A stretch of 64,000 nt of DNA from the NCBI GenBank assembly GCA_028278335.1, contig JANQEN010000192.1:30881-94880 (forward strand), in the 5' to 3' direction. Positions 1 to 64,000 of the stretch are shown piece after piece (the stretch's first letter is position 1; each line of letters opens with the position of its first letter). This DNA is from Chitinivibrionales bacterium (GTDB lineage Bacteria > Fibrobacterota > Chitinivibrionia > Chitinivibrionales > JANQEN01). The position numbers were made by a program, and so were the translations under genes. The notes under the pieces are model-generated. The model saw only the letters and a list, made by a program, of their open reading frames with translations, was not told the DNA's origin and ran no database searches.

Positions 1-2
1 AA

Positions 3-1175
3 GGTTTCATTGCTGTAACGCTTACCGATATTGCATTCCTAATTGTTTTATTAGGTTATTGGGGGGGGGGGGTAAATCAGGATGGTGAACGAGTCTTTCA
101 AAATGTATCAGCTCAGAAAATTCAAAAATTCTTAATAATATTTTTTCTATGCGCCCTATTTTCTTTTCTTTTCAACGTAGTGAATTTCGAGGGAGTATTT
201 ATATATTTCTCGCTTTGGTACCTTATTAAACTTTGTCAATTGTTCATTATTTTCAGAATCTTTTCCATTCAATTTTTTAGCAAAGAGGATATCGAGAGAG
301 TATTATCATTATGTATTATTCTGTCTCTTTTTCAATTGCCAATTATCTTAATACAAACTCGCTATTCTAATCCCTCTAGCAATTATGACATGGGAGGAGT
401 ATCCGGTACTTTTACATATCATCCCTCTATGATTGCCTTGTGCATGATAATCCCTATGGCATTTTCAATGTATAGATTTTTTTCATCCAATCGATTGTTT
501 TATAAAGTGTTGTATGCGTGTGCTGGGTTCATTTCACTGTATATTCTTTTTGCTTCAGCCAGTAGAAGTGCCATATTCGGTATCGCCATATCCGTATTAT
601 TCGCAATAGTTATATCTTTTCGGTTTAAAACGAAGATAATCCTTAACCTATCAATAGTGGCAATTGCCTTAGTTTTTCTATATAATTTTTTACCCCTTAA
701 GGATATTGTAAATGCTACCCTTCATTCCCAAGATACAGGAACTCTTGATTTAAGCTCCTATTCGCGATTTTATATTTGGTACGGTGCGTATTTGCATTTT
801 CTTAAAGTTGGTATTCTTCAAAAATTATTTGGTATTGGGATAGGTACCTTTAGTTCAATTCCTTATGAATTCGTAATTTGGGGTATTGCAAAAAGCGCAA
901 CTGGTGCTCACAATAATTTTCTCCATGTCCTTTTAGAAATTGGTATTGTTGGGTTCATTTCATTCATACTTCTCTTTTTCTTTATACTCAAGGAGTTGTA
1001 TAAATACTCCACCAATATGCTCTGCCGAATGTTTTTTTTCCTCACCATTGCACTTTTAGCTAGTGGCTTGACCCAGGAAACCTTCTGGTTTCAAAAGGCC
1101 TTTGGTTCTTTTTGGCTTTATTATATTTTTCTTTTGGCAATAGTACTCCAAAGTAATAACAAGGTTGTAACATGA
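3..1175 (+). CDS. O-antigen ligase/polymerase (Wzy_C/WaaL family) membrane protein, 5'-truncated by the window edge
   Basis: Frame is open from position 3 (GFIAVTLTDIAFLIVLLGYWGGGVNQ...) into the ORF-track call at 180; many TM helices; SRSA, LFGIGIG and AHNNFLHVLLEIGIVG motifs. Confidence 0.8.
   Translation, partial: GFIAVTLTDIAFLIVLLGYWGGGVNQDGERVFQNVSAQKIQKFLIIFFLCALFSFLFNVVNFEGVFIYFSLWYLIKLCQLFIIFRIFSIQFFSKEDIERVLSLCIILSLFQLPIILIQTRYSNPSSNYDMGGVSGTFTYHPSMIALCMIIPMAFSMYRFFSSNRLFYKVLYACAGFISLYILFASASRSAIFGIAISVLFAIVISFRFKTKIILNLSIVAIALVFLYNFLPLKDIVNATLHSQDTGTLDLSSYSRFYIWYGAYLHFLKVGILQKLFGIGIGTFSSIPYEFVIWGIAKSATGAHNNFLHVLLEIGIVGFISFILLFFFILKELYKYSTNMLCRMFFFLTIALLASGLTQETFWFQKAFGSFWLYYIFLLAIVLQSNNKVVT
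61..72 (+). repeat. G12 homopolymer tract inside the O-antigen ligase/polymerase CDS
   Basis: 12 consecutive G in an otherwise very AT-rich gene; frame is currently intact (W-G-G-G-V). Confidence 0.9.
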
Positions 1176-2833
1176 TTCGTTTTTTTTATGGTTTGTTTGT
1201 TTCGTTGTTAATCTGCATGCCTCTTTTAGCACAGGATATTGATCTTTATCAGAATCCTTTGAATTATCAGGAGACTGTGAAGCAGCAGAAGCAGCGAATG
1301 CAAGAGCTTAATGATTATAATTTTACCGTCCTTAGAGAGCGATCTCAGCGATCCGAAAAACCCTCTTCCGCATTATCAAGCTTTGATAACCAAATCAACC
1401 CCGATAGCTACATTCTTGGTACTGGCGATGGCTTTACCATTTATTTATGGGGGAGTGTAGATGATAAAATTGAAGCAAGCATCAATCAAGAGGGGATATT
1501 GGTAATACCTTCAATTGGCGAGATTAATATTAAACATCTTACTCTCTCAGAGGGAAAAGAAAAAATAAAAAGAGTTATCAGCCAAGCATATAAGGAGATG
1601 AAAATCTCTGTGATTCTATCAAGTATTCGTAAATTTAAAATCTATGTGCTTGGAGAGGTTAGGTTTCCTGGATTTTATGAAGTAAATGGAGCAACCCGTG
1701 TATCAGATTTGCTTGAAATTGCTGATGGGTTTGAGGATGACAGCACTTTTAGACTTCGTGGAATTGAGATCACCAATGAGCATCATCCAAAACGCTTTGC
1801 TGATCTTGCTCTCTTTTATCATAGTAATATCATAGATAAGAATCCCTATTTATTGGAGGGAGATCGAGTTTTTGTACCGGCAAAAAAAGAGTTGCTATCT
1901 ATTTATGGGGGTGTTAGCTATCCTGGATTATATATGTATATGCCAGGGGATTCATTAATCACATTAATAAACGCAGCTGGTGGATTATCTCGTGATGCAG
2001 ACTCCACGAACGTTATCGTGTATAGATTTGTTGATGATATAGATTCTCTTATTTCTTTTGAGTTGTCTTTTAAAGATTCATCGCTCTACTCTTTTCTCTT
2101 AAAAAGAGACGATCGCATTCTGGTTTGTAACATACCGGAATATCGTGTACACCGTCAGGTATCTCTGGTTGGGGCAGTAAAATTTCCTGGTGTGTATCCA
2201 ATTAAAAAGGATAAAACAAAGTTAGCTGAGGTGATAGCCATGGCAGGTGGTCTTACAACCGATGCTTTTCTAAAGGGAAGCAAGATCATCAGGAAGCGAT
2301 TGACAAAGTTTGATGATGACCGTGAATACCAGCGCCTGAGAAGAATCCCTATGGAGAATCTGACACCTTTGGAACGAAACTATTTAAAAACTAAGATGAC
2401 TGAGGAAGGTGGAAAGGTTAGTATAGATTTTGAAGAGCTTATGGAAAATGGTAGCGCTCTTTATAATATTATTTTGCGTGATGAAGATGAGATCACAATT
2501 GCACGTAAAAATTTATCAGTAAAGGTTACTGGTGCGGTCATTTCACCCGGCCTTGTGAGCTTTAAGAACGGATCAGATTATAAGTACTATATAAACCTTA
2601 CCGGTGGATACAATGAGAGGGCACGAAAGCGATCGATTACTATCATTAAGGGTGGTAGTGGTATTTGGTTGAAACCTCGGGAAGTTGAAAAGTTAGAAGC
2701 TGGTGATGCAATCTGGGTTCCTGAGAAGCCCTATATTAATAGACTTCAGGTAACTAAAGATATTCTGGCAATTGTGGGAAGTGTAGCCACAGTTGTATTG
2801 TCAGGTATAGCAATAACAAACTCTTTTGAATAA
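1172..2833 (+). CDS. Polysaccharide export protein with multiple SLBB domains (Wza/KpsD-like)
   Basis: Signal peptide; YILGTGD poly_export motif; repeated GEVRFPG/GGVSYPG/GAVKFPG/GAVISPG SLBB units; C-terminal helix. Confidence 0.85.
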   Translation: MIRFFYGLFVSLLICMPLLAQDIDLYQNPLNYQETVKQQKQRMQELNDYNFTVLRERSQRSEKPSSALSSFDNQINPDSYILGTGDGFTIYLWGSVDDKIEASINQEGILVIPSIGEINIKHLTLSEGKEKIKRVISQAYKEMKISVILSSIRKFKIYVLGEVRFPGFYEVNGATRVSDLLEIADGFEDDSTFRLRGIEITNEHHPKRFADLALFYHSNIIDKNPYLLEGDRVFVPAKKELLSIYGGVSYPGLYMYMPGDSLITLINAAGGLSRDADSTNVIVYRFVDDIDSLISFELSFKDSSLYSFLLKRDDRILVCNIPEYRVHRQVSLVGAVKFPGVYPIKKDKTKLAEVIAMAGGLTTDAFLKGSKIIRKRLTKFDDDREYQRLRRIPMENLTPLERNYLKTKMTEEGGKVSIDFEELMENGSALYNIILRDEDEITIARKNLSVKVTGAVISPGLVSFKNGSDYKYYINLTGGYNERARKRSITIIKGGSGIWLKPREVEKLEAGDAIWVPEKPYINRLQVTKDILAIVGSVATVVLSGIAITNSFE

Positions 2834-2877
2834 TGAATTGATGCTATTGGCTTAGATCAGGTAGAAATGACTTTACC

Positions 2878-3561
2878 CTAGGCGAATAAATTATATCGCA
2901 GAATACAATAAATTGCACGGACTCCATCTCGCCAATTAATCTTTTTACCCTCTCGATAAGTCCTTCCTTGATAGGAAATTCCTACTTCATAAATTCGATA
3001 CCCTGCTTTGGCAATTTTTGCGGTGATCTCCGGTTCAAATCCAAAGCGATTTTCTTTGAGGGGAATATTTTTTATGATTTCTGTTCGAAATACCTTGTAA
3101 CACACTTCCATGTCGGTAAGGTTTAAGTTGGTAAACATGTTGGAAAGAAGATTAAGGAAGTGATTTCCCATAGCATGCCAGAAGTATAAGACTCGGTGAC
3201 ACTCACTACCCACAAACCTGCTACCATAGACAACATCAGCAATACCCTCGGAAAGTGGGGTCAGGAGTCTATGATAATCTTGAGGATCATATTCAAGATC
3301 GGCATCTTGTATTATAACAAAGTCTCCCGAGGCTTTTTGAAAACCAGTTCTGAGCGCAGCTCCTTTGCCCATGTTTTTTGGTTGGAGTACCAGTACGTCT
3401 ATCTGATCATCAAGGGTTTCAAGGAGTTTTCTGGTACCATCAGTAGAATAATCGTCCACGACGATTATCTCTTTGTCAATGTTAATCGCATGAATACGCT
3501 TTAAAATTTCTGTAATGGTTTTTTTCTCGTTATAACAGGGAATTACGACTGATAGTTTCAT
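2878..3561 (-). CDS. Glycosyltransferase family 2 (DPM1-like polyprenol-phosphate glycosyltransferase)
   Basis: [26 protein letters not shown] and [10 protein letters not shown] motifs. Confidence 0.9.
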
Positions 3562-3605
3562 GGAATAGAGAAAGTTTATGAGTTAGGTGGTTTTAGTTAC
3601 GGTTT

Positions 3606-3962
3606 TTATGTCTCAATTTTTTGCAATAATGAAAGCACATCATTCAACTCTGAAACGGTACTTTCTATGAGCTTGCGATTATCTTTTGGCTCTAATGGTT
3701 TTTCTGGTTGAGGTGAGGTCACTCTCATCGTCGTGAGTCTTTTTTTTGCTCCGGAAATGGTATATTGTTCATCATACAATAAGCTTTTTATTGTTTGAAT
3801 GATGTCTATATCTTTCTCCCTGTAGGCCCTATTTCCAGCTCGATTCTTCTTTGGCCGCAGCAAGGGAAATTCGCTTTCCCAATATCGCAACACATGCGGT
3901 TCCAACTCTGTTCGTTCACACACTTCACGGATGGAATAATAGGTTTTTTGGTTACTTAACAT
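3606..3962 (-). CDS. MerR-family HTH transcriptional regulator
   Basis: YYSIREV...HVLRYWESEF...GNRAY...YTISGAKKRL. Confidence 0.85.
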   Translation of the reverse strand: MLSNQKTYYSIREVCERTELEPHVLRYWESEFPLLRPKKNRAGNRAYREKDIDIIQTIKSLLYDEQYTISGAKKRLTTMRVTSPQPEKPLEPKDNRKLIESTVSELNDVLSLLQKIET

Positions 3963-4078
3963 AGAAGCCTCAAAATAAAACTTGTTTATAAAAGATCAAA
4001 CTAAAGCGATGAAAGTATAAAAAAAATATACATGGGCGAAGCTATATAGTCAACTTGTTGCATTGAGAACGTGATTAT

Positions 4079-5095
4079 TTAGTCACGCTCTGGTTTAGAT
4101 TCTCGACGCATAAGATCCTTTAAAGCTTCAATAGGAGACTTATCCTCATAGAGAGCTTTGTATATTTCAGTAGTAATAGGCATGTCGATATTATACTTTT
4201 GTGCAAGGTTGTAGACTGATTTTGTGGTAGCAACTCCTTCTGCTACCATAGTCATTTTATTGAGAGCCTCATCCATGGTGAGGCCTGAGGCGATCAATTC
4301 ACCCATTCTCCTGTTTCGACTATGTTGACTGATACAGGTAGTGATTAAGTCCCCGAATCCAGCAAGACCGCTGAAGGTCATCTCCTCTGCGCCCATGGCT
4401 CGACCCAGTCGACACATCTCTACCATACCACGTGTTAAAAGCGCTCCCTTTGTATTATCCCCAAATCCAAGTCCATCGCAGATGCCCGCAGCTAAGGCGA
4501 TGACATTTTTTACACTAGCTGATAATTCTACACCTACCACATCATTATTTGTATAAATCCTGAAACTGTCTGTTGAAAACTGATTTTGAATTTCAACAGC
4601 AAGTTCATTGTTTTGTGAAGCGGCGACAACGGTGGTTGGGATACCGCGAGATACCTCTTCTGCATGGGAAGGGCCCGAAAGAACAACCTGTTTACTTGAA
4701 TCAACCACAGAAAGTTCTTGGGTTACAACTTCGGTTAATAAGCTTAAGCTGGAACATTCGATGCCCTTGGAGGCTAAAATCCATCCTTTGATTGCTGCGA
4801 TAGAATTTTGGTCAACAACTTCGTTAATGGTCTTCATAGTAGCACGCACAGTTTGTGCTGGTACAACAACAAGGATGTAATCTGAAGATAAAATCGGAAC
4901 AGTAATGTCACTGGTAATGGTTATAGATTCTGGAATAGTAATACCGGGGAGCTTAGTTGGATGCTCGCGTCTCTCACTAAGCATCTGAGCATCCTCTTGA
5001 TTAAACTCCCAAAGAGAAATAGAATGATTTCTTTTTTCAAGCAGAACTGCAAGAGCTATAGCCCAGCTTCCTGCTCCCAAAATACCAATATTCAT
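4079..5095 (-). CDS. gpsA: NAD(P)H-dependent glycerol-3-phosphate dehydrogenase
   Basis: GAGSWA Rossmann motif, SKGIE, LSGPSHAEEV, KNVIALAAG, GDLITTC-S-HSRN; lies downstream of der. Confidence 0.95.
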   Translation of the reverse strand: MNIGILGAGSWAIALAVLLEKRNHSISLWEFNQEDAQMLSERREHPTKLPGITIPESITITSDITVPILSSDYILVVVPAQTVRATMKTINEVVDQNSIAAIKGWILASKGIECSSLSLLTEVVTQELSVVDSSKQVVLSGPSHAEEVSRGIPTTVVAASQNNELAVEIQNQFSTDSFRIYTNNDVVGVELSASVKNVIALAAGICDGLGFGDNTKGALLTRGMVEMCRLGRAMGAEEMTFSGLAGFGDLITTCISQHSRNRRMGELIASGLTMDEALNKMTMVAEGVATTKSVYNLAQKYNIDMPITTEIYKALYEDKSPIEALKDLMRRESKPERD

Positions 5096-6478
5096 TTATA
5101 GCTCCTTTTCAGAAGAGGAATCGTCAGTCTCTTCTTTATGTTGTCCTGGAACACCTGCTGGCTTAAAAGTGAGAATTACCGGGCATCCTGAGAAATCATA
5201 CTCCGCCTGGATTTTATTTCTCAAAAACCGTTGATAGGCTGGAGTTATCATTTCCGGGTTAGAACAGAACAGATTAAATTGGGGGTACTCAATTTTTTGC
5301 TGCTTAATTCCTAAAAATCGAACCTGTTTACTCGAGATGTAGGGGTGAGGGTGTTGACGGGTCCACGTAAAAAGATTTTCCCGTAATTGAGCGGGTTTGA
5401 TACGTTTTTCCATTCGTTCTAATACACCAAAGGCTGTGTCAAGCACCTGAGGCACTCTCTGGCCTGTCAGGGCAGAAATGGAGATCATTGGGACATACTG
5501 TAGTTCCATATATGTTTTTTTTGTCTCTGCAACCAATGTGTCAAAGGTTTTATGATCCTTTTCAACCAAGTCCCACTTATTCCAGCAGATGATAATACCC
5601 TTGCGTTGCTTATTGATATGAGCAATTATTTTTAAATCCTGCTCACCAACTTTTCGATCAGTGTCAATCAGAAGGACGCATACATTGGCCCTTTTTACTG
5701 ATCCCAAGGCACGTAAGTTTGAGTAATATTCAATGTCATCATTGACCTGTGCTTTTCGTCTTAGACCTGCCGTATCAATGATACGGACCTTTTTTTTGTT
5801 ATACATGACAATACTGTCAATAGCATCACGGGTGGTTCCGGGGACATTGTCAACGATCATACGATCATCTTGAAGCACCTTATTTACAAAGGATGATTTA
5901 CCTGCATTGGGTCGGCCAATAACTGCCAAACTCAAATCAACCTCTTCATGAAAGGGCATTGTATCTGATTGATTTTCTTTTAATGTAGCACAAACATCAT
6001 CTAATAAATCACCAACACCTTTGCCATGCAGAGCAGAAATAAGTAAGGGATCACCACATCCCAGTGAGGTTAATTGATAAGCCTCATAGTCCAAAGAGGA
6101 GGATTCAGCTTTGTTCCCAGCAAGAATTACTTTGTTGTAACAGGTTTTCCGAAGACGCTGTGCAATAAGCAAATCAAGATCTGTTGGGCCTGCTTGTGCA
6201 TCAATAAGAAAAATAATTGCCGATGACTCGGCAAGTGCTGTGTCAACCTGTCGGTTTATCTCCTGGGGGATGCTCTCACGAGAGGTGGGTAGAAGACCAC
6301 CGGTGTCGACTATACAAAAGTCTATCCCATTCCATGATGTTTCCATGTAATTTCTGTCACGAGTTACACCGGGGGTGTCGTTGACCACAGCAATTCTACG
6401 GTGAAGAATTCTGTTAAAAAGAGAGGACTTCCCAACATTGGGTCTTCCAACAATAGATACGATTGGCAGGCGAGCCAA
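5096..6478 (-). CDS. der: Ribosome biogenesis GTPase Der (EngA)
   Basis: Two tandem G domains (GRPNVGKS/DTGG/NKAE and GRPNAGKS/DTAG/NKWD) plus KH-like tail; TTG start with AAGGAG SD. Confidence 0.95.
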   Translation of the reverse strand: MARLPIVSIVGRPNVGKSSLFNRILHRRIAVVNDTPGVTRDRNYMETSWNGIDFCIVDTGGLLPTSRESIPQEINRQVDTALAESSAIIFLIDAQAGPTDLDLLIAQRLRKTCYNKVILAGNKAESSSLDYEAYQLTSLGCGDPLLISALHGKGVGDLLDDVCATLKENQSDTMPFHEEVDLSLAVIGRPNAGKSSFVNKVLQDDRMIVDNVPGTTRDAIDSIVMYNKKKVRIIDTAGLRRKAQVNDDIEYYSNLRALGSVKRANVCVLLIDTDRKVGEQDLKIIAHINKQRKGIIICWNKWDLVEKDHKTFDTLVAETKKTYMELQYVPMISISALTGQRVPQVLDTAFGVLERMEKRIKPAQLRENLFTWTRQHPHPYISSKQVRFLGIKQQKIEYPQFNLFCSNPEMITPAYQRFLRNKIQAEYDFSGCPVILTFKPAGVPGQHKEETDDSSSEKEL

Positions 6479-6501
6479 AGAGATCTCCTTACATGAAGCT
6501 A

Positions 6502-8202
6502 CTAATTCGTTTGAAGTCTGCGCAAGTGTTCATTCGCTACAGAGGCCCACCAACTTTGCGGTTTTCGTTTAATAAATTCTCGAAAACCTTTTATGGCCAT
6601 CTGTTTTTGGGAAATTTTAATGCCCACAATGCCCAAATTATAGTACCCAAAAATATAATTTGGATTGCTTTTAAGCAGCTCATTCAGCAAATTAAATGTC
6701 TCTTTGAAATTTCCCTGTTGAAAATTGAGAATACTGGCAACCCAAAGATCAGCGTTTTGACTCGATTCAGATTGGCCTGATAATCGTGATTCAATATCAT
6801 TTAAAAGTGATTGAAAAGCTTCTCTTCCTAAAATGAACGGCTGATACTCTGGAGGGCAAAAGATGTCATTTCGTGATGGAGCTATTTCATGCTCAAACCA
6901 GAACCGTGAGTTTTTTGAAAGCACTTTAAATCCTTGATACTCTGAGGTCATCCATTTGATATAATCGCGAGTTAAGTTTGTCCGCAACGCGACAGTTGAT
7001 CGAATATGTTTCTGTTCAGGAAGTTTTTGGTATGATGAAATGAGCCTTTTGTCAATATCAACATCCAAACGATACTCTATTGCCGCATTGGCAACAGATG
7101 CCATACAATCACCATTTGGAGGGAAAAGCGGTATGATAAAACGGTTATGTTTCCAATCATAGAGACCGTTTCCATTTCCAGGATAGATGAGTATTGATGG
7201 CTTTCCAAATATAAGAACCCGATCATTTTGAAAGAGTCGTGGGTCAAACTCAAGGATTCTGTCAAAGCATTCATAGGCTTCATCCAAGGTAAAAAAAGGA
7301 GTACCTGGTCGAAAAACCGAACAGCTCTCCATGTGAAGTCGCTTCGCACTCAATTTTACTAAGTCACGTAGGTATTCTAACTCTCGTCGTAATCGATTTT
7401 CAATTTCCCCTGGTGAAACTGTACAATTATCATCCTTAAGAGTCGACAATTGACTCTGTTTTTTTCTCATTTTCTCTTCATTTTCAATCTTTTTTTCTAT
7501 CAGCTCAAGGACTTTGGTGCCATAATTTCTAAGAAGCGTTTTTTCCTTTGAAGAGCCAAGCAGAGAGAATAGTTTATCCTTTAATCGATTTTTCTCCATC
7601 AACAGATTTGATCGTGCAACCATCTTTCGTCTCTCGTCAACTGGTAAGAATGTTCCTCGGGCAACCTCTTTTTTATTCTGCAAGTCTTGATAGGTTAGAC
7701 GATCAATTTCAGTAAGATTTTTTATCAAGGCTAAGGTTGATTTGTCAGCTCGAATGGTAAATCGTTTGAGGAGAAACTCCAATCGCTCCTTTTGTAAAGA
7801 GATTATTTCACTATTAAACATGGATGCTTGGATTTCACATTGTCGTATTTCATCTTTGAGTATGGTTTTTTTGTCTCCAGAGTTAGCTCGCCAGAGTAAA
7901 TCTTGTAACCATGTGGTGGGAATGAAGGTTTTTAAATGACGATACTGCTGTTGTGACGAAAGGTGGATTTGTGGGAAGGGATCGTTACTAACTTGGGCGA
8001 TTTCTTCTAAACAGCCATTGTTTATGAAGTCCATATTCTCCTGTAAAAATGGTGCTATGTCTTCGCCATTATGGATTAAATCACCCAGCGAGTCGATAAG
8101 GTATGACCAATAGAGCGAACCCAGATTGCATACAGAAGTTTGGTCTGCTGGATTGTCCAGATAGGCTTGAATCGTTGCTGTTCCTTGTTCATCAAATTTC
8201 AT
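6502..8202 (-). CDS. Hypothetical protein: coiled coil, unknown globular domain and C-terminal TPR
   Basis: 566-aa ORF in line with der; C-terminal TPR-like segment (QQGNFKETFNLLNELLKSNPNYIFGYYNLG). Confidence 0.7.
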   Translation of the reverse strand: MKFDEQGTATIQAYLDNPADQTSVCNLGSLYWSYLIDSLGDLIHNGEDIAPFLQENMDFINNGCLEEIAQVSNDPFPQIHLSSQQQYRHLKTFIPTTWLQDLLWRANSGDKKTILKDEIRQCEIQASMFNSEIISLQKERLEFLLKRFTIRADKSTLALIKNLTEIDRLTYQDLQNKKEVARGTFLPVDERRKMVARSNLLMEKNRLKDKLFSLLGSSKEKTLLRNYGTKVLELIEKKIENEEKMRKKQSQLSTLKDDNCTVSPGEIENRLRRELEYLRDLVKLSAKRLHMESCSVFRPGTPFFTLDEAYECFDRILEFDPRLFQNDRVLIFGKPSILIYPGNGNGLYDWKHNRFIIPLFPPNGDCMASVANAAIEYRLDVDIDKRLISSYQKLPEQKHIRSTVALRTNLTRDYIKWMTSEYQGFKVLSKNSRFWFEHEIAPSRNDIFCPPEYQPFILGREAFQSLLNDIESRLSGQSESSQNADLWVASILNFQQGNFKETFNLLNELLKSNPNYIFGYYNLGIVGIKISQKQMAIKGFREFIKRKPQSWWASVANEHLRRLQTN

Positions 8203-8234
8203 GGTAACCTATCCTCAAAAAAGCTGTTTCCCTA

Positions 8235-8927
8235 TTATTTAAACCTTACTTCATAACGGCTATCATTTTCAAAAACCGAAAAAATACTACAATAGAGCGG
8301 TGTAGAAATGGTGTCTGCAATAGTAATTGATTTACTCTCGGCAAGCTCAACATCACTATGGATTATTACATCATTCAAAGTAACCAATCTATATCCGGAA
8401 AGACCTTGGTGACTGGCGAGTGTAAGCGTTTTGCCGTGAGGAGCCGGTAAAAAGTAATAGTCAGTATCGCTCATTGGCGTTGAAATACCAAAGCATATGA
8501 GCCATAATGTATCGGCAAACCGTTGTTGGTCATTCGGTTCCTTTTCGGATGGATGGGTTACTATTTCAAAGATGCTTTCTTCGGGAGAAAGAGTCTTGCC
8601 ATTTTTTGCCGTGATGGTGTTTTTTAATGTGATATTGTACAAGGTACTTCCTTTTAGTAAACCAGTTACCGTAAGTTTTGCCGTGTCTCGTGATGTATTA
8701 AGAGCGGTGCTATATATGGTTCCGGGGTTGGGAATGATTTGCAATTCTAATGCACTATCTGCCAAAGGAGGATGTAATAAAAATGAGAGGCTAGGCCACA
8801 GAGAGACAGTATCCGAGGAGGTGCCTACAATTGACATAGTAAGAGGAGTGTCGTCGATGTCATCAAAGGTGCATAGGCAAAAAAGAACTCCAAGAGTCAA
8901 TAGTAAAAAACATTTCCTCTTTTGCAT
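8235..8927 (-). CDS. Putative lipoprotein with an Ig-like domain
   Basis: Likely start MQKRK at 8927; hydrophobic stretch ending in Cys; beta-rich, with LKGSTLYNITL resembling SbsA/Big_5 Ig-like domains. Confidence 0.55.
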   Translation of the reverse strand: MQKRKCFLLLTLGVLFCLCTFDDIDDTPLTMSIVGTSSDTVSLWPSLSFLLHPPLADSALELQIIPNPGTIYSTALNTSRDTAKLTVTGLLKGSTLYNITLKNTITAKNGKTLSPEESIFEIVTHPSEKEPNDQQRFADTLWLICFGISTPMSDTDYYFLPAPHGKTLTLASHQGLSGYRLVTLNDVIIHSDVELAESKSITIADTISTPLYCSIFSVFENDSRYEVRFK

Positions 8928-9060
8928 TACTCTTGCCCTACCTGTTGAGAGAAAATTTATCAATAGTACCAAATATATGTTAAAATGAATAATGATAATT
9001 TGCAAGAAAAAGGTCTATTTGGTTTAGGGTTGGATCAACCCAAATTGTATTTTGCCAGGC

Positions 9061-10032
9061 ATGATCGAGGTGAAAAAGAATGCAATTGTTATATGTGGGC
9101 CAACAGCGACAGGCAAAACTCATTTGGCTGTTTCTGTTGCTCATGCCTTCAATGGAGAGATCATCTCGGCAGATTCTCGTCAGGTATACCGGGGTATGGA
9201 TCTAGGTACAGGTAAAGACCTTGAGGAATATGATTCTCCTCAAGGGATTGTTTCTTATCACTGCATAGATATTGCAGATCCAAAGGACACCTACACACTT
9301 TACCATTATCAGCAGGATTGCAGTAGGGTAATAAGAGAGATTTGGTCGCGCAAAAAAGTACCTATCATTGTTGGAGGTACAGGATTATACATAGAAGCGG
9401 TGCTAAAAAAATATGATGTACCTAACGTGCCTGAGGATCAAGAGTTACGCAAGTCCCTTATGGCATTAGATAGGCCAACACTTATTAAGCAGCTTAATGA
9501 GATTGATCCAATCCGATTAAAAAGAACAGACGTCAGCAGTAAGAAACGGATTGTTCGGTCTATTGAAGTTGCCCGTTATATCGAGGACCATCCAGCTGTA
9601 AGCGGTGCTAGCAACACACCTGATTTACAAGCGGCAACACTTGGTGTGACTGTGGAACGGGGTGAGCTTTTTAGAAGAATTGATGCCAGACTTCAAATTC
9701 GGCTTGATCAAGGTATGATTGAGGAGGTTGTAGCTTTGTTGGATAGGGGAGTAACTCCTGAAAGATTGGAGCTATTTGGTATGGAGTATAAGCATATTGT
9801 TTATTATTTGACCAAAAAAGTTTCAAAAAGTGAAATGTTCAAAAACTTATCTCAGGATATCCATCGCTTGGCAAAGAGACAGATGACCTATTTTCGAGGA
9901 TTTTCCAGGAGAGGATTGCCGATTCATTGGAGCAATAGTGCAAACAAGGAAGAGGCACTTTCTTACTTAAACCAGTATTCTTATATTCCAGAATCACTTC
10001 CAAATAGCTCTTTAACCCAGATTATACAATAG
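9061..10032 (+). CDS. miaA: tRNA dimethylallyltransferase
   Basis: GPTATGKT, ISADSRQVYRGMDLGTGK, VGGTGLYI and AKRQMTYFR motifs; ATG at 9061. Confidence 0.95.
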   Translation: MIEVKKNAIVICGPTATGKTHLAVSVAHAFNGEIISADSRQVYRGMDLGTGKDLEEYDSPQGIVSYHCIDIADPKDTYTLYHYQQDCSRVIREIWSRKKVPIIVGGTGLYIEAVLKKYDVPNVPEDQELRKSLMALDRPTLIKQLNEIDPIRLKRTDVSSKKRIVRSIEVARYIEDHPAVSGASNTPDLQAATLGVTVERGELFRRIDARLQIRLDQGMIEEVVALLDRGVTPERLELFGMEYKHIVYYLTKKVSKSEMFKNLSQDIHRLAKRQMTYFRGFSRRGLPIHWSNSANKEEALSYLNQYSYIPESLPNSSLTQIIQ

Positions 10033-10181
10033 GAAGTAGCGCAGAAGCACAATCCTATGCCCATTAAGACTTTCAGGCTTTTCGGCCATATCACCTTGTA
10101 GATATGCCCTTTAAAGCCTTCAAACCTTACTAAACCATAATCTTGCACTTCTGCATCTACTCCTACTGAAAAATCTGGGTT
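10014..10181. mobile_element. MITE-like palindromic repeat, family 1 copy A (AACCCAGATT termini)
   Basis: Ends AACCCAGATT...AATCTGGGTT with imperfect ~35-40 bp terminal inverted arms; about 120 bp shared with the inverted copy at 16716-16876. Confidence 0.75.
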
Positions 10182-10206
10182 GAAAATTTATAGGGAGCAA
10201 TAGCAT

Positions 10207-10243
10207 AAAAAAATGGCTCTACAAGAAGTAGAGCCATTTTTTT
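10207..10243. terminator. Bidirectional intrinsic terminator
   Basis: A7-TGGCTCTAC-aagaa-GTAGAGCCA-T7 between convergent genes. Confidence 0.85.
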
Positions 10244-10265
10244 AATATATAGAATTATTTATCTT

Positions 10266-10859
10266 CTACTTTTTGTCTTTTATTGGTTCTTTGTTTGCTT
10301 TAACAGGGATTTCAAAGACCTTCTCATCTACCTTCTCTTTTCCCTCTTCTTTTTTAGCAGCTGCCTCTGGAGCGATCCCCTTTGTCAGCTCGTTTTGAAT
10401 CTGCTGAGCGGCACTTGCTTGAGCTTTTTGCGCTTCTTCAATCAGCTTACGTTGTGCTTCCTCAACCTTTGCACGATATTCGGCTTCAGCCTTGGCTCTT
10501 TGCGCAGCTTCCGCAAGGACCTTCTGCGCAGCCTCAACAACACCCCGTTGTGTTGATTCGGCCTTTTTGCGATATTCAATTTCGGCGATTGCTTTTCTGT
10601 AAAGCTCTTTTGAGGAACTAATAGACTCATTCTCAAAGGTAATCATTGACTTCATCAGAGTGAGTAAATCACTTTCAAAACGATTGACTTCTGTGTTGAG
10701 CACTGTTTTTCCATCCATTATTTCCTTCTCTTTTTTTTCCAGGTCAACACGCTTTTTTTGAATACCCTCAAAGGTATCCTCAAGCTTCTTCAGTTTATCT
10801 GAAAAATCTTTGGTCTTAGTGGAAATGTTGTCAAATAGTTCAAAGGTATCGTTTTGCAT
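10266..10859 (-). CDS. Hypothetical coiled-coil protein (paralog 1)
   Basis: GAGGAG SD before ATG at 10859; heptad-rich; Ala/Glu/Lys/Gln-rich C-terminal half. Confidence 0.75.
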   Translation of the reverse strand: MQNDTFELFDNISTKTKDFSDKLKKLEDTFEGIQKKRVDLEKKEKEIMDGKTVLNTEVNRFESDLLTLMKSMITFENESISSSKELYRKAIAEIEYRKKAESTQRGVVEAAQKVLAEAAQRAKAEAEYRAKVEEAQRKLIEEAQKAQASAAQQIQNELTKGIAPEAAAKKEEGKEKVDEKVFEIPVKANKEPIKDKK

Positions 10860-10960
10860 AGTCACTCCTCAGAAGAGTTGGTATTAATAAAAGTTTTATT
10901 TTCCCATATTTAGATCAAAAATATAATTATTTAAAATCTGCCTGTCTATGAATTGGGTGT

Positions 10961-11659
10961 TTAAAGGTCAAAGAGAAAAATCTCTTCACCCTTTTGAGCT
11001 TCAACCTCAACCGGTTTTTCAGGGCTCTTTTTCTCTGATTTCGCTTGGATGGGTTCCTTTGGTAAAAAGGTATCAACATCCGTAATTAAGTTGGTTTCTT
11101 CATGAACATCATCAAGATCAATTATTGCCTCTTTTTTCGGCTTTTTCTTAGGTTTAGGTGCAGGTTTTGGCTCTTTTGGCAAAGAGACGTCAAACTCGGC
11201 GACCTCCTGTTTTGGCTTAGGCTCAACTGAATCGATCGCAATGACACTGGTCTTGGGCTTCTTACCCTTCTGTTGTTTATCCTGAATGATTTTATCTACC
11301 ACATTTGAATCGCTCATCTCCTGAATTTGTGGTATACTGATTTTCATTGTTTCCTTGGTGTCTGGATTTTCTGCTTTAGCTAACTCATCGGATAGGGAGG
11401 TGAGCTTTTTTTCATATTTTTTGTTTTCTTCAGATATTTTTTTGTAGAGAATCGCCAGCTTCGAAATGGTGTCTTGCTGAAAACTGTTCAGGGATTTGGC
11501 AAGATAGAATATCTCTTTTTCAAGAGCCTTCTCTTTTAAAGTAAGATCCGATTTTGTTTGATTTAGTGATGATTGTGTTGCTTGGAGTCGATCGATTTGC
11601 TCTGAAAAACCTGCTGCCTGTTCAAGGATGCTGTCTAAGGTAAATTCTTTTTTCTTCAT
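10961..11659 (-). CDS. Hypothetical protein with coiled coil and Pro/Lys-rich disordered tail (paralog 2)
   Basis: AAGGAG SD; N-terminal ~60 aa align with the neighbouring 10266-10859 protein. Confidence 0.75.
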   Translation of the reverse strand: MKKKEFTLDSILEQAAGFSEQIDRLQATQSSLNQTKSDLTLKEKALEKEIFYLAKSLNSFQQDTISKLAILYKKISEENKKYEKKLTSLSDELAKAENPDTKETMKISIPQIQEMSDSNVVDKIIQDKQQKGKKPKTSVIAIDSVEPKPKQEVAEFDVSLPKEPKPAPKPKKKPKKEAIIDLDDVHEETNLITDVDTFLPKEPIQAKSEKKSPEKPVEVEAQKGEEIFLFDL

Positions 11660-11936
11660 GCGCTATCTCCTTGCATTGTTCCACTATTCCCTTTTTAAGA
11701 CCCCTGTGAGCTGATGAATTCCTGAACGCCTCCAGGTTTCATGTGCCTCACCTATAGTCTATACGCTTTAGGTTAGATCAACAACGTTTCAAATTTGCGT
11801 ATTTTCACAGAAAACGTGATTAATCTTTCCTTCATATAAACATAAAGGATTTAAACTAATTAGGCAAATTTTTTTCGTTATTTGCTATTTTGCAGTATAT
11901 ATAATGAATAGCAAACATTTTAAAGGAGATGTGCTA

Positions 11937-12452
11937 GTGAAGGCTTTAATTGAAGTGTGTAAAAGTGATATTACCACATTAAAAGTTGATGCTATTGTGA
12001 ATGCTGCCAATTGTTCTCTTTTAGGTGGTGGCGGTGTTGATGGTGCAATTCATCGGGCTGCAGGACCAAAGCTTTTAGAAGAGTGCAAAACTCTTGGTGG
12101 TTGTGAACCTGGCGATGCAAAGATCACTGATGGTTATGCTCTGAGCGCACGATATGTTATTCATGCGGTCGGCCCAATTTGGCAAGGTGGTACCCATGAT
12201 GAAGAGTCTCTTTTAGAACGTGTGTATAAGCGCTCTTTTCAGCTAGCCATAGAGGCAGGTTGTGAATCGATTGCTTTTCCCAATATCAGCACTGGTGTAT
12301 ATGGGTTCCCCAAAAAACAGGCCGCAAAAATCGCAATCGCTACAACTCAAACAATTGTGGAGCAGGTTACCTCTTTGAAAAAAATTTTCTTTACCTGCTT
12401 TGATGAAGAGAATTATGATCTCTATATGAAGCTTCTTTCAAAAGACGACTAG
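11937..12452 (+). CDS. Macro-domain O-acetyl-ADP-ribose deacetylase / ADP-ribose hydrolase (YmdB-like)
   Basis: DIT...[43 protein letters not shown]; GTG at 11937 after AAGGAG. Confidence 0.9.
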   Translation: [171 protein letters not shown]

Positions 12453-12462
12453 TGCTTTCAGG

Positions 12463-15402
12463 TTAAGTTGGAAGGAGAGGTTCTCGCTTGAATGAGCGCC
12501 CATCCTTTTCAGCAGTATCAAAGGCATCGCTGCTCCCAAAAACAGATATGGTATTATTGCTTTCTTTAAGTAAAGCCTCAGCGCGGTTAGCTAACTTCTC
12601 GGCAGTGCATGAAAGAACAGCCTCACGAATCTGTTGACGAATTTCTGGAGTTCGCCCACAAAGACGAGCTAATGTCTCACCAAAACCATAACTATGCGGG
12701 CTATGGGGTTGATCGATTCGGCCAATAGTTCCAATAATACTTTGCTCAACCTCCTCAGGAGTAAGACCCTTTTTGCTATGTTCCAAACCCTTGATAAAGG
12801 TGTCCAAAGTCGATGTGACATTGGGATCCCGGTATGATGCGCAAGAGATAACGGGATGAATTTGGGATATTGATGCCATACCACCATAGGCTCCTCCTTC
12901 AACACGCACCTTATCCCACAGATATCCTGTAGAGAGATCACGAGACAATAGGAGCAGCTCTCCCATGGTGTCTGGTGTTACCTGATCAACAAGCCATGTT
13001 TGGGCTACATAATTAACCGAGGAGTTTATCTCAATGCCCACAGGCTCTAAAGACTCCGAAAGAGTAACGACGACTGGGTCAGAAGAGTCAATACCTTCAG
13101 GTGTATGAGCCAAAATTCGTGCGAGCTCATTTTTATAGTGACTTGGGTTTTCACAGGTCATTGAAAAGAGACAGCGATTTTTACTCACAACCAGAGCGTG
13201 TAGTTTATGTATTGCCTCGACTATAGTTGTGTAGTCACCTTTCTGAATAATTGCATTGAGAAAGCGAAGTTGGGAAAGGCCGTCTACAACCTCTTCAACA
13301 TATTTTGATGGAGAGAGGCGGGCTGAAGCATGAGCAATAGCAAAATGGTGCCCACTTCTCAGTACCGATCCATTGAGATCGTTTCGCATTTCCAAGAGGA
13401 TGTCTTGAATGAGTTTTGTATTGTCAAGCTCTGGCTTTGTGAAGAGATCGATAAATATGTCAACCATTTCTCCAAAGCGTTCAGGGAGCGATTTGCCATG
13501 AAAGAATCCTTTGAACACCAGATCATCCTTGGTGCCGAATCGAGTGGCACAAATATCTGATGTGCCAATACCACCGGTGGTCAACGAAATTCTTTTTGCC
13601 ATGGCTTCACTTGATTTTCCTGCGGCACCACACCGGGTGATGAGTTCAGCATAGAGTGGTAGATAGGGTAATAGCTCAGCAGAAATCCCCAGACAATCAA
13701 ATCCAATGTCCAAGTAGACAATACCGGCTGTAAAGATGTCATGCATGTAAAAGGGCGTTGCCTCAATTGACTTGATTTCAATGGGAATTGTTCTACTTTT
13801 GAGCGGCAGGTCTTTCTTGTCAATTTTTGGAAGGGTGGCCAATGCCTCCTTTGATGGCTTAGCGGTTTGTTCCTTTAAAAGCTTTTTGGTCAAGTTGTAG
13901 TAATCGGCTCTCTCTTTTTCTGAAAAATTTTTGCTCAATCGCTGTGCCTGCTCTTCTGACTCTTTTCCCAATGATTCACCAAGCTCAGCAGAAGCTTTGA
14001 CTGTAGCGAGTAATACATGAGTGTTTTCAAGAAAGAGTTTTTTGATCTTCTCGGTAAAGTAAGCTGTTCCCTCTCTCTTTTTTTCTTTTAAAAAACTTAG
14101 CGGTTCTTCAAAGCAAAGATGCGCCAGAGGGTCACCTCCGTAAATCCAGGAGCGAAAAACTCGATCTGAAAGCTTTAAAGAATAGGGAAAGTGAGAGCCA
14201 TCGGTAATTTCACGGAGAGTAAATTCAATTTGTCGAATAGAGCCCTCTAAAAGCTCGGGGTCGAGTCCCTTTTCTACTTCTTTTTTAATTGTGTCAAGAA
14301 TGAGCGTTTGAATAGCTTCTGCATCCTTAGGATCTGATTTACGTAATCCTGCACAGAATAATCCCTGCACTAAGTCTCCTTCAAAGCCGCACATGTCATC
14401 AAGGTCTTCACCAAGCTTGGAATCAATAAGGGCTCTGCGTAAGGGAGAGCTTTCATTATTAAAAAAGTAGTGAGAAAAAATACGTCCGCACAATCCATCA
14501 ATTGGATCAGTCGAGGACTCTAAGAGCCAGGAAAGAATGACGCTGGCAGTTCCATCATCCTCTTTTGAAGAGGGAGCGGTCAGCGTGACCGAACGTGGTT
14601 TATCCCAGGTCTGTTGTGGAGTGATTTCTGAATCAACCACTCCATAGTCATAATGTGTTAAGTAATTTTTATCTAAAAAGGCCAGTGTTTTTTCCGAAGG
14701 AATATTTCCATAGAGAATAATAAAGGCATTTGAGGGGTGGTAATACTTATCATGAAAAGCCTTAAACTGCTCCCAGGTTAAATCGGAAATGTGCTCTGGC
14801 TCTCCACCACTTTCGTAAAAATAGGTAGTATCAGGAAGGAGCTCGGAGAGCGTTTTTCGCGACACATGGCTTCGAAAATCAGAAAAGACACCCTTCATTT
14901 CATTATATACGATACCCTTGAGCGAAACTGGGCCATCCGGTTTTTCCAATTCAAAGTGCCAGCCCTCTTGGGCAAAGGTCATCTCGGAAAGTAAGGGGTT
15001 AAACACGGCATCACAGTATACATCAACAAGATTAAAGTAGTCCTTTTCAACTTGGCTTGCCACCGGATAGATTGTTTTATCAGGATAGGTAATCGCATTG
15101 AGAAAGGTCTGTAAAGAACCTTTGAGCATCTCTTTGAAGGGGTCCTTTAGGGGAAATTTTTTTGAGCCTGCAAGAACAGAGTGTTCCAAAATATGGGGTA
15201 CACCGGTATTATCATAGACCGGGGTGCGAAATCCAATGCAAAAAAGATTGTTCGCATCGTTATTAAAAAGATGAAGAAGCCGTGCTTTGTTTTTTTTATG
15301 GGTAAATAGGGCTGCCTCTGATCGAAGTTCAGGGATTGGCTTAATTTGGTTAACTTTAAAATTGTGTACTGTTGCTCCGACTTCCAACTGTTGGCCTATC
15401 AT
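12463..15402 (-). CDS. M16C insulinase-family Zn peptidase (presequence protease PreP-like)
   Basis: Inverted zinc motif HILEH, FLNAITYPDKT, GIVYNEMKG, RVEGGAYG and SYRDP. Confidence 0.92.
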   Translation of the reverse strand: MIGQQLEVGATVHNFKVNQIKPIPELRSEAALFTHKKNKARLLHLFNNDANNLFCIGFRTPVYDNTGVPHILEHSVLAGSKKFPLKDPFKEMLKGSLQTFLNAITYPDKTIYPVASQVEKDYFNLVDVYCDAVFNPLLSEMTFAQEGWHFELEKPDGPVSLKGIVYNEMKGVFSDFRSHVSRKTLSELLPDTTYFYESGGEPEHISDLTWEQFKAFHDKYYHPSNAFIILYGNIPSEKTLAFLDKNYLTHYDYGVVDSEITPQQTWDKPRSVTLTAPSSKEDDGTASVILSWLLESSTDPIDGLCGRIFSHYFFNNESSPLRRALIDSKLGEDLDDMCGFEGDLVQGLFCAGLRKSDPKDAEAIQTLILDTIKKEVEKGLDPELLEGSIRQIEFTLREITDGSHFPYSLKLSDRVFRSWIYGGDPLAHLCFEEPLSFLKEKKREGTAYFTEKIKKLFLENTHVLLATVKASAELGESLGKESEEQAQRLSKNFSEKERADYYNLTKKLLKEQTAKPSKEALATLPKIDKKDLPLKSRTIPIEIKSIEATPFYMHDIFTAGIVYLDIGFDCLGISAELLPYLPLYAELITRCGAAGKSSEAMAKRISLTTGGIGTSDICATRFGTKDDLVFKGFFHGKSLPERFGEMVDIFIDLFTKPELDNTKLIQDILLEMRNDLNGSVLRSGHHFAIAHASARLSPSKYVEEVVDGLSQLRFLNAIIQKGDYTTIVEAIHKLHALVVSKNRCLFSMTCENPSHYKNELARILAHTPEGIDSSDPVVVTLSESLEPVGIEINSSVNYVAQTWLVDQVTPDTMGELLLLSRDLSTGYLWDKVRVEGGAYGGMASISQIHPVISCASYRDPNVTSTLDTFIKGLEHSKKGLTPEEVEQSIIGTIGRIDQPHSPHSYGFGETLARLCGRTPEIRQQIREAVLSCTAEKLANRAEALLKESNNTISVFGSSDAFDTAEKDGRSFKREPLLPT

Positions 15403-15774
15403 TTTGTGTCCTTTTGCTAATTAATACACCCTTTCCTCTACACATTGGGAAACAGTAAAAATAGTACCTTCAATATAACCAAAGTTAAAAAAATTGATAA
15501 ACCCATTTCATTATCTCAGGTAAAATTATGACTGTTCTCACAACTTTATCCAAGCAATTCCTATGGTTTTTGGTTAATAGGGTAACGAAAATATTCTGCT
15601 CACTTTGCTGATTAGAAAGACTTTCCTAGCTTAGTCTAATTTTGTAAAATAATTGGATAGGTATTGTTCATTTAAACTATATTACATACGTTACACCCAA
15701 AGGGTGTGTGCTGATATATTAAGATGAATTAAATGTAAATCTAACCTCTCATAGATAGGAGCGGAGGAATTTCT

Positions 15775-16656
15775 ATGAAAAAGCTCGTCATACTATTTTT
15801 CTGTTTCACTACTTTTCTTTTTTTGATTGGCTGCGGTGTCAGCAAGAAAACTATAGATAATGCTGAACAGAGAATTAAAAAGTTACAGGAAAAGGGTGTC
15901 CCCGACAGTTCCTTGTCACGTGCTAAAGTGTTTTTATATCAGACCGTAAGTGCTGATGAAGATGGTAATATTGGACTTGCAAGAAAATCAGCAGACTCCA
16001 TGCGTTTTTATGTGGCTAAAGCTGAGGATCAATACAAGCAGGACATGGCTAGATTACAGCCGTGGGTAAAGTCTGAACGTGAAGGATTAATAAGAGAGAT
16101 CTCTGCCTTTTCTGGTTTGCAGAAAAAATATGCTGATAGCGTTGTTGCAGTTATAGATTCCTTTGTTACCCTTAATTGGCTATTACAAGCCGAGGCATAT
16201 ATAACTCAATTAAAAGACTATCTGCCCCAAATCAAATTTAATGAAGAGCGGGCCAATGAAATTAAGCCCCGTTTAATTGGTACATGGACCTGTACCAACG
16301 TCACCAAACACAAACATGACCCATCAGTTAAGGCGATTGAAAAGAAGGTCTTCACCTTTAATAAAGATGGATCAGTGAAGCTGGTTGAGAAAAAGAATGG
16401 AAAGAGTACTCCCTATTTTAAAGAGGATTGGGAATTTCGATCCTTTGGAAAATATGATTGTAAAGGTGATACCATTCATCTTTTTATAGATCGATTTAAG
16501 ATTGCCAAGCATAATTTCTGGGACAAGAAAAAGGTCGATGGTAAGGTCAAGTGGGTAAAGAATCCCAACGAAGAGACCTACGACTCGACAATCACAGATA
16601 ATAGCCAAGACCGCTATATTATTTTTGAAGATCTACGAACCGACTTTGTTCGTTAG
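15775..16656 (+). CDS. Hypothetical lipoprotein (helical N-half, beta-barrel-like C-half)
   Basis: Lipobox LIGC; GGAGG SD; followed by a terminator; lipocalin-like LIGTW start of the C-domain. Confidence 0.75.
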   Translation: MKKLVILFFCFTTFLFLIGCGVSKKTIDNAEQRIKKLQEKGVPDSSLSRAKVFLYQTVSADEDGNIGLARKSADSMRFYVAKAEDQYKQDMARLQPWVKSEREGLIREISAFSGLQKKYADSVVAVIDSFVTLNWLLQAEAYITQLKDYLPQIKFNEERANEIKPRLIGTWTCTNVTKHKHDPSVKAIEKKVFTFNKDGSVKLVEKKNGKSTPYFKEDWEFRSFGKYDCKGDTIHLFIDRFKIAKHNFWDKKKVDGKVKWVKNPNEETYDSTITDNSQDRYIIFEDLRTDFVR

Positions 16657-16682
16657 TACATATTAAAATCAAAGTTATCTGT

Positions 16683-16715
16683 AAAGGCTGCCTTATATTG
16701 GGCAGCCTTTTTTTT
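16683..16715. terminator. Intrinsic terminator
   Basis: AAAGGCTGCC-ttatattg-GGCAGCC followed by T8. Confidence 0.85.
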
Positions 16716-16876
16716 ACCCAGATTATGCAGTAGGAATAGATGCAGAAGTGCAAGATTATGATTTAGTAAGATTTGAAGGTCTTAATGGGCACAGGGTTAC
16801 AGGCTACTTCCCAAGCGTACATCCGGTCAAAGTCGTGGTGTGCTTCTGAACTGCTTCCTATTGTATAATCTGGGTT
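16716..16876. mobile_element. MITE-like palindromic repeat, family 1 copy B (inverted relative to copy A)
   Basis: ACCCAGATT...AATCTGGGTT termini; its reverse complement aligns to 10014-10181 apart from different internal modules. Confidence 0.75.
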
Positions 16877-17436
16877 TAATATTGGTCCATGACTTCTAAG
16901 GATGAGATGATGGATACATAGACCGAAGAAAAACGGTCAAAAATAGGTGGTGTTGCCCAGAAGGCAATGCGCATGTTATAGGTGTCAATAGTAAAAAAGT
17001 ATTCCACAAATCGATAGCCGAACTTATTATAATTCCAGCGTATCATTGGCGTTCCTTCAACAAGAATATTGACAAGACCGGAATCATTGCTGACCGTTTC
17101 TTTGTTCATGTCCCGATACATCTGTGCATACTCTAGTACTGGCAGATTAAGATTGGCTGCAACTCCCTGGACACCTTGCAGAGCATCAACCGTGGAACCT
17201 ACAAAGAGCAGCTCGATTCCCTGCTTTTGAAATCCTCGAGCCAATCGCTTGACAGCGCGGTCCATATTGTTAGGGTTTGTTACAAGACTCCAGTTGTCCC
17301 TAAAGTTAAGGGAGAATTTCAAGGTGCTATTTTGATAAATACGGTCTTCCGAATAGAATGAGTCAGGATAGAATTGACGAATCTGTTGGCTACAGTTTAC
17401 AAGAAGTAGGCAAGCGCCCAGTATACAATATCGCAT
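16876..17436 (-). CDS. Hypothetical lipoprotein translationally coupled to murA
   Basis: Lipobox LVNC; start overlaps the murA stop (TAATG). Confidence 0.7.
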   Translation of the reverse strand: MRYCILGACLLLVNCSQQIRQFYPDSFYSEDRIYQNSTLKFSLNFRDNWSLVTNPNNMDRAVKRLARGFQKQGIELLFVGSTVDALQGVQGVAANLNLPVLEYAQMYRDMNKETVSNDSGLVNILVEGTPMIRWNYNKFGYRFVEYFFTIDTYNMRIAFWATPPIFDRFSSVYVSIISSLEVMDQY

Positions 17437-18800
17437 TAGCGCTCATCCGAGGGTGGTTGGTACAGATCGCTACTCCGTCGCTGTTTGCGGGATCGAGTTA
17501 TTTGCGCACCTAAGGCAATGAGGCGCTTGTCAATTTCTTCGTATCCACGGTCTATTTGAGCGACATTGTGAATCACACTAGTGCCTTCGGCAGCACAGGC
17601 TGCAATTAACAGGGCCATTCCAGCCCGAATATCTGGCGAACTGATAGCACATCCATACAATTGGGTTGGGCCAACCACCACTGCACGATGCGGGTCACAC
17701 AAAACGATCTGTGCACCCATGCTTATCAATTTGTCAACAAAGAATAGTCGTGATTCAAACATCTTCTCGTGAATTAGGCAGGTCCCCTCTGATTGAGTTG
17801 CTGTCACCACCATTATCGAGGTGAGGTCTGCGGGGAATCCAGGCCAGGGGCTATCTTCGATCCGGGGAATCGCACCACCCAAGTCTTTGCGCACCCGAAG
17901 GGTCTGGTTGTCGGGGATATGGACTGATCGACGATTCTGATCAACCTCGGCGGAAACACCGAGCCGCTCGAATTGAAAGAGAATCATTCGAAGGAAATGG
18001 GTATCAATGTTAGTTATGGTGATGGCTGAGTCTGTTGCTGCAGCAAGGCTAATAAGAGAGCCCGCTTCTATGTAGTCACTCCCAACAGTATGAATAGGCG
18101 AATTAAAGGAGTCTGTTCCATGAATGGTAAGAATATTTGAGCCCACTCCTTCAATAGACACACCGGCCTTTTGTAAAAAAGCACAGAGACCCTGAACATG
18201 GGGCTCTGAGGCAGCATTGGCAATAACCGTGGTGCCCTGTGCACCAGATGCTGCAATGAGTGCATTTTCAGTAGCAGTTACCGATGCTTCATCCAAATAA
18301 ATTTCTGTTCCCCGTAGGCCCTGCGGCGTAGTAAGCGCATAGAGAAAGCCCTCTTCCGAGGAATCTGTTTGGTACCGTTGCTTTTCAATTTCAACTCCCA
18401 TTGCCTGAAAAACATGAAAATGGGTGTCGATACGTCTTCGACCAATGGTATCGCCACCAGGTTGGGGAATGAGTGCTTTGCCTGTGCGGACAAGCAAAGA
18501 GGAGGCAAAGAGGATGGAGCCACGAATCTGTTGGGAAAGCTGGGTGGGTAATAGTGACGTTTCAATGTGATCTGCACAAATAGAAACTGATCCCCCCTCA
18601 AACTCCGAGACAGTTGCCCCTAATGATGATGCAATGCGCAGCATGTCCCGCACATCGCCGATATCAGGAACATTAGTAAATTCAACCGGCGTTTTACAAA
18701 GCAGTGATGCTGCAATGAGTGGTAATGCCTCGTTTTTGTTTCCCGAGACCGCGATATTTCCAGAGAGGCGTTGTCTGCCTTCTACGATAAATGTACTCAT
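17436..18800 (-). CDS. murA: UDP-N-acetylglucosamine 1-carboxyvinyltransferase
   Basis: [38 protein letters not shown] and IDRGYE motifs. Confidence 0.95.
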
Positions 18801-19101
18801 TTTGATCCTCTGACAGGAGGTGTCTTAACTAAAAAATCATTTAATTTGATAATTTTTTTACCTAAGGGTAAAATAAATGGTGCGGAAAAACGTATTCTAA
18901 TATTATTTTTTGCGACCCCAATTAATTAAAGGGGTTAGAGGTAACAATATTTTATATCTAATTTTGCTATGTGATGGTTAAAATTAATTCCAAAGAAGAG
19001 CAAAAATTTGCTATAAGTTGTGTTATTCGTATTAAAGGACCACAAGATATGCTAAAAATATTAATAATAACAAAAGGGGAAATTTTATAGTATATTATAT
19101 A

Positions 19102-19107
19102 TATAAT
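19102..19107 (+). promoter_or_regulatory. Putative -10 element of the candidate 6S RNA
   Basis: TATAAT 7 nt upstream of the structured RNA's closing stem; the region is AT-rich, so a chance match is possible. Confidence 0.4.
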
Positions 19108-19113
19108 ACACTT

Positions 19114-19283
19114 AGCTCTGTTCTACTTACACCGGTAAAATTTAACGAATAATTTTATACCGGGAATTCTGCTTCAGATAGTTAGTTAATGCCACCTTTT
19201 GTGGACAACGCCCTATTTGAGAGAAAGACCACCATTCCAAGGAAGTGTTAATGACACTAAGTAAGTAAGAGCAGAGCCTTTTT
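19114..19283 (+). ncRNA. Candidate 6S RNA (ssrS-like), about 165 nt
   Basis: Closing stem GCTCTGTTCTACTTAC / GTAAGTAAGAGCAGAGC plus T-tract; TTAAC/GTTAA pairing flanks an AU-rich central bubble; apical rod TTCTGCTTCAGATAG...CCAC-cttt-tGTGG...CTATTTGAGAGAA. Confidence 0.6.
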
Positions 19284-19406
19284 TATTTCCCCCTTTTGTT
19301 TCCCTCCAATACCTTCATTGTCGTATATTCAAATCTAAAGGTTTAAATTTTATCATTTTTTTCCAATCCAAAATCATGCAGTGGGATTGAATTTCACAAA
19401 CGAACA

Positions 19407-20291
19407 ATGGCTTTCCTCTATCGACTGACATATATTCTACTGGTAGCTCTTTATTTTCCTGTTCTGAGTAATATCTCTTTACTTGGTAATGTGCCTGAGG
19501 GATTTACTACTCAAAAAATGGAAAAAGAGTACCAAAGAATAACAGCCATGCTCTCTTTGGTGCCTCATGAAGATTCTATTCCGGTTGCAATTCATTTTTA
19601 TTCCTCTGCTAGGGCACAAAAAACGAAGTATCCCCTTCCGGATTGGGGTGTTGGCGCGGCTATTGGATTCAATGAGATCGTTGTTTTCACTGATAAAAAG
19701 CCCTTTTTAGAGCACAACCTCTATCAAACAACGGTCCATGAAATGGTGCATATAGTGCTCAATCGACAATACCCAAAGCTCAATATTCCCCGATGGTTTC
19801 ATGAAGGAGTGGCAATGACTCTCTCTGGAGAGGCGTCTGAGCGCGAAGCAATTGTGGTGTCCCGGGCTCTCTTTATGGGATCGCTCATGCCCCTTGCTTC
19901 GATTGACTCAGTAAATTCCTTTGGACGGTTTCGGGCCGAGCTTGCCTATTCGCAAAGTAGGCTTGTTGTGGACTATTTGATTGATACCTATGGCATTGAG
20001 CTTTTAGGGGAGATACTTTCTGCAGCGCAACAATCAGGATCATTTTGGGCTGGGGTCAAGGTGATTCTTCAACACTCAGAACCAGAGATTGAGGCCTATT
20101 ATCGTAAGCATGTTCTGACTCACCATGGAAAATTTTTATGGCTTTTAGACCAGTACCTCTTTTGGATTGGAATTCTCTTTCTTTTTTTAATTGGCTATGT
20201 TGTTACCCGCTATCGATTGAAACGGAAAAAGGAAGCCCTGGCCAAGCTTGAGGAATTAGAGTCTCTTAATACTGTAAAAGAAGATCCTTAA
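19407..20291 (+). CDS. Peptidase MA-like (gluzincin) metalloprotease with a C-terminal TM helix
   Basis: HEMVH zinc motif followed by PRWFHEGVA; signal peptide; C-terminal hydrophobic helix. Confidence 0.8.
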   Translation: MAFLYRLTYILLVALYFPVLSNISLLGNVPEGFTTQKMEKEYQRITAMLSLVPHEDSIPVAIHFYSSARAQKTKYPLPDWGVGAAIGFNEIVVFTDKKPFLEHNLYQTTVHEMVHIVLNRQYPKLNIPRWFHEGVAMTLSGEASEREAIVVSRALFMGSLMPLASIDSVNSFGRFRAELAYSQSRLVVDYLIDTYGIELLGEILSAAQQSGSFWAGVKVILQHSEPEIEAYYRKHVLTHHGKFLWLLDQYLFWIGILFLFLIGYVVTRYRLKRKKEALAKLEELESLNTVKEDP

Positions 20292-21474
20292 GAGCCAAGG
20301 CAATCGCGACAAGTTTGTTACAGTCGACAATGTCTGGTGTGTCTTTTGGAGTGTGCGTAAACTCTGCCATCAGCTCGGGCATCAACTCGGAGGTAATAGC
20401 AATGGTTGGCCGATTTTGCTGTGCAAAAATCATATGATCACCCTGATACCATTGATCTCCAGCTAATAAGGAGGAGTGCTGAGAAAAAATTGACTCCACC
20501 AGCTTTTGTTCTTCCTCAGAGCAGGCATAGAAAGAGTAGGCACTGTTCCCCTTTACAAAACCGGCATCATCAATATTGATTGCTAAGGCAATCGATGAGA
20601 GCCTATCCCTATATCGTTTGAGATAATCCATCTGTCCACCGGCACTGTAATAATCCTCGCCATTAAAGGCGATGATTTCCAGACTAAATCGACCTTGATA
20701 CTCCTTAAGCATTTCAGCAAGAAGAAGCAAAACTGCCGTGCCTGCAGCATTGTCCGATGCTCCTGGTGTGTTACCTCGGGCATCAATGTGTGCACAGACA
20801 AGAATTTTTTCTGACTGTATACCTTTTTTTGATGCAATTACATTGCAGGCGGTTTCCGGAATCCGTTTTGCATCAGAAAAGAGATGTGCTGTATCACCAC
20901 GATAATGAGCAAGTTCCTCACCTAAAGCATCGGTACAGTATACCGAGGGGATGTCAAAATCTCCATCTTCGATCATAGGGAAGGGGTATTCACCACCAAC
21001 TAATTCGGGATTTTTCCCTGTGGCGGTGATTATTGCCTGTGGTGCCTTGCTTTCCAGAAGCGAGTATATCCTTTTGTGATGATCTGGATTGTAAAAAACA
21101 AAGTTCTTTGGCATGAGTTGCTCTTTGCAAAGATCACCATAAAGTAAAAGGATTCTATCTTTTCCATGGCACTGCTCTAATGCTTCAACAGAGGAGACTG
21201 GTTCAAGCGTAGCCTCGATGTTGCATCCTAAAGAGAAGGGGCTTACGTGCATAGGATACGTATCATTGCCAATAGTCAAGACTGCTTTGCTCGCGGTAAA
21301 ATCGAGACAGGGAAAGGTCGTTTGGTCTAAGTTGTAGCCAAAGGACGCTATGATTTTGGCAAAATAGTCGGTTGCAGCTTTGTTCCCGGCTGAGCCGGTC
21401 CTGCGATTCGGCTTAACGGAACATAAAAAGTTTAAATAATCCAGTGCTTTCGCAGCATAGTATTCATTGTTCAT
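20266..21474 (-). CDS. M28 family aminopeptidase with a PA-like insertion
   Basis: CAHID, GASDNAAG, FNGED, INID, GDHMIF and HTPKD motifs. Confidence 0.88.
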   Translation of the reverse strand: MNNEYYAAKALDYLNFLCSVKPNRRTGSAGNKAATDYFAKIIASFGYNLDQTTFPCLDFTASKAVLTIGNDTYPMHVSPFSLGCNIEATLEPVSSVEALEQCHGKDRILLLYGDLCKEQLMPKNFVFYNPDHHKRIYSLLESKAPQAIITATGKNPELVGGEYPFPMIEDGDFDIPSVYCTDALGEELAHYRGDTAHLFSDAKRIPETACNVIASKKGIQSEKILVCAHIDARGNTPGASDNAAGTAVLLLLAEMLKEYQGRFSLEIIAFNGEDYYSAGGQMDYLKRYRDRLSSIALAINIDDAGFVKGNSAYSFYACSEEEQKLVESIFSQHSSLLAGDQWYQGDHMIFAQQNRPTIAITSELMPELMAEFTHTPKDTPDIVDCNKLVAIALALKDLLLQY

Positions 21475-22024
21475 GAGTCACACCCTTCTTTTTTTTGACA
21501 TCTAAAAGCGCTGAATCAACCCAGGCAATCTCTCCTTTGAGCAAGTACATTGGTCGTGAGGCAACATGAAACCGGTGGTCTGGACAGCCCGACTTCTTTA
21601 GAAAATGCAAAAGCTCTTTGTATCCTTCAATCTTTTTTAAAAGGTTTTCGCGATAGGCGGTAAGACAGTCTAATATCTTTTTGTCTGGAAGTAGATCACT
21701 ATTGTAGGTACCAATATCTATCTGCCATCGAATATGCTCAGGTTCGCGAAGAAGTTTTTTGAGGGTTTGCCGTAAAGCTCGCTTGCCCTTTGGGCTTATT
21801 GTGTAAAATGTTCGTAGACGATTCTCTTCACTTACTTTGTTGGTTTTCGTGGCAAAGCCCTCTTTGTGGAGCTTTCGTAATACCTTATAAATCGATGACA
21901 TGGATAATTCTGTCCAGAATCGCATATCTCGATATTGGACTTCCTGTTCAATCTGATAGGGATACATGGGTTTTTCTGATAGAAGCCCTAACAGTGCAGC
22001 TTCTGCATTGCTAAGAGGTGGCAT
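21464..22024 (-). CDS. PadR-family transcriptional regulator
   Basis: LLGLLSEKPMYPYQI...SSIYKVLRKL...RTFYTISPKG; overlaps the start of the M28 peptidase. Confidence 0.88.
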   Translation of the reverse strand: MPPLSNAEAALLGLLSEKPMYPYQIEQEVQYRDMRFWTELSMSSIYKVLRKLHKEGFATKTNKVSEENRLRTFYTISPKGKRALRQTLKKLLREPEHIRWQIDIGTYNSDLLPDKKILDCLTAYRENLLKKIEGYKELLHFLKKSGCPDHRFHVASRPMYLLKGEIAWVDSALLDVKKKKGVTHEQ

Positions 22025-22036
22025 TGGTGCTCCTTA

Positions 22037-22088
22037 ATATTGCTGTTGTCCAATATAATAAAATAATGATATTGTATAAGTACAATAT
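22037..22088. promoter_or_regulatory. Two ATATTG-N8-CAATAT palindromes, putative PadR operators
   Basis: Copies at 22037-22056 and 22069-22088, directly upstream of padR. Confidence 0.55.
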
Positions 22089-22180
22089 AGTATTGTAACA
22101 ATACAAAATCAAATTTAAATTTAATTGTTGATGTTTGATGTTGTTTGGATAAAAAAAGTAAGAAAGGACGGTTTAACAAT

Positions 22181-22217
22181 ACGCATGCCCTTCTTTTGAT
22201 TAAAGAAGGGCATGCGT
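22181..22217. terminator. Strong hairpin downstream of the M1 peptidase (probable terminator)
   Basis: ACGCATGCCCTTCTTT-tgatt-AAAGAAGGGCATGCGT, a 16-bp perfect stem. Confidence 0.7.
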
Positions 22218-22230
22218 TAGCTTCTTTGAG

Positions 22231-24009
22231 TTAAGCATTTAATTCTAAAAGTTGCTCTAATCCAGCCTTTGCAATAGGATGATAGGATTCTGCATGTTTG
22301 GTAAAAATTGTTCGAGCTTGATCCTTTGTGTTTTTGTTATTGTAGAGAGCTTTGTAAAGCGGCTTAAGGAATTTCATTCGTCCCATGGAGCCAAGGAATG
22401 TGTCAATGCGCTTAAAAGCTGGTTCATAAGAGGAGGTTGCTGCAATAGTTAGCCAGGAACTAAGTATTTCAACATTTTTGGTGTCGCTGAGATCGAAAGT
22501 GGTTTCTAGCCATTCGCACTCGTCAATATCAAGTTTTTTGGGGAGTCCCTGCAGGTAGATTTGCCACAACTCTGCACTCCAGTTGTCGGTGTCCTCTTTC
22601 GTTGGGCGTGATCCCTGTGACCATCCCTTTGCAAGAGCCTGCGTTGTGGTGAGCTCGTCGCTTTTAAAGGTTGGACTATTTTTGGGAATTCCCGGGCCCT
22701 GTATCCACTTTTTAGCATTAATCTTCTGTTGAACTCCTGGCAAAGTGCTCTCAAGAAAGGATTCAAACTCTTCTGTGGAGATAGAGGTAAAACCAAAGGT
22801 GTCTATATAGCTACGAATGAACTGGTCAAAACGCTCACGGCCAACAGTCTGCTCTAAAAGGGAGACGAAGAGGAAGCCCTTTTCATAGGGCACCACCGAA
22901 TAGACTTCGTCGGGATCGGTACCGGAAAGGTCGGTTTCTAAATGGGTGTAGGGAGAGTCTTCACCAAAACGTTCAATGTCATTAAGTAAGCCATTAAAGC
23001 CAATTGCTGCGGCCAGTGCTTTGGCATTTTTCCCAGAGAGACGCTCTAAGATCCGCCGTTCTGCCCAAACTGTAAACCCTTCATTAAGCCAGAAATCATT
23101 CATGGTTGCATTGGTGACCAGGTTGCCTGTCCAGGAGTGAGCCAGCTCGTGGGCAAGTACATTGACAAGAGAACGATCACCAGCAAGAAGTGTGGGTGTT
23201 AAAAAGGTGAGACGGGGATTTTCCATACCACCGTAGGGGAAGGAGGGTGGCATGACGATAAAATCAAAACGCTCCCATTTGTAAGGGCCAAAGAGTTCCT
23301 CTGCTGCTTTTAGCATCGCGTCAACTTCAGCAAATTCCCAGGCCGACGCTTCGATAAGCTCGGGTTCTGCATACACACAGGAACGAGGACCAAGCTCCTT
23401 AGACACGATGTCTCCTACAGCAATAGCTAAAAGGTAGGAGGGGATCGGTTGGGGCATGGAAAAGGAATAGGTGCAAACATTTTTGTCGTTGGATTCCTTT
23501 TTTATTCCTGGGGCTGCTGACATAACCGCTGTAAGCTTCTTTGGAATGGTCACTTCGGCAGTATAACTAAAGCGTACTTTGGGGCTGTCCTGAATTGGAA
23601 GCATAGCGCGAGCGTGAATTGGCTGGCACTGACTAAACATATAGGGATGTACTTTACCAGAGGTCTGTTGAGGTGCAAGCCACTGAAGCGCTGATGCCTG
23701 AGGAGAAGTGCTATAGGTGATAGCAATTTTTTGTGTCCCCTTAGAATATTTGATCCGCAGTCGTTCTCCCATAAAGCTCTCTGTTTCATTAAGCTCCCAG
23801 GGGAGTGCATTGCCGCTTCCATCGACAATGGCTTCGATAAAAAGGTCGCGGGTGTCAAGATCAAGGAAACCTTCTGATGCATTTTCAAGTGTCAAGGTGG
23901 CTGTGCCAACAAGTCGTGTTTTGCCAAAGTCGACAGTGATAGTCCAATCCAAATGAGTAATAATTCCCTGGCTTAAATCGGTGTAGGAGTGCGGGTCTAC
24001 TCTTCCCAT
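22231..24009 (-). CDS. M1 family aminopeptidase, leukotriene A4 hydrolase-like
   Basis: DPHSY start, SQCQPIHAR, GGMEN, HELAH-x18-E (WLNEG), VPYEKG and C-terminal GRMKF. Confidence 0.92.
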   Translation of the reverse strand: MGRVDPHSYTDLSQGIITHLDWTITVDFGKTRLVGTATLTLENASEGFLDLDTRDLFIEAIVDGSGNALPWELNETESFMGERLRIKYSKGTQKIAITYSTSPQASALQWLAPQQTSGKVHPYMFSQCQPIHARAMLPIQDSPKVRFSYTAEVTIPKKLTAVMSAAPGIKKESNDKNVCTYSFSMPQPIPSYLLAIAVGDIVSKELGPRSCVYAEPELIEASAWEFAEVDAMLKAAEELFGPYKWERFDFIVMPPSFPYGGMENPRLTFLTPTLLAGDRSLVNVLAHELAHSWTGNLVTNATMNDFWLNEGFTVWAERRILERLSGKNAKALAAAIGFNGLLNDIERFGEDSPYTHLETDLSGTDPDEVYSVVPYEKGFLFVSLLEQTVGRERFDQFIRSYIDTFGFTSISTEEFESFLESTLPGVQQKINAKKWIQGPGIPKNSPTFKSDELTTTQALAKGWSQGSRPTKEDTDNWSAELWQIYLQGLPKKLDIDECEWLETTFDLSDTKNVEILSSWLTIAATSSYEPAFKRIDTFLGSMGRMKFLKPLYKALYNNKNTKDQARTIFTKHAESYHPIAKAGLEQLLELNA

Positions 24010-24209
24010 GGGTTCCTCCCTGTATGGTATGGTGTGATAAATTTTTAGTGCCTTACTGCCTTAATATAGCCTTAAAAATTGGTGCGGTGCAAGGTGGGCT
24101 CTTTGGTTTCCTAATAAAAAACTGCTTTAATAGTAGGTATGCCCATTATATATTACCGATAACTTAAATAAATCATTAAAACGTCATTTCGTGAATAGAT
24201 GTAACTGCA

Positions 24210-24986
24210 ATGATGAGAGTAAAAACAAATTGCTTAATTTTTCTTTTGATACTTTTTGGAATCACAATTTCTGTTAGTGGCTCCATACTCAAGTCAGAAC
24301 CTACTGGTCCCATTAATGATTTTGCTGGGTTTCTCAATGCGCGCACCAATGCCTCCTTAGATTTGCTGTGTAACTCGGTTTTTAAAAAAACCGGTGTGGC
24401 TATGGTTTTAGCTACCGCCGCATCTTTAGAAGGCAATGATGTTGATGATATGGCAAATCGACTGTATGAAGCATGGGGAATTGGGAAAAAGGGTGTGGAC
24501 GAAGGTGTGCTCGTTCTTTTAGCAATGAAGGAGCGAAAAATTCGCATCGAGGTTGGCTATGGATCCGAAGGGTATATAACCGATCTTATGGCAAGTCAAA
24601 TTCGCCAAAATGCAACGAATCGATACCTTGCGCAGAATAGGTGGGATGAGGGCATTACCCTCATATTTCTTTCCCTCACCCAGTTGATTGCAAAGGAGAA
24701 GGGCTATACCATGGAGGAGCTTGTTCCCTCCAGTCATCGTATGGCTGTCTCACCAAAACAGGTAGAAAGTCGCCCCTTTGGCTTTGTGCGGGGACTCTTT
24801 TTTATACTCTTTATTCTATTTCTTCTGGGGACCCCCATGGGTCGAGCCATGCTCCCCTGGCTGTTGCTCTCCGCTATGAGTGGCTCACGCCGCTCCTCCT
24901 TTGGAGGAGGTGGCTTTGGCGGCGGCGGATTTGGTGGCTTTGGCGGTGGCATGAGCGGTGGTGGTGGATCCAGTGGAAGTTTCTAA
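24210..24986 (+). CDS. TPM-domain (YgcG-like) membrane protein with Gly-rich tail
   Basis: INDFAG, WGIGKKG-DEGVL, RIEVGYG and C-terminal FGGFGGGMSGGGGSSGSF. Confidence 0.9.
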   Translation: MMRVKTNCLIFLLILFGITISVSGSILKSEPTGPINDFAGFLNARTNASLDLLCNSVFKKTGVAMVLATAASLEGNDVDDMANRLYEAWGIGKKGVDEGVLVLLAMKERKIRIEVGYGSEGYITDLMASQIRQNATNRYLAQNRWDEGITLIFLSLTQLIAKEKGYTMEELVPSSHRMAVSPKQVESRPFGFVRGLFFILFILFLLGTPMGRAMLPWLLLSAMSGSRRSSFGGGGFGGGGFGGFGGGMSGGGGSSGSF

Positions 24987-24997
24987 GGAATAATACA

Positions 24998-25723
24998 ATG
25001 AAGAAAATTAAAAATCCAAATGACATAGTGTCTCCCTTGGTACAGGATTATCAGGAAGTTTTTAAGGACGCTATTTTAAGCCTGATTATGTATGGCAGTG
25101 CGGTAACCCATGAATACAGACCGGGAATTTCTGATATAAACATTGCCATTGTGTTAACGGATAATTCGATTGCGACAGTGGCTCCAAGTATTCCTTTACA
25201 AAAAAAGTGGGCAAAGAGCGGTGTGGCTACACCTTTTTTTATGACTCAAGCGTACATTACCAGCTCCTTAGACACTTACCCCGTAGAGTTTTTAGATATG
25301 CAGTCCAATTATCGAGTGCTTTACGGAGAGGATATTTTACAAAATCTTGAGATCAAACATGAACATATCCGACTGCAATGCGAGCGTGAACTTAAAAGTG
25401 TGGCAATTCACCTTCGTCGTTCCTTTGTACAGTGTATGGGTAATAATAAGCTGTTAGCTTCCTTGCTATCGGTATCGCTTCGGCGATTAATCCCCATATT
25501 TAAGGGTTTGTTGGTGCTTAAGGAAAAGACTATCCCTAAATCAAAGAGCTCGATTATTTCGGCTGTGGAGGATGTCTATAATTTAGGAGCATCCTCTCTT
25601 TCTGAGGTGTTGAATGCACAGGAGAAAAAGCTTGCCTATTATGATACGCTTTTTGATGACTATGCAAAAGATATTGATCGATTAACTGAAGAGGTAGATA
25701 CTCTGACTCATAAGGAGCAATAA
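24998..25723 (+). CDS. Pol-beta-like nucleotidyltransferase-fold protein
   Basis: LIMYGSAV...SDINIAIVL motif and DTYPVEFLDM. Confidence 0.75.
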   Translation: MKKIKNPNDIVSPLVQDYQEVFKDAILSLIMYGSAVTHEYRPGISDINIAIVLTDNSIATVAPSIPLQKKWAKSGVATPFFMTQAYITSSLDTYPVEFLDMQSNYRVLYGEDILQNLEIKHEHIRLQCERELKSVAIHLRRSFVQCMGNNKLLASLLSVSLRRLIPIFKGLLVLKEKTIPKSKSSIISAVEDVYNLGASSLSEVLNAQEKKLAYYDTLFDDYAKDIDRLTEEVDTLTHKEQ

Positions 25724-25727
25724 GACA

Positions 25728-26291
25728 ATGAAAAAAGGAACTAAAAACCTGCTAATTATTGGTGCGATTTTACTGGTTGTTGTGTTGATGTTACGAAATG
25801 TAAACAACAATCTTGTGGTGCTTGACGAGGCGGTAAATGCAGCTTGGGCACAGGTTGAAAACCAACTACAACGCCGTTTTGACCTTATACCTAATTTAGT
25901 TAATACCGTTAAGGGTTATGCGGAGCATGAAAAAGAGGTTCTTACCGCAGTCACCAATGCACGGTCTCGGGTAGGATCTGCTGAGAGTATTCCCGATAAG
26001 ATCGATGCCAACCGACAGTTAACCTCTGCCTTGGGACGTCTATTGGTTGTGATGGAGAACTATCCTAATCTTAAGGCTGATCAGAGTTTTTTGGCATTGC
26101 AGTCTCAATTAGAGGGAACGGAAAATCGAATTTCTGTAGAGCGACGTAGGTACAATGAAGCAACCCGTGCATATAATACTGCAATCCGTCGTTTTCCCAG
26201 TAGTATTTTTGCCAATATTCTTGGTTTTCAACGAAAGCCCTTTTTTGAGGCAGCCGAAGGCGCGGACAAAGCTCCGGAAGTTAAGTTTTAA
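25728..26291 (+). CDS. lemA: LemA family protein
   Basis: AWAQVENQLQRRFDLIPNLV-TVKGYA-HE, ENYPNLKA and LEGTENRI motifs. Confidence 0.93.
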   Translation: MKKGTKNLLIIGAILLVVVLMLRNVNNNLVVLDEAVNAAWAQVENQLQRRFDLIPNLVNTVKGYAEHEKEVLTAVTNARSRVGSAESIPDKIDANRQLTSALGRLLVVMENYPNLKADQSFLALQSQLEGTENRISVERRRYNEATRAYNTAIRRFPSSIFANILGFQRKPFFEAAEGADKAPEVKF

Positions 26292-26293
26292 TT

Positions 26294-26530
26294 TAAACCA
26301 AAAAATCTCAGTTGCCTGCGGTAAACCGCTGTTTCCCTTGCCACTACTGGCACTCCGAAAATACTCGACATATCTTCAGGTGATATGCCTGCGTTTTTCG
26401 AAAGCACAAGATTTATAATAGACTGTTGCCGAAGGCAACTTTTACCTTCTGCTTAAGAATGAAATGACAATACCATTAGTGACAAGAACTTAGACCGGTT
26501 TCCTCACATTCAACTGAGATGTTTAGGTTA
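26294..26530. mobile_element. MITE-like palindromic repeat, family 2 (single copy here)
   Basis: Terminal IRs AACCAAAAAATCTCAGTTG / CAACTGAGATGTTTAGGTT flanked by TA-rich bases; central hairpin CGAAAA..CATATC-ttcaggt-GATATG..TTTTCG; lies between the lemA stop and its terminator. Confidence 0.65.
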
Positions 26531-26540
26531 AAGTATAGTT

Positions 26541-26578
26541 TGTGTCTGGTTACTCAGTGTAATCAGACACACTTTTTT
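26541..26578 (+). terminator. Intrinsic terminator of the TPM-lemA operon
   Basis: TGTGTCTGGTTAC-tcagt-GTAATCAGACACA then CTTTTTT. Confidence 0.75.
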
Positions 26579-26652
26579 AATAAAGAGTAGACCTATCAAT
26601 ACTTTCGATTGACATGTTTTTATGAACTGCAGATGTAAATAGAGGAAGTGTT

Positions 26653-28284
26653 TTAGAAGTCAAGCTCGATAAAGTCGTCTTCCTTAACCTCTTGAACAGG
26701 AGCCACACCTGTTCCTTCAAAGCCAAAGACCTGTGGGTGTTCATCAATGATCATAAGGGCGAGCATGCGAGGAATGTACTCATTGGTCTCTTCAGCTAAA
26801 TAGCCCATGCGATAGATGTACCAAAAATCGCGGTTACGCATGGGATCTTCGATTTTGCGTAGTGCACCTCGGACTCGTCCCTCTCCAGCGTTGTAGGCAG
26901 CCATAGCAAGCATGATCGAGCTTTTGCCTCCAAACTCGGCAATGAGATCCTTAAAATATTCAGCAGCGGCAAAGGTTGCCTTTCGAGGATTGCATCGCTC
27001 GTCAATGTTGTTATTTACCTTAAGGCCATATCGTCTACCGGTGGCTGGCATAAATTGCCAGAGTCCCCGTGCTCCAGCGTGGCTTAGGGCTTTTGGGTTG
27101 AATCCACTTTCCAGCATTGATATATAGGCTAACTCAAGGGGAAGCTTTTTATCCTGAAAAATTTCGCGAATCATCGGGAAGTATTGGTCTTTACGTTTAA
27201 GATAACGCCCAATGGTTCTTTTGAGTCGACCCGAGTAAATAGAAATGTGATATTTAACTCGTTCAGTCATTGTGGGGGGAATATGATAGTCGGTTTCACC
27301 AAATCGCTTCATGATTCCTGCGATATAGCGCTCTGTATCATCGGTGTAAAATTTTTCTACATCCTCTTCGTTAAGTTCTTCTTTTACGGTGGCCAATTGT
27401 TTTTTTGTTGATTCCAACTCTTTAATCAATTTTGCCAAAAGCAGTTTATTTGCCTCTGGGTCGGTATTGGCCTCAAAGATTTTTTGTTCATAGGAGTCAA
27501 GCTGGTCTTCTAAGCTCATACCTTTATTAAGAATCTGTTTATAGTGAAGCATCCGGACGGACAAGAAGGCGATAGTAATCAACGATAGTGCAGCAATCGA
27601 ACTGACAATCCAGATCCAACGCTTATGGCTCTTCTTCTTTGCTCCATAGGCACTGGCAAGAAGAGTAGATTGTGCCTCATTGAGATTGCCCCGATCAAGG
27701 ATTTTTTCTAGGCGCTTTTTATTTTTCATCAAGGAGTGCATGTCATCGGCTTGAATCCGATTGTCAACCAGCTTACGCTCGATGTCCATTGTCATAGAAG
27801 CGGCTGAACCAATAAAGGGATTGTCTTTTCTTGTGCCAGGGCCGGATGTCTTAATTGAATCAACCGTTGATGTGGTTGGTGGTTTTTTCGTTATAGAGGG
27901 GCCGCTATTTTCTAATGTGCGAGCACGGGTGTCTTCTCCAGGAATATTGTTGGTTGGAGCCATTAAGTCGAGTTGACTTTCTGAGACTACAAGAAGAAGT
28001 CTGGGACCCTTCATACCAAAACCAATGCTGTCACCCTTTACTACTTCATGCTCTTCAATCTTTATATCATTAAGATAGGTCCCATTGGTACTTTGCATGT
28101 CTTGAATGGAAATGGTATCCTCTGTTTTGTATACAATTGCATGATGACCAGACACGGTCTTTTCTGCAGAGTGAAGTGTTATGGTATTGGATGAGCTTCT
28201 GCCAATACTAATGGCACCATCCTTTAGAAGATAGCGTTTTCCCTTTTCAATTCCCCGGGTTATTTCAAGGTAGTAGTAAGACAT
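26653..28284 (-). CDS. Fusion of FHA domain, TM helix, coiled coil and MltD-type lytic transglycosylase
   Basis: FHA motifs IGR, VSGHHA, STNGT; TM WIWIVSSIAALSLITIAFLSV; SLT motifs MLESGFNP, GLWQFMPATG, AAYNAGEG. Confidence 0.88.
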   Translation of the reverse strand: MSYYYLEITRGIEKGKRYLLKDGAISIGRSSSNTITLHSAEKTVSGHHAIVYKTEDTISIQDMQSTNGTYLNDIKIEEHEVVKGDSIGFGMKGPRLLLVVSESQLDLMAPTNNIPGEDTRARTLENSGPSITKKPPTTSTVDSIKTSGPGTRKDNPFIGSAASMTMDIERKLVDNRIQADDMHSLMKNKKRLEKILDRGNLNEAQSTLLASAYGAKKKSHKRWIWIVSSIAALSLITIAFLSVRMLHYKQILNKGMSLEDQLDSYEQKIFEANTDPEANKLLLAKLIKELESTKKQLATVKEELNEEDVEKFYTDDTERYIAGIMKRFGETDYHIPPTMTERVKYHISIYSGRLKRTIGRYLKRKDQYFPMIREIFQDKKLPLELAYISMLESGFNPKALSHAGARGLWQFMPATGRRYGLKVNNNIDERCNPRKATFAAAEYFKDLIAEFGGKSSIMLAMAAYNAGEGRVRGALRKIEDPMRNRDFWYIYRMGYLAEETNEYIPRMLALMIIDEHPQVFGFEGTGVAPVQEVKEDDFIELDF

Positions 28285-28452
28285 AAATATAGAAGACCAG
28301 GTTAATTTTTAAGATAGAATAGCTTAAATATATAATGTGTTCTATTTTTGAACCATATAGGAATAATATCGCACCGCATCAATCAAGTCAATAGGGTAGT
28401 AAATGATGTGATGAGATTCAACCACAAATGATTTGAAATCATTCATAAAAAA

Positions 28453-29748
28453 TCAGGACGTGGTTGTTGAGGTGGTTAAATATTTCTGTCCAAAGGACCA
28501 CAAACAAAGTATTAAAAGAGCGTAAACATGATAGGTGGAATTCCAATAATAACGAAAAAGCATAAAGAGGGAGAGTTCTAAAATTATGCTTATGGTTGTG
28601 ATTGAAAGGCAAAAAAGTAGGGTAGAGAGTTGCCGCCATTTCCGAAATACGAATAGACATCCGGGAAAGAGAAGTAAGGTTGTTAGCCAGTTAATAATTG
28701 AGATGATCACTCCCTTTTTAATGTAGGTAGTGGAAATGATATCTAGAGTGGCTGTTGCCCAAAGCTCAACACCGGGAAAGGTTTTGGCTACCGGGGTGGT
28801 AAAAAAGCCAGTTGGTAGAGCACTGGGTGTGGTGATACCAACAAAAACTAACTTGTTTTGGAGCTGCTCCTGTGTAATACTATTAGAGAGAATATCTGCA
28901 GCTGAGAGAGTCGTTATTGTTCCTGGTTCTCCACGAAAGTTTAAGCGAAGAGAGCCTTGATTACGGATTAAGGGGATTTTTTTAGAACTGAGATGAACAG
29001 AGCCGTTACCATTTAAGACTAAATCTTCCTTTTTCATATTAAGAAAAGATGCAGCAGCAGCAAGTGCAAAGGAGGGATAAAACTCATTGCCTGCTCGTAA
29101 TACATGGACCAATTCTCGGACCGTTCTGTTGGACTCATGGATTGAGACATTAAGAAATCCTGCATGAGTTGCGTGTTTGGCGATTAAGGGATCTCCAAAT
29201 TCCACTTTCTTTGCAGCATAGGAAAAATTCTTAAAGATTGTCTCACTATTTTTTTTCTCCTTAAAACGATACTCATAGGCAAGAGGCGCAACCAACGCAG
29301 TTGGTGCTGCATGGTCGGTAACTTTTTCAAAGTGCATACCCATGACACATTGGTTGATCGATTCTAAGGTTTTTCGTAAGCTATCACTTCCAGGATCATC
29401 AACACGGGGAGGGAACACAAAATTTAGCGCAATAACAGCAGGGTCTGCATCATTGATTTGTTTGATCAATTGGGCAAAGACTTCCCGTGGCCAGGGAAAC
29501 TCACCAATCTCTTTTATAGCCTTTGAATCAATTCCAACAATAACAATTTCATTTGGGGTCGTGGATTTGATAAACTTGAATTTGTAGTCATAAAAATAGT
29601 TTTCTATGGTTGGAAAGGCTGTGCGAACAACAAAAAGAAGGCAGTAAAAGAGCGTTGTTATGGTGGTGAGGATAATTAGCTGTTTTATGTTGTTCATTGG
29701 TTTTGTCATGTTTAACTCACATTGTGTTAGTATATCATATAATACCAT
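28453..29748 (-). CDS. CHASE2-domain membrane sensor with no cytoplasmic output domain
   Basis: IVIVGID...GEFPWPR...NKLVFVG...PGVEL CHASE2 motifs; N-terminal TM and three C-terminal TMs, then stop; the true start may be 29709. Confidence 0.82.
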   Translation of the reverse strand: MVLYDILTQCELNMTKPMNNIKQLIILTTITTLFYCLLFVVRTAFPTIENYFYDYKFKFIKSTTPNEIVIVGIDSKAIKEIGEFPWPREVFAQLIKQINDADPAVIALNFVFPPRVDDPGSDSLRKTLESINQCVMGMHFEKVTDHAAPTALVAPLAYEYRFKEKKNSETIFKNFSYAAKKVEFGDPLIAKHATHAGFLNVSIHESNRTVRELVHVLRAGNEFYPSFALAAAASFLNMKKEDLVLNGNGSVHLSSKKIPLIRNQGSLRLNFRGEPGTITTLSAADILSNSITQEQLQNKLVFVGITTPSALPTGFFTTPVAKTFPGVELWATATLDIISTTYIKKGVIISIINWLTTLLLFPGCLFVFRKWRQLSTLLFCLSITTISIILELSLFMLFRYYWNSTYHVYALLILCLWSFGQKYLTTSTTTS

Positions 29749-29859
29749 AGTTCAAGGAGTGACTTCAATAACAATGGCTTCCCTCACTAAAAATTGCATC
29801 AATTATTTTAAATGTCTTAGAAATAATATAGAGTAAACCTGTATCAAAGGACATGAATC

Positions 29860-30312
29860 ATGAAACGTCGGGATTTCGCTGCCTCCATAGCTGCTCTGGC
29901 TATTGCATCATGTAATCCTCGGATGGATAAAAGAAAGAAGCGTTATGATGAAAAGGAGTGCCCTTTTTGCGTTCCTAAACCAGGAGAGTGCAGTTACTGC
30001 AATGGAAAGGGTAAGTGTACTTACTGCAATGGAACTGGTAAAAGGAAAACAAGCACAAAGAATTATCCAAAACGAGGTGTCGAGCGACTGGAGTATGAGG
30101 AGGATTGTCCCTATTGTAAGGCTTCAGGTAAATGCCGCTATTGTGATGGTGTAGGTAAATGCTGGGCCTGTAAGGGAACCGGTCAGATAGAGGATTGGAA
30201 CTTCTATGAGCGCCATAAAGCAGAGCTGGCAGAAAAGCAGGATCAGAAACAGCCTGCTGTTTCAAAGGAGAATGAAGCAATACAAACCTCTGACTCAACA
30301 AAGCAAGAGTAG
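29860..30312 (+). CDS. Putative Tat-exported lipoprotein with DnaJ-type CxxCxGxG zinc fingers
   Basis: MKRRDFAA twin-arginine motif plus IASC lipobox; six CxxC motifs. Confidence 0.75.
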   Translation: MKRRDFAASIAALAIASCNPRMDKRKKRYDEKECPFCVPKPGECSYCNGKGKCTYCNGTGKRKTSTKNYPKRGVERLEYEEDCPYCKASGKCRYCDGVGKCWACKGTGQIEDWNFYERHKAELAEKQDQKQPAVSKENEAIQTSDSTKQE

Positions 30313-30384
30313 CTGCCACTTTTTGCATGCACCATAGTACCACCAGCAACAATGAATTATTAACCAACTTGGACTAAAACGACT

Positions 30385-31893
30385 ATGAAGAAAAGACCAG
30401 TTTGCCTCATCATCCGCGATGGGTGGGGAAAGGGTAATGAAGAAGATTCCAATGCTATTTTTAAAGCGAACACCCCACATACTGACCTATATGAGCGTAC
30501 CAACCCAACAACAGTAATTAACACCTCCGGTGAAGGGGTAGGTCTTCCTGAGGGATACCAGGGAAATAGTGAGGTCGGCCATTTAAATATTGGTGCTGGT
30601 CGCGTTGTGTATCAGAGCTTAACCAGAATTGATAAATCTATTAAGGACAAAGATTTTTTTGAGAATCAAGCATTTCTTAATGCCATTGCTCATGCTAAGG
30701 ATAAAAAGGCAACACTCCATTTGATGGGTTTAATTCAGGAAGAGGGCGTTCATGCAGTTACTCGCCATTGTCATGCTCTCTTGGAATTATGCAAATCGCA
30801 AGGATTAGACCGTGTTGTGATTCATGCCTTAACCGATGGTCGTGACACACCGCCAAAATCTGCTCTGGAGCATCTGACCTTCCTACAAGAGGGGATCGAT
30901 AGAATTGGTGTTGGTCGGGTAGCCACCGTAATTGGGCGGTACTATGCCATGGATCGTGACACTCGATGGGATCGAACAGAGATTGCCTATCGAGCAATAA
31001 TGGAGGGGGCTGGTAAAAAGGTAGAGAACTGGAAAAACGCTATTGAAGATTCCTATGCTGCAGACGAGAGTGACGAATTTATTAAACCTCGTTTAATTGA
31101 TTATCACGGTGTCGGTGCCGATGATGTAATGATATTTTTTAACTTTCGTTTTGATAGAACAAGGCAGTTGACAAAGGCTATTGTTGAATCAGATTTTTCT
31201 GAATTTAACACGATAAATCATCAAGTTCATTTTGTAGCGATGACGCACTACTATGACGAAGGGAACTTTTTTGAAGCTTTTCCTGAATTAGAAAATAAGA
31301 ATATCTTTGGCGAAGTGTTGGCAAGAGAGGGGCTTAAGCAGCTCCGCTGTGCAGAAACGGAAAAATACGCCCATGTAACCTTTTTCTTTAATAGCCTTAA
31401 TAATGATGCCTTTGAGTTGGAAGATCGTGTATTGGTTAATAGCCCCAAAGTTGCAACCTACGATCTCAAACCGGAGATGAGTGCCTTTGAAGTGCGCGAC
31501 AAATTAGTACAGGCAATTAATAGCGATACCTATGACGTGGTAATTTGTAACTTTGCCAATTGTGACATGGTTGGTCATACTGGTGTGTATGAAGCAATTA
31601 CCAAGGCTGTCCAGACCGTTGACACCTGTGTGCATGATGTGGTTGAGGCGGTACTTTCCAAAGGTGGTGTTGCCCTGTTGTTTGCTGATCATGGTAATGC
31701 AGAGCAAACAAAGTTATCCGATGGATCACCGATGACTGCTCACACAACCAATGTGGTACCCTTGACGGTTGTTGGTGCTGGCGATGTTTCCTTGAGAAAA
31801 GATGGTAGCCTTTGTGATATTGCACCCACCGCACTTGCCTTAATGGAGATAGAACAACCTACAGAGATGACCGGACGGTCATTAATAGTTTAA
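30385..31893 (+). CDS. gpmI: 2,3-bisphosphoglycerate-independent phosphoglycerate mutase
   Basis: DGWG, GNSEVGH, DGRDTPP, GRYYAMDRD, AETEKYAHVTFFF and DHGNAE motifs. Confidence 0.97.
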   Translation: MKKRPVCLIIRDGWGKGNEEDSNAIFKANTPHTDLYERTNPTTVINTSGEGVGLPEGYQGNSEVGHLNIGAGRVVYQSLTRIDKSIKDKDFFENQAFLNAIAHAKDKKATLHLMGLIQEEGVHAVTRHCHALLELCKSQGLDRVVIHALTDGRDTPPKSALEHLTFLQEGIDRIGVGRVATVIGRYYAMDRDTRWDRTEIAYRAIMEGAGKKVENWKNAIEDSYAADESDEFIKPRLIDYHGVGADDVMIFFNFRFDRTRQLTKAIVESDFSEFNTINHQVHFVAMTHYYDEGNFFEAFPELENKNIFGEVLAREGLKQLRCAETEKYAHVTFFFNSLNNDAFELEDRVLVNSPKVATYDLKPEMSAFEVRDKLVQAINSDTYDVVICNFANCDMVGHTGVYEAITKAVQTVDTCVHDVVEAVLSKGGVALLFADHGNAEQTKLSDGSPMTAHTTNVVPLTVVGAGDVSLRKDGSLCDIAPTALALMEIEQPTEMTGRSLIV

Positions 31894-31912
31894 CCGTAAT
31901 TGATCTACTACT

Positions 31913-33559
31913 ATGAAAATAGCACTATGTCAATTAAATGCCATTGTTGGCGATGTCGAAGGAAATCTTCGACTTGTTAAAGAGGCTTTGCAGAACACTG
32001 CCAATGAGTCCCCAGATCTTTTAGTGTTTCCAGAAATGTTTTTGCAAGGATATCCACCACAAGACCTTGTCGAGAATGCTTGGTTTATTGAAAAGGGTGA
32101 ATGGGCTGTAGAGCAATTGTGTGATCTGACAAAGCAATACTCCCATTGTGGTCTTTTAGTTGGTTTGGCCAGAAAAAACACAGTAGCTCATGGAAGAGGG
32201 CTTGTGAATGCTGCTGTATTGATTTATCAGGGCAAGGTTGTGTTTCAGCAGAATAAGGCACTTCTTCCTACCTATGATGTTTTTGATGAGCTTCGCTATT
32301 TTGATCCTTCCCCAGAAGTCAATATCGTCCCCTTTAAAGGTGAGAAGCTTGGTATTACTATTTGTGAGGATATTTGGAATCCAAAGGAACTCTTTGACCA
32401 ACCACTCTATGATTTAGATCCAGTAGAAGAGCTTGCACAAAAGGGCGCGACAATTATCATTAATTGTTCTGCCTCTCCCTTTTATTTGGGAAAGCGAAAG
32501 CGTTGCTTTGAGCTCGGAAACCATCACGCGTCGAAACATGGCCTTCCCTTTGTGTTTGTTAATATGATAGGAGCCAATGATGAACTCATATTTGATGGCT
32601 CCAGCATGTACTTCGATAAAGCTGGTGCGCTTATTGAAGCACTTCCCTCTTTTGTGGAAGGTGTTCGGGTTGTTGACACGAAGCAAGAGAAAGCTTCCCT
32701 GCCGAAGTTAGTTGAAAATTCAATCGATGAAATCTACAAGGCTCTTGTCCTGGGTGTTCGAGATTACACACGGAAGTGTGGCTTTAAACAGGTGGTTCTT
32801 GGTCTTTCCGGGGGGATTGACTCTGCGGTTGTTTGTGCTCTTGCGGTAAAGGCTTTAGGAGCACAAAACGTCCTTGGTGTATCAATGCCATCACAGTTTT
32901 CATCCAAGGGCAGTGTTGCCGATGCCGAGATACTTGCAAAAAATCTTGGGATTCAGCTACATACAGTTCCGATAAAATCTTTGTATGATACCTTTAATAC
33001 CTCTTTGGCTACGCTTTTTAAGGGATGTCAACCGGATGTCACTGAAGAGAATATTCAAGCACGCATTCGTGGTAGTCTTCTTATGGCTCTGTCTAACAAG
33101 TTTAATGCACTTCTTTTGTCAACGGGCAATAAAAGCGAATCTGCTGTAGGATACTGTACGCTTTATGGTGATATGAATGGTGGACTTAGTGTCATATCTG
33201 ATCTCTATAAAACTACCGTGTATGAGCTGGCTCGATTTATAAATAACGACAAAGAGTATATTCCCGAAGCTATTCTTACCAAAGCACCATCCGCCGAGCT
33301 AAAACCGGACCAAAAAGACCAAGATACACTTCCCGATTATGAAGTGTTGGATGATATCCTTAAGATGATGCTCGAACAAAATGCATCAACAGAGGCGATT
33401 CTAAATAAGGGGTATGATAAGGATATTGTCTTATGGATTGCCGATGCGGTTATTAAAAATGAGTATAAAAGACGCCAGGCTGCACCGGGACTAAAGATTA
33501 CTAAAAAAGCCTTTGGTTTAGGAAGACGATTTCCAATCGCAGCGCAGTATCGCAGGTAG
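31913..33559 (+). CDS. nadE: Glutamine-dependent NAD+ synthetase
   Basis: Nitrilase-like N-domain (FPE, K, ICED) plus GLSGGIDS, ENIQAR, STGNKSE and PSAEL. Confidence 0.95.
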   Translation: MKIALCQLNAIVGDVEGNLRLVKEALQNTANESPDLLVFPEMFLQGYPPQDLVENAWFIEKGEWAVEQLCDLTKQYSHCGLLVGLARKNTVAHGRGLVNAAVLIYQGKVVFQQNKALLPTYDVFDELRYFDPSPEVNIVPFKGEKLGITICEDIWNPKELFDQPLYDLDPVEELAQKGATIIINCSASPFYLGKRKRCFELGNHHASKHGLPFVFVNMIGANDELIFDGSSMYFDKAGALIEALPSFVEGVRVVDTKQEKASLPKLVENSIDEIYKALVLGVRDYTRKCGFKQVVLGLSGGIDSAVVCALAVKALGAQNVLGVSMPSQFSSKGSVADAEILAKNLGIQLHTVPIKSLYDTFNTSLATLFKGCQPDVTEENIQARIRGSLLMALSNKFNALLLSTGNKSESAVGYCTLYGDMNGGLSVISDLYKTTVYELARFINNDKEYIPEAILTKAPSAELKPDQKDQDTLPDYEVLDDILKMMLEQNASTEAILNKGYDKDIVLWIADAVIKNEYKRRQAAPGLKITKKAFGLGRRFPIAAQYRR

Positions 33560-33573
33560 GTTTAGGAATAGGA

Positions 33574-35334
33574 TTAGAGGACACTTTCTTTTACTGACTC
33601 AAAACCATCAATAAGAGATTCTACCTTTAATAAATCAGGGTTAGCAGCATCTTCCTCTCTCTTGAGGATTGCTTGCTCATTAATTTCAATCTCTCGCGTT
33701 GTTTTCGCAAGGGCTTCATAAGCAGATTTCAGCTCTTTAGTAAATTCTGAAAAGAGAGCTGATGCATCGCTTCCAATTGTTTCGATAAGTTCTTCAAGAC
33801 TTGTGTCTATAATATTAATGATTTGTGTGGTATAGTAATTGATGATTTGCTGACGTTGCTTCTCTTGGCTGGCAAGACGACTGAGCATTGTGCTTTTAAA
33901 GGGTGCCACAGCGTATGATGACATTGGTCTTTCCCAAGGTTTCGTTGTGTCCAACTCTTCAACACTTAGAGAGATTTTACATGGCTGATATTCTGAGTCT
34001 ACAAGCTCTTCATTTTTTAAATTTGTATGCTCAATTAAGGTTGCAAGCTCTCGGTTGTGAGCATTTGTCGCTTTTCGTAACGGTTTATTCAGCTCAGTAA
34101 GGGTAGAAAGATAAATCAAATTAACACTCTCTTCAAAAAGCTGTGCTAAAGTAGAGGTGATAATTGGCTCATGAGACTTTTTTGGTTTCTCTGGACATAA
34201 CTTTGTCAAAAGGTCCTTAAAGCGTGAACGAAGGCTTTCCCGCTTTGAGTGAACCAATTTCCTAAGAAAATCAATCAATGCCTTTGCTTCAACCTCAGCA
34301 AGGGAGAGCGCTCGCTCCTGTTCCTCTGTTAAGCTGGCTAAAAGTTTTTTTACTGTGGAAAGACGATTACGACTCTCCTCTATTGGTTTGATGAGCTCCT
34401 GCCTACGGTCGTGCAAAATCTGGAGAATGGTTGATAGTGCTAAGGAGAACTTGCCAGTCAAGGCTTCGGAGAGAGCGAAATACTTCTCTCGTATGAGGAA
34501 ATCCAATATCTCCTTTTCAACACGAGCAAAACCATGTTTTTCATAGAGCGATTCGTCACCATAGCCATTGCCTAATTTCTTTGCAGTCACCGAGAACAGG
34601 TGTACATCCAGAGAAATGCCGAACGTTTTTCGTAAGGTGTCCTTAATAAATAATTCAGAAGTTGCCCGTTCCTCTTTGTTAATAAGATCTATCTTATTGT
34701 AGATAAAAAAGATTCGAGGAACCGTTTTCACAACGCTTTGTAAAAAATCAAGTTCCACTTGAGTAATAGGTAAGTCGGCGCTAAGAAGAAATAGAGCGGC
34801 ATCACAGGTGGATAGATAGTCTAAGGTGGTTTGTGTGTTGTGAATATAGGTAGAGCCAAATCCAGGTGTGTCGATTATGACTGTTCCATGATGGAGTAAC
34901 TCGCTCTGGCATTGTACCGTTATTTCCGACACATGTTCACGATTTCTTGGATTGTTCTTCTCTGTTGCATAGCGATCTAAAAGTTCATGAACAGCCTCTG
35001 TCGATCCGGAAGTTGATTGTGGTTCCTGGCCATCGGAAAAGGCGATGGTGCAGGCATTTTCCTTGCCGTAGGCAATAACTGTGGGAACTGAGGTTATGGG
35101 TAGAACGGAAACAGGGAGAACCTTCATACCCAACAGTGCATTAATAAAGGAACTCTTTCCTCGATTGAACTGGCCCAATACTGCAATGTGTAACTTACCA
35201 CCAGCCAGGCGATCTCTTAGTTCACGAATATTTCGTGTAAGGTTTTGATATTCCGTGCTAGGAGGTAATTCATGACAATAGGACAGTGCCTTGTCTATGA
35301 TTGTGTCAATTGCAATTGAGGGTGTTGAGTTCAT
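33574..35334 (-). CDS. Bacterial dynamin-like GTPase
   Basis: G1 GQFNRGKSS, G3 DTPG and G4 NKID, followed by a long helical stalk. Confidence 0.85.
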   Translation of the reverse strand: MNSTPSIAIDTIIDKALSYCHELPPSTEYQNLTRNIRELRDRLAGGKLHIAVLGQFNRGKSSFINALLGMKVLPVSVLPITSVPTVIAYGKENACTIAFSDGQEPQSTSGSTEAVHELLDRYATEKNNPRNREHVSEITVQCQSELLHHGTVIIDTPGFGSTYIHNTQTTLDYLSTCDAALFLLSADLPITQVELDFLQSVVKTVPRIFFIYNKIDLINKEERATSELFIKDTLRKTFGISLDVHLFSVTAKKLGNGYGDESLYEKHGFARVEKEILDFLIREKYFALSEALTGKFSLALSTILQILHDRRQELIKPIEESRNRLSTVKKLLASLTEEQERALSLAEVEAKALIDFLRKLVHSKRESLRSRFKDLLTKLCPEKPKKSHEPIITSTLAQLFEESVNLIYLSTLTELNKPLRKATNAHNRELATLIEHTNLKNEELVDSEYQPCKISLSVEELDTTKPWERPMSSYAVAPFKSTMLSRLASQEKQRQQIINYYTTQIINIIDTSLEELIETIGSDASALFSEFTKELKSAYEALAKTTREIEINEQAILKREEDAANPDLLKVESLIDGFESVKESVL

Positions 35335-35355
35335 AAGAGTCTTTTCCTAGAATGA

Positions 35356-36270
35356 CTAAGACCAAAGCTTTTCAGGGTATATGCCCTGCTGTATTAATGC
35401 CAAAATGGCCTGTTTTACCTGTGGTTTGTCCTCTTGATAGGTGACGCCAAACCATTGATCATTTGTCTTAAGTACAGAGACCTTGCAGCGATCTTCTTGG
35501 ATTAACTCATTTACAACAGTTGGTATAAAGAATTCTGATTTGTTATTGGTGATGTTGGTTGAAAGAAAATCAATAAACTGTGTTTCAAGCTCATTAAATA
35601 ATTTAGGAGTAAATCCCCAAATATTCATTGAGACCAAACAATCTCGAGGCAAGGCAATCCAAGATTCTCCATCTTCAGTAAAGTGAGGAGCTGAATCAAT
35701 ATTTTTAACTTTTGTTCGCTCCACAACATTGGAGAGAAATCCTTCGTTGTCAATTGAACAGATTCCTCGAGCCACATGTCCATGCTCTGTCAGAGTGTTC
35801 TCCAAGGCATAGCTAATCATTGAGTAAGTTGGGACTACTGACGAATCATCAGCCGAGGAAAGGAAGTCATACAACACTTGATAGGCTTGAGAACCGTAAA
35901 AGTCATCTGCATTAAGGGCTCCGAAGGGAGCATCAATAACATCCTTTGCACAGAGCACCGCATGAGCTGTTCCCCAGGGCTTGACTCGTTCATCGGGAAG
36001 TATAAATCCTTCGGGAAGCTTGGACAATCCTTGATATACATAGGAGACCTCGGCATGTTTCTCAATATTAGAGCCGATTGTTTCTTTAAAAACTTCTTCA
36101 ATCTCTTTTCTTATTATAAATACAAACCGTTTAAAACCCGCTCGAAGCGCATCATAGAGAGAGTAATCAATAATTATCTCTCCTGATGGACCAACAGGAT
36201 CTACCTGTTTTAAACCACCGTACCGACTGCCTATTCCTGCGGCCATAATAATAAGTTGGGGTTCTGCCAT
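35356..36270 (-). CDS. Sugar-phosphate nucleotidyltransferase family protein
   Basis: IMAAGIGSRYGGLKQ, KPWGTAHA, NADDFYG and WFGVTY; ATG at 36270 after AAGGA. Confidence 0.88.
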   Translation of the reverse strand: MAEPQLIIMAAGIGSRYGGLKQVDPVGPSGEIIIDYSLYDALRAGFKRFVFIIRKEIEEVFKETIGSNIEKHAEVSYVYQGLSKLPEGFILPDERVKPWGTAHAVLCAKDVIDAPFGALNADDFYGSQAYQVLYDFLSSADDSSVVPTYSMISYALENTLTEHGHVARGICSIDNEGFLSNVVERTKVKNIDSAPHFTEDGESWIALPRDCLVSMNIWGFTPKLFNELETQFIDFLSTNITNNKSEFFIPTVVNELIQEDRCKVSVLKTNDQWFGVTYQEDKPQVKQAILALIQQGIYPEKLWS

Positions 36271-36409
36271 AGCTGATTCCTTTTTCATTGAGTACTGTGT
36301 GGAATTTCCTCGGTGATGATTGTGAATGAAGCCTAACGATGTATTCGATTTTCATATAAAATAATTTTTACCATCTCCGAGAATCGAGTATTAGAGGAGA
36401 ATACCAAAT

Positions 36410-36441
36410 AAAAACGGCCCACAGAAAGATCTGTGGGCCGT
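36410..36441 (-). terminator. Intrinsic terminator of ppdK
   Basis: ACGGCCCACAGA / TCTGTGGGCCGT stem with a U-tract on the minus strand. Confidence 0.8.
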
Positions 36442-36464
36442 GTGTTTTACCAAATGAGGTTGCT

Positions 36465-39182
36465 CTATTTCTTTTTTGCCTTCTTCTTAGCAGCTTTTTG
36501 TTCAAGAGCTGCCTGACCAGCGGCAAGACGTGCAATCGGCACACGGAAAGGTGAGCAACTAACATAGTCTAATCCAACATTAACGAAAAACTTAACCGAT
36601 GCTGGGTCTCCACCATGCTCACCGCAAACACCACACTTAAGCTTTTTGCGGCTGGCCCGTCCCTTTTCAACGGCTAGCTTTACAAGTTGACCAACACCCT
36701 TTTGATCAATTGAGGCAAAGGGATCTTCACGGAGAACCTTTTTCTCAATGTAATCAGGCAAGAATGTTCCCACATCATCACGACTGTAACCAAAAGTCAT
36801 CTGAGTGAGGTCATTGGTTCCAAAGGAGAAGAATTCAGCATTTTCTGCAACTTGATCAGCAACCAGGGTTGCACGAGGTATTTCCATCATGGTTCCTACC
36901 ATGTACTTAACCTTCACACCCTTGCTCTTGATAATCTCTTGAGCCTTGGTACGAATGAGTTTTTCAAGCATGTCGAATTCCTCTTTTGTGCCAATAAGGG
37001 GGATCATGATTTCAGGATGAACAGCAACACCCTTTTTAGTCATATTGCATGCGGCTTCGATTATAGCGCTTGCCTGCATGACACAAATCTCAGGATACGT
37101 AATGGAGAGACGACATCCTCGATGACCAAGCATGGGGTTCATCTCGTGAAGATTCTCAACCTTTGTTTTTACCACCTGGGGTTTAACGCCAAGGCGTTTG
37201 GCCATCTCTGTTTGCCCTGCTTTGTCCTGTGGCAAGAACTCATGCAATGGAGGATCAAGAAGACGAATTGTCACGGGGAAGCCGTCCATTGCCTTAAAGA
37301 TTCCCTCGAAATCCTTACGTTGGTGAGGAAGCAGTTTGCTAAGTGCCTTTTGGCGTCCTTTTTCATCGTCAGCAAGAATCATCTCTCTGACAGCCCAAAT
37401 ACGTTCACCTTCGAAGAACATATGCTCGGTACGACAAAGACCGATACCTTCAGCACCGAGGAGACGAGCATTATTGGAATCCTTAGGAGAGTCAGCATTG
37501 GTGCGAACTTTGATTTTTCTTGCCTTGTCAGCCCATGTCATAATTTCCTGAAACATTTTACAAATAGGATGCTTCATGGCTTTCTTATCACCATGGACAA
37601 TACCTTGAACAACAGGAGAAGAGGTGGTGTCAACATGACCTAAAATGATCTCACCGGTTGATCCATCAATAGAAATCTCATCACCCTCTTTTAATGTCTT
37701 ACCATTAACAGTCATAGCTTTTTTACCATAGTTAATGACTAAAGCTCCACAGCCAACCACACAGCACTTGCCCCATCCACGAGCAACAACTGCAGCGTGT
37801 GAGGTCATGCCACCAGTGGAGGTTACCACGGCTTCGGCTGCCCACATTCCACTAACATCTTCTGGTGAGGTCTCTTTTCTAACCAGGATAACCTTTTTAC
37901 CCTTCTTTACCCATGCTTCGGCGGTGTTTGCGTCAAAAACGATTTGACCGTTTGCCGCACCGGGGCCTGCAGGAAGACCTTTAGCAAGGATGCGCTTATC
38001 TTTAACAGCAGCGGTTTTTGCTTTTGAATCAAGAATAGGAAAGAGGAGCTGGTTGAGATGATCTCCCTCAATACGCATAAGACCGGTTTCCTGGTTGATA
38101 AGCTTTTCTTTAACCATATCAACGGCGATCTTAACAGCAGCAAGGCCGGTTCTTTTACCAGTACGCGTTTGAAGCATGTAGAGAGTGCCATCTTGGATCG
38201 TAAATTCCACATCCTGCATCTCTTTGTAATGCTTCTCTAAGCGTAAACGAATGCCATCTAACTGTTTGTAAATTTTAGGCATCCTTTTCTGTAAGGTACT
38301 AATTGGATCAGGAGTACGAATACCAGCAACAACATCTTCACCCTGTGCATTGATCAGGTATTCGCCAAAGAACTTGTTGGTGCCGTCTGCAGGGTTTCTT
38401 GTAAAAGCAACACCGGTTCCGGAGTTTTTGCCCATGTTACCAAAAACCATAGCCTGTACATTAACCGCGGTTCCTTTAAGGCCGAAGAGTTTGTTGAGTC
38501 GGCGATAGGTAACTGCACGAGGGATATTCCATGATTTAATTACTGCGTCGATGGAGAGGTCAAGTTGTGTGCGCGCGTCAGTAGGAAAGCCTTTTTTGAC
38601 ATGCTTTTTGTAAACCATTTTATAGGCGTCGACAACTTCCTTAAGTTCCTCTACTGTCAATTCTGTATCAAGAACACGACCATGTTTCTTTTTGATTCGT
38701 GAAAGCTCTTTTTCAAAATGTTCATGCTCGATATCCATAACCACATCACCAAACATGTTGATGAAACGACGATAGGAATCCCAAGCCATTCGTTCATTTT
38801 TTGTTTTTTCGATTAAGCCTTCAATAGCATCATCGTTGAGACCAAGGTTTAAAACAGTATTCATCATACCTGGCATTGAGACAGCTGCACCACTTCGCAC
38901 TGACACCAACAGGGGATTTTTTTTGTCGCCAAAGCGCGCGCCCATGGCTTTTTCCAGCTTGGCAATATTTGCATCGATCTCTTTTTTAAGGGTCTGTGGT
39001 TTTTTCTTGCTGTGCGCGTAGTAGTATTCACAGACTTGAGTAGCGATGGTAAAACCTGCAGGTACTGGAATCCCAATATTTGACATCTCAGCAAGGTTTG
39101 CACCTTTACCGCCCAGGGTTTCCTTCATAGTTGCGTTGCCGTCGGTTTTGCCATCACCGAAAAAGTATACATATTTTGGCAT
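36465..39182 (-). CDS. ppdK: Pyruvate, phosphate dikinase
   Basis: LGGKGANLAEM, SVRSGA, GGMTSHAAVVARG (phospho-His), GIGLCRTEHMF and CGEHGGDP; ATG at 39182 after GGAGG. Confidence 0.97.
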   Translation of the reverse strand: MPKYVYFFGDGKTDGNATMKETLGGKGANLAEMSNIGIPVPAGFTIATQVCEYYYAHSKKKPQTLKKEIDANIAKLEKAMGARFGDKKNPLLVSVRSGAAVSMPGMMNTVLNLGLNDDAIEGLIEKTKNERMAWDSYRRFINMFGDVVMDIEHEHFEKELSRIKKKHGRVLDTELTVEELKEVVDAYKMVYKKHVKKGFPTDARTQLDLSIDAVIKSWNIPRAVTYRRLNKLFGLKGTAVNVQAMVFGNMGKNSGTGVAFTRNPADGTNKFFGEYLINAQGEDVVAGIRTPDPISTLQKRMPKIYKQLDGIRLRLEKHYKEMQDVEFTIQDGTLYMLQTRTGKRTGLAAVKIAVDMVKEKLINQETGLMRIEGDHLNQLLFPILDSKAKTAAVKDKRILAKGLPAGPGAANGQIVFDANTAEAWVKKGKKVILVRKETSPEDVSGMWAAEAVVTSTGGMTSHAAVVARGWGKCCVVGCGALVINYGKKAMTVNGKTLKEGDEISIDGSTGEIILGHVDTTSSPVVQGIVHGDKKAMKHPICKMFQEIMTWADKARKIKVRTNADSPKDSNNARLLGAEGIGLCRTEHMFFEGERIWAVREMILADDEKGRQKALSKLLPHQRKDFEGIFKAMDGFPVTIRLLDPPLHEFLPQDKAGQTEMAKRLGVKPQVVKTKVENLHEMNPMLGHRGCRLSITYPEICVMQASAIIEAACNMTKKGVAVHPEIMIPLIGTKEEFDMLEKLIRTKAQEIIKSKGVKVKYMVGTMMEIPRATLVADQVAENAEFFSFGTNDLTQMTFGYSRDDVGTFLPDYIEKKVLREDPFASIDQKGVGQLVKLAVEKGRASRKKLKCGVCGEHGGDPASVKFFVNVGLDYVSCSPFRVPIARLAAGQAALEQKAAKKKAKKK

Positions 39183-39454
39183 GTTTTCCTCCAAAAAATT
39201 GAGTAAATAAGTATATATAAATAATGTTATTCTCTAAAAAAACAAGGTTAAAAATATCAATCGCTAACGGTTAAAGAAAAGGTTTTTATATTTTTCTTTT
39301 TCTTAAGCACTTTGTATATTGTATCTTGCCAGCTCTATTATATATCAAAAGGCTTATCAAGACCACCTATTTTTTCCTGTAAAAGACCTAAATTTATATA
39401 TATATCCTCAACTGTTGAAATCGAAGTTTTTACAATATATACTTTAATGTGCCT

Positions 39455-41374
39455 ATGAAACGCGACGGTCTGGCCTTAATAATTCACCCCTATAAAAATG
39501 TACTTCTCAAGAAAGACAAACTGCGGAAGTATCTTGATCAGTTTGCTCACGACCTAATTCAGGTTGTCACGGAGCATCCAAATTTTCGTGCCAATTTGAC
39601 ATTGCCAGGATATCTACTTCAGCACCTTGATCCTATTTTACTTTCCCGCCTCAACGATATTCGAAAAGAGAAGTGTTTAGAGTGGTTGACTCCCGGATAC
39701 ACAGAACCACTTATTAGCTTTTCTCCTCTTTGGCTCTCAAAGGAAAATATTACTCAGGGCATTAAAACTTTTGACGAGATCACCGGATGTAAACCGTGGG
39801 GATATATGCCCTCCTTTTCAAACTGGGAACCTTCGCTTATTGAACCACTTAGAAACAATGGTATACACTATACAATACTGTCACGGTCAGTGTTACAAGA
39901 AGAATCTCGGAACTACTGTGGCTATTGGATTACTGAGCAGGCCGGGCATACTATGATAGTTATACCATCCTATGATTTTCATTTTCATAATGCACCAGCA
40001 CAGATCCAAGACTGGATGGATAACATGGTAGAGGAGTCGATTAATACATCTCAATCAAAGATGGTAGTACTTCATTACCTCTGCCCGCTGGTTTCTGAAC
40101 GTAGTAAAGATGCCTTTCGTTGGATTCACTCCTTTGCAGAATCATTGGACACTCTGCTTATAAAATATCAGATGACCCTCTTAAGTGAGCTCATCACGCT
40201 TACGACGCCACTGGGATTGCAATCAATTCGTCCCAGTTTTCTTTTTAAATATAAGAGTGAAAAACCAGAGCAACATGATTCTAATCTTCTCTATGCCTTT
40301 GATTCCTTAGGAATTTTACAGCGTAAGATGGTCGATGTGGCAAGTAATATCTGTTCACATGAGCAGGAACAGGGTAAAGAATTGCAGTCTGTCAAAGAAC
40401 AACTATACCTTGCCCAAGATTGTAATCGTTACCTGCCCAATAAACAAAGTGGCTTTGAATTTATAAAAGATCGTATGTACACCTTTAGCAAGATGGTTGC
40501 TATTGAGCGGGAACTCCTCAAAAAGGACAAAATTCGCGGTGGCCAAATTCGTATTGCTGACTTCCTTAAGAATGGCTCTAAAAGCATCATCATGTCAAAT
40601 CGAAGCTTTAAGATCTATATTGACCATAAGAATGGTGGCCAGATCTTCGAGCTTGACTATCGGCTACGATCAGTAAATCTCTTTTCAGGGTACAACCCCA
40701 CATCACACAAGCCACCACGAATTATTGTTGCCGGAGATTCCTGTACCTCTTTCATTGATTATTTCCTAAAAGAGGATTGTCAACGAGCTGAGTTTTTAGG
40801 AAATCCAGAAAACCAGATCGGTGATTTTTACAATGGTCAGTTTGAGTATAAGATCAAGAAAACCAGTACCAGTGTTAAGGCGGTTATGACGCGACAAGGA
40901 TCAATTCGATCTGGAGATAAACTATTTCCGCTCAATATAGAAAAAGTGTTTGGTTTAGAAAAGGATAAGCCAGAACTCACCTTTGGGTATCAACTGGCAA
41001 ATCACTCCTTGACAGACTATACAGTAAAATTTGCTGTCCGACTTAACTTTTCTCTTCCAGGGGCCTCATCTCAGCAAGCTGCCTTGGTGTGTAATGATAT
41101 CGTATATGATAAATTAGTCCGTGAGCGATTGACTCTTGAGAATATCCGTGAGTTTTCATTGCGGGATCACAAGATCGGCACAGAAATTCAGTTCGTTATC
41201 CAAAAGCCAGTAACGCTTTGGAGTTATCCCATATCACAATTGGGACGGTATCAAGGGACAAGCATTATAATAACCACACCGGTTTCGTTGCCAGAAAACT
41301 CCGCATGGTCTCTGTTGGGAAGAATGATTTGTAAAAAGATAAGACTGCGAGGTTCTTTTACCGATGTTATCTGA
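39455..41374 (+). CDS. GH57 4-alpha-glucanotransferase-like protein with C-terminal DUF1926-type domain; catalytic motifs degenerate
   Basis: Colinear with GH57 glucanotransferases (HPNFRANLTLPGYLL, GYTEPLI, WEPSLIEPLRNNGIHY, YWITEQAG, DFLKNG...NGGQIFELD), but HxHQP, WLxE and DDGEKFG are missing. Confidence 0.75.
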   Translation: MKRDGLALIIHPYKNVLLKKDKLRKYLDQFAHDLIQVVTEHPNFRANLTLPGYLLQHLDPILLSRLNDIRKEKCLEWLTPGYTEPLISFSPLWLSKENITQGIKTFDEITGCKPWGYMPSFSNWEPSLIEPLRNNGIHYTILSRSVLQEESRNYCGYWITEQAGHTMIVIPSYDFHFHNAPAQIQDWMDNMVEESINTSQSKMVVLHYLCPLVSERSKDAFRWIHSFAESLDTLLIKYQMTLLSELITLTTPLGLQSIRPSFLFKYKSEKPEQHDSNLLYAFDSLGILQRKMVDVASNICSHEQEQGKELQSVKEQLYLAQDCNRYLPNKQSGFEFIKDRMYTFSKMVAIERELLKKDKIRGGQIRIADFLKNGSKSIIMSNRSFKIYIDHKNGGQIFELDYRLRSVNLFSGYNPTSHKPPRIIVAGDSCTSFIDYFLKEDCQRAEFLGNPENQIGDFYNGQFEYKIKKTSTSVKAVMTRQGSIRSGDKLFPLNIEKVFGLEKDKPELTFGYQLANHSLTDYTVKFAVRLNFSLPGASSQQAALVCNDIVYDKLVRERLTLENIREFSLRDHKIGTEIQFVIQKPVTLWSYPISQLGRYQGTSIIITTPVSLPENSAWSLLGRMICKKIRLRGSFTDVI

Positions 41375-41984
41375 AGCTCTCGATATAATAATTGAAAGCC
41401 GTGGCCATACTATTTGGCTTTTTTTCCAAGGCCCTTTTAATAAAGAACAAATACCCAATATCCGAAGAAAGCTCGAGGATTTTATTCGTGATGGGAATCG
41501 AGAGTTTGTCATTGATCTTGAAAAAGTGAGCACTATCCATGAATCGGTTGCTCCAATGTTTTTAAACTTGCTTAATTTTATTAAGGGTAAGGAAGGAAAC
41601 ATTAAACTCATTTTCAAGAATGAAATGGTCAGTAAGGCATTTTTACCCTATAAGAACATTTTTCAGATCTATACTGATGCAAAAAGTCTCTCCTCGGGGG
41701 GCTTTTTTCAGAGATTATTGCGTCAAGGCAACTTCCTAGCTAAAAAAACCGGTATTAGAGTTTCTGTTCCTGTGGCTATAATTTTTCTTGTTATTCTTAC
41801 TGGGTGGTTTATATCCTTGGGAATAATTATTAATATGCAGAAAGAGCAGATTGAAGAGCAGGAAGCAGAACTTCGAGATTATGAGCAATGGAAACAGGTC
41901 ACCGAGATTGAAATTGAAGATTTAAAAAGTCGGCTAAAACCAATGATCCAGTTGGGACTTGTACCAGATTCGTTGTCACAATAA
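41364..41984 (+). CDS. STAS domain, TM helix and periplasmic coiled-coil protein
   Basis: STAS-like FVIDLEKVSTI...GNIKL; TM VPVAIIFLVILTGWFISLGIII; heptad C-terminus; overlaps the upstream gene by 11 nt. Confidence 0.75.
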   Translation: MLSEALDIIIESRGHTIWLFFQGPFNKEQIPNIRRKLEDFIRDGNREFVIDLEKVSTIHESVAPMFLNLLNFIKGKEGNIKLIFKNEMVSKAFLPYKNIFQIYTDAKSLSSGGFFQRLLRQGNFLAKKTGIRVSVPVAIIFLVILTGWFISLGIIINMQKEQIEEQEAELRDYEQWKQVTEIEIEDLKSRLKPMIQLGLVPDSLSQ

Positions 41985-41992
41985 GGTTTCTC

Positions 41993-42751
41993 ATGAGAAC
42001 CCGTCGTATATCCCGTCATTTTGGCATTATTCTTCGTAAGAACCATCTTTGGTTCTCTGAACTGTTAGGTGTCGGACTTGTTGTGGTAATCATCTCGATT
42101 TTACTAGTTCAGGGAACAATGGTACTTATCAACTATACTCAAATGAAGAAAAATGGCCGACTGATTTCTGAATCGAAAGCTGGCTATATCACAAAATCTC
42201 ATCAATTACAGGAGTTAAAAAATCGTCAGAAGATTGCCGCTGTTTTAAATAGCTTCACCCGAAACAGACTCTCCAAGGATGTGCTTTGGAATCTTGTTGA
42301 TTTAGTCTATACAAATAGTAAATCCTTTGGCTATGATCCCTTTTTGGTATTAGCTGTTATTCATGTTGAAAGTCTGTTTAACCCCCGTGCGAAAGGACAA
42401 TATCGGGATGGACGCTATAGCGGTGCCTTTGGGCTCATGCAATTGAAATTAGGGACTGCTAAAGAGGTTGGGGCACCGTTGGGGATTACTATTACTAAAA
42501 AAGAAGACCTTTTTAACCCTGAGATAAATATTCCCCTAGGGCTTGCTTACTTGACAAAACAGATATCTTACTTTAAGAGCCTCAAGCTTGGTATATCAGC
42601 CTACAATCAGGGACCAGGGGTGATATTAAACACAATTAAGAATAAAACACCACTTTCTATTCGATATTATAATAAAGTTCTGACAAGTTATTTTAAGCTA
42701 AAAAGAATAAACACTGAGTCGTTATTAAAGAGCTCTCAAGATAAAAAATAA
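41993..42751 (+). CDS. Membrane-anchored lytic transglycosylase (SLT domain)
   Basis: N-terminal TM; LAVIHVESLFNP (catalytic Glu), GAFGLMQL and AYNQGPG. Confidence 0.88.
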   Translation: MRTRRISRHFGIILRKNHLWFSELLGVGLVVVIISILLVQGTMVLINYTQMKKNGRLISESKAGYITKSHQLQELKNRQKIAAVLNSFTRNRLSKDVLWNLVDLVYTNSKSFGYDPFLVLAVIHVESLFNPRAKGQYRDGRYSGAFGLMQLKLGTAKEVGAPLGITITKKEDLFNPEINIPLGLAYLTKQISYFKSLKLGISAYNQGPGVILNTIKNKTPLSIRYYNKVLTSYFKLKRINTESLLKSSQDKK

Positions 42752-43026
42752 TCCAGTTTTGTCTTGTTATAATGAGTATCTCCCTAAAACAAATTCCATT
42801 TTATTCCTAATGGGATGAACCAATAGCGTGTTTTGGGATATGCATTTTGAATGAATTAAAGAGTTGATGCTCTTTGATAATTTTCCGTTAAAGGGACATA
42901 TTATTTTTTAAGCATCCTTGCACATCTTCCTACTCTAAACTCACCAATTCAGGTTTTAGCTATTTTCTGGATATATTTTATATACCCCTATTTTTAAAAA
43001 GGATTGATGTAAGATTTGGATAGATT

Positions 43027-44004
43027 ATGATACAACATGAAATTAATGAACTATGTAAGGTTGTTTCAAAAGAGCAACCACTCTCCAGAAGTTGCGCTTT
43101 AGCAATTCTTAAGGCACGATCCGAGGAAATTCCCGAAATTCTTACCTTGACAAATGCCTTGCGGCTTCGCAACTTTGGCAATAAGGCGCATCTTTGTTCA
43201 ATATTAAATGCAAAGAGTGGGGCCTGTGAGGAGGATTGTACTTTTTGCGCACAGTCAGCTCACCATAAAACTGATGTAGAAACCTACGCGCTTTGTTCAA
43301 CTCAGAAAATGGTTGAGCAGTTTACGAAACATGCAGCCTATCCTATTGGTCATTTTGGTGTTGTGACCAGTGGTGATTCAATGGACGACAAGGAAGTTGA
43401 TACACTTTGCCAGGCCATTGCAACTGGTGAGATCAATGGTACTGCTTGGTGTGCATCCTTAGGTAACCTATCCTTAGAACAGTTACAGAAATTAAAGCAG
43501 GCCGGCCTCAAACGGTTTCATCACAACCTTGAGACGGCTGAAAGCTTTTTTCCTACCATATGCACAACACACACCTATCAAAGTAGGCTTGATATGATAC
43601 GCAATGTCAAGAAAGCCGGATTAGAACTTTGTTGTGGTGGTTTGCTGGGATTGGGCGAAAGTTTTGAACAACGAATTGAGTTAGCCTTTACTCTCAGAGA
43701 GGAAGGGGTCAATGCAATTCCGTTAAACTTTCATATCCCTGTGTCTGGTACAAAACTACAGAATAACACTCCTCTTTCTCCCATGGAAATTATTAAAGCT
43801 ATTGCGCTATTTAGGATGGCAAATCCAACCGCAGAGATTAAGGTGTGTGCCGGTCGCACTCATCTGAGGGATTTACAATCAATGATCTTTTATGCTGGGG
43901 CAACCGGCATGATGATTGGTCCGTTGTTGACTGTTGCTGGGCGCGATGTTGATGCGGATGTACAGATGCTCAAGGACCTTGAGATTTCCTTTGAACAACC
44001 CTAG
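43027..44004 (+). CDS. bioB: Biotin synthase
   Basis: Radical SAM CEEDCTFC motif, HHNLET, CCGGLLGLGE; first gene of the bio operon. Confidence 0.95.
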   Translation: MIQHEINELCKVVSKEQPLSRSCALAILKARSEEIPEILTLTNALRLRNFGNKAHLCSILNAKSGACEEDCTFCAQSAHHKTDVETYALCSTQKMVEQFTKHAAYPIGHFGVVTSGDSMDDKEVDTLCQAIATGEINGTAWCASLGNLSLEQLQKLKQAGLKRFHHNLETAESFFPTICTTHTYQSRLDMIRNVKKAGLELCCGGLLGLGESFEQRIELAFTLREEGVNAIPLNFHIPVSGTKLQNNTPLSPMEIIKAIALFRMANPTAEIKVCAGRTHLRDLQSMIFYAGATGMMIGPLLTVAGRDVDADVQMLKDLEISFEQP

Positions 44005-44028
44005 CCAAATACATTGGAATAGAAAAAA

Positions 44029-45207
44029 GTGTCAATGAAAAATGAATCATGGATTGAAAGGGCGCTAAAAGAAATTAGCACTCAAGCTAGGTTGCGCAAA
44101 CTCACTACTTTTGAACATAATCAAGATATGATTTCATCGAAGGGACAGCGCTTCATTAATTTTTCTTCCAATGATTACCTTAACCTTTCACGAGATCCTG
44201 ACGTCATTGCTATAGCGCAACAATACTTAAATCAGCAGGGGTGTGGAGCAACGGCATCTCGATTGGTTTCGGGCACAGGACCCTATCATAGCGAGCTGGA
44301 CGAGTTGGTTGCTCAGTTCAAGGAGTATCCCGCGGCATTGACCTTTGGTAGCGGATATCTAGTAAACTTAGGAACCATTACCGCACTTATGGGAAGAAAG
44401 GATCATATTTTTGTTGATAGACTTTCCCATGCAAGCATTATTGATGCAGCCCTTTTAAGCCGAGCCACTGTACATCGCTTTAATCATAATGATCCAGATC
44501 ACCTTGAAAAACTCTTTAATACCACTAAGTCAAGTGACAAAAAACTTGTGATCACAGAGTCGGTTTTTAGCATGGATGGCGATATTGCTCCTTTACAGGA
44601 GATTGTTACGGTAGGTCAACAGTATGGTGCTATGATCATGGTTGATGAGGCTCATGCAACTGGGGTATTTGGAATCCAAGGAAAGGGTGTGGTCCATGCT
44701 CTTGGCCTTGAAAAGCAGGTAAATATCTCTATGGGGACCTTTAGCAAAGCACTTGGAGCCTATGGTGGATATGTTGCCTGTTCAAATGAAATCAAGCAAT
44801 TACTGATAAATCGGGCCCGCTCTTTTATTTATACAACAGCGCTTCCTCCTTCAGTAATCGGCTCGATTCTTGGGGCAATTCGAAAAGTCACTCATGAAAA
44901 AAACATGGGTGAAGAGGTGCTAAAAAAGGCCAACTTTTTTAGAGAAAAACTGAGCCAGCTCGGGCTTCCTCTTGGAAACTCCCAAAGTCAGATAATTCCG
45001 ATAATTGTCGGTGATTCTCAAAAGGCACTTGACTTTTCGAATAGTTTACGTGAAGTTGGCATTCTTGCTATTGCTATAAGGCCACCAACGGTACCGGTTG
45101 GTAGTGCCCGACTGCGATTTTCTGTGACCAGAGCACATAGCTATTCACAGCTCGAAGAGACTGCTCAAAACATTTATGCCTGCGCAAAGGAAATGGGCCT
45201 ATTATGA
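44029..45207 (+). CDS. bioF: 8-amino-7-oxononanoate synthase
   Basis: SSNDYL, HASIIDA, ESVFSMDGD, DEAHATG, GTFSKALG and IRPPTVP motifs. Confidence 0.95.
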   Translation: MSMKNESWIERALKEISTQARLRKLTTFEHNQDMISSKGQRFINFSSNDYLNLSRDPDVIAIAQQYLNQQGCGATASRLVSGTGPYHSELDELVAQFKEYPAALTFGSGYLVNLGTITALMGRKDHIFVDRLSHASIIDAALLSRATVHRFNHNDPDHLEKLFNTTKSSDKKLVITESVFSMDGDIAPLQEIVTVGQQYGAMIMVDEAHATGVFGIQGKGVVHALGLEKQVNISMGTFSKALGAYGGYVACSNEIKQLLINRARSFIYTTALPPSVIGSILGAIRKVTHEKNMGEEVLKKANFFREKLSQLGLPLGNSQSQIIPIIVGDSQKALDFSNSLREVGILAIAIRPPTVPVGSARLRFSVTRAHSYSQLEETAQNIYACAKEMGLL

Positions 45208-45974
45208 GAAATACACGAGTTCTGTTTGTTGCAGGTTGGGCACATAGAGATCAAAGCATGAGAGGTCTGTCGGACAGCTTGTCAAATACAGTGAGTAAAG
45301 AATTAACATCGGTTTCAACATTAGCAGCACAACGAACACAGGCACCTACAAGTCAATTTGACAAAGAAGCTCAGTTGTCACGCTATGCTTTAGGATTAAA
45401 AGAGACCTGCGCAAAAATAGAGGAAGAGTTAATTATAATAGCGTGGTCAATGGGGGCAATTGTCACCTTGGAACTTTTGTCTTACCATACAGTGCCAATT
45501 AGAACGTGCATTTTGTTGAGTGCAACACAACGATTCTGTGCTGATGATTTCTATACCTGTGGGGTACCTGCTCAAAATGTTCGTGCTCTCAGGATTGGCC
45601 TTACCAGGCGACCACATAAGACGTTGAAAGCTTTCTTTCATGATGCTTCCTATCCCCATGGGACATCTGATGTGATGATAGACAGCATGGCAAACGAGGC
45701 ATTAACAATAGAGAATGGACTATTGGTCGATGGATTACACTATCTGGAACAGGTGGATTTAAGAGATACAATAAAAAACATTCAAATTCCCATACATCTA
45801 ATACATGGTGAGCAAGATAAAATTGTCCCACTTGCTGCTGGGGAAGAGCTACATAAGGCTTTGCCGCAATGCACCATGCAGGTTATACCAGATGTTGGAC
45901 ATGCTCTTCCAAATGTTTTCAGCGAATCAATAACACCTTCTCTTAAAAGAATTGTTGAAGAGGAAAGGATTTGA
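45204..45974 (+). CDS. bioH: Pimeloyl-ACP methyl ester carboxylesterase (BioH-like alpha/beta hydrolase)
   Basis: AWSMG nucleophile elbow, HGEQD and GHA; lies between bioF and bioC. Confidence 0.75.
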   Translation: MRNTRVLFVAGWAHRDQSMRGLSDSLSNTVSKELTSVSTLAAQRTQAPTSQFDKEAQLSRYALGLKETCAKIEEELIIIAWSMGAIVTLELLSYHTVPIRTCILLSATQRFCADDFYTCGVPAQNVRALRIGLTRRPHKTLKAFFHDASYPHGTSDVMIDSMANEALTIENGLLVDGLHYLEQVDLRDTIKNIQIPIHLIHGEQDKIVPLAAGEELHKALPQCTMQVIPDVGHALPNVFSESITPSLKRIVEEERI

Positions 45975-46765
45975 TGAATAATCGCCAGTCAGTTGCTGCT
46001 CGCTTTTCTGCTTCAGCGCATACCTACGACACCTATGCGGACGTACACCATATTGCCGCAGCTAAAGTTGTTGACTTGGTCGGAGATAGAGGTCGCTCGA
46101 AACATATTTTAGAGATCGGTTGCGGTACGGGCATTTTAACAGAAAAGCTTAAAAGAGCATTACCCGATGTTTCGATTACCGCGATTGATATAGCAGAGGC
46201 AATGATAGCAGTGGCTTTAAAAAAAATGGCTTCCATTTCGGGTATTCAATTCCATCAGCAATCTATTGATACACTGTCAAATACTAGCACCTTTGACTTA
46301 ATTATTAGTAGTTCCTCACTTCACTGGATGACACCGTATAAAAGGACTTTTTCAAAAGTAAATTCACTGTTAAAACCAAAAGGACGATTTGTTTTCAGTC
46401 TTATGAAAGAGGGAACACTAAAGGAGCTTCATAATTCCCGGCTTGCTGTTGCACCCGATAAACCAGTACAGGCACCATTACCAAAACCTTCTGCGATAAG
46501 AGAGGCGCTTAAAGATAATGATTTTGACATTTCTAAAGAGTTTGAACAGGAAGTTATGGTTACCTTTCCCAGTACCAGGAAATTGATTGAGGCTTTAAAT
46601 AAACAGGGAGTAACCGGTGGTACCTTTTCTCATTCCGATTCCTTACTTTCTCGATCAGAGCTTAAAAAGCTTTGTGACCATTATGATAATACTTATAAAT
46701 CGAGCTCGGGTGAAGTTTTTGCAACCTATGCACTTATGTATATTTGTGCCCAAAAAAGGACCTAA
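45971..46765 (+). CDS. bioC: Malonyl-ACP O-methyltransferase
   Basis: FSASAHTYD, LEIGCGTG SAM motif, SSLHW and GTLKEL. Confidence 0.88.
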   Translation: MMNNRQSVAARFSASAHTYDTYADVHHIAAAKVVDLVGDRGRSKHILEIGCGTGILTEKLKRALPDVSITAIDIAEAMIAVALKKMASISGIQFHQQSIDTLSNTSTFDLIISSSSLHWMTPYKRTFSKVNSLLKPKGRFVFSLMKEGTLKELHNSRLAVAPDKPVQAPLPKPSAIREALKDNDFDISKEFEQEVMVTFPSTRKLIEALNKQGVTGGTFSHSDSLLSRSELKKLCDHYDNTYKSSSGEVFATYALMYICAQKRT

Positions 46766-46767
46766 CA

Positions 46768-47496
46768 ATGAAAAGCATCTTTGTGACTGGCACCGATACT
46801 GACGCTGGTAAAACAGTGGCCGTTGCAGCGCTACTCTCATATCTTCGTGCAAAGAGTGTGGATGCAATGTCGATGAAGCCAATTCAAACTGGGTGCGAAA
46901 AACAAAATGGACAGTGGATAGTTCCCGATATCGCCTTTGTTCTTAAGGCTGCGGGAATAGAAAAGACTCTAAAGGAACAGGAATTTCTTTGTCCCTTTAC
47001 TTTCGAGCACGCCTGCTCACCTCACCTTGCTGTTTCTCTGGAAAAAAAATCAATTTGTGTTGATACAATATTGGAACGATATAATGTGCTTTCCACTCAA
47101 CATAAAACAATCATTGTGGAAGGTGCGGGAGGAATTTTAGTACCAATCAATAAAAAGGATATGATGCTTGACTTGATGAAAGAGATGAAGCTTCCCGTTG
47201 TTTTAGTAACTCGACCTGGGCTCGGCACCATTAATCATACCTTACTATCCATTAATGAACTTCGCCGTGCCGGATTAACAGTGGCAGGACTCATTTTTTG
47301 CGAAACCGTTGAGCCAGCCCGCAACTATATTGAGCGCGATAACCGAACCATTATATCTGAAATAGGGGAGGTGCCAATCCTTGGTGATATTCCCTACATA
47401 AACAGTATGAACACTTTACTCAGCCAACCAAAAGAGTTTGAAGCATTTAGCAACAAAGCCCTTTCTCCAGCCTACGATATTCTAAAGGAGCTATAA
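46768..47496 (+). CDS. bioD: Dethiobiotin synthase
   Basis: FVTGTDTDAGKT, KPIQTG, VEGAGG and LGTINHTLL; ATG at 46768. Confidence 0.95.
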   Translation: MKSIFVTGTDTDAGKTVAVAALLSYLRAKSVDAMSMKPIQTGCEKQNGQWIVPDIAFVLKAAGIEKTLKEQEFLCPFTFEHACSPHLAVSLEKKSICVDTILERYNVLSTQHKTIIVEGAGGILVPINKKDMMLDLMKEMKLPVVLVTRPGLGTINHTLLSINELRRAGLTVAGLIFCETVEPARNYIERDNRTIISEIGEVPILGDIPYINSMNTLLSQPKEFEAFSNKALSPAYDILKEL

Positions 47497-47498
47497 AT

Positions 47499-48839
47499 AT
47501 GGTCAGCAATTCAAAGGATCTTTTTGCAATAGATAAAAAATATCTTTGGCATCCCTATACCAAATTATCCACTATTCAGTCTCTTCCTCTGCCTATTATT
47601 GAGCGAGCAAGTGGGCTGTATATGTACGATGTAGAAGGCTATCGATATCTAGATGCAATCTCATCATGGTGGTCCTCTAATTTAGGACACTGTCATCCAG
47701 AGCTCATGGGGGCACTTAAAAAACAGGCGGATCTCTTAGAACATAGCATTATTGGTAACCTTTCTCACCCTACGGTGATCCATTTGTCAAAGGAGCTGTG
47801 CCACCTTTTTAATAATTCAGAACGACATGTGATGTATGCCAGTGATGGAGCGAGCGCCATCGAAGCTGCGCTAAAGATGTCAATTCAGTACTGGCATAAT
47901 GTAGGACGTCCTAAGCGTCATAAGTTTGCCACGCTAACCGGCGACTATCACGGTGATACGCTTGGAACCATTTCTGTTGGCTATGTTGAGTCCTTTCACA
48001 AACCCTTTAAGAATGCCCTTGTACCCTCCTTTCAGGCCATGACCCCTTTTTGTCGGAAGTGCCCCTTAGGAAAAGAGGAGAGTACCTGTTCAGTGGAATG
48101 CTTTAGATCGATGGAAGAAATTGTCACCACGCACCAAGAAGAATTGGCCGCCGTAATCGTAGAGCCCCTCTGTCAAGGTGCCTCAGGCATGCGTATTTAC
48201 TCACCAAAATATTTGGTTAAATTGCAGGAGGTTTGTAAAACCTATGGCATCCTGTTAATTATCGATGAGATAGCAATGGGTTTTGGCAGGACCGGTAAGA
48301 TGTTTGCTCATGAACATGCCCATATTGATCCAGATATAGTCTGTGTGGGCAAGGGGCTCTCCGGAGGCACCCTTCCCATTAGTGCGACTATTGCAAAAAA
48401 TGAGATCTTTGAGACCTTTACCGATATTCCTGAGGATAACACCTTTTATCATGGCCACACCTTTGCCGGTAATCCAATTGCTTCTGCAGTGGCTTTGAAG
48501 GTACTTGAAATTTACAAACGAGATAACATTGTTCAACAAGCAGAAGAGCTAGGTCAATTGTTGAAGCAAGAAATCGATCAATTTGAGGGTCTTCCTTCTG
48601 TGGATAACACCCGTTGTCTTGGAATGATTGGTGCGGTTGAGCTCAAGCCTGGAACTGCTCGCTTTGGCAACAAATCAGTGACTCGAGCTGATGCTGTTAG
48701 AACGACACTTCTAAAAAAGGGTGTTTTTATGCGTCCCTTGGGAAATGTATTCTATCTTATGTTGCCCCTTGTTGTTACTAAAGAGGTGCTAGTCGAAAGT
48801 GTGAAGACGTTTTACTCAGTTGTTGAGGAAATTGGCTAG
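47499..48839 (+). CDS. bioA: Adenosylmethionine-8-amino-7-oxononanoate aminotransferase
   Basis: WHPYT, DAISSWW, YHGDT, DEIAMGFGRTG, GKGLSGG and HGHTF motifs. Confidence 0.95.
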   Translation: MVSNSKDLFAIDKKYLWHPYTKLSTIQSLPLPIIERASGLYMYDVEGYRYLDAISSWWSSNLGHCHPELMGALKKQADLLEHSIIGNLSHPTVIHLSKELCHLFNNSERHVMYASDGASAIEAALKMSIQYWHNVGRPKRHKFATLTGDYHGDTLGTISVGYVESFHKPFKNALVPSFQAMTPFCRKCPLGKEESTCSVECFRSMEEIVTTHQEELAAVIVEPLCQGASGMRIYSPKYLVKLQEVCKTYGILLIIDEIAMGFGRTGKMFAHEHAHIDPDIVCVGKGLSGGTLPISATIAKNEIFETFTDIPEDNTFYHGHTFAGNPIASAVALKVLEIYKRDNIVQQAEELGQLLKQEIDQFEGLPSVDNTRCLGMIGAVELKPGTARFGNKSVTRADAVRTTLLKKGVFMRPLGNVFYLMLPLVVTKEVLVESVKTFYSVVEEIG

Positions 48840-49023
48840 CTATAGCAATTTTGCTGAACCTCCATTAATATTAGATAGTTCTGCGATTATAAGAACATTT
48901 TCAGGCCCCTCTGACATTGGTCACCCGATTTTTTATTGCTTATATTATATTTATAGGTTTTAAATGCCTAGTATTTCTAATATATAGAAATACTATATAT
49001 GAGATAATCAAAAAAGCATTGCT

Positions 49024-49707
49024 ATGGTTACACAACTGGATATTCAATTTAAAAAAGTACACGAAGAGATTGAACAGGCTTGTCAGCGAGTTGCGCGTGA
49101 TCCTGGGTCAGTTCGTCTTATTACGGTAACTAAAACATGGCCCGCAGAGGTACTGCAAGCTGTTGTGGATAGCAATCATCCCGACATTGGAGAGAATCGG
49201 GTACAAGAAATTATTGAAAAGGTTCCCAAGCTTTCTGACAATAGAACGATTCATATGATTGGTCACCTCCAGTCGAATAAAGTATCAAAGGTTGTGCCCT
49301 TGGTTGATTGGATTCATTCGATAGATAGTGAAAAATTACTTTCCAAGGTAGACCACTATTGCAAAGTAATAAATAGACGGGTGAAGGTGTTGGTGCAGGT
49401 AAATACCTCCAATGAGACGGCAAAGTCAGGATGTGATCCTGTTGATGCGCCCTCTCTGTGTGAGAAAGCCTCACAGTGTGAGTACGTTGATTTTCGCGGG
49501 TTGATGACTATTGGACCCTGGACTACCAACCTTCAAGCAGTTCGAAACAGCTTTAAACAGCTTAAATCAATTGGAGAATGCTGTCAGCATCTTGTGCAGG
49601 GAAATTTCGAGCTTTCCATGGGCATGAGTGGAGATTTTGCTATGGCTATTGAAGAGGGTGCAACCATGATCCGCGTTGGTTCGCGTATTCTTGGGGAGCG
49701 TTATTAA
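49024..49707 (+). CDS. yggS: Pyridoxal phosphate homeostasis protein (YggS family)
   Basis: VTK, GENRVQE, HMIGHLQSNK, LSMGMSGDF and GATMIRVGS motifs. Confidence 0.93.
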   Translation: MVTQLDIQFKKVHEEIEQACQRVARDPGSVRLITVTKTWPAEVLQAVVDSNHPDIGENRVQEIIEKVPKLSDNRTIHMIGHLQSNKVSKVVPLVDWIHSIDSEKLLSKVDHYCKVINRRVKVLVQVNTSNETAKSGCDPVDAPSLCEKASQCEYVDFRGLMTIGPWTTNLQAVRNSFKQLKSIGECCQHLVQGNFELSMGMSGDFAMAIEEGATMIRVGSRILGERY

Positions 49708-49708
49708 A

Positions 49709-49960
49709 ATGCAACTTTTATTTATCCTTTTAAGAATTTTTGAAGTTATTCTGGTGATTCGAATTGTCATGTCCTGGTTTCGCCCTGACCCAACACATCC
49801 AATTGTCAATTTTATTTATCGGGTGACCGATCCTGTGCTTGAGCCGGTTCGGCGTTTGCTCCCTATCCAGGCAATGGGGTTTGATCTTTCACCAATCGTA
49901 ATTTTTGTAGCTATTAATATGATAAAACGGTTCTTAATTCGTTCAATGTTTCTGTACTAA
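49709..49960 (+). CDS. yggT: YggT family membrane protein
   Basis: RIVMSW...TDPVLEPVRRLLP...DLSPI; ATG at 49709. Confidence 0.9.
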   Translation: MQLLFILLRIFEVILVIRIVMSWFRPDPTHPIVNFIYRVTDPVLEPVRRLLPIQAMGFDLSPIVIFVAINMIKRFLIRSMFLY

Positions 49961-49987
49961 GATGCATAAAGGAAAAGGAGTATTGCC

Positions 49988-50542
49988 ATGCGTATTACCC
50001 CTCTTGATATTAGAAAACAACCCTTTAAAAAGGTCCTCCGCGGCTTTGACAAAGATGCGGTTAATAGCTTTTTAGAGATGGTGGCAAATGAGTATGAGAA
50101 GATTATTAAGCAGAATGATGAATTTGCCACAAAGGTTAAGGTGTTGCAGGGACGTATCGAGGAGTACGAGAAAATTGAGCGTACTTTGAGCGAAACATTG
50201 CTTACTGCACAGCGAGCAACTGACGAAGCCCGTTTAAATGCTCAGAAAGAGGCAGAGCTTATTATTAAAGATGCGCAAATTCGTTCGGATAAATATGAGG
50301 ATCAGAGTAGACAAAATGTTAACAGGTTGGAAGGTGAGCTCAATTCACTCAAGATTCAACGAGATAGTTTTTTAGCCAGGTTTCAATCGATGCTGCGGGA
50401 CCAACTCTCTCTGGTGGAGATTATTTCTGATAGCATCAAGGATGAGAAGAGTAGTGTGAAGACAACAAAGCCTGCTTTTGCAAAAAAGAGCTTTCATCCA
50501 ACAGAAACTATGGACGAGGTGCCCCCACAACCGCTTGTGTAG
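49988..50542 (+). CDS. divIVA: DivIVA family protein
   Basis: ITPLDIRKQPFKKVLRGFDKDAVNSFLE N-domain followed by a coiled coil. Confidence 0.9.
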   Translation: MRITPLDIRKQPFKKVLRGFDKDAVNSFLEMVANEYEKIIKQNDEFATKVKVLQGRIEEYEKIERTLSETLLTAQRATDEARLNAQKEAELIIKDAQIRSDKYEDQSRQNVNRLEGELNSLKIQRDSFLARFQSMLRDQLSLVEIISDSIKDEKSSVKTTKPAFAKKSFHPTETMDEVPPQPLV

Positions 50543-50592
50543 CATAAATGTGAAGAAAATTGTATATACTATAATTGATAAAGGAATCAATA

Positions 50593-51414
50593 ATGCCCCA
50601 AACCTATGAAAGAATTCAAGAAGCAAAAAGTTTTATCGAGGAAAAATACTCCAATTCCATAGATGTCGGAATTATACTCGGCACTGGATTAGGCCGACTT
50701 GTCAATGACATTGCTGTTGATGTAGAAATCCCCTATGAGGTAATTCCTCATTTTCCAGAGGCGACTGTTGAAGCCCATGCTGGGAAGCTTATTCTTGGAA
50801 CACTTTCAGGAAAAACCGTTCTTGCTATGCAGGGACGATATCACTACTATGAGGGGTATTCTATGCAACAGATTGTTTTTCCTGTTCGGGTCATGAAGTT
50901 TCTTGGTATCCACACTCTTATTGTTTCAAATGCAGCGGGTGGTATTAATCCATTGTTTCCTCCTGGAACTATTATGGCCATTACTGACCATATAAATCTA
51001 CTCGGTGATAATCCGTTAATTGGTCCCAATGATAATAGAATCGGTGATCGATATCCTGATATGTCGCAACCATACACAGAAGAGCTGCTGCAAATGGTGA
51101 TTGATTCAGCATTACGAAAGAAGATTCCCCTTGAACGGGGCGTATATGCAGCAATGTCTGGCCCGTGCTTGGAAACTAAAGCAGAGTATCGCATGCTTAA
51201 AACCCTTGGAGCCGATGCCATTGGCATGAGTACCGTTCCAGAGGTGATTGCTGCGGTTCATGCCAACATGAAGGTGCTTGGTCTTTCTGTTATTACCGAT
51301 GCCTGTTTACCCGATGCATTGGAGTCTGTTGATATAAAGAAAATCATCGCCACAGCGAATAAAGCAGAACCAAAATTAGTTACATTAATTAAAGAGGTGT
51401 TAGAACAACTATGA
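50593..51414 (+). CDS. punA: Purine nucleoside phosphorylase (trimeric type)
   Basis: IILGTGLG, QGRYHYYEG, SNAAGG, GPCLET-AE and GMSTVPE; ATG at 50593. Confidence 0.92.
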   Translation: MPQTYERIQEAKSFIEEKYSNSIDVGIILGTGLGRLVNDIAVDVEIPYEVIPHFPEATVEAHAGKLILGTLSGKTVLAMQGRYHYYEGYSMQQIVFPVRVMKFLGIHTLIVSNAAGGINPLFPPGTIMAITDHINLLGDNPLIGPNDNRIGDRYPDMSQPYTEELLQMVIDSALRKKIPLERGVYAAMSGPCLETKAEYRMLKTLGADAIGMSTVPEVIAAVHANMKVLGLSVITDACLPDALESVDIKKIIATANKAEPKLVTLIKEVLEQL

Positions 51415-54400
51415 GCGAACAAAATTTTGCACCCGTAAATACTCAGGTTCGATTTCCCGCTGTTGAAAAGGAAGTGCTTGAATATTGGCAAAAAGAGAAA
51501 GTTTTTGAGCAGAGCTTGAGAGCAACTAAGGATAAAGAGGCTTTTGTTTTTTATGATGGTCCTCCTTTTGCGACTGGGTTACCCCACTATGGACATTTGC
51601 TGGCGGGAACTCTTAAGGATATTATTCCCCGGTATTGGACAATGCGTGGTCACTATGTAGAGCGTCGTTTTGGCTGGGACTGCCATGGTCTTCCTGTTGA
51701 GAATGAAATGGAGAAGGAACTAAAGGTTTCAGGCAAACAGGATATAGAAAAATTGGGGATTGCAATTTTTAATGAAGCCTGTCGTTCTATTGTGCTTCGT
51801 TATACTGAGCAGTGGGAAGAGGTCGTGTTACGTATGGGGCGGTGGGTTGATTTTGTCAATCAATATCGTACTATGGATCCACCCTATATGGAAAGTATTT
51901 GGTGGGTTTTTAAACAGATCTGGGACAAGAAGTTAGTGTATAAAGGATTTTGCGTACAACCCTATTGCCCCCGTTGTGCAACACCACTTTCTAATTTCGA
52001 ACTCAATGAAGGGTATCGTGATGTAAAGGGACCCTCTATTACCGTTACCTTTCCTTTGGTTGATGACCCCAATACACAAATCTTAGTGTGGACAACCACA
52101 CCCTGGACATTGCCCTCCAATGTTTTGCTAGCCGTTGGAGCGGATATTGATTATGTAAAGGTGCGCGATGGGGACATCACCTTTATTATGGCCAAGGATA
52201 GGCTTCCTGTCTACTATAATGATGAGTCAGAGTATGAGCTCGTTGGTACGGTAAAGGGCAAAGACCTTGTTGGACTTCGCTATCAACCTATGTTTGACTA
52301 TTTTGTTGGCAGGGATGAAAAGTTTTTTCAAATAACCGATGGAGATTTTGTCTCCACTGAAGATGGCTCCGGTATTGTTCATATTGCGCCGGCCTTTGGT
52401 GAAGACGACTTTAAAGTTGGTGAGAAAATGGGGATACCCATCATGTGCCCTGTTGATGCTGAAGGTAAATTTACTGAAGAGGTGTCAGATTATCAGGGAC
52501 AATTGGTCTTTGATGCAGACGAACAAATCATAATAGATATAAAAAAAATGGGTCGTTTAATCCATCGTGCAAAAGTCGAGCATCGCTATCCCTTCTGTTA
52601 CCGTTGTGATACGGCACTACTCTATAAAGCAATCGATGCCTGGTTTGTAAAGATTGATCCACTAAAGCCGAATATGCTGGAAAATAACCAGAGAATACAC
52701 TGGGTGCCAGATCATTTAAAAGAGGGACGCTTTGGTAAGGCCTTAGAGACGGCACCAGATTGGAACATCTCTCGTAATCGCTATTGGGGAACCCCCATTC
52801 CAATTTGGACTTGCCAGTGCGGTCATGAAGAGTGTGTGGGAAGTCTTGAACAGTTACATGCCTTAGCAGGTAAGGGAGATCCTGCAGCAGGTACCACTCA
52901 ACACACAAAGACTGTGGAGGAGGTGGTTGCCTTTATTGCACAAGAGGCACCAAAAAAATTAAAAGAGGTCGGTGCTGATCCTTCCTGGGTTAAAAAGATT
53001 TGCAGTACCGAAATAGACAAACGGGATATTCACCGTCATATAGTTGATCGGCTGACGCTCTATTGTCCTCAATGTAGTGAACCCATGACCCGCATTGCAG
53101 AGGTGCTTGATTGCTGGTTTGAATCAGGATCTATGCCCTATGCACAAAACCATTATCCCTTTGAAAACAAAGAAGTCTTTGAGAAGAGCTTTCCAGCTGA
53201 TTTTATTGCCGAAGGGTTGGATCAAACCAGAGGTTGGTTCAACAAGCTCACGGTTTTGGCATCGGCACTCTTTGAAAAGGAAGCCTTTAAAAATGTTATT
53301 GTAAATGGAATCATTCTTGCTGAAGATGGTAAAAAGCTTTCAAAACGGCTTAAAAATTATACACCCACCGAGGAGGTGTTGGACAAACTTGGTTCCGATG
53401 CCCTACGCCTTTTTCTTATAAACTCGCCTGCTGTAAAGGCCGAGGACTTGCGGTTTAGCGACAAAGGCGTCATGGAGATGGCTCGATCGATTCTTCTTCC
53501 CTTTTGGCACTCTTACTCCTTTTTTGTTACCTATGCCAATGTGGATGGATGGAAACCGGATGGGATCAAAACCCCATCAAGTCCCAACGAGCTTGATCAG
53601 TGGATCATTTCCCTGTTGAATCATGTTGTTGCATCGGTAAACAAAGAGATGGAAGAGTATTACCTGTACCAGGTGGTCCCGCTCCTTGTTGACTTTATAG
53701 AAAACCTTACTAATTGGTATATCCGTCGCAGTAGACGCCGTTTTTGGAAAAGTGAAAATGACAGCGATAAACAGTATGCTTATGAAACATTATACTATGT
53801 GTTGGTGACCTTCTCCCGGGTCATGTGTCCCTTTTTGCCCTTTTTAACAGAAGCTATTTATCGCAATCTCGTTGGTAGTGTTGATAAAGCTGCCCTGGAA
53901 AGTGTTCATTTGACTGCCTATCCTCAAGCTGATCAGAGCTTGGTCAATTTGGAGATGGAGACCAGGATGTTCTTAGTTCGCCAGGTTGTAAGTATGGGGC
54001 GGGTGTTAAGAAGCAAATATAATATCAAAAACAGACAACCGCTTTCAGAGCTTACCGTTGTGATCAGAGATGAACACAAACGTGGATTAGTACAGATGAT
54101 GGATCAGCTAATCATCGAAGAGCTCAATGTAAAGAAGGTAGTTTTGGACAGTAACGAGGACTCCTTGGTTGAGATCTCAGCAAAGCCAAATTTTAGGAAT
54201 CTTGGTAAGGTGTTTGGGCCTCAAATGAAGGAAGCTTCAAAGGAGATCGAGGCCTTGAAAAAAGAGCAGATACGTGATTTAGAGGCCGGTGGATCAATTA
54301 CAATCTTAGACAAGCCAATTACATTTGAAGATATTGAACTCCGCCGCACCAAACATGAGGGTATCGAGGTTGAGACCGAGGGTGAGGTTACTGTAGCACT

Positions 54401-54689
54401 CAATACAGAAATTAGTGAAGAGTTGCGAAATGAAGGTCATGCCCGTGAATTCATCAATAGAATTCAGAACCTTCGCAAAAGCCAAGACTTTAATGTAACC
54501 GATAGAATTGTGATTGTTTGCGATTGTGATGATCAGTTCAAAAAGGCACTCGCCCAATTTGAGCACTATATCTGCAATGAAACATTGGCAACCTCGCTTG
54601 TCTGGGAAAAACCTGATGCGAGCAATGCGGGTGAGCAAGCAGATATTCATGGTTTCCCTGTGGCCATTGCCATTAAGCAAGATAGTTAG
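51411..54689 (+). CDS. ileS: Isoleucine--tRNA ligase, type 2
   Basis: DGPPFATGLPHYGH, GWDCHGLP, WTTTPWTL, EGLDQTRGWF and KLSKR; long type-2 C-terminus. Confidence 0.97.
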   Translation: MSEQNFAPVNTQVRFPAVEKEVLEYWQKEKVFEQSLRATKDKEAFVFYDGPPFATGLPHYGHLLAGTLKDIIPRYWTMRGHYVERRFGWDCHGLPVENEMEKELKVSGKQDIEKLGIAIFNEACRSIVLRYTEQWEEVVLRMGRWVDFVNQYRTMDPPYMESIWWVFKQIWDKKLVYKGFCVQPYCPRCATPLSNFELNEGYRDVKGPSITVTFPLVDDPNTQILVWTTTPWTLPSNVLLAVGADIDYVKVRDGDITFIMAKDRLPVYYNDESEYELVGTVKGKDLVGLRYQPMFDYFVGRDEKFFQITDGDFVSTEDGSGIVHIAPAFGEDDFKVGEKMGIPIMCPVDAEGKFTEEVSDYQGQLVFDADEQIIIDIKKMGRLIHRAKVEHRYPFCYRCDTALLYKAIDAWFVKIDPLKPNMLENNQRIHWVPDHLKEGRFGKALETAPDWNISRNRYWGTPIPIWTCQCGHEECVGSLEQLHALAGKGDPAAGTTQHTKTVEEVVAFIAQEAPKKLKEVGADPSWVKKICSTEIDKRDIHRHIVDRLTLYCPQCSEPMTRIAEVLDCWFESGSMPYAQNHYPFENKEVFEKSFPADFIAEGLDQTRGWFNKLTVLASALFEKEAFKNVIVNGIILAEDGKKLSKRLKNYTPTEEVLDKLGSDALRLFLINSPAVKAEDLRFSDKGVMEMARSILLPFWHSYSFFVTYANVDGWKPDGIKTPSSPNELDQWIISLLNHVVASVNKEMEEYYLYQVVPLLVDFIENLTNWYIRRSRRRFWKSENDSDKQYAYETLYYVLVTFSRVMCPFLPFLTEAIYRNLVGSVDKAALESVHLTAYPQADQSLVNLEMETRMFLVRQVVSMGRVLRSKYNIKNRQPLSELTVVIRDEHKRGLVQMMDQLIIEELNVKKVVLDSNEDSLVEISAKPNFRNLGKVFGPQMKEASKEIEALKKEQIRDLEAGGSITILDKPITFEDIELRRTKHEGIEVETEGEVTVALNTEISEELRNEGHAREFINRIQNLRKSQDFNVTDRIVIVCDCDDQFKKALAQFEHYICNETLATSLVWEKPDASNAGEQADIHGFPVAIAIKQDS

Positions 54690-54692
54690 TGA

Positions 54693-55637
54693 ATGGCCAA
54701 GTCATTTCTAAAGAAACGACGAAATGACCTGATCTACATTGTTATCCGGGCTCTGCTGTTATTTTTAAAAATATTGCCGCGTAGCCCGGGACTTGCACTA
54801 TTCGGGTGTGTAGGGCGATTATTCTTTAATGTTCCAACGGTTGAGAGAAGAAGAACGTTTTTACACCTTCAAAAAATATTCTCCTCTTCCTGGTCCACAG
54901 AAACTATTGAGAAAACAGCAAAGGCTGTGTATTACAATCTTGGAAAAAACCTTTATGATTCTCTGTATTTAACAAGTTGTAATAATCGTCGATTTTTTTC
55001 GATTGTAAAAACCAATGATCAAAATCCTATTTTAGAGTCTTACCATAGGGGCGATGGCGTTATTGCACTGACAGGCCATTTAGGGTGCTTTGAAATGACC
55101 GTCCATGCCTTGGCCAGGCAGGGTATACAGTGTGTAACCATTGGTCAGCAGCTGTATGATAAACGAGTTGATACGCTTATTAATACTTTTAGGACTAAGA
55201 ATAATATCACCTATCTCCATAGAGATGGCAGTGGAAGAGAGATTATTCGGCTGTTAAAAAGGGGTTATTTGTTTGGAGCTTTGGTTGATCAAGATACCAA
55301 TATCGAGGGGGTGTTCACCGATTTTTTAGGGCATCCTGCCTATACGCCCAGTAGCCCGATTCGTATTGCAATGCGTTTTACTATCCCACTCTATGTGGCA
55401 ATTACTAAAAGAAATCCCGACGAAAGTCATGACTTTATTTTGCATGGTCCATTGGAGATGGATGATACTGGTGACTTCACTCGTGACCTTGTAATCAATA
55501 CACAAAAAGTGAGTGACCTATTAAGCGAGGGTATTATTAATACACCCGAGCAGTGGGTCTGGATGCACAGGCGATGGCGTAGAAGCCCTGATGATCCATC
55601 AAATAAGAGTATTCCTTCAATTTATTCATATCGATAA
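54693..55637 (+). CDS. Lipid A biosynthesis acyltransferase (LpxL/HtrB family)
   Basis: TGHLGCFE, LVDQD and PEQWVWMHRRWR motifs. Confidence 0.88.
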   Translation: MAKSFLKKRRNDLIYIVIRALLLFLKILPRSPGLALFGCVGRLFFNVPTVERRRTFLHLQKIFSSSWSTETIEKTAKAVYYNLGKNLYDSLYLTSCNNRRFFSIVKTNDQNPILESYHRGDGVIALTGHLGCFEMTVHALARQGIQCVTIGQQLYDKRVDTLINTFRTKNNITYLHRDGSGREIIRLLKRGYLFGALVDQDTNIEGVFTDFLGHPAYTPSSPIRIAMRFTIPLYVAITKRNPDESHDFILHGPLEMDDTGDFTRDLVINTQKVSDLLSEGIINTPEQWVWMHRRWRRSPDDPSNKSIPSIYSYR

Positions 55638-55762
55638 CATATCATTGTAAAAGATGAGTCTCAAATTTGCGTGAATTTAGCGGTTTATATATTTTTGTCT
55701 GATTGGCTTTTTATTTAAATAATATGATATTTTGTGGCCTTCCCTTTTTACATGGATGAAGT

Positions 55763-56638
55763 ATGCCAATTTATAGTATGACCGGTTTTGGTCAGGCAGA
55801 AATTTCAATGCCCTCTGGAATTTATCGGGTAGAAATCAGTAGCGTCAATAACCGGTACCTCAATTTTCAGATTCGGCTTCCCCGTACTTTTGCCTGTATG
55901 GAGCAAAAGGTTAAAAAGTTTTTAACGAGTAAGATTAACCGAGGAAGTGTTTCTGTTGTTATAAATTGGTCGAAAGAGGATACCGGCAATACGTTGTCAT
56001 GGAATCGTAATATTGTTAAAAACTATGTGTCCATCTTAAAAGAAATTAAAAAAGAGCACGGATTAAAGGATGATGTGTCACTTTCTCATCTCCTTAATTT
56101 TAGCGATATTGTTGAGGAAGAGAATGCAGCTCTTACAGAGGAGACCCTTTGGAAGCATTTAAAAAAGGTGTTGCAGACCGCTCTTATGGATTTTATGGTT
56201 CAGCGGGAAAAGGAAGCAACCTATCTTATTAATGAGATAAAGAAGATTGTTCGCTCCATATCTCGAACTGTAAAAAAAATTGAGAAACGGGCTCCACTTC
56301 GAATAAAACGATATCGTGTGGAACTCGAAAAGAAATTAGAGCAGCTGATCAACAAGTCAATGGAACCCTCGCGCCTTGCTATAGAAGTGGCCCTTATGGC
56401 GGATAGACTTGACATAACCGAAGAGTGTACCCGCCTTCATGCTTATATCGAAAAGATGGATGCCGATCTCAATAGCAACGAGCCCATTGGAAAGCGATTA
56501 GGCTTTATTCTTCAAGAGATGAATCGGGAGGCTAACACCATAGGGTCAAAGGCTAATGATACCAAGATCTCATTTTGGAGTGTTGAGCTTAAGGAAAATA
56601 TTGAAAAAATACGGGAACAGGTGTTAAATATAGAATAA
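55763..56638 (+). CDS. yicC: YicC/YloC family endoribonuclease
   Basis: SMTGFG, SVNNRY, DITEEC-RL and QEMNREANTIGSK motifs. Confidence 0.93.
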   Translation: MPIYSMTGFGQAEISMPSGIYRVEISSVNNRYLNFQIRLPRTFACMEQKVKKFLTSKINRGSVSVVINWSKEDTGNTLSWNRNIVKNYVSILKEIKKEHGLKDDVSLSHLLNFSDIVEEENAALTEETLWKHLKKVLQTALMDFMVQREKEATYLINEIKKIVRSISRTVKKIEKRAPLRIKRYRVELEKKLEQLINKSMEPSRLAIEVALMADRLDITEECTRLHAYIEKMDADLNSNEPIGKRLGFILQEMNREANTIGSKANDTKISFWSVELKENIEKIREQVLNIE

Positions 56639-56683
56639 TCTGAAAATAATCGATTTTTATACAATAAAAAGCAGGAGTAAACT

Positions 56684-56902
56684 ATGTCAGAATCGTTGAT
56701 GGAACTTGATGTGGAAATGTTAGAAAAAAGAGGGATTGACCGTTACAAAGCTGTGATAATGGCCGCCCAGGAAGCACGTTTTATTAATGATCAGATCAGA
56801 CTTGACATTATTGAACCAACAGACAAGCCAACCACCATGGCTTTGCAGAGACTCTACGAAGGCCGTGTGGTAGAAAATACAGAAGAAAAACCTGTAGATT
56901 AG
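56684..56902 (+). CDS. rpoZ: RNA polymerase omega subunit
   Basis: DRYKAVIMAAQEAR...KPTTMAL; located between yicC and coaBC. Confidence 0.8.
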   Translation: MSESLMELDVEMLEKRGIDRYKAVIMAAQEARFINDQIRLDIIEPTDKPTTMALQRLYEGRVVENTEEKPVD

Positions 56903-56997
56903 TTTTAGCTAATTACATAGTCACAACACACACCGTTATAATGCTTTTTCTCTGTTCATGCCTAGCATGAATTTACACAAGAAAATCAGTCAGCATT

Positions 56998-58191
56998 ATG
57001 AACAAAAAAAAACTCCGTCTTCTTATTGGGGTAAGTGGAGGAATTGCAGCCTATAAGATTCCTCTCCTTATTCGTCTATTGCAGAAACATGCTGTTGAAA
57101 TAAAAGTTGTCCTCACTCAATCATCGCGCTCCTTAGTGGGAGAAGAGGCCCTTCGAGTTCTGTCAAAAAACCCAATCTATACAGATGATTCCAATGCAGC
57201 ATATGATATGGACCATATCAGGTTGGCAGAATGGGCTGATGTTATGCTTATCGCTCCAGCCACAGCTAATACTATCGCAAAAATTGCCCATGGTATCGGA
57301 GATAATCTTCTAACAACATTGGTTCTTTCCTTTGCAGGTCCAACACTCATTGCTCCTGCCATGAACACCGTTATGTGGCAAAAGCCCGTTACGATTGATA
57401 ATATTTCCCTTTTGGAAAGTCGTGGCTTTACGCTACTTCCCGTAGGTACCGGTGCCTTAGCCTGTGGCGATGATGGTCCCGGTCGTATGATCGCTTTAGA
57501 ATCGATCGTTGATTTTGTGATGCATGCTGATCTACCACCAGTGCTCAAAGGCAAACATTTTCTTATTGCGTCGGGGCCCACTGTTGAACCTCTTGATCCT
57601 GTCCGGGTGATCTCTAACCGCTCCTCAGGAAAGATGGGAGCAGCTTTGGCATCCGTAGCTCTATGCATGGGTGCACAGGTCACCGTTGTAACCGGTCCCA
57701 CTTCTGTTGAGCTTCCTGAGGGGGTAACACGGATTGATGTGGCAACAGCTCAGGAAATGTCTTTGGCATTGCACAAGCATTTTGATCAGGTGGATGTTTG
57801 CATTATGGCTGCGGCAATTAGTGACTTTCGTCCTAAAAAATCACAGACAACTAAGATTGACAGAGAGAAATCTGAAGAGTTATCTGTTGAACTTGTTCAA
57901 AATGAGGATGTCGCCTATAGCCTATCCCATAAAAAGAGAGGCCAGTTTTTAGTGTGCTTTTCATTGGAAACAGAGAGTGGTCTAGAGCGAGCGCACAAGA
58001 AGATGGCAAAAAAAGGATGCGATGTAATGGTTTACAATAGGGTAGACACCTCTTTGGAAAAGGACTCCTCTGAAATAACCATACTCTATAAAGATAAAGA
58101 AGCCAAACAATACGCACCTATGAGTAAGAGTGACTGCGCCAAAGCAATTCTTAAGGAGATTGCAGCAGAAAAAGGTCTGCTTCATGAGTAA
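56998..58191 (+). CDS. coaBC: Bifunctional phosphopantothenoylcysteine decarboxylase / phosphopantothenate--cysteine ligase
   Basis: GVSGGIAAYK, APATAN, APAMN, LACG, DPVR-ISNRSSGKMG and AAISDF. Confidence 0.95.
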   Translation: MNKKKLRLLIGVSGGIAAYKIPLLIRLLQKHAVEIKVVLTQSSRSLVGEEALRVLSKNPIYTDDSNAAYDMDHIRLAEWADVMLIAPATANTIAKIAHGIGDNLLTTLVLSFAGPTLIAPAMNTVMWQKPVTIDNISLLESRGFTLLPVGTGALACGDDGPGRMIALESIVDFVMHADLPPVLKGKHFLIASGPTVEPLDPVRVISNRSSGKMGAALASVALCMGAQVTVVTGPTSVELPEGVTRIDVATAQEMSLALHKHFDQVDVCIMAAAISDFRPKKSQTTKIDREKSEELSVELVQNEDVAYSLSHKKRGQFLVCFSLETESGLERAHKKMAKKGCDVMVYNRVDTSLEKDSSEITILYKDKEAKQYAPMSKSDCAKAILKEIAAEKGLLHE

Positions 58192-58951
58192 TAGCAGCCT
58201 AAAACTCGCGGCAACTTACTTTCGTCAGCAAGCTGAACTGTCAATTCCAGACTACATTTTTTATAACACCAAGCAAGTAGAAGAGCACTATCCTCATTCA
58301 AAAAAAGGAGAGCCAGAGCAACAAACAATACATGAGGCTTCGGGAAATTATGGTCACTCCGGGATGGATACTCGGGAGCAGTTGATCGAGCTGTATAACG
58401 AGGTAAAGGAGTGCTGTGCCTGCGATTTGAGCAAAAGTCGCAGGAATATGGTTTTTGGATCGGGCAATGCTTCGGCTCCGCTTATGGTGATTGGTGAAGC
58501 ACCGGGTTATGATGAGGATCAACAGGGAAAGCCCTTTGTGGGCAAGGCTGGTGCCTTGCTTACAAAAATGCTTGCGGCAATTAATATCGATAGAACCAAA
58601 GATGCCTTCATTACAAATATTTTAAAGTGTCGACCTCCAGAAAATCGAAATCCAAACCAGGTAGAGACCGTGGCCTGTGTACCGATTTTAAAGCGTCAGA
58701 TCAGTATCATTGCACCTTCGGTTATTCTTCTTTTAGGTAGAATTGCTGTACAAGAGCTTCTGATGCGAAAAGAAAGTATTGGCCAATTGCGTTCAGAAAT
58801 ACATACTTATAATAGTATACCCGTTGTTGTAACCTATCATCCGGCTGCTCTTTTAAGGAATGTACAGTATAAACGGCCAGCTTGGGAAGATTTACAAAAG
58901 TTGCAATCAATGCTACGGGAAAAAGGATTATATGGCAACAACGAAAACTAA
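58184..58951 (+). CDS. Family 4 uracil-DNA glycosylase (4Fe-4S)
   Basis: CCACDL, GEAPG, PFVGKAG, KCRPPENR and YHPAALLR; ATG at 58184. Confidence 0.92.
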   Translation: MSNSSLKLAATYFRQQAELSIPDYIFYNTKQVEEHYPHSKKGEPEQQTIHEASGNYGHSGMDTREQLIELYNEVKECCACDLSKSRRNMVFGSGNASAPLMVIGEAPGYDEDQQGKPFVGKAGALLTKMLAAINIDRTKDAFITNILKCRPPENRNPNQVETVACVPILKRQISIIAPSVILLLGRIAVQELLMRKESIGQLRSEIHTYNSIPVVVTYHPAALLRNVQYKRPAWEDLQKLQSMLREKGLYGNNEN

Positions 58952-60341
58952 AGAGGTACTCCTATCTTCAAAAGTGCCACCTCAGGCCCTTGATATCGAG
59001 CGGACCGTGTTGGGCTCCATTCTTATAGATGCTAATGCCATGGATACTGCTATGGAGCTACTGAATGATGAGTGCTTTTATGCAACCGCTAATAGGCACA
59101 TTTTCCATTGTATTAGAAATATGTACAAGGATGATATCCCTGTTGATATTATAACCCTCACCGAGGAACTTCGTAAAAAGGAGCTCTTGGAGGCTATTGG
59201 AACAGAAGCGTATTTAAGTGAGTTGGTTGACAATGTGGCAACATCGGCAAACATTGCCTATCATGTTAAGATATTAGAATCAAAGGCACGGCTTAGAGAA
59301 CTCATTGCCACCTCTGCAGAGATCACCACTGACTGTTTTGACCCTGATGCCGATGCCAAAGCGCTTATTGATCAAGCTGAGGCGAAAATATTTAAGATTG
59401 CCGATAGTACGATTAAAAATAGGCCTGAGCCTATTCGTGATCTTTTGTCCCACACCTTTGAAGAGATTGAGATGTATAGTACCGAGGGTGGGATTAGTGG
59501 TGTAAAATCTGGTTTTACCAAACTTGACGAAATGATTACTGGATTTCATCCTGGTGATCTGGTTATTGTTGCTGCTCGGCCGGGTATGGGTAAAACCTCG
59601 CTCTGTCTTTCTATGTTACTCAATGCTTGCGTTCATGCAGAGCAAGCTACTCCAGGAATAATTTTTTCATTGGAAATGTCCAAGGCCCAACTGGTGCAAC
59701 GGATGCTTTGTGCAGAAGCAGAGATAGACATTCACCGTTTGCGTGCCGGAAAATTAAATAAGGCAGAGAGAAATCGTTTGGGGATTGCTGCTGGGCCACT
59801 CTACGAGGCCCCCATTTTTATTGATGATACTCCGGGGATTAACATTATGGAAATCCGGGCAAAATGCCGGCGCCTAAAAGCGCGGGAAAATCTTGGCCTT
59901 ATCATTATAGACTATTTGCAGCTTATGGGGGTAGTTGGCCGTTCGGAAAACCGGCAACAGGAGATCTCTCAAATTTCCCGTTCTCTTAAGGAAATCGCAA
60001 AAGAGCTTGGCGTTCCTATTCTTGCCTTGTCTCAGCTTTCCCGAGCTGTTGAACAACGAACAGGAAACCATCGGCCGCAACTCTCTGATCTTCGTGAGTC
60101 CGGTGCAATTGAACAGGATGCTGATCTGGTTCTCTTTATTTATCGTGAGGCTGTGTACTTAAGAAACAAAGAGGGTGGTACTGATACCGCCGAATATAAA
60201 GAGGTTGAAAATATTGCTGAATTGATAGTTGGAAAACAGAGAAATGGTCCCTGCGGAACGGTCAAAGTCTCTTTTATAGATCAGTTTGCTAATTTCAGAG
60301 ACCTTGACATTATCCACTCCGACGACGATGAAAGGTTTTAA
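58932..60341 (+). CDS. dnaB: Replicative DNA helicase
   Basis: AARPGMGKT, FSLEMS, IDYLQL, LSQLSR, DLRESGAIEQDAD and KQRNGP; ATG at 58932; no intein. Confidence 0.97.
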   Translation: MATTKTKEVLLSSKVPPQALDIERTVLGSILIDANAMDTAMELLNDECFYATANRHIFHCIRNMYKDDIPVDIITLTEELRKKELLEAIGTEAYLSELVDNVATSANIAYHVKILESKARLRELIATSAEITTDCFDPDADAKALIDQAEAKIFKIADSTIKNRPEPIRDLLSHTFEEIEMYSTEGGISGVKSGFTKLDEMITGFHPGDLVIVAARPGMGKTSLCLSMLLNACVHAEQATPGIIFSLEMSKAQLVQRMLCAEAEIDIHRLRAGKLNKAERNRLGIAAGPLYEAPIFIDDTPGINIMEIRAKCRRLKARENLGLIIIDYLQLMGVVGRSENRQQEISQISRSLKEIAKELGVPILALSQLSRAVEQRTGNHRPQLSDLRESGAIEQDADLVLFIYREAVYLRNKEGGTDTAEYKEVENIAELIVGKQRNGPCGTVKVSFIDQFANFRDLDIIHSDDDERF

Positions 60342-60343
60342 CC

Positions 60344-61147
60344 ATGATGACGCCACTCTTTACCGGACCGGGTAGATTATTCTGGGGAGTGGTAGATACA
60401 GTATGTCTTTTTTTACGACACGTTACCTATATCTCTGATTTAACCTGGAAAACCTGTTGCCGCGTTCATCTTCTTTTTAAAAACATTAATCTTACACTTC
60501 ACCAAATGTTTGTTATAGGTGTGGAATCACTCCCTTTGGTTGTAGTTACTTCCATTTTTGTGGGTGGGGAGACTGTTGTGCAAGCGAATTTTCTCTTTGC
60601 AGGCATGGTTCCATTACGATATTTAGGATACGCGGTGAGCAAATCCTTGGTTACAGAACTCTGTCCCGTTATAACCAGCTTTGTTGTGGCAAGTCGCATT
60701 GCAACAGCCATTGCAGCAGAAGTTGGTTCGATGAAGACCAGTGAACAACTTGATGCCATGACCTGTTTGAGTTTAGATTCGATTCGATACCTTATCGTAC
60801 CCAAGGTTGTGGCCAGTGTAATCATGATTCCCGTATTGGTAATATTTTCTGAATTGTTAGCTTTTGCAGCATCGGTGATCACAGCAATTTTATTTGTAGA
60901 TATTACCATGCATCAATATCTCTCTGGCTTAAGGCTCTTTTTCTCAGTACCCCATATGATGATCGGCATTTCAAAGACAACAGTCTTTGGAGCGATTATC
61001 GCTTTTACCGGGGCTCACTTTGGCTTTCAAGCTCGAAAGGGTGCGCAAGGTGTGGGAGAGGCAACGACACGAGCTGTCATGGCCTCTATGGTATTGATCT
61101 TATTTTTTGACTTTCTTATGGCCTTTTTAACCTTACGAAGTATTTAG
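60344..61147 (+). CDS. mlaE: MlaE family ABC transporter permease
   Basis: EL-PVIT, AAEVGSMKTSEQLDAM and GAQGVGEATT motifs. Confidence 0.88.
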   Translation: MMTPLFTGPGRLFWGVVDTVCLFLRHVTYISDLTWKTCCRVHLLFKNINLTLHQMFVIGVESLPLVVVTSIFVGGETVVQANFLFAGMVPLRYLGYAVSKSLVTELCPVITSFVVASRIATAIAAEVGSMKTSEQLDAMTCLSLDSIRYLIVPKVVASVIMIPVLVIFSELLAFAASVITAILFVDITMHQYLSGLRLFFSVPHMMIGISKTTVFGAIIAFTGAHFGFQARKGAQGVGEATTRAVMASMVLILFFDFLMAFLTLRSI

Positions 61148-61160
61148 CAGGAATTGACTC

Positions 61161-62000
61161 ATGCTAAAAATCGAACACCTAAAAAAACATTTTGGTTCTA
61201 AAGTTGTTTTACGAGATGTAAACCTTAATGTTGATAAGGGAGAGGTGGTTGCCATTATTGGTCAGTCGGGCCATGGGAAGAGTGTGATTTTAAAAAATAT
61301 CATGGGACTGATGCTACCCGATGGCGGTAGAATACTCTTCGATAATGAGATTATTTCTTCACCCACAAAAAAAAGCAGTGACTTTGAAAAGGTTCGTAAG
61401 CGATTTGGCATGCTTTTTCAAGGAGCTGCGCTATTTGACTCAATGACTGTCGGGGAAAATATCGCTTTTCCGCTTAGAGAACATACTACCGAGCCCGAAG
61501 AGTCGATTAATAAAACGGTAGCCAATGTATTAGAAATGGTTGGGCTTCGGGGTATCGAAAATGTTATGCCAGCAGAGCTTTCCGGTGGTATGCGCAGCAG
61601 GGTTGGGCTTGCTCGAGCTATAGCCATGGAACCAGAAGTTATGCTTTACGATGAGCCGACCTCGGCCCTTGATCCGATTATGTCCGATAAAATCAATGAC
61701 CTCATCATCGACTTGCGGGAAAAGCTAAAGATGACTTCCATTGTGGTGACTCACGATATGGCATCGGCCTATAAAATTGCCGATAAAATTGCTATGCTCC
61801 ATGATGGAAAAATAATTTTTCACGGAACTCCTGCAGAGATCCGTGCCTCGCGAAATCCCTACATTCAACAATTTATTAGAGGTCAAAGAAAACTCTACTA
61901 TGCTGTAAAGGATGAGGAGTCATATGAGAAAACCTTTGACCTTAATAAAATTCGCACTGGATCAGTTCAACCTAAAAAAAGAGGTAAATTCGACTTTTAA
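61161..62000 (+). CDS. mlaF: MlaF family ABC transporter ATP-binding protein
   Basis: GQSGHGKS, FQGAALFDS, LSGGM, YDEPT and VTHD motifs. Confidence 0.9.
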   Translation: MLKIEHLKKHFGSKVVLRDVNLNVDKGEVVAIIGQSGHGKSVILKNIMGLMLPDGGRILFDNEIISSPTKKSSDFEKVRKRFGMLFQGAALFDSMTVGENIAFPLREHTTEPEESINKTVANVLEMVGLRGIENVMPAELSGGMRSRVGLARAIAMEPEVMLYDEPTSALDPIMSDKINDLIIDLREKLKMTSIVVTHDMASAYKIADKIAMLHDGKIIFHGTPAEIRASRNPYIQQFIRGQRKLYYAVKDEESYEKTFDLNKIRTGSVQPKKRGKFDF

Positions 62001-62026
62001 TAAATGAGCATGGGATCGAGTCCAAA

Positions 62027-62872
62027 TTATCTAAAATCTGTAATTTGTTGACAGAGTGGCACTCTGACAGTTTGTGGATATCCCGAAATAGACTGAGACA
62101 CTCGGTGTTTTAGATAGGCAATTTTATGTGGTCCTGTGTATGCTTTTGTTTGTGTGGCAATTTCCTTTTCAATCTGTTGTGCCTTTTTGTAATTCTTCTG
62201 CTTAAGGCAAGTTTCTAAGGAAACATAAAGTGCCGGGATGCAATTAGCAAAGGCACTGACAAAACCAACAGCCCCTTTTTTGGTTGGACTGACAATCGTT
62301 TTGTCGCTACCAACAAAATACCGGCTACTACATGGAATCAACGAAAAGTCTTTGGAGGAGTCCTTTATTGCAAAGTGCTTTACCGATGAAAGTATGTCAG
62401 GCGTAATTGGATTCTTTGTGTTGGCTGTATAATTATAAAGAATAAAGGGAATTCTGGTAGATTTTTGCATTTGATTAAGAAACTCTATAACTCCCTCCTT
62501 TGGCAACCCTGCTGGATAAGAGGGTGGAAGGGTTACAATTGCATCAGCGCCAACATCTTGGGCCGATTGAATTTTATTGATACCTTCTTTGACACAGTTG
62601 GTGTGGATATGATAGAGTATAGTCCCAGAAAAGATGGAACGCACCAATTTGAGCAGGCGCAACTGTTCATTTTGGGTCATTGCATAAAATTCACCGGTGG
62701 TGCCATTAACCAAAATCGATTTCACCCCTGAAGAGCTAAGGAATCTCAGATGTTTTTTAAGCATAGAGGGGCTGATTCCATTTTTTTCAGTAAAGGGCGT
62801 AAGCAAGGCAACTATGAGCCCGCTCAATTTAGTAAGAGGTTTGCGTTTATCGATAGTTTTTTGATGTTGCAT
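62027..62872 (-). CDS. Dihydrodipicolinate synthase (DapA/NanA) family aldolase
   Basis: ALLTPF, GTTGE, LYNY and Schiff-base Lys in IKDSS; divergent, so substrate is uncertain. Confidence 0.75.
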   Translation of the reverse strand: MQHQKTIDKRKPLTKLSGLIVALLTPFTEKNGISPSMLKKHLRFLSSSGVKSILVNGTTGEFYAMTQNEQLRLLKLVRSIFSGTILYHIHTNCVKEGINKIQSAQDVGADAIVTLPPSYPAGLPKEGVIEFLNQMQKSTRIPFILYNYTANTKNPITPDILSSVKHFAIKDSSKDFSLIPCSSRYFVGSDKTIVSPTKKGAVGFVSAFANCIPALYVSLETCLKQKNYKKAQQIEKEIATQTKAYTGPHKIAYLKHRVSQSISGYPQTVRVPLCQQITDFR

Positions 62873-62919
62873 AAAATGAAATAATTATCAATGGTTGTTT
62901 CAAATAGTAAAATATTATC

Positions 62920-63627
62920 CTAAGAGTTTTTTGATAGAAATGATGCCAACGCCTCAGCTAAGGCTAAATCTGCCGGTGTTGTTATTTTAAAGTTCCGCTC
63001 ATCACCCCATGCAAAAGCAATAGGAATATTTGATTGCTCCATGAGCATGGCTTCGTCTGTTGGTGGTGTTTCTAATGTTTTAGCTCGATCAAATGCCTTT
63101 AAAAGATCTTTTTTATTGAATAGCTGCGGAGTACCAACACGAAGTAGTTTAGATCGATCAACCGTTTCTAAACAGCGATCTTTTTCAAAGGTTCGGATGG
63201 TATCAGATACAGAGGTTGCTGTAATTGCACAGCGAAATGAGTCGCTTTTCAATAAAAGTTCGTCAATGACCGCATGGGTCACAAAGGGGCGGGCTGCATC
63301 ATGGATTAAGAGCCAATCGCTTTGCTTGGTCGCTAAAACACCCTCTTGTACAGATTGCCATCGCTCTTTTCCGCCGGGGACGATTGTGCAGGGCTTGGAA
63401 AGTTTCAAGGCGTTGATACTGATCTGCGCCTCCTCCTGTGATTCTTTGGGCACCACAAAAACAGTCTCCTGAACAGAGGAGTGTGTATCAAAGGTAAGGA
63501 GTGAATAACTAAAAAGTGGCTTGTTCTGCAGAGAAATAAAGGCCTTTGGCCTATTGGCACCAAGTCGTGTTCCCATCCCTCCTCCAACAATGACAGCAGA
63601 AACTAAGGGTAGATTTGTTGATTTCAT
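62920..63627 (-). CDS. ispD: 2-C-methyl-D-erythritol 4-phosphate cytidylyltransferase
   Basis: GGGMGTRLG, GGKERWQSV, IHDAARP, TPQLF, TDEA and NFKITTPADL; likely start ATG 63627 because the ORF-track extension overlaps dnaG. Confidence 0.92.
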   Translation of the reverse strand: MKSTNLPLVSAVIVGGGMGTRLGANRPKAFISLQNKPLFSYSLLTFDTHSSVQETVFVVPKESQEEAQISINALKLSKPCTIVPGGKERWQSVQEGVLATKQSDWLLIHDAARPFVTHAVIDELLLKSDSFRCAITATSVSDTIRTFEKDRCLETVDRSKLLRVGTPQLFNKKDLLKAFDRAKTLETPPTDEAMLMEQSNIPIAFAWGDERNFKITTPADLALAEALASFLSKNS

Positions 63628-63704
63628 AAACAGATTACCTCTACAAGGAAGGGGATTACTAAGTATGTTCGTCATAAAAATAGGACGAACCATCTCATTT
63701 GGCA

Positions 63705-63753
63705 AACCCGGATTTGTCCAATGTGCATCTACTCCTATTGTAGAATCGAGGAT
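63705..63753. repeat. Degenerate, internally deleted remnant of MITE family 1
   Basis: AACCCGGATT left end; TGCATCTACTCCTA is identical to 10152-10165 and is followed by a decayed right end (TTGTAGAATCGAGG). Confidence 0.5.
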
Positions 63754-63810
63754 AAAACTATTTTTGATACAACGGTGTATGTGGTATGATAAATCTTTTA
63801 TGGGTGGTAC

Positions 63811-64000
63811 ATGAATCACCAATTTCAACAGGACCGGTCTGAGGTCAAAGAATCGATTCGAGAGCGCTTGGATATTGCCCAGGTTGTGGGGCGATATGTA
63901 AAGCTTAAATCTGCTGGGCATAATTTAAAAGGGCTCTGCCCTTTTCATAAAGAGAAGACTCCCTCCTTTGTAGTCAGTCCCGATAAGGGTATGTACCACT
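63811..64000 (+). CDS. dnaG: DNA primase N-terminal zinc finger, 3'-truncated by the window edge
   Basis: [63 protein letters not shown], a CHC2 zinc-finger start; absent from the ORF track. Confidence 0.92.

Follow-up and report, generated by a model that had tools for sequence, protein, structure and literature searches.

What could a cytoplasmic relative of a glycoside hydrolase, a membrane-spanning STAS protein and a cell-wall hydrolase have in common? The question is raised by three genes in a 64,000-nucleotide stretch of contig JANQEN010000192.1 from a Chitinivibrionales bacterium (Fibrobacterota), hereafter the window. To our knowledge, the control of lytic transglycosylases in bacteria is largely obscure and few regulators have been described. 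Our tentative answer is that the hydrolase relative and the STAS protein might form an assembly that steers the transglycosylase across the inner membrane.

Organisation and conservation of the locus

The ORF list of the window places three densely packed genes divergently from ppdK (Table 1). The last 11 nt of gene 1 (41364-41374) also belong to gene 2, and a gap of 8 nt (41985-41992) precedes gene 3, which agrees with the first-pass annotation, where the three genes had been described as coupled and divergent from ppdK. Overlapping starts and stops, or very short gaps, are found in the window and in most other loci, and form the basis for suggesting translational coupling. The spacer before gene 1 includes a sigma-70-like site that matches at 10/12 positions, a consensus match only (17 such sites were found against 12.7 expected). 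The ppdK gene lies upstream on the opposite strand in 22/40 loci searched by tblastn, including two distant ones (L040 and L042). We treat it as a conserved divergent neighbour rather than as a member of the module.

Table 1. Features of the three-gene locus and other features of the window mentioned in the text
Feature	Position	Strand	Length	Description
Three-gene locus	39455-42751	+		Genes 1 to 3
Gene 1	39449/39455-41374	+	639 aa (counted from ATG)	Cytoplasmic GH57-like protein
Gene 2	41364-41984	+	206 aa	Bitopic STAS-TM-helix protein
Gene 3	41993-42751	+	252 aa	Membrane-anchored family-1 SLT lytic transglycosylase
ppdK	36465-39194	-		ORF, pyruvate phosphate dikinase; conserved divergent neighbour
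AT-rich region	39195-39454	.	260 nt	Between ppdK and gene 1, common to both
Sigma-70-like site	39415-39443			Consensus match
FHA-TM-helix-SLT protein	26653-28284	-		Cytoplasmic signalling and periplasmic SLT domains
MlaF-like ATPase	61161-61997			

The three genes occur in identical order in 38/40 loci from other genomes of Fibrobacterota, the remaining two loci being cut by contig ends, and such an arrangement is beyond chance. The synteny on which the first-pass annotation had made its idea depend is thus present. In 201 genomes of Fibrobacterota, 28 of the 30 best loci for gene 1 keep the order and two stop at contig edges; the trio is also present in 8/8 distant loci, where gene 1 is just 18-25% identical, and in 2/2 GC-rich loci, one recorded as Fibrobacterota and one as Fibrobacteria. 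Genes 1 and 2 are lost jointly: in the window's order, a gene 1 match is absent from 13/81 genomes and a full-length gene 2 is found in 0/13 of those, while in one family (f10) gene 1 is present in 76/78 genomes and gene 2 in 78/78.

One may ask whether such an order says anything about the proteins, since the products could be separate and the order simply inherited within one phylum, from which all the loci come, so that they are not independent. That account must deal with an order that persists at gene 1 identities down to 15-25% while the flanks change, with the joint loss of genes 1 and 2, and with a complex prediction that passes when all its controls score 0.00 (see below); we give it little chance of being correct. 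The trio is a real, phylum-specific module of Fibrobacterota that has gone undescribed. Literature searches found no published description of the trio or of a GH57-STAS pairing, in line with the initial remark that no described system of this composition was known, which has to be qualified in that the dead GH57 group itself was already in print.

Gene 1, a relative of 4-alpha-glucanotransferases

Gene 1 matches Glyco_hydro_57 (PF03065; 3e-9, residues 8-143, above cut-off) and PF09095 (3.1e-26) in Pfam. Its AF2 model (pLDDT 82.5) shows a (beta/alpha)7 barrel that leads into a helical bundle, the barrel-plus-bundle arrangement of CAZy GH57, and then a C-terminal PF09095 beta-sandwich. No TM or signal-like segment was found by Kyte-Doolittle hydropathy (maximum 19-residue mean 1.07); the protein is, as first annotated, of full-length GH57 type and free of a signal peptide. 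The top Foldseek match is 1k1x_A (E 2.3e-33, TM 0.72, 16% identity), the active 4-alpha-glucanotransferase of T. litoralis (1K1W/1K1X), which has the whole-chain fold and PF09095 in common with gene 1. The active site differs, however: gene 1 has Phe121 for Glu123, lacks the HDDGEKFG motif and reads HP instead of HQP in CSR-1.

The position of F121 opposite the nucleophile Glu123 of 1K1W is agreed upon by phmmer and the family profile. Where GH57 enzymes carry this Glu (CSR-3, strand beta-4), Phe or Tyr is found in 26/26 rows of the window's clade; Fibrobacter-type rows have Ser, Tyr or Met, and L035 has His. The proton-donor Asp (CSR-4, strand beta-7) is replaced by His207 in the window and the column holds D, H, Q, K, R or E across its clade, at a position where two HMMER alignments disagree in register. 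CSR-2 (LEW, E76) is retained, and CSR-1 and CSR-5 survive in part. In the GC-rich sister clade (29 rows), the nucleophile column is split between Gly (16 rows) and Glu (13 rows), and the survival of Glu and Asp in some of its members indicates that catalysis disappeared more than once from a protein that was itself retained. The members that keep both residues may still be enzymes, so a purely non-catalytic role would not be general. Judged from these alignments, the label "dead" fits the window's clade and not the whole family. The absence of GH57 catalytic motifs claimed in the first-pass annotation therefore holds for the window's clade, with Phe121 and His207 in the window itself, but not for that part of the sister clade where Glu and Asp are kept.

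Gene 1 is under purifying selection despite the loss of catalytic residues. Values of dN/dS range from 0.042 to 0.131 (9/10 pairs had finite dS) and are 0.066 (dS 0.18) and 0.086 (dS 0.62) in the least saturated pairs; neutral evolution, which had initially been named as grounds for giving up the idea, does not apply at 0.04-0.13.

Catalytically incomplete GH57 proteins have already been described in silico, with a member from F. succinogenes, as the 4-alpha-glucanotransferase-like (4AGT-like) group: bacterial proteins of ~620 aa with one or both catalytic residues missing, defined by sequence classification (Martinovicova & Janecek 2018, PMC6037648). Table S1 of that study contains a 618-aa entry from F. 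succinogenes S85, most of the listed members being from spirochaetes, and the L034 orthologue of gene 1 holds the CSR strings of this entry (QMSPS, GVLEFL, FNSSLV, LLDIPSEPTE and PAMAPLYFR). Gene 1 itself has the traits of the group, as a 4AGT relative of 639 aa in which both catalytic residues are absent. The part of the study drawn on here gives no STAS or transglycosylase neighbour and no role for the 4AGT-like proteins.

The genome carries a GT35 glucan phosphorylase. That gene 1 might bind or sense alpha-glucan is speculative. Might gene 1 be a tethered metabolic enzyme, which acts on or binds cytoplasmic alpha-glucan (glycogen or maltodextrin) via other residues and is localised by the STAS domain, gene 3 being a co-transcribed but functionally unrelated housekeeping gene? 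Phe, Ser or Gly at the nucleophile is incompatible with the retaining GH57 mechanism (PMC6037648) and the proton-donor column is freely variable in the window's clade, which has to be set against the points in favour of such an enzyme, namely the parts of CSR-1, CSR-2 and CSR-5 that are kept, the 13/29 GC-rich rows with Glu and Asp, the glucan phosphorylase, the divergent central carbon gene ppdK (22/40 loci) and the heavy glycogen turnover reported for Fibrobacter (PMC6204037). The retention of gene 3 in order in 38/40 loci, with stop and start often overlapping, is also hard to explain without a functional tie. We thus find such an enzyme improbable, and prefer a gene 1 that serves the other two proteins.

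The STAS protein and the transglycosylase

Gene 2 is a bitopic protein in which a STAS domain (residues ~1-110), scoring 24.1 bits in Pfam (3.2e-5; cut-off 22.6), is joined to a flexible linker. Then come a conserved KKTGIRxS motif, a single TM at ~135-158 preceded by a charge of +4 (hydropathy), and a periplasmic helix that extends to ~196 and terminates, in the alignments, in a conserved P-L-x-Q-L-G motif. The cytoplasmic STAS domain and the TM had been recognised from the outset, whereas the external coiled coil proposed with them appears in the AF2 model (pLDDT 81) as one long predicted helix (135-196). Foldseek places the STAS domain nearest RsbV/SpoIIAA (TMt 0.83-0.87, E ~3e-7), with MlaB further away (TMt 0.63-0.65). 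Gene 2 has in common with these proteins a STAS fold of the protein-docking kind but, unlike them, is not STAS-only: the domain is fused to a TM and a periplasmic helix, and its predicted partner is GH57-like. MlaB is soluble and binds the MlaF ATPase, whereas gene 2 is membrane-anchored and the fold match is weaker. The phospho-Ser column of SpoIIAA/RsbV (start of helix 3) is not conserved: the window's clade has S, T, A, G, E, P or Q there, and Fibrobacter-type sequences have Y. The NCBIfam model ant_ant_sig gives E 3.2e-4 and 20.6 against a cut-off of 53.45. An assignment to FtsB/DivIC was rejected, as gene 2 reaches 13.7 bits with PF04977 (cut-off 28.9); elsewhere in the genome there is a canonical FtsB that scores 80.4 bits.

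In the first-pass annotation, gene 1 had been proposed to dock on STAS, and controlled complex predictions now speak in favour of this (ipSAE 0.75 against 0.00). Gene 1 with residues 1-132 of gene 2 gave ipSAE values of 0.77, 0.75 and 0.74, and the best of three controls 0.00, ipSAE being the model's own confidence and the alignments shallow (36 rows). At least 89% of the contacts were common to the runs and the partner pLDDT was at least 79. In calibration, the ipSAE mark was reached by 116/157 solved complexes and 2/215 mismatched pairs, which is only a rough guide here, where we used our own alignments. In the models, LDIxIE, the beta-1 strand of the STAS domain, pairs with GGQIRIxD, an edge strand of gene 1 at the start of its C-terminal beta-sandwich, the predicted contact surface for gene 1 being formed by beta-1 and helix alpha-1. 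Residues that are near-invariant across the phylum lie in this interface, namely D369 and G374 in gene 1 and D7/E11 in gene 2. Interface columns are more conserved than the others in gene 1 (0.57 vs 0.48, permutation p 0.03), with a similar difference in gene 2 (0.64 vs 0.57, p 0.10). The models thus support a complex in which gene 1 binds gene 2 through the STAS domain.

Gene 3 is, by its sequence, an active-looking family-1 SLT lytic transglycosylase (Pfam SLT 3.5e-23). It consists of a basic N-terminal tail (+6) with a conserved W-x-S-E, a single TM at ~23-48 (hydropathy), a helical stalk and the SLT domain (108-223). The putative catalytic Glu, E126 in VIHVES, is invariant in 24/24 aligned orthologues, and a TM and an SLT domain with intact Glu had been noted at first reading. 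The motifs E126-S127, G147-L-M-Q150 and A203-Y-N-x-G-P208 show little or no variation in these 24 sequences. Frameshifts affect the gene in L034 and L017, an in-frame stop interrupts it in L028, and in L011 and L008 it is masked or cut. These defects may be assembly errors, yet they may also be compatible with a dispensable transglycosylase; the genome has eight SLT-domain genes, so gene 3 may be redundant. The best NCBIfam match is the BB0259-type model (NF047373; E 2.5e-13, 49.7 bits against a cut-off of 234). We rejected this assignment because the score is below the cut-off, the SLT part alone aligns and the published architecture differs: BB0259 (LTaseBb) of Borrelia is described as a lipoprotein of 717 aa that has a long N-domain in the periplasm and works with FlgJ (PMC8517470). 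Both proteins have an SLT domain with motifs of the ES-GLMQ-AYNAG type, gene 3 being shorter (252 aa) and carrying an N-terminal TM anchor.

The membrane segments of genes 2 and 3 resemble each other. A profile-profile comparison aligned them over 70 columns (probability 96%, E 2.8e-9), with juxtamembrane motif, TM and helix all in register. The gene 2 module also aligned with FtsB, an unrelated bitopic family (probability 87.7%, E 3.4e-6, 39 columns), and 1/20 column shuffles scored 28.9 against 54.2 for the real pair, which indicates that a TM-plus-helix composition alone yields sizeable scores. Gene 2 may pair with gene 3 through these matched modules.

A candidate mechanism and its rivals

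Taken together, the trio would be a single inner-membrane-centred module specific to Fibrobacterota. Gene 1, a 4-alpha-glucanotransferase-like protein whose nucleophile was lost in the window's clade, would have been retained for a non-catalytic role and be tethered at the membrane through the STAS domain of gene 2. Gene 2 would span the membrane once and reach into the periplasm with a helix of ~45 residues, where gene 3, having the matching juxtamembrane, TM and helix module, would pair with it, such that the cytoplasmic gene 1/STAS assembly would set where, or how actively, peptidoglycan is cleaved. We regard the whole explanation, in which this assembly steers gene 3, as a serious possibility that falls somewhat short of being probable. 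Within it, control of the transglycosylase is speculative, and so is a ligand for gene 1, be it alpha-glucan or something else. The further idea, present in part in the first-pass annotation, that the pseudoenzyme reports a cytoplasmic state (the load of alpha-glucan or of another cleft ligand) via gene 2 to gene 3, and so ties peptidoglycan remodelling to carbon status, appears conceivable but unlikely; the link to cell division, likewise raised there, would be speculative. There is a likeness in logic with FtsEX-EnvC-amidase, where a membrane adaptor with a periplasmic coiled coil links the cytoplasm to a peptidoglycan hydrolase and a dead enzyme homologue regulates. The likeness does not extend to membership, since the trio has no ABC transporter or LytM and combines a cytoplasmic dead enzyme of a glucan family with a membrane-anchored transglycosylase.

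If correct, this mechanism would represent a new regulatory route for lytic transglycosylases, with phylum-wide cytoplasmic control via a STAS anchor. It would also give GH57 homologues devoid of catalysis, which have so far just been classified by sequence, a role as docking or sensor subunits, and provide the first functional clue to the dead 4AGT-like proteins, which spirochaetes also keep, among them Treponema pallidum with its reduced genome. Fibrobacter, which is cultured and has the heavy glycogen turnover mentioned above (PMC6204037), would be tractable for testing. The system would be of little interest if the trio were a conserved operon of unrelated functions.

Flagella and secretion systems use specialised transglycosylases. 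Gene 3 could likewise be placed by genes 1 and 2 at a trans-envelope apparatus, e.g., a TolC-like, Mla-type or Lpt-type bridge for lipids or efflux, and open the peptidoglycan for it. Specialised transglycosylases are an established class (e.g., BB0259, PMC8517470), and envelope genes do occur nearby: OEP (TolC-like) and MlaC genes directly follow the trio in three Fibrobacter-type loci (L033, L034 and L040), ORFs matching this pair by size and position only follow it in L038, an OEP gene is close by in L037, an LptA/LptC-like gene lies two genes downstream in L035, and the window has MlaE with an ABC ATPase 18 kb away (cf. the MlaF-like ATPase in Table 1). The next genes elsewhere are of other kinds, namely bioB, bioF, bioC, bioD and bioA in the window, asparaginase-like and TPM-domain genes in L041 and L042, and a gene without a Pfam match in L036. 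These differences show that the neighbourhood beyond the trio is not conserved, unlike the trio itself. Since this scenario also leaves the cytoplasmic GH57-like protein without a role, we hold it to be distinctly unlikely and favour the steering of gene 3 by the gene 1/STAS assembly. Partner switching, with the STAS domain as an RsbV/SpoIIAA-type antagonist of a kinase or anti-sigma factor and gene 1 as an alternative partner, is very unlikely: the fold is nearest that family and ant_ant_sig matches at E 3.2e-4, but the score is far under the cut-off, the phosphorylatable Ser position is not conserved, and kinase, phosphatase and sigma genes are absent from the operon in all inspected loci.

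An analogue in the window speaks for the candidate mechanism: another SLT protein, in which FHA, TM, helix and SLT segments follow one another (Table 1). With FHA for STAS, and without a GH57-like partner gene, it joins in one polypeptide what genes 2 and 3 divide between two.

Layout and conservation of the gene trio

The trio comprises a GH57-like gene (gene 1), a gene encoding a STAS domain, a transmembrane (TM) segment and a helix (gene 2), and a gene encoding a TM segment, a helix and an SLT domain (gene 3). The ORF calls bear out the spacing described in the first-pass annotation, with an 11-nt overlap between genes 1 and 2, an 8-nt gap between genes 2 and 3, and a divergent ppdK. On the 3' side, a gap of 275 nt separates the trio from a biotin operon. 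A sequence scan gave promoter-like sites (17 vs 12.7 expected) and terminator-like sites (4 vs 2.9 expected) near chance. In gene 1, PF09095 is the C-terminal domain of alpha-amylases/4-alpha-glucanotransferases, and hydropathy indicates no hydrophobic segment. The same method gives a single TM in gene 2 (approximately residues 135-158, after a basic stretch) and in gene 3 (approximately 23-48, preceded by a tail that carries six basic residues). Hydropathy and the basic residues before the TM thus fit an N-terminus inside for both proteins, so that STAS would be cytoplasmic and SLT periplasmic.

Features of the trio and of other loci of interest in the window
Feature	Coordinates	Strand	Evidence or remark
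FHA-TM-helix-SLT protein, 542 aa	26653-28284	-	FHA 8.9e-15, N-terminal; TM ~222-242; SLT 9.1e-27, C-terminal
CHASE2-domain gene	28453-29748	-	adjoins the FHA-SLT gene
ppdK	36465-39194	-, divergent from trio	ORF, 909 aa
Gene 1	39455-41374	same as genes 2 and 3	ORF; Pfam Glyco_hydro_57 3e-9 and PF09095 3.1e-26
Gene 2	41364-41984	same as genes 1 and 3	ORF; Pfam STAS 3.2e-5, just over the cut-off
Gene 3	41993-42751	same as genes 1 and 2	ORF; Pfam SLT 3.5e-23
YggS-like PLP-binding protein gene and DivIVA gene	49024-50542	+	6-8 kb downstream of the trio
MlaE permease and ABC ATPase (MlaF-like)	60344-61997	+	adjoin dnaB

The trio is syntenic across genomes, with the same order at 38 of the 40 loci inspected. 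The nearest relatives of gene 1 are proteins from metagenome-assembled genomes whose source labels read Chitinivibrionales, Chitinispirillaceae or Fibrobacter. With gene 1 as query against 201 Fibrobacterota genomes, we took the best 30 loci, the window's own among them. Genes 1, 2 and 3 stand in order at 28 of these, and the other two (L007 and L029) stop at contig edges. A gene 2 profile run over the same 201 genomes gave, in Fibrobacter-type families, full-length matches that adjoin remote homologues of gene 1; the trio is present at all eight such loci inspected, where the identity of gene 1 is just 18-25%. It is also present at both loci of a GC-rich clade reached through divergent relatives of gene 2 (Fibrobacterota and Fibrobacteria records). 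Gene 3 is frameshifted at two loci (L034 and L017), has an in-frame stop at L028, contains a masked run at L011 and is cut by the contig end at L008. The frameshift of L034 (approximately 4547-5268, in the one-contig genome G086) lies inside the SLT domain, past the GLMQ motif, and reflects either faulty assembly or a genuine pseudogene.

Of the 81 genomes in the window's order, 13 lack a gene 1 match, and none of the 13 has a full-length gene 2. Gene 2 is also absent from the 22 genomes of family f15, where the sole gene 1 hits are weak and N-terminal, against proteins of roughly 700 aa and upwards that are presumably other GH57 proteins. All these tallies rest on related, non-independent genomes and take in one unpublished genome (G194, of f15). 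Against 1.84 billion representative proteins, the gene 2 profile matched 26 at E <= 1e-30, and full-length matches extend to E 2.7e-26, beyond which there are just fragments and generic STAS proteins. Fibrobacterota is the commonest phylum of the ESM Atlas cluster nearest to gene 2. Given the few full-length matches and the phylum of this cluster, the gene 2 family, and hence the trio, seems confined to Fibrobacterota within the reach of these searches, a reading that covers the members other than P0151 (289 aa), P0147 and a few divergent representatives.

Catalytic residues of gene 1

The AF2 model of gene 1 (pLDDT 82.5) aligns along the full chain with the Thermococcus litoralis 4-alpha-glucanotransferase (E 2.3e-33, TM-score 0.72). 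The suggestion that gene 1 is a dead enzyme holds for the nucleophile: phmmer and a 29-sequence profile alike place Phe121 opposite Glu123 of 1K1W (the E of WLTERV; residue numbers are alignment coordinates), where the equivalence of conserved sequence regions (CSRs) follows the available part of PMC6037648. In a phylum-wide alignment of 36 rows, the window's clade (26 rows) has Phe or Tyr throughout at this column, Fibrobacter-type rows have Ser, Tyr or Met, L035 has His, and the GC-rich L041 and L042 have Glu. The proton-donor column holds His in the window and D, H, Q, K, R or E within its clade, a call that is less firm than that of the nucleophile because two HMMER alignments are out of register around CSR-4. 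Neutral evolution is contradicted by dN/dS values of 0.042-0.131 (nine of ten pairs with finite dS); the majority of pairs are saturated, and the values for the two least affected are 0.066 and 0.086. These low ratios indicate that the protein is maintained. One further gene 1 match, G157:C3:5600-7248 in a genome that is 81% complete, contains two TGA, one TAG and three TAA stops and is possibly a pseudogene.

The GC-rich clade (Fibrobacterota, 61-65% GC; L041, L042 and proteins P0271-P0298) provides 29 gene 1 rows, with the nucleophile Glu in 13 and Gly in 16, and the CSR-4 Asp retained in all 29. Some of its members may thus still be active enzymes. The nucleophile thus disappeared in several independent events while the operon remained intact, and such repeated loss argues that catalysis is unnecessary for the conserved role of gene 1.

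The dead enzyme as such was known. Under the name '4AGT-like proteins', Martinovicova and Janecek (2018) grouped 63 bacterial GH57 sequences, roughly 620 aa long, in which at least one of the two catalytic residues is missing (PMC6037648). Their list (Table S1) includes a 618-aa entry of F. succinogenes S85, whose five CSR strings are all present in L034's gene 1 orthologue, and most of the remaining members are from spirochaetes, Treponema pallidum among them. The available part of that paper gives neither function nor gene context for these proteins. Our literature searches turned up neither the trio nor a description of its conservation across the phylum, the repeated loss of catalysis or the predicted GH57-STAS interface; the individual parts belong to known families. 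In the F. succinogenes transcriptome tables (PMC6204037 supplement), the GH57 gene Fisuc_0668 has as neighbours a tRNA isopentenyltransferase gene and genes annotated just as hypothetical proteins, a context from which it cannot be recognised as gene 1 of a trio.

Predicted contacts between the three proteins

We predicted the complex of gene 1 with residues 1-132 of gene 2, using for each a 36-row alignment in identical genome order. The docking on the STAS domain proposed at first pass is recovered, with ipSAE values of 0.77, 0.75 and 0.74 vs 0.00 for the best of three controls. The runs have at least 89% of contacts in common and a partner pLDDT of at least 79. In the calibration of the prediction tool, 116 of 157 solved complexes and two of 215 mismatched pairs attained its mark, which is a rough guide here as we used our own alignments. 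To our knowledge no GH57-STAS complex has been solved, which makes it unlikely that the model reproduced a known structure. The predicted interface involves the first strands of the C-terminal sandwich of gene 1 (359-369, 374-376 and 466-472) and strand beta-1 and helix alpha-1 of gene 2 (4, 7-15, 17, 22, 36, 39-40, 43 and 45). Within it lie D369 and G374 of gene 1 as well as D7 and E11 of gene 2, all nearly invariant throughout the phylum, and its columns are somewhat more conserved than the remainder (p 0.03 in gene 1, p 0.10 in gene 2). Judging from these models, gene 1 probably binds the STAS domain of gene 2.

The model of gene 2 (pLDDT 81) consists of the STAS domain, a low-confidence linker (114-128) and a single helix (135-196), and the alignments show conservation across the phylum of KKTGIRxS before the TM, G147-W148 in the TM, Q159 and the C-terminal P193...L197-G198. 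Gene 3 retains its ES, GLMQ and AYNxGP motifs in all 24 aligned sequences. In a profile-profile comparison, the juxtamembrane-TM-helix part of gene 2 matches the N-terminal part of gene 3 over 70 columns in register (probability 96%, E 2.8e-9, score 54.2), vs scores of 19.6 for reversed columns and 28.9 for the best of 20 column shuffles. An FtsB control family, drawn from 29 genomes within the window's order, reached 87.7% over 39 columns against gene 2 and 55% over 28 columns against gene 3. The real match exceeds the controls in length and strength. Since TM and helix composition inflates such scores, we rank it as weak support for a pairing of genes 2 and 3 through their TM/helix modules. 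Gene 2 is not the organism's FtsB/DivIC (13.7 bits in Pfam, below the cut-off, with a canonical FtsB elsewhere in the genome), and we rejected gene 3 as a flagellar transglycosylase of the BB0259 type.

A candidate membrane module and its neighbourhood

The evidence best fits an inner-membrane module of three proteins, in which the non-catalytic GH57-like gene 1 would sit on the STAS domain of the adaptor gene 2, whose TM and periplasmic helix match those of the membrane-bound lytic transglycosylase gene 3. We infer that this module would regulate or place peptidoglycan cleavage and that gene 1 would sense alpha-glucan. If so, its putative function would be trans-membrane control of a wall hydrolase in which a pseudoenzyme subunit takes part. 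The complete relay in this form is plausible but somewhat less likely than not.

Alternatively, the trio could be an accessory of an envelope machine. At three Fibrobacter-type loci, it is directly followed by genes for a TolC-like outer-membrane efflux protein (OEP) and MlaC (L033 6756-8700, L034 2512-4494, L040 6953-8891). L038 has ORFs matching this pair in size and place, and in L035 an alpha/beta hydrolase gene follows and, two genes downstream, an LptA/LptC-like gene. In the window, L041 and L042, the genes that follow are unrelated. Gene 1 could also be a tethered metabolic enzyme, a reading to be set beside the retained Glu of some GC-rich members and the loss of the nucleophile elsewhere. 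The window's own genome encodes a GT35 phosphorylase; in its 90%-complete assembly, we found neither a GH77 nor, by a PF03065 search, a catalytic GH57 or any GH57 besides gene 1. The only other PF03065 match (23 bits) is a 260-aa NodB-type deacetylase-like ORF and was ruled out. The trio might instead be a partner-switching module: the STAS domain of gene 2 is closest in structure to RsbV and SpoIIAA, but the column corresponding to their phospho-Ser is not conserved. Finally, mere conserved gene order could account for the synteny and has to be weighed with the predicted gene 1-STAS interface.

A divergent ppdK adjoins the trio at 22 of the 40 loci, distant classes included (L040 and L042), with a shared intergenic region (the window and loci L005-L042). 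In the window, a YggS-like gene and a DivIVA gene lie downstream of the trio, and no MlaB-type STAS gene was seen beside the MlaE/ABC ATPase pair. The FHA-TM-helix-SLT protein of the window, another lytic transglycosylase of this genome, which bears a cytoplasmic signalling domain, has the layout of genes 2 and 3, but in one chain.
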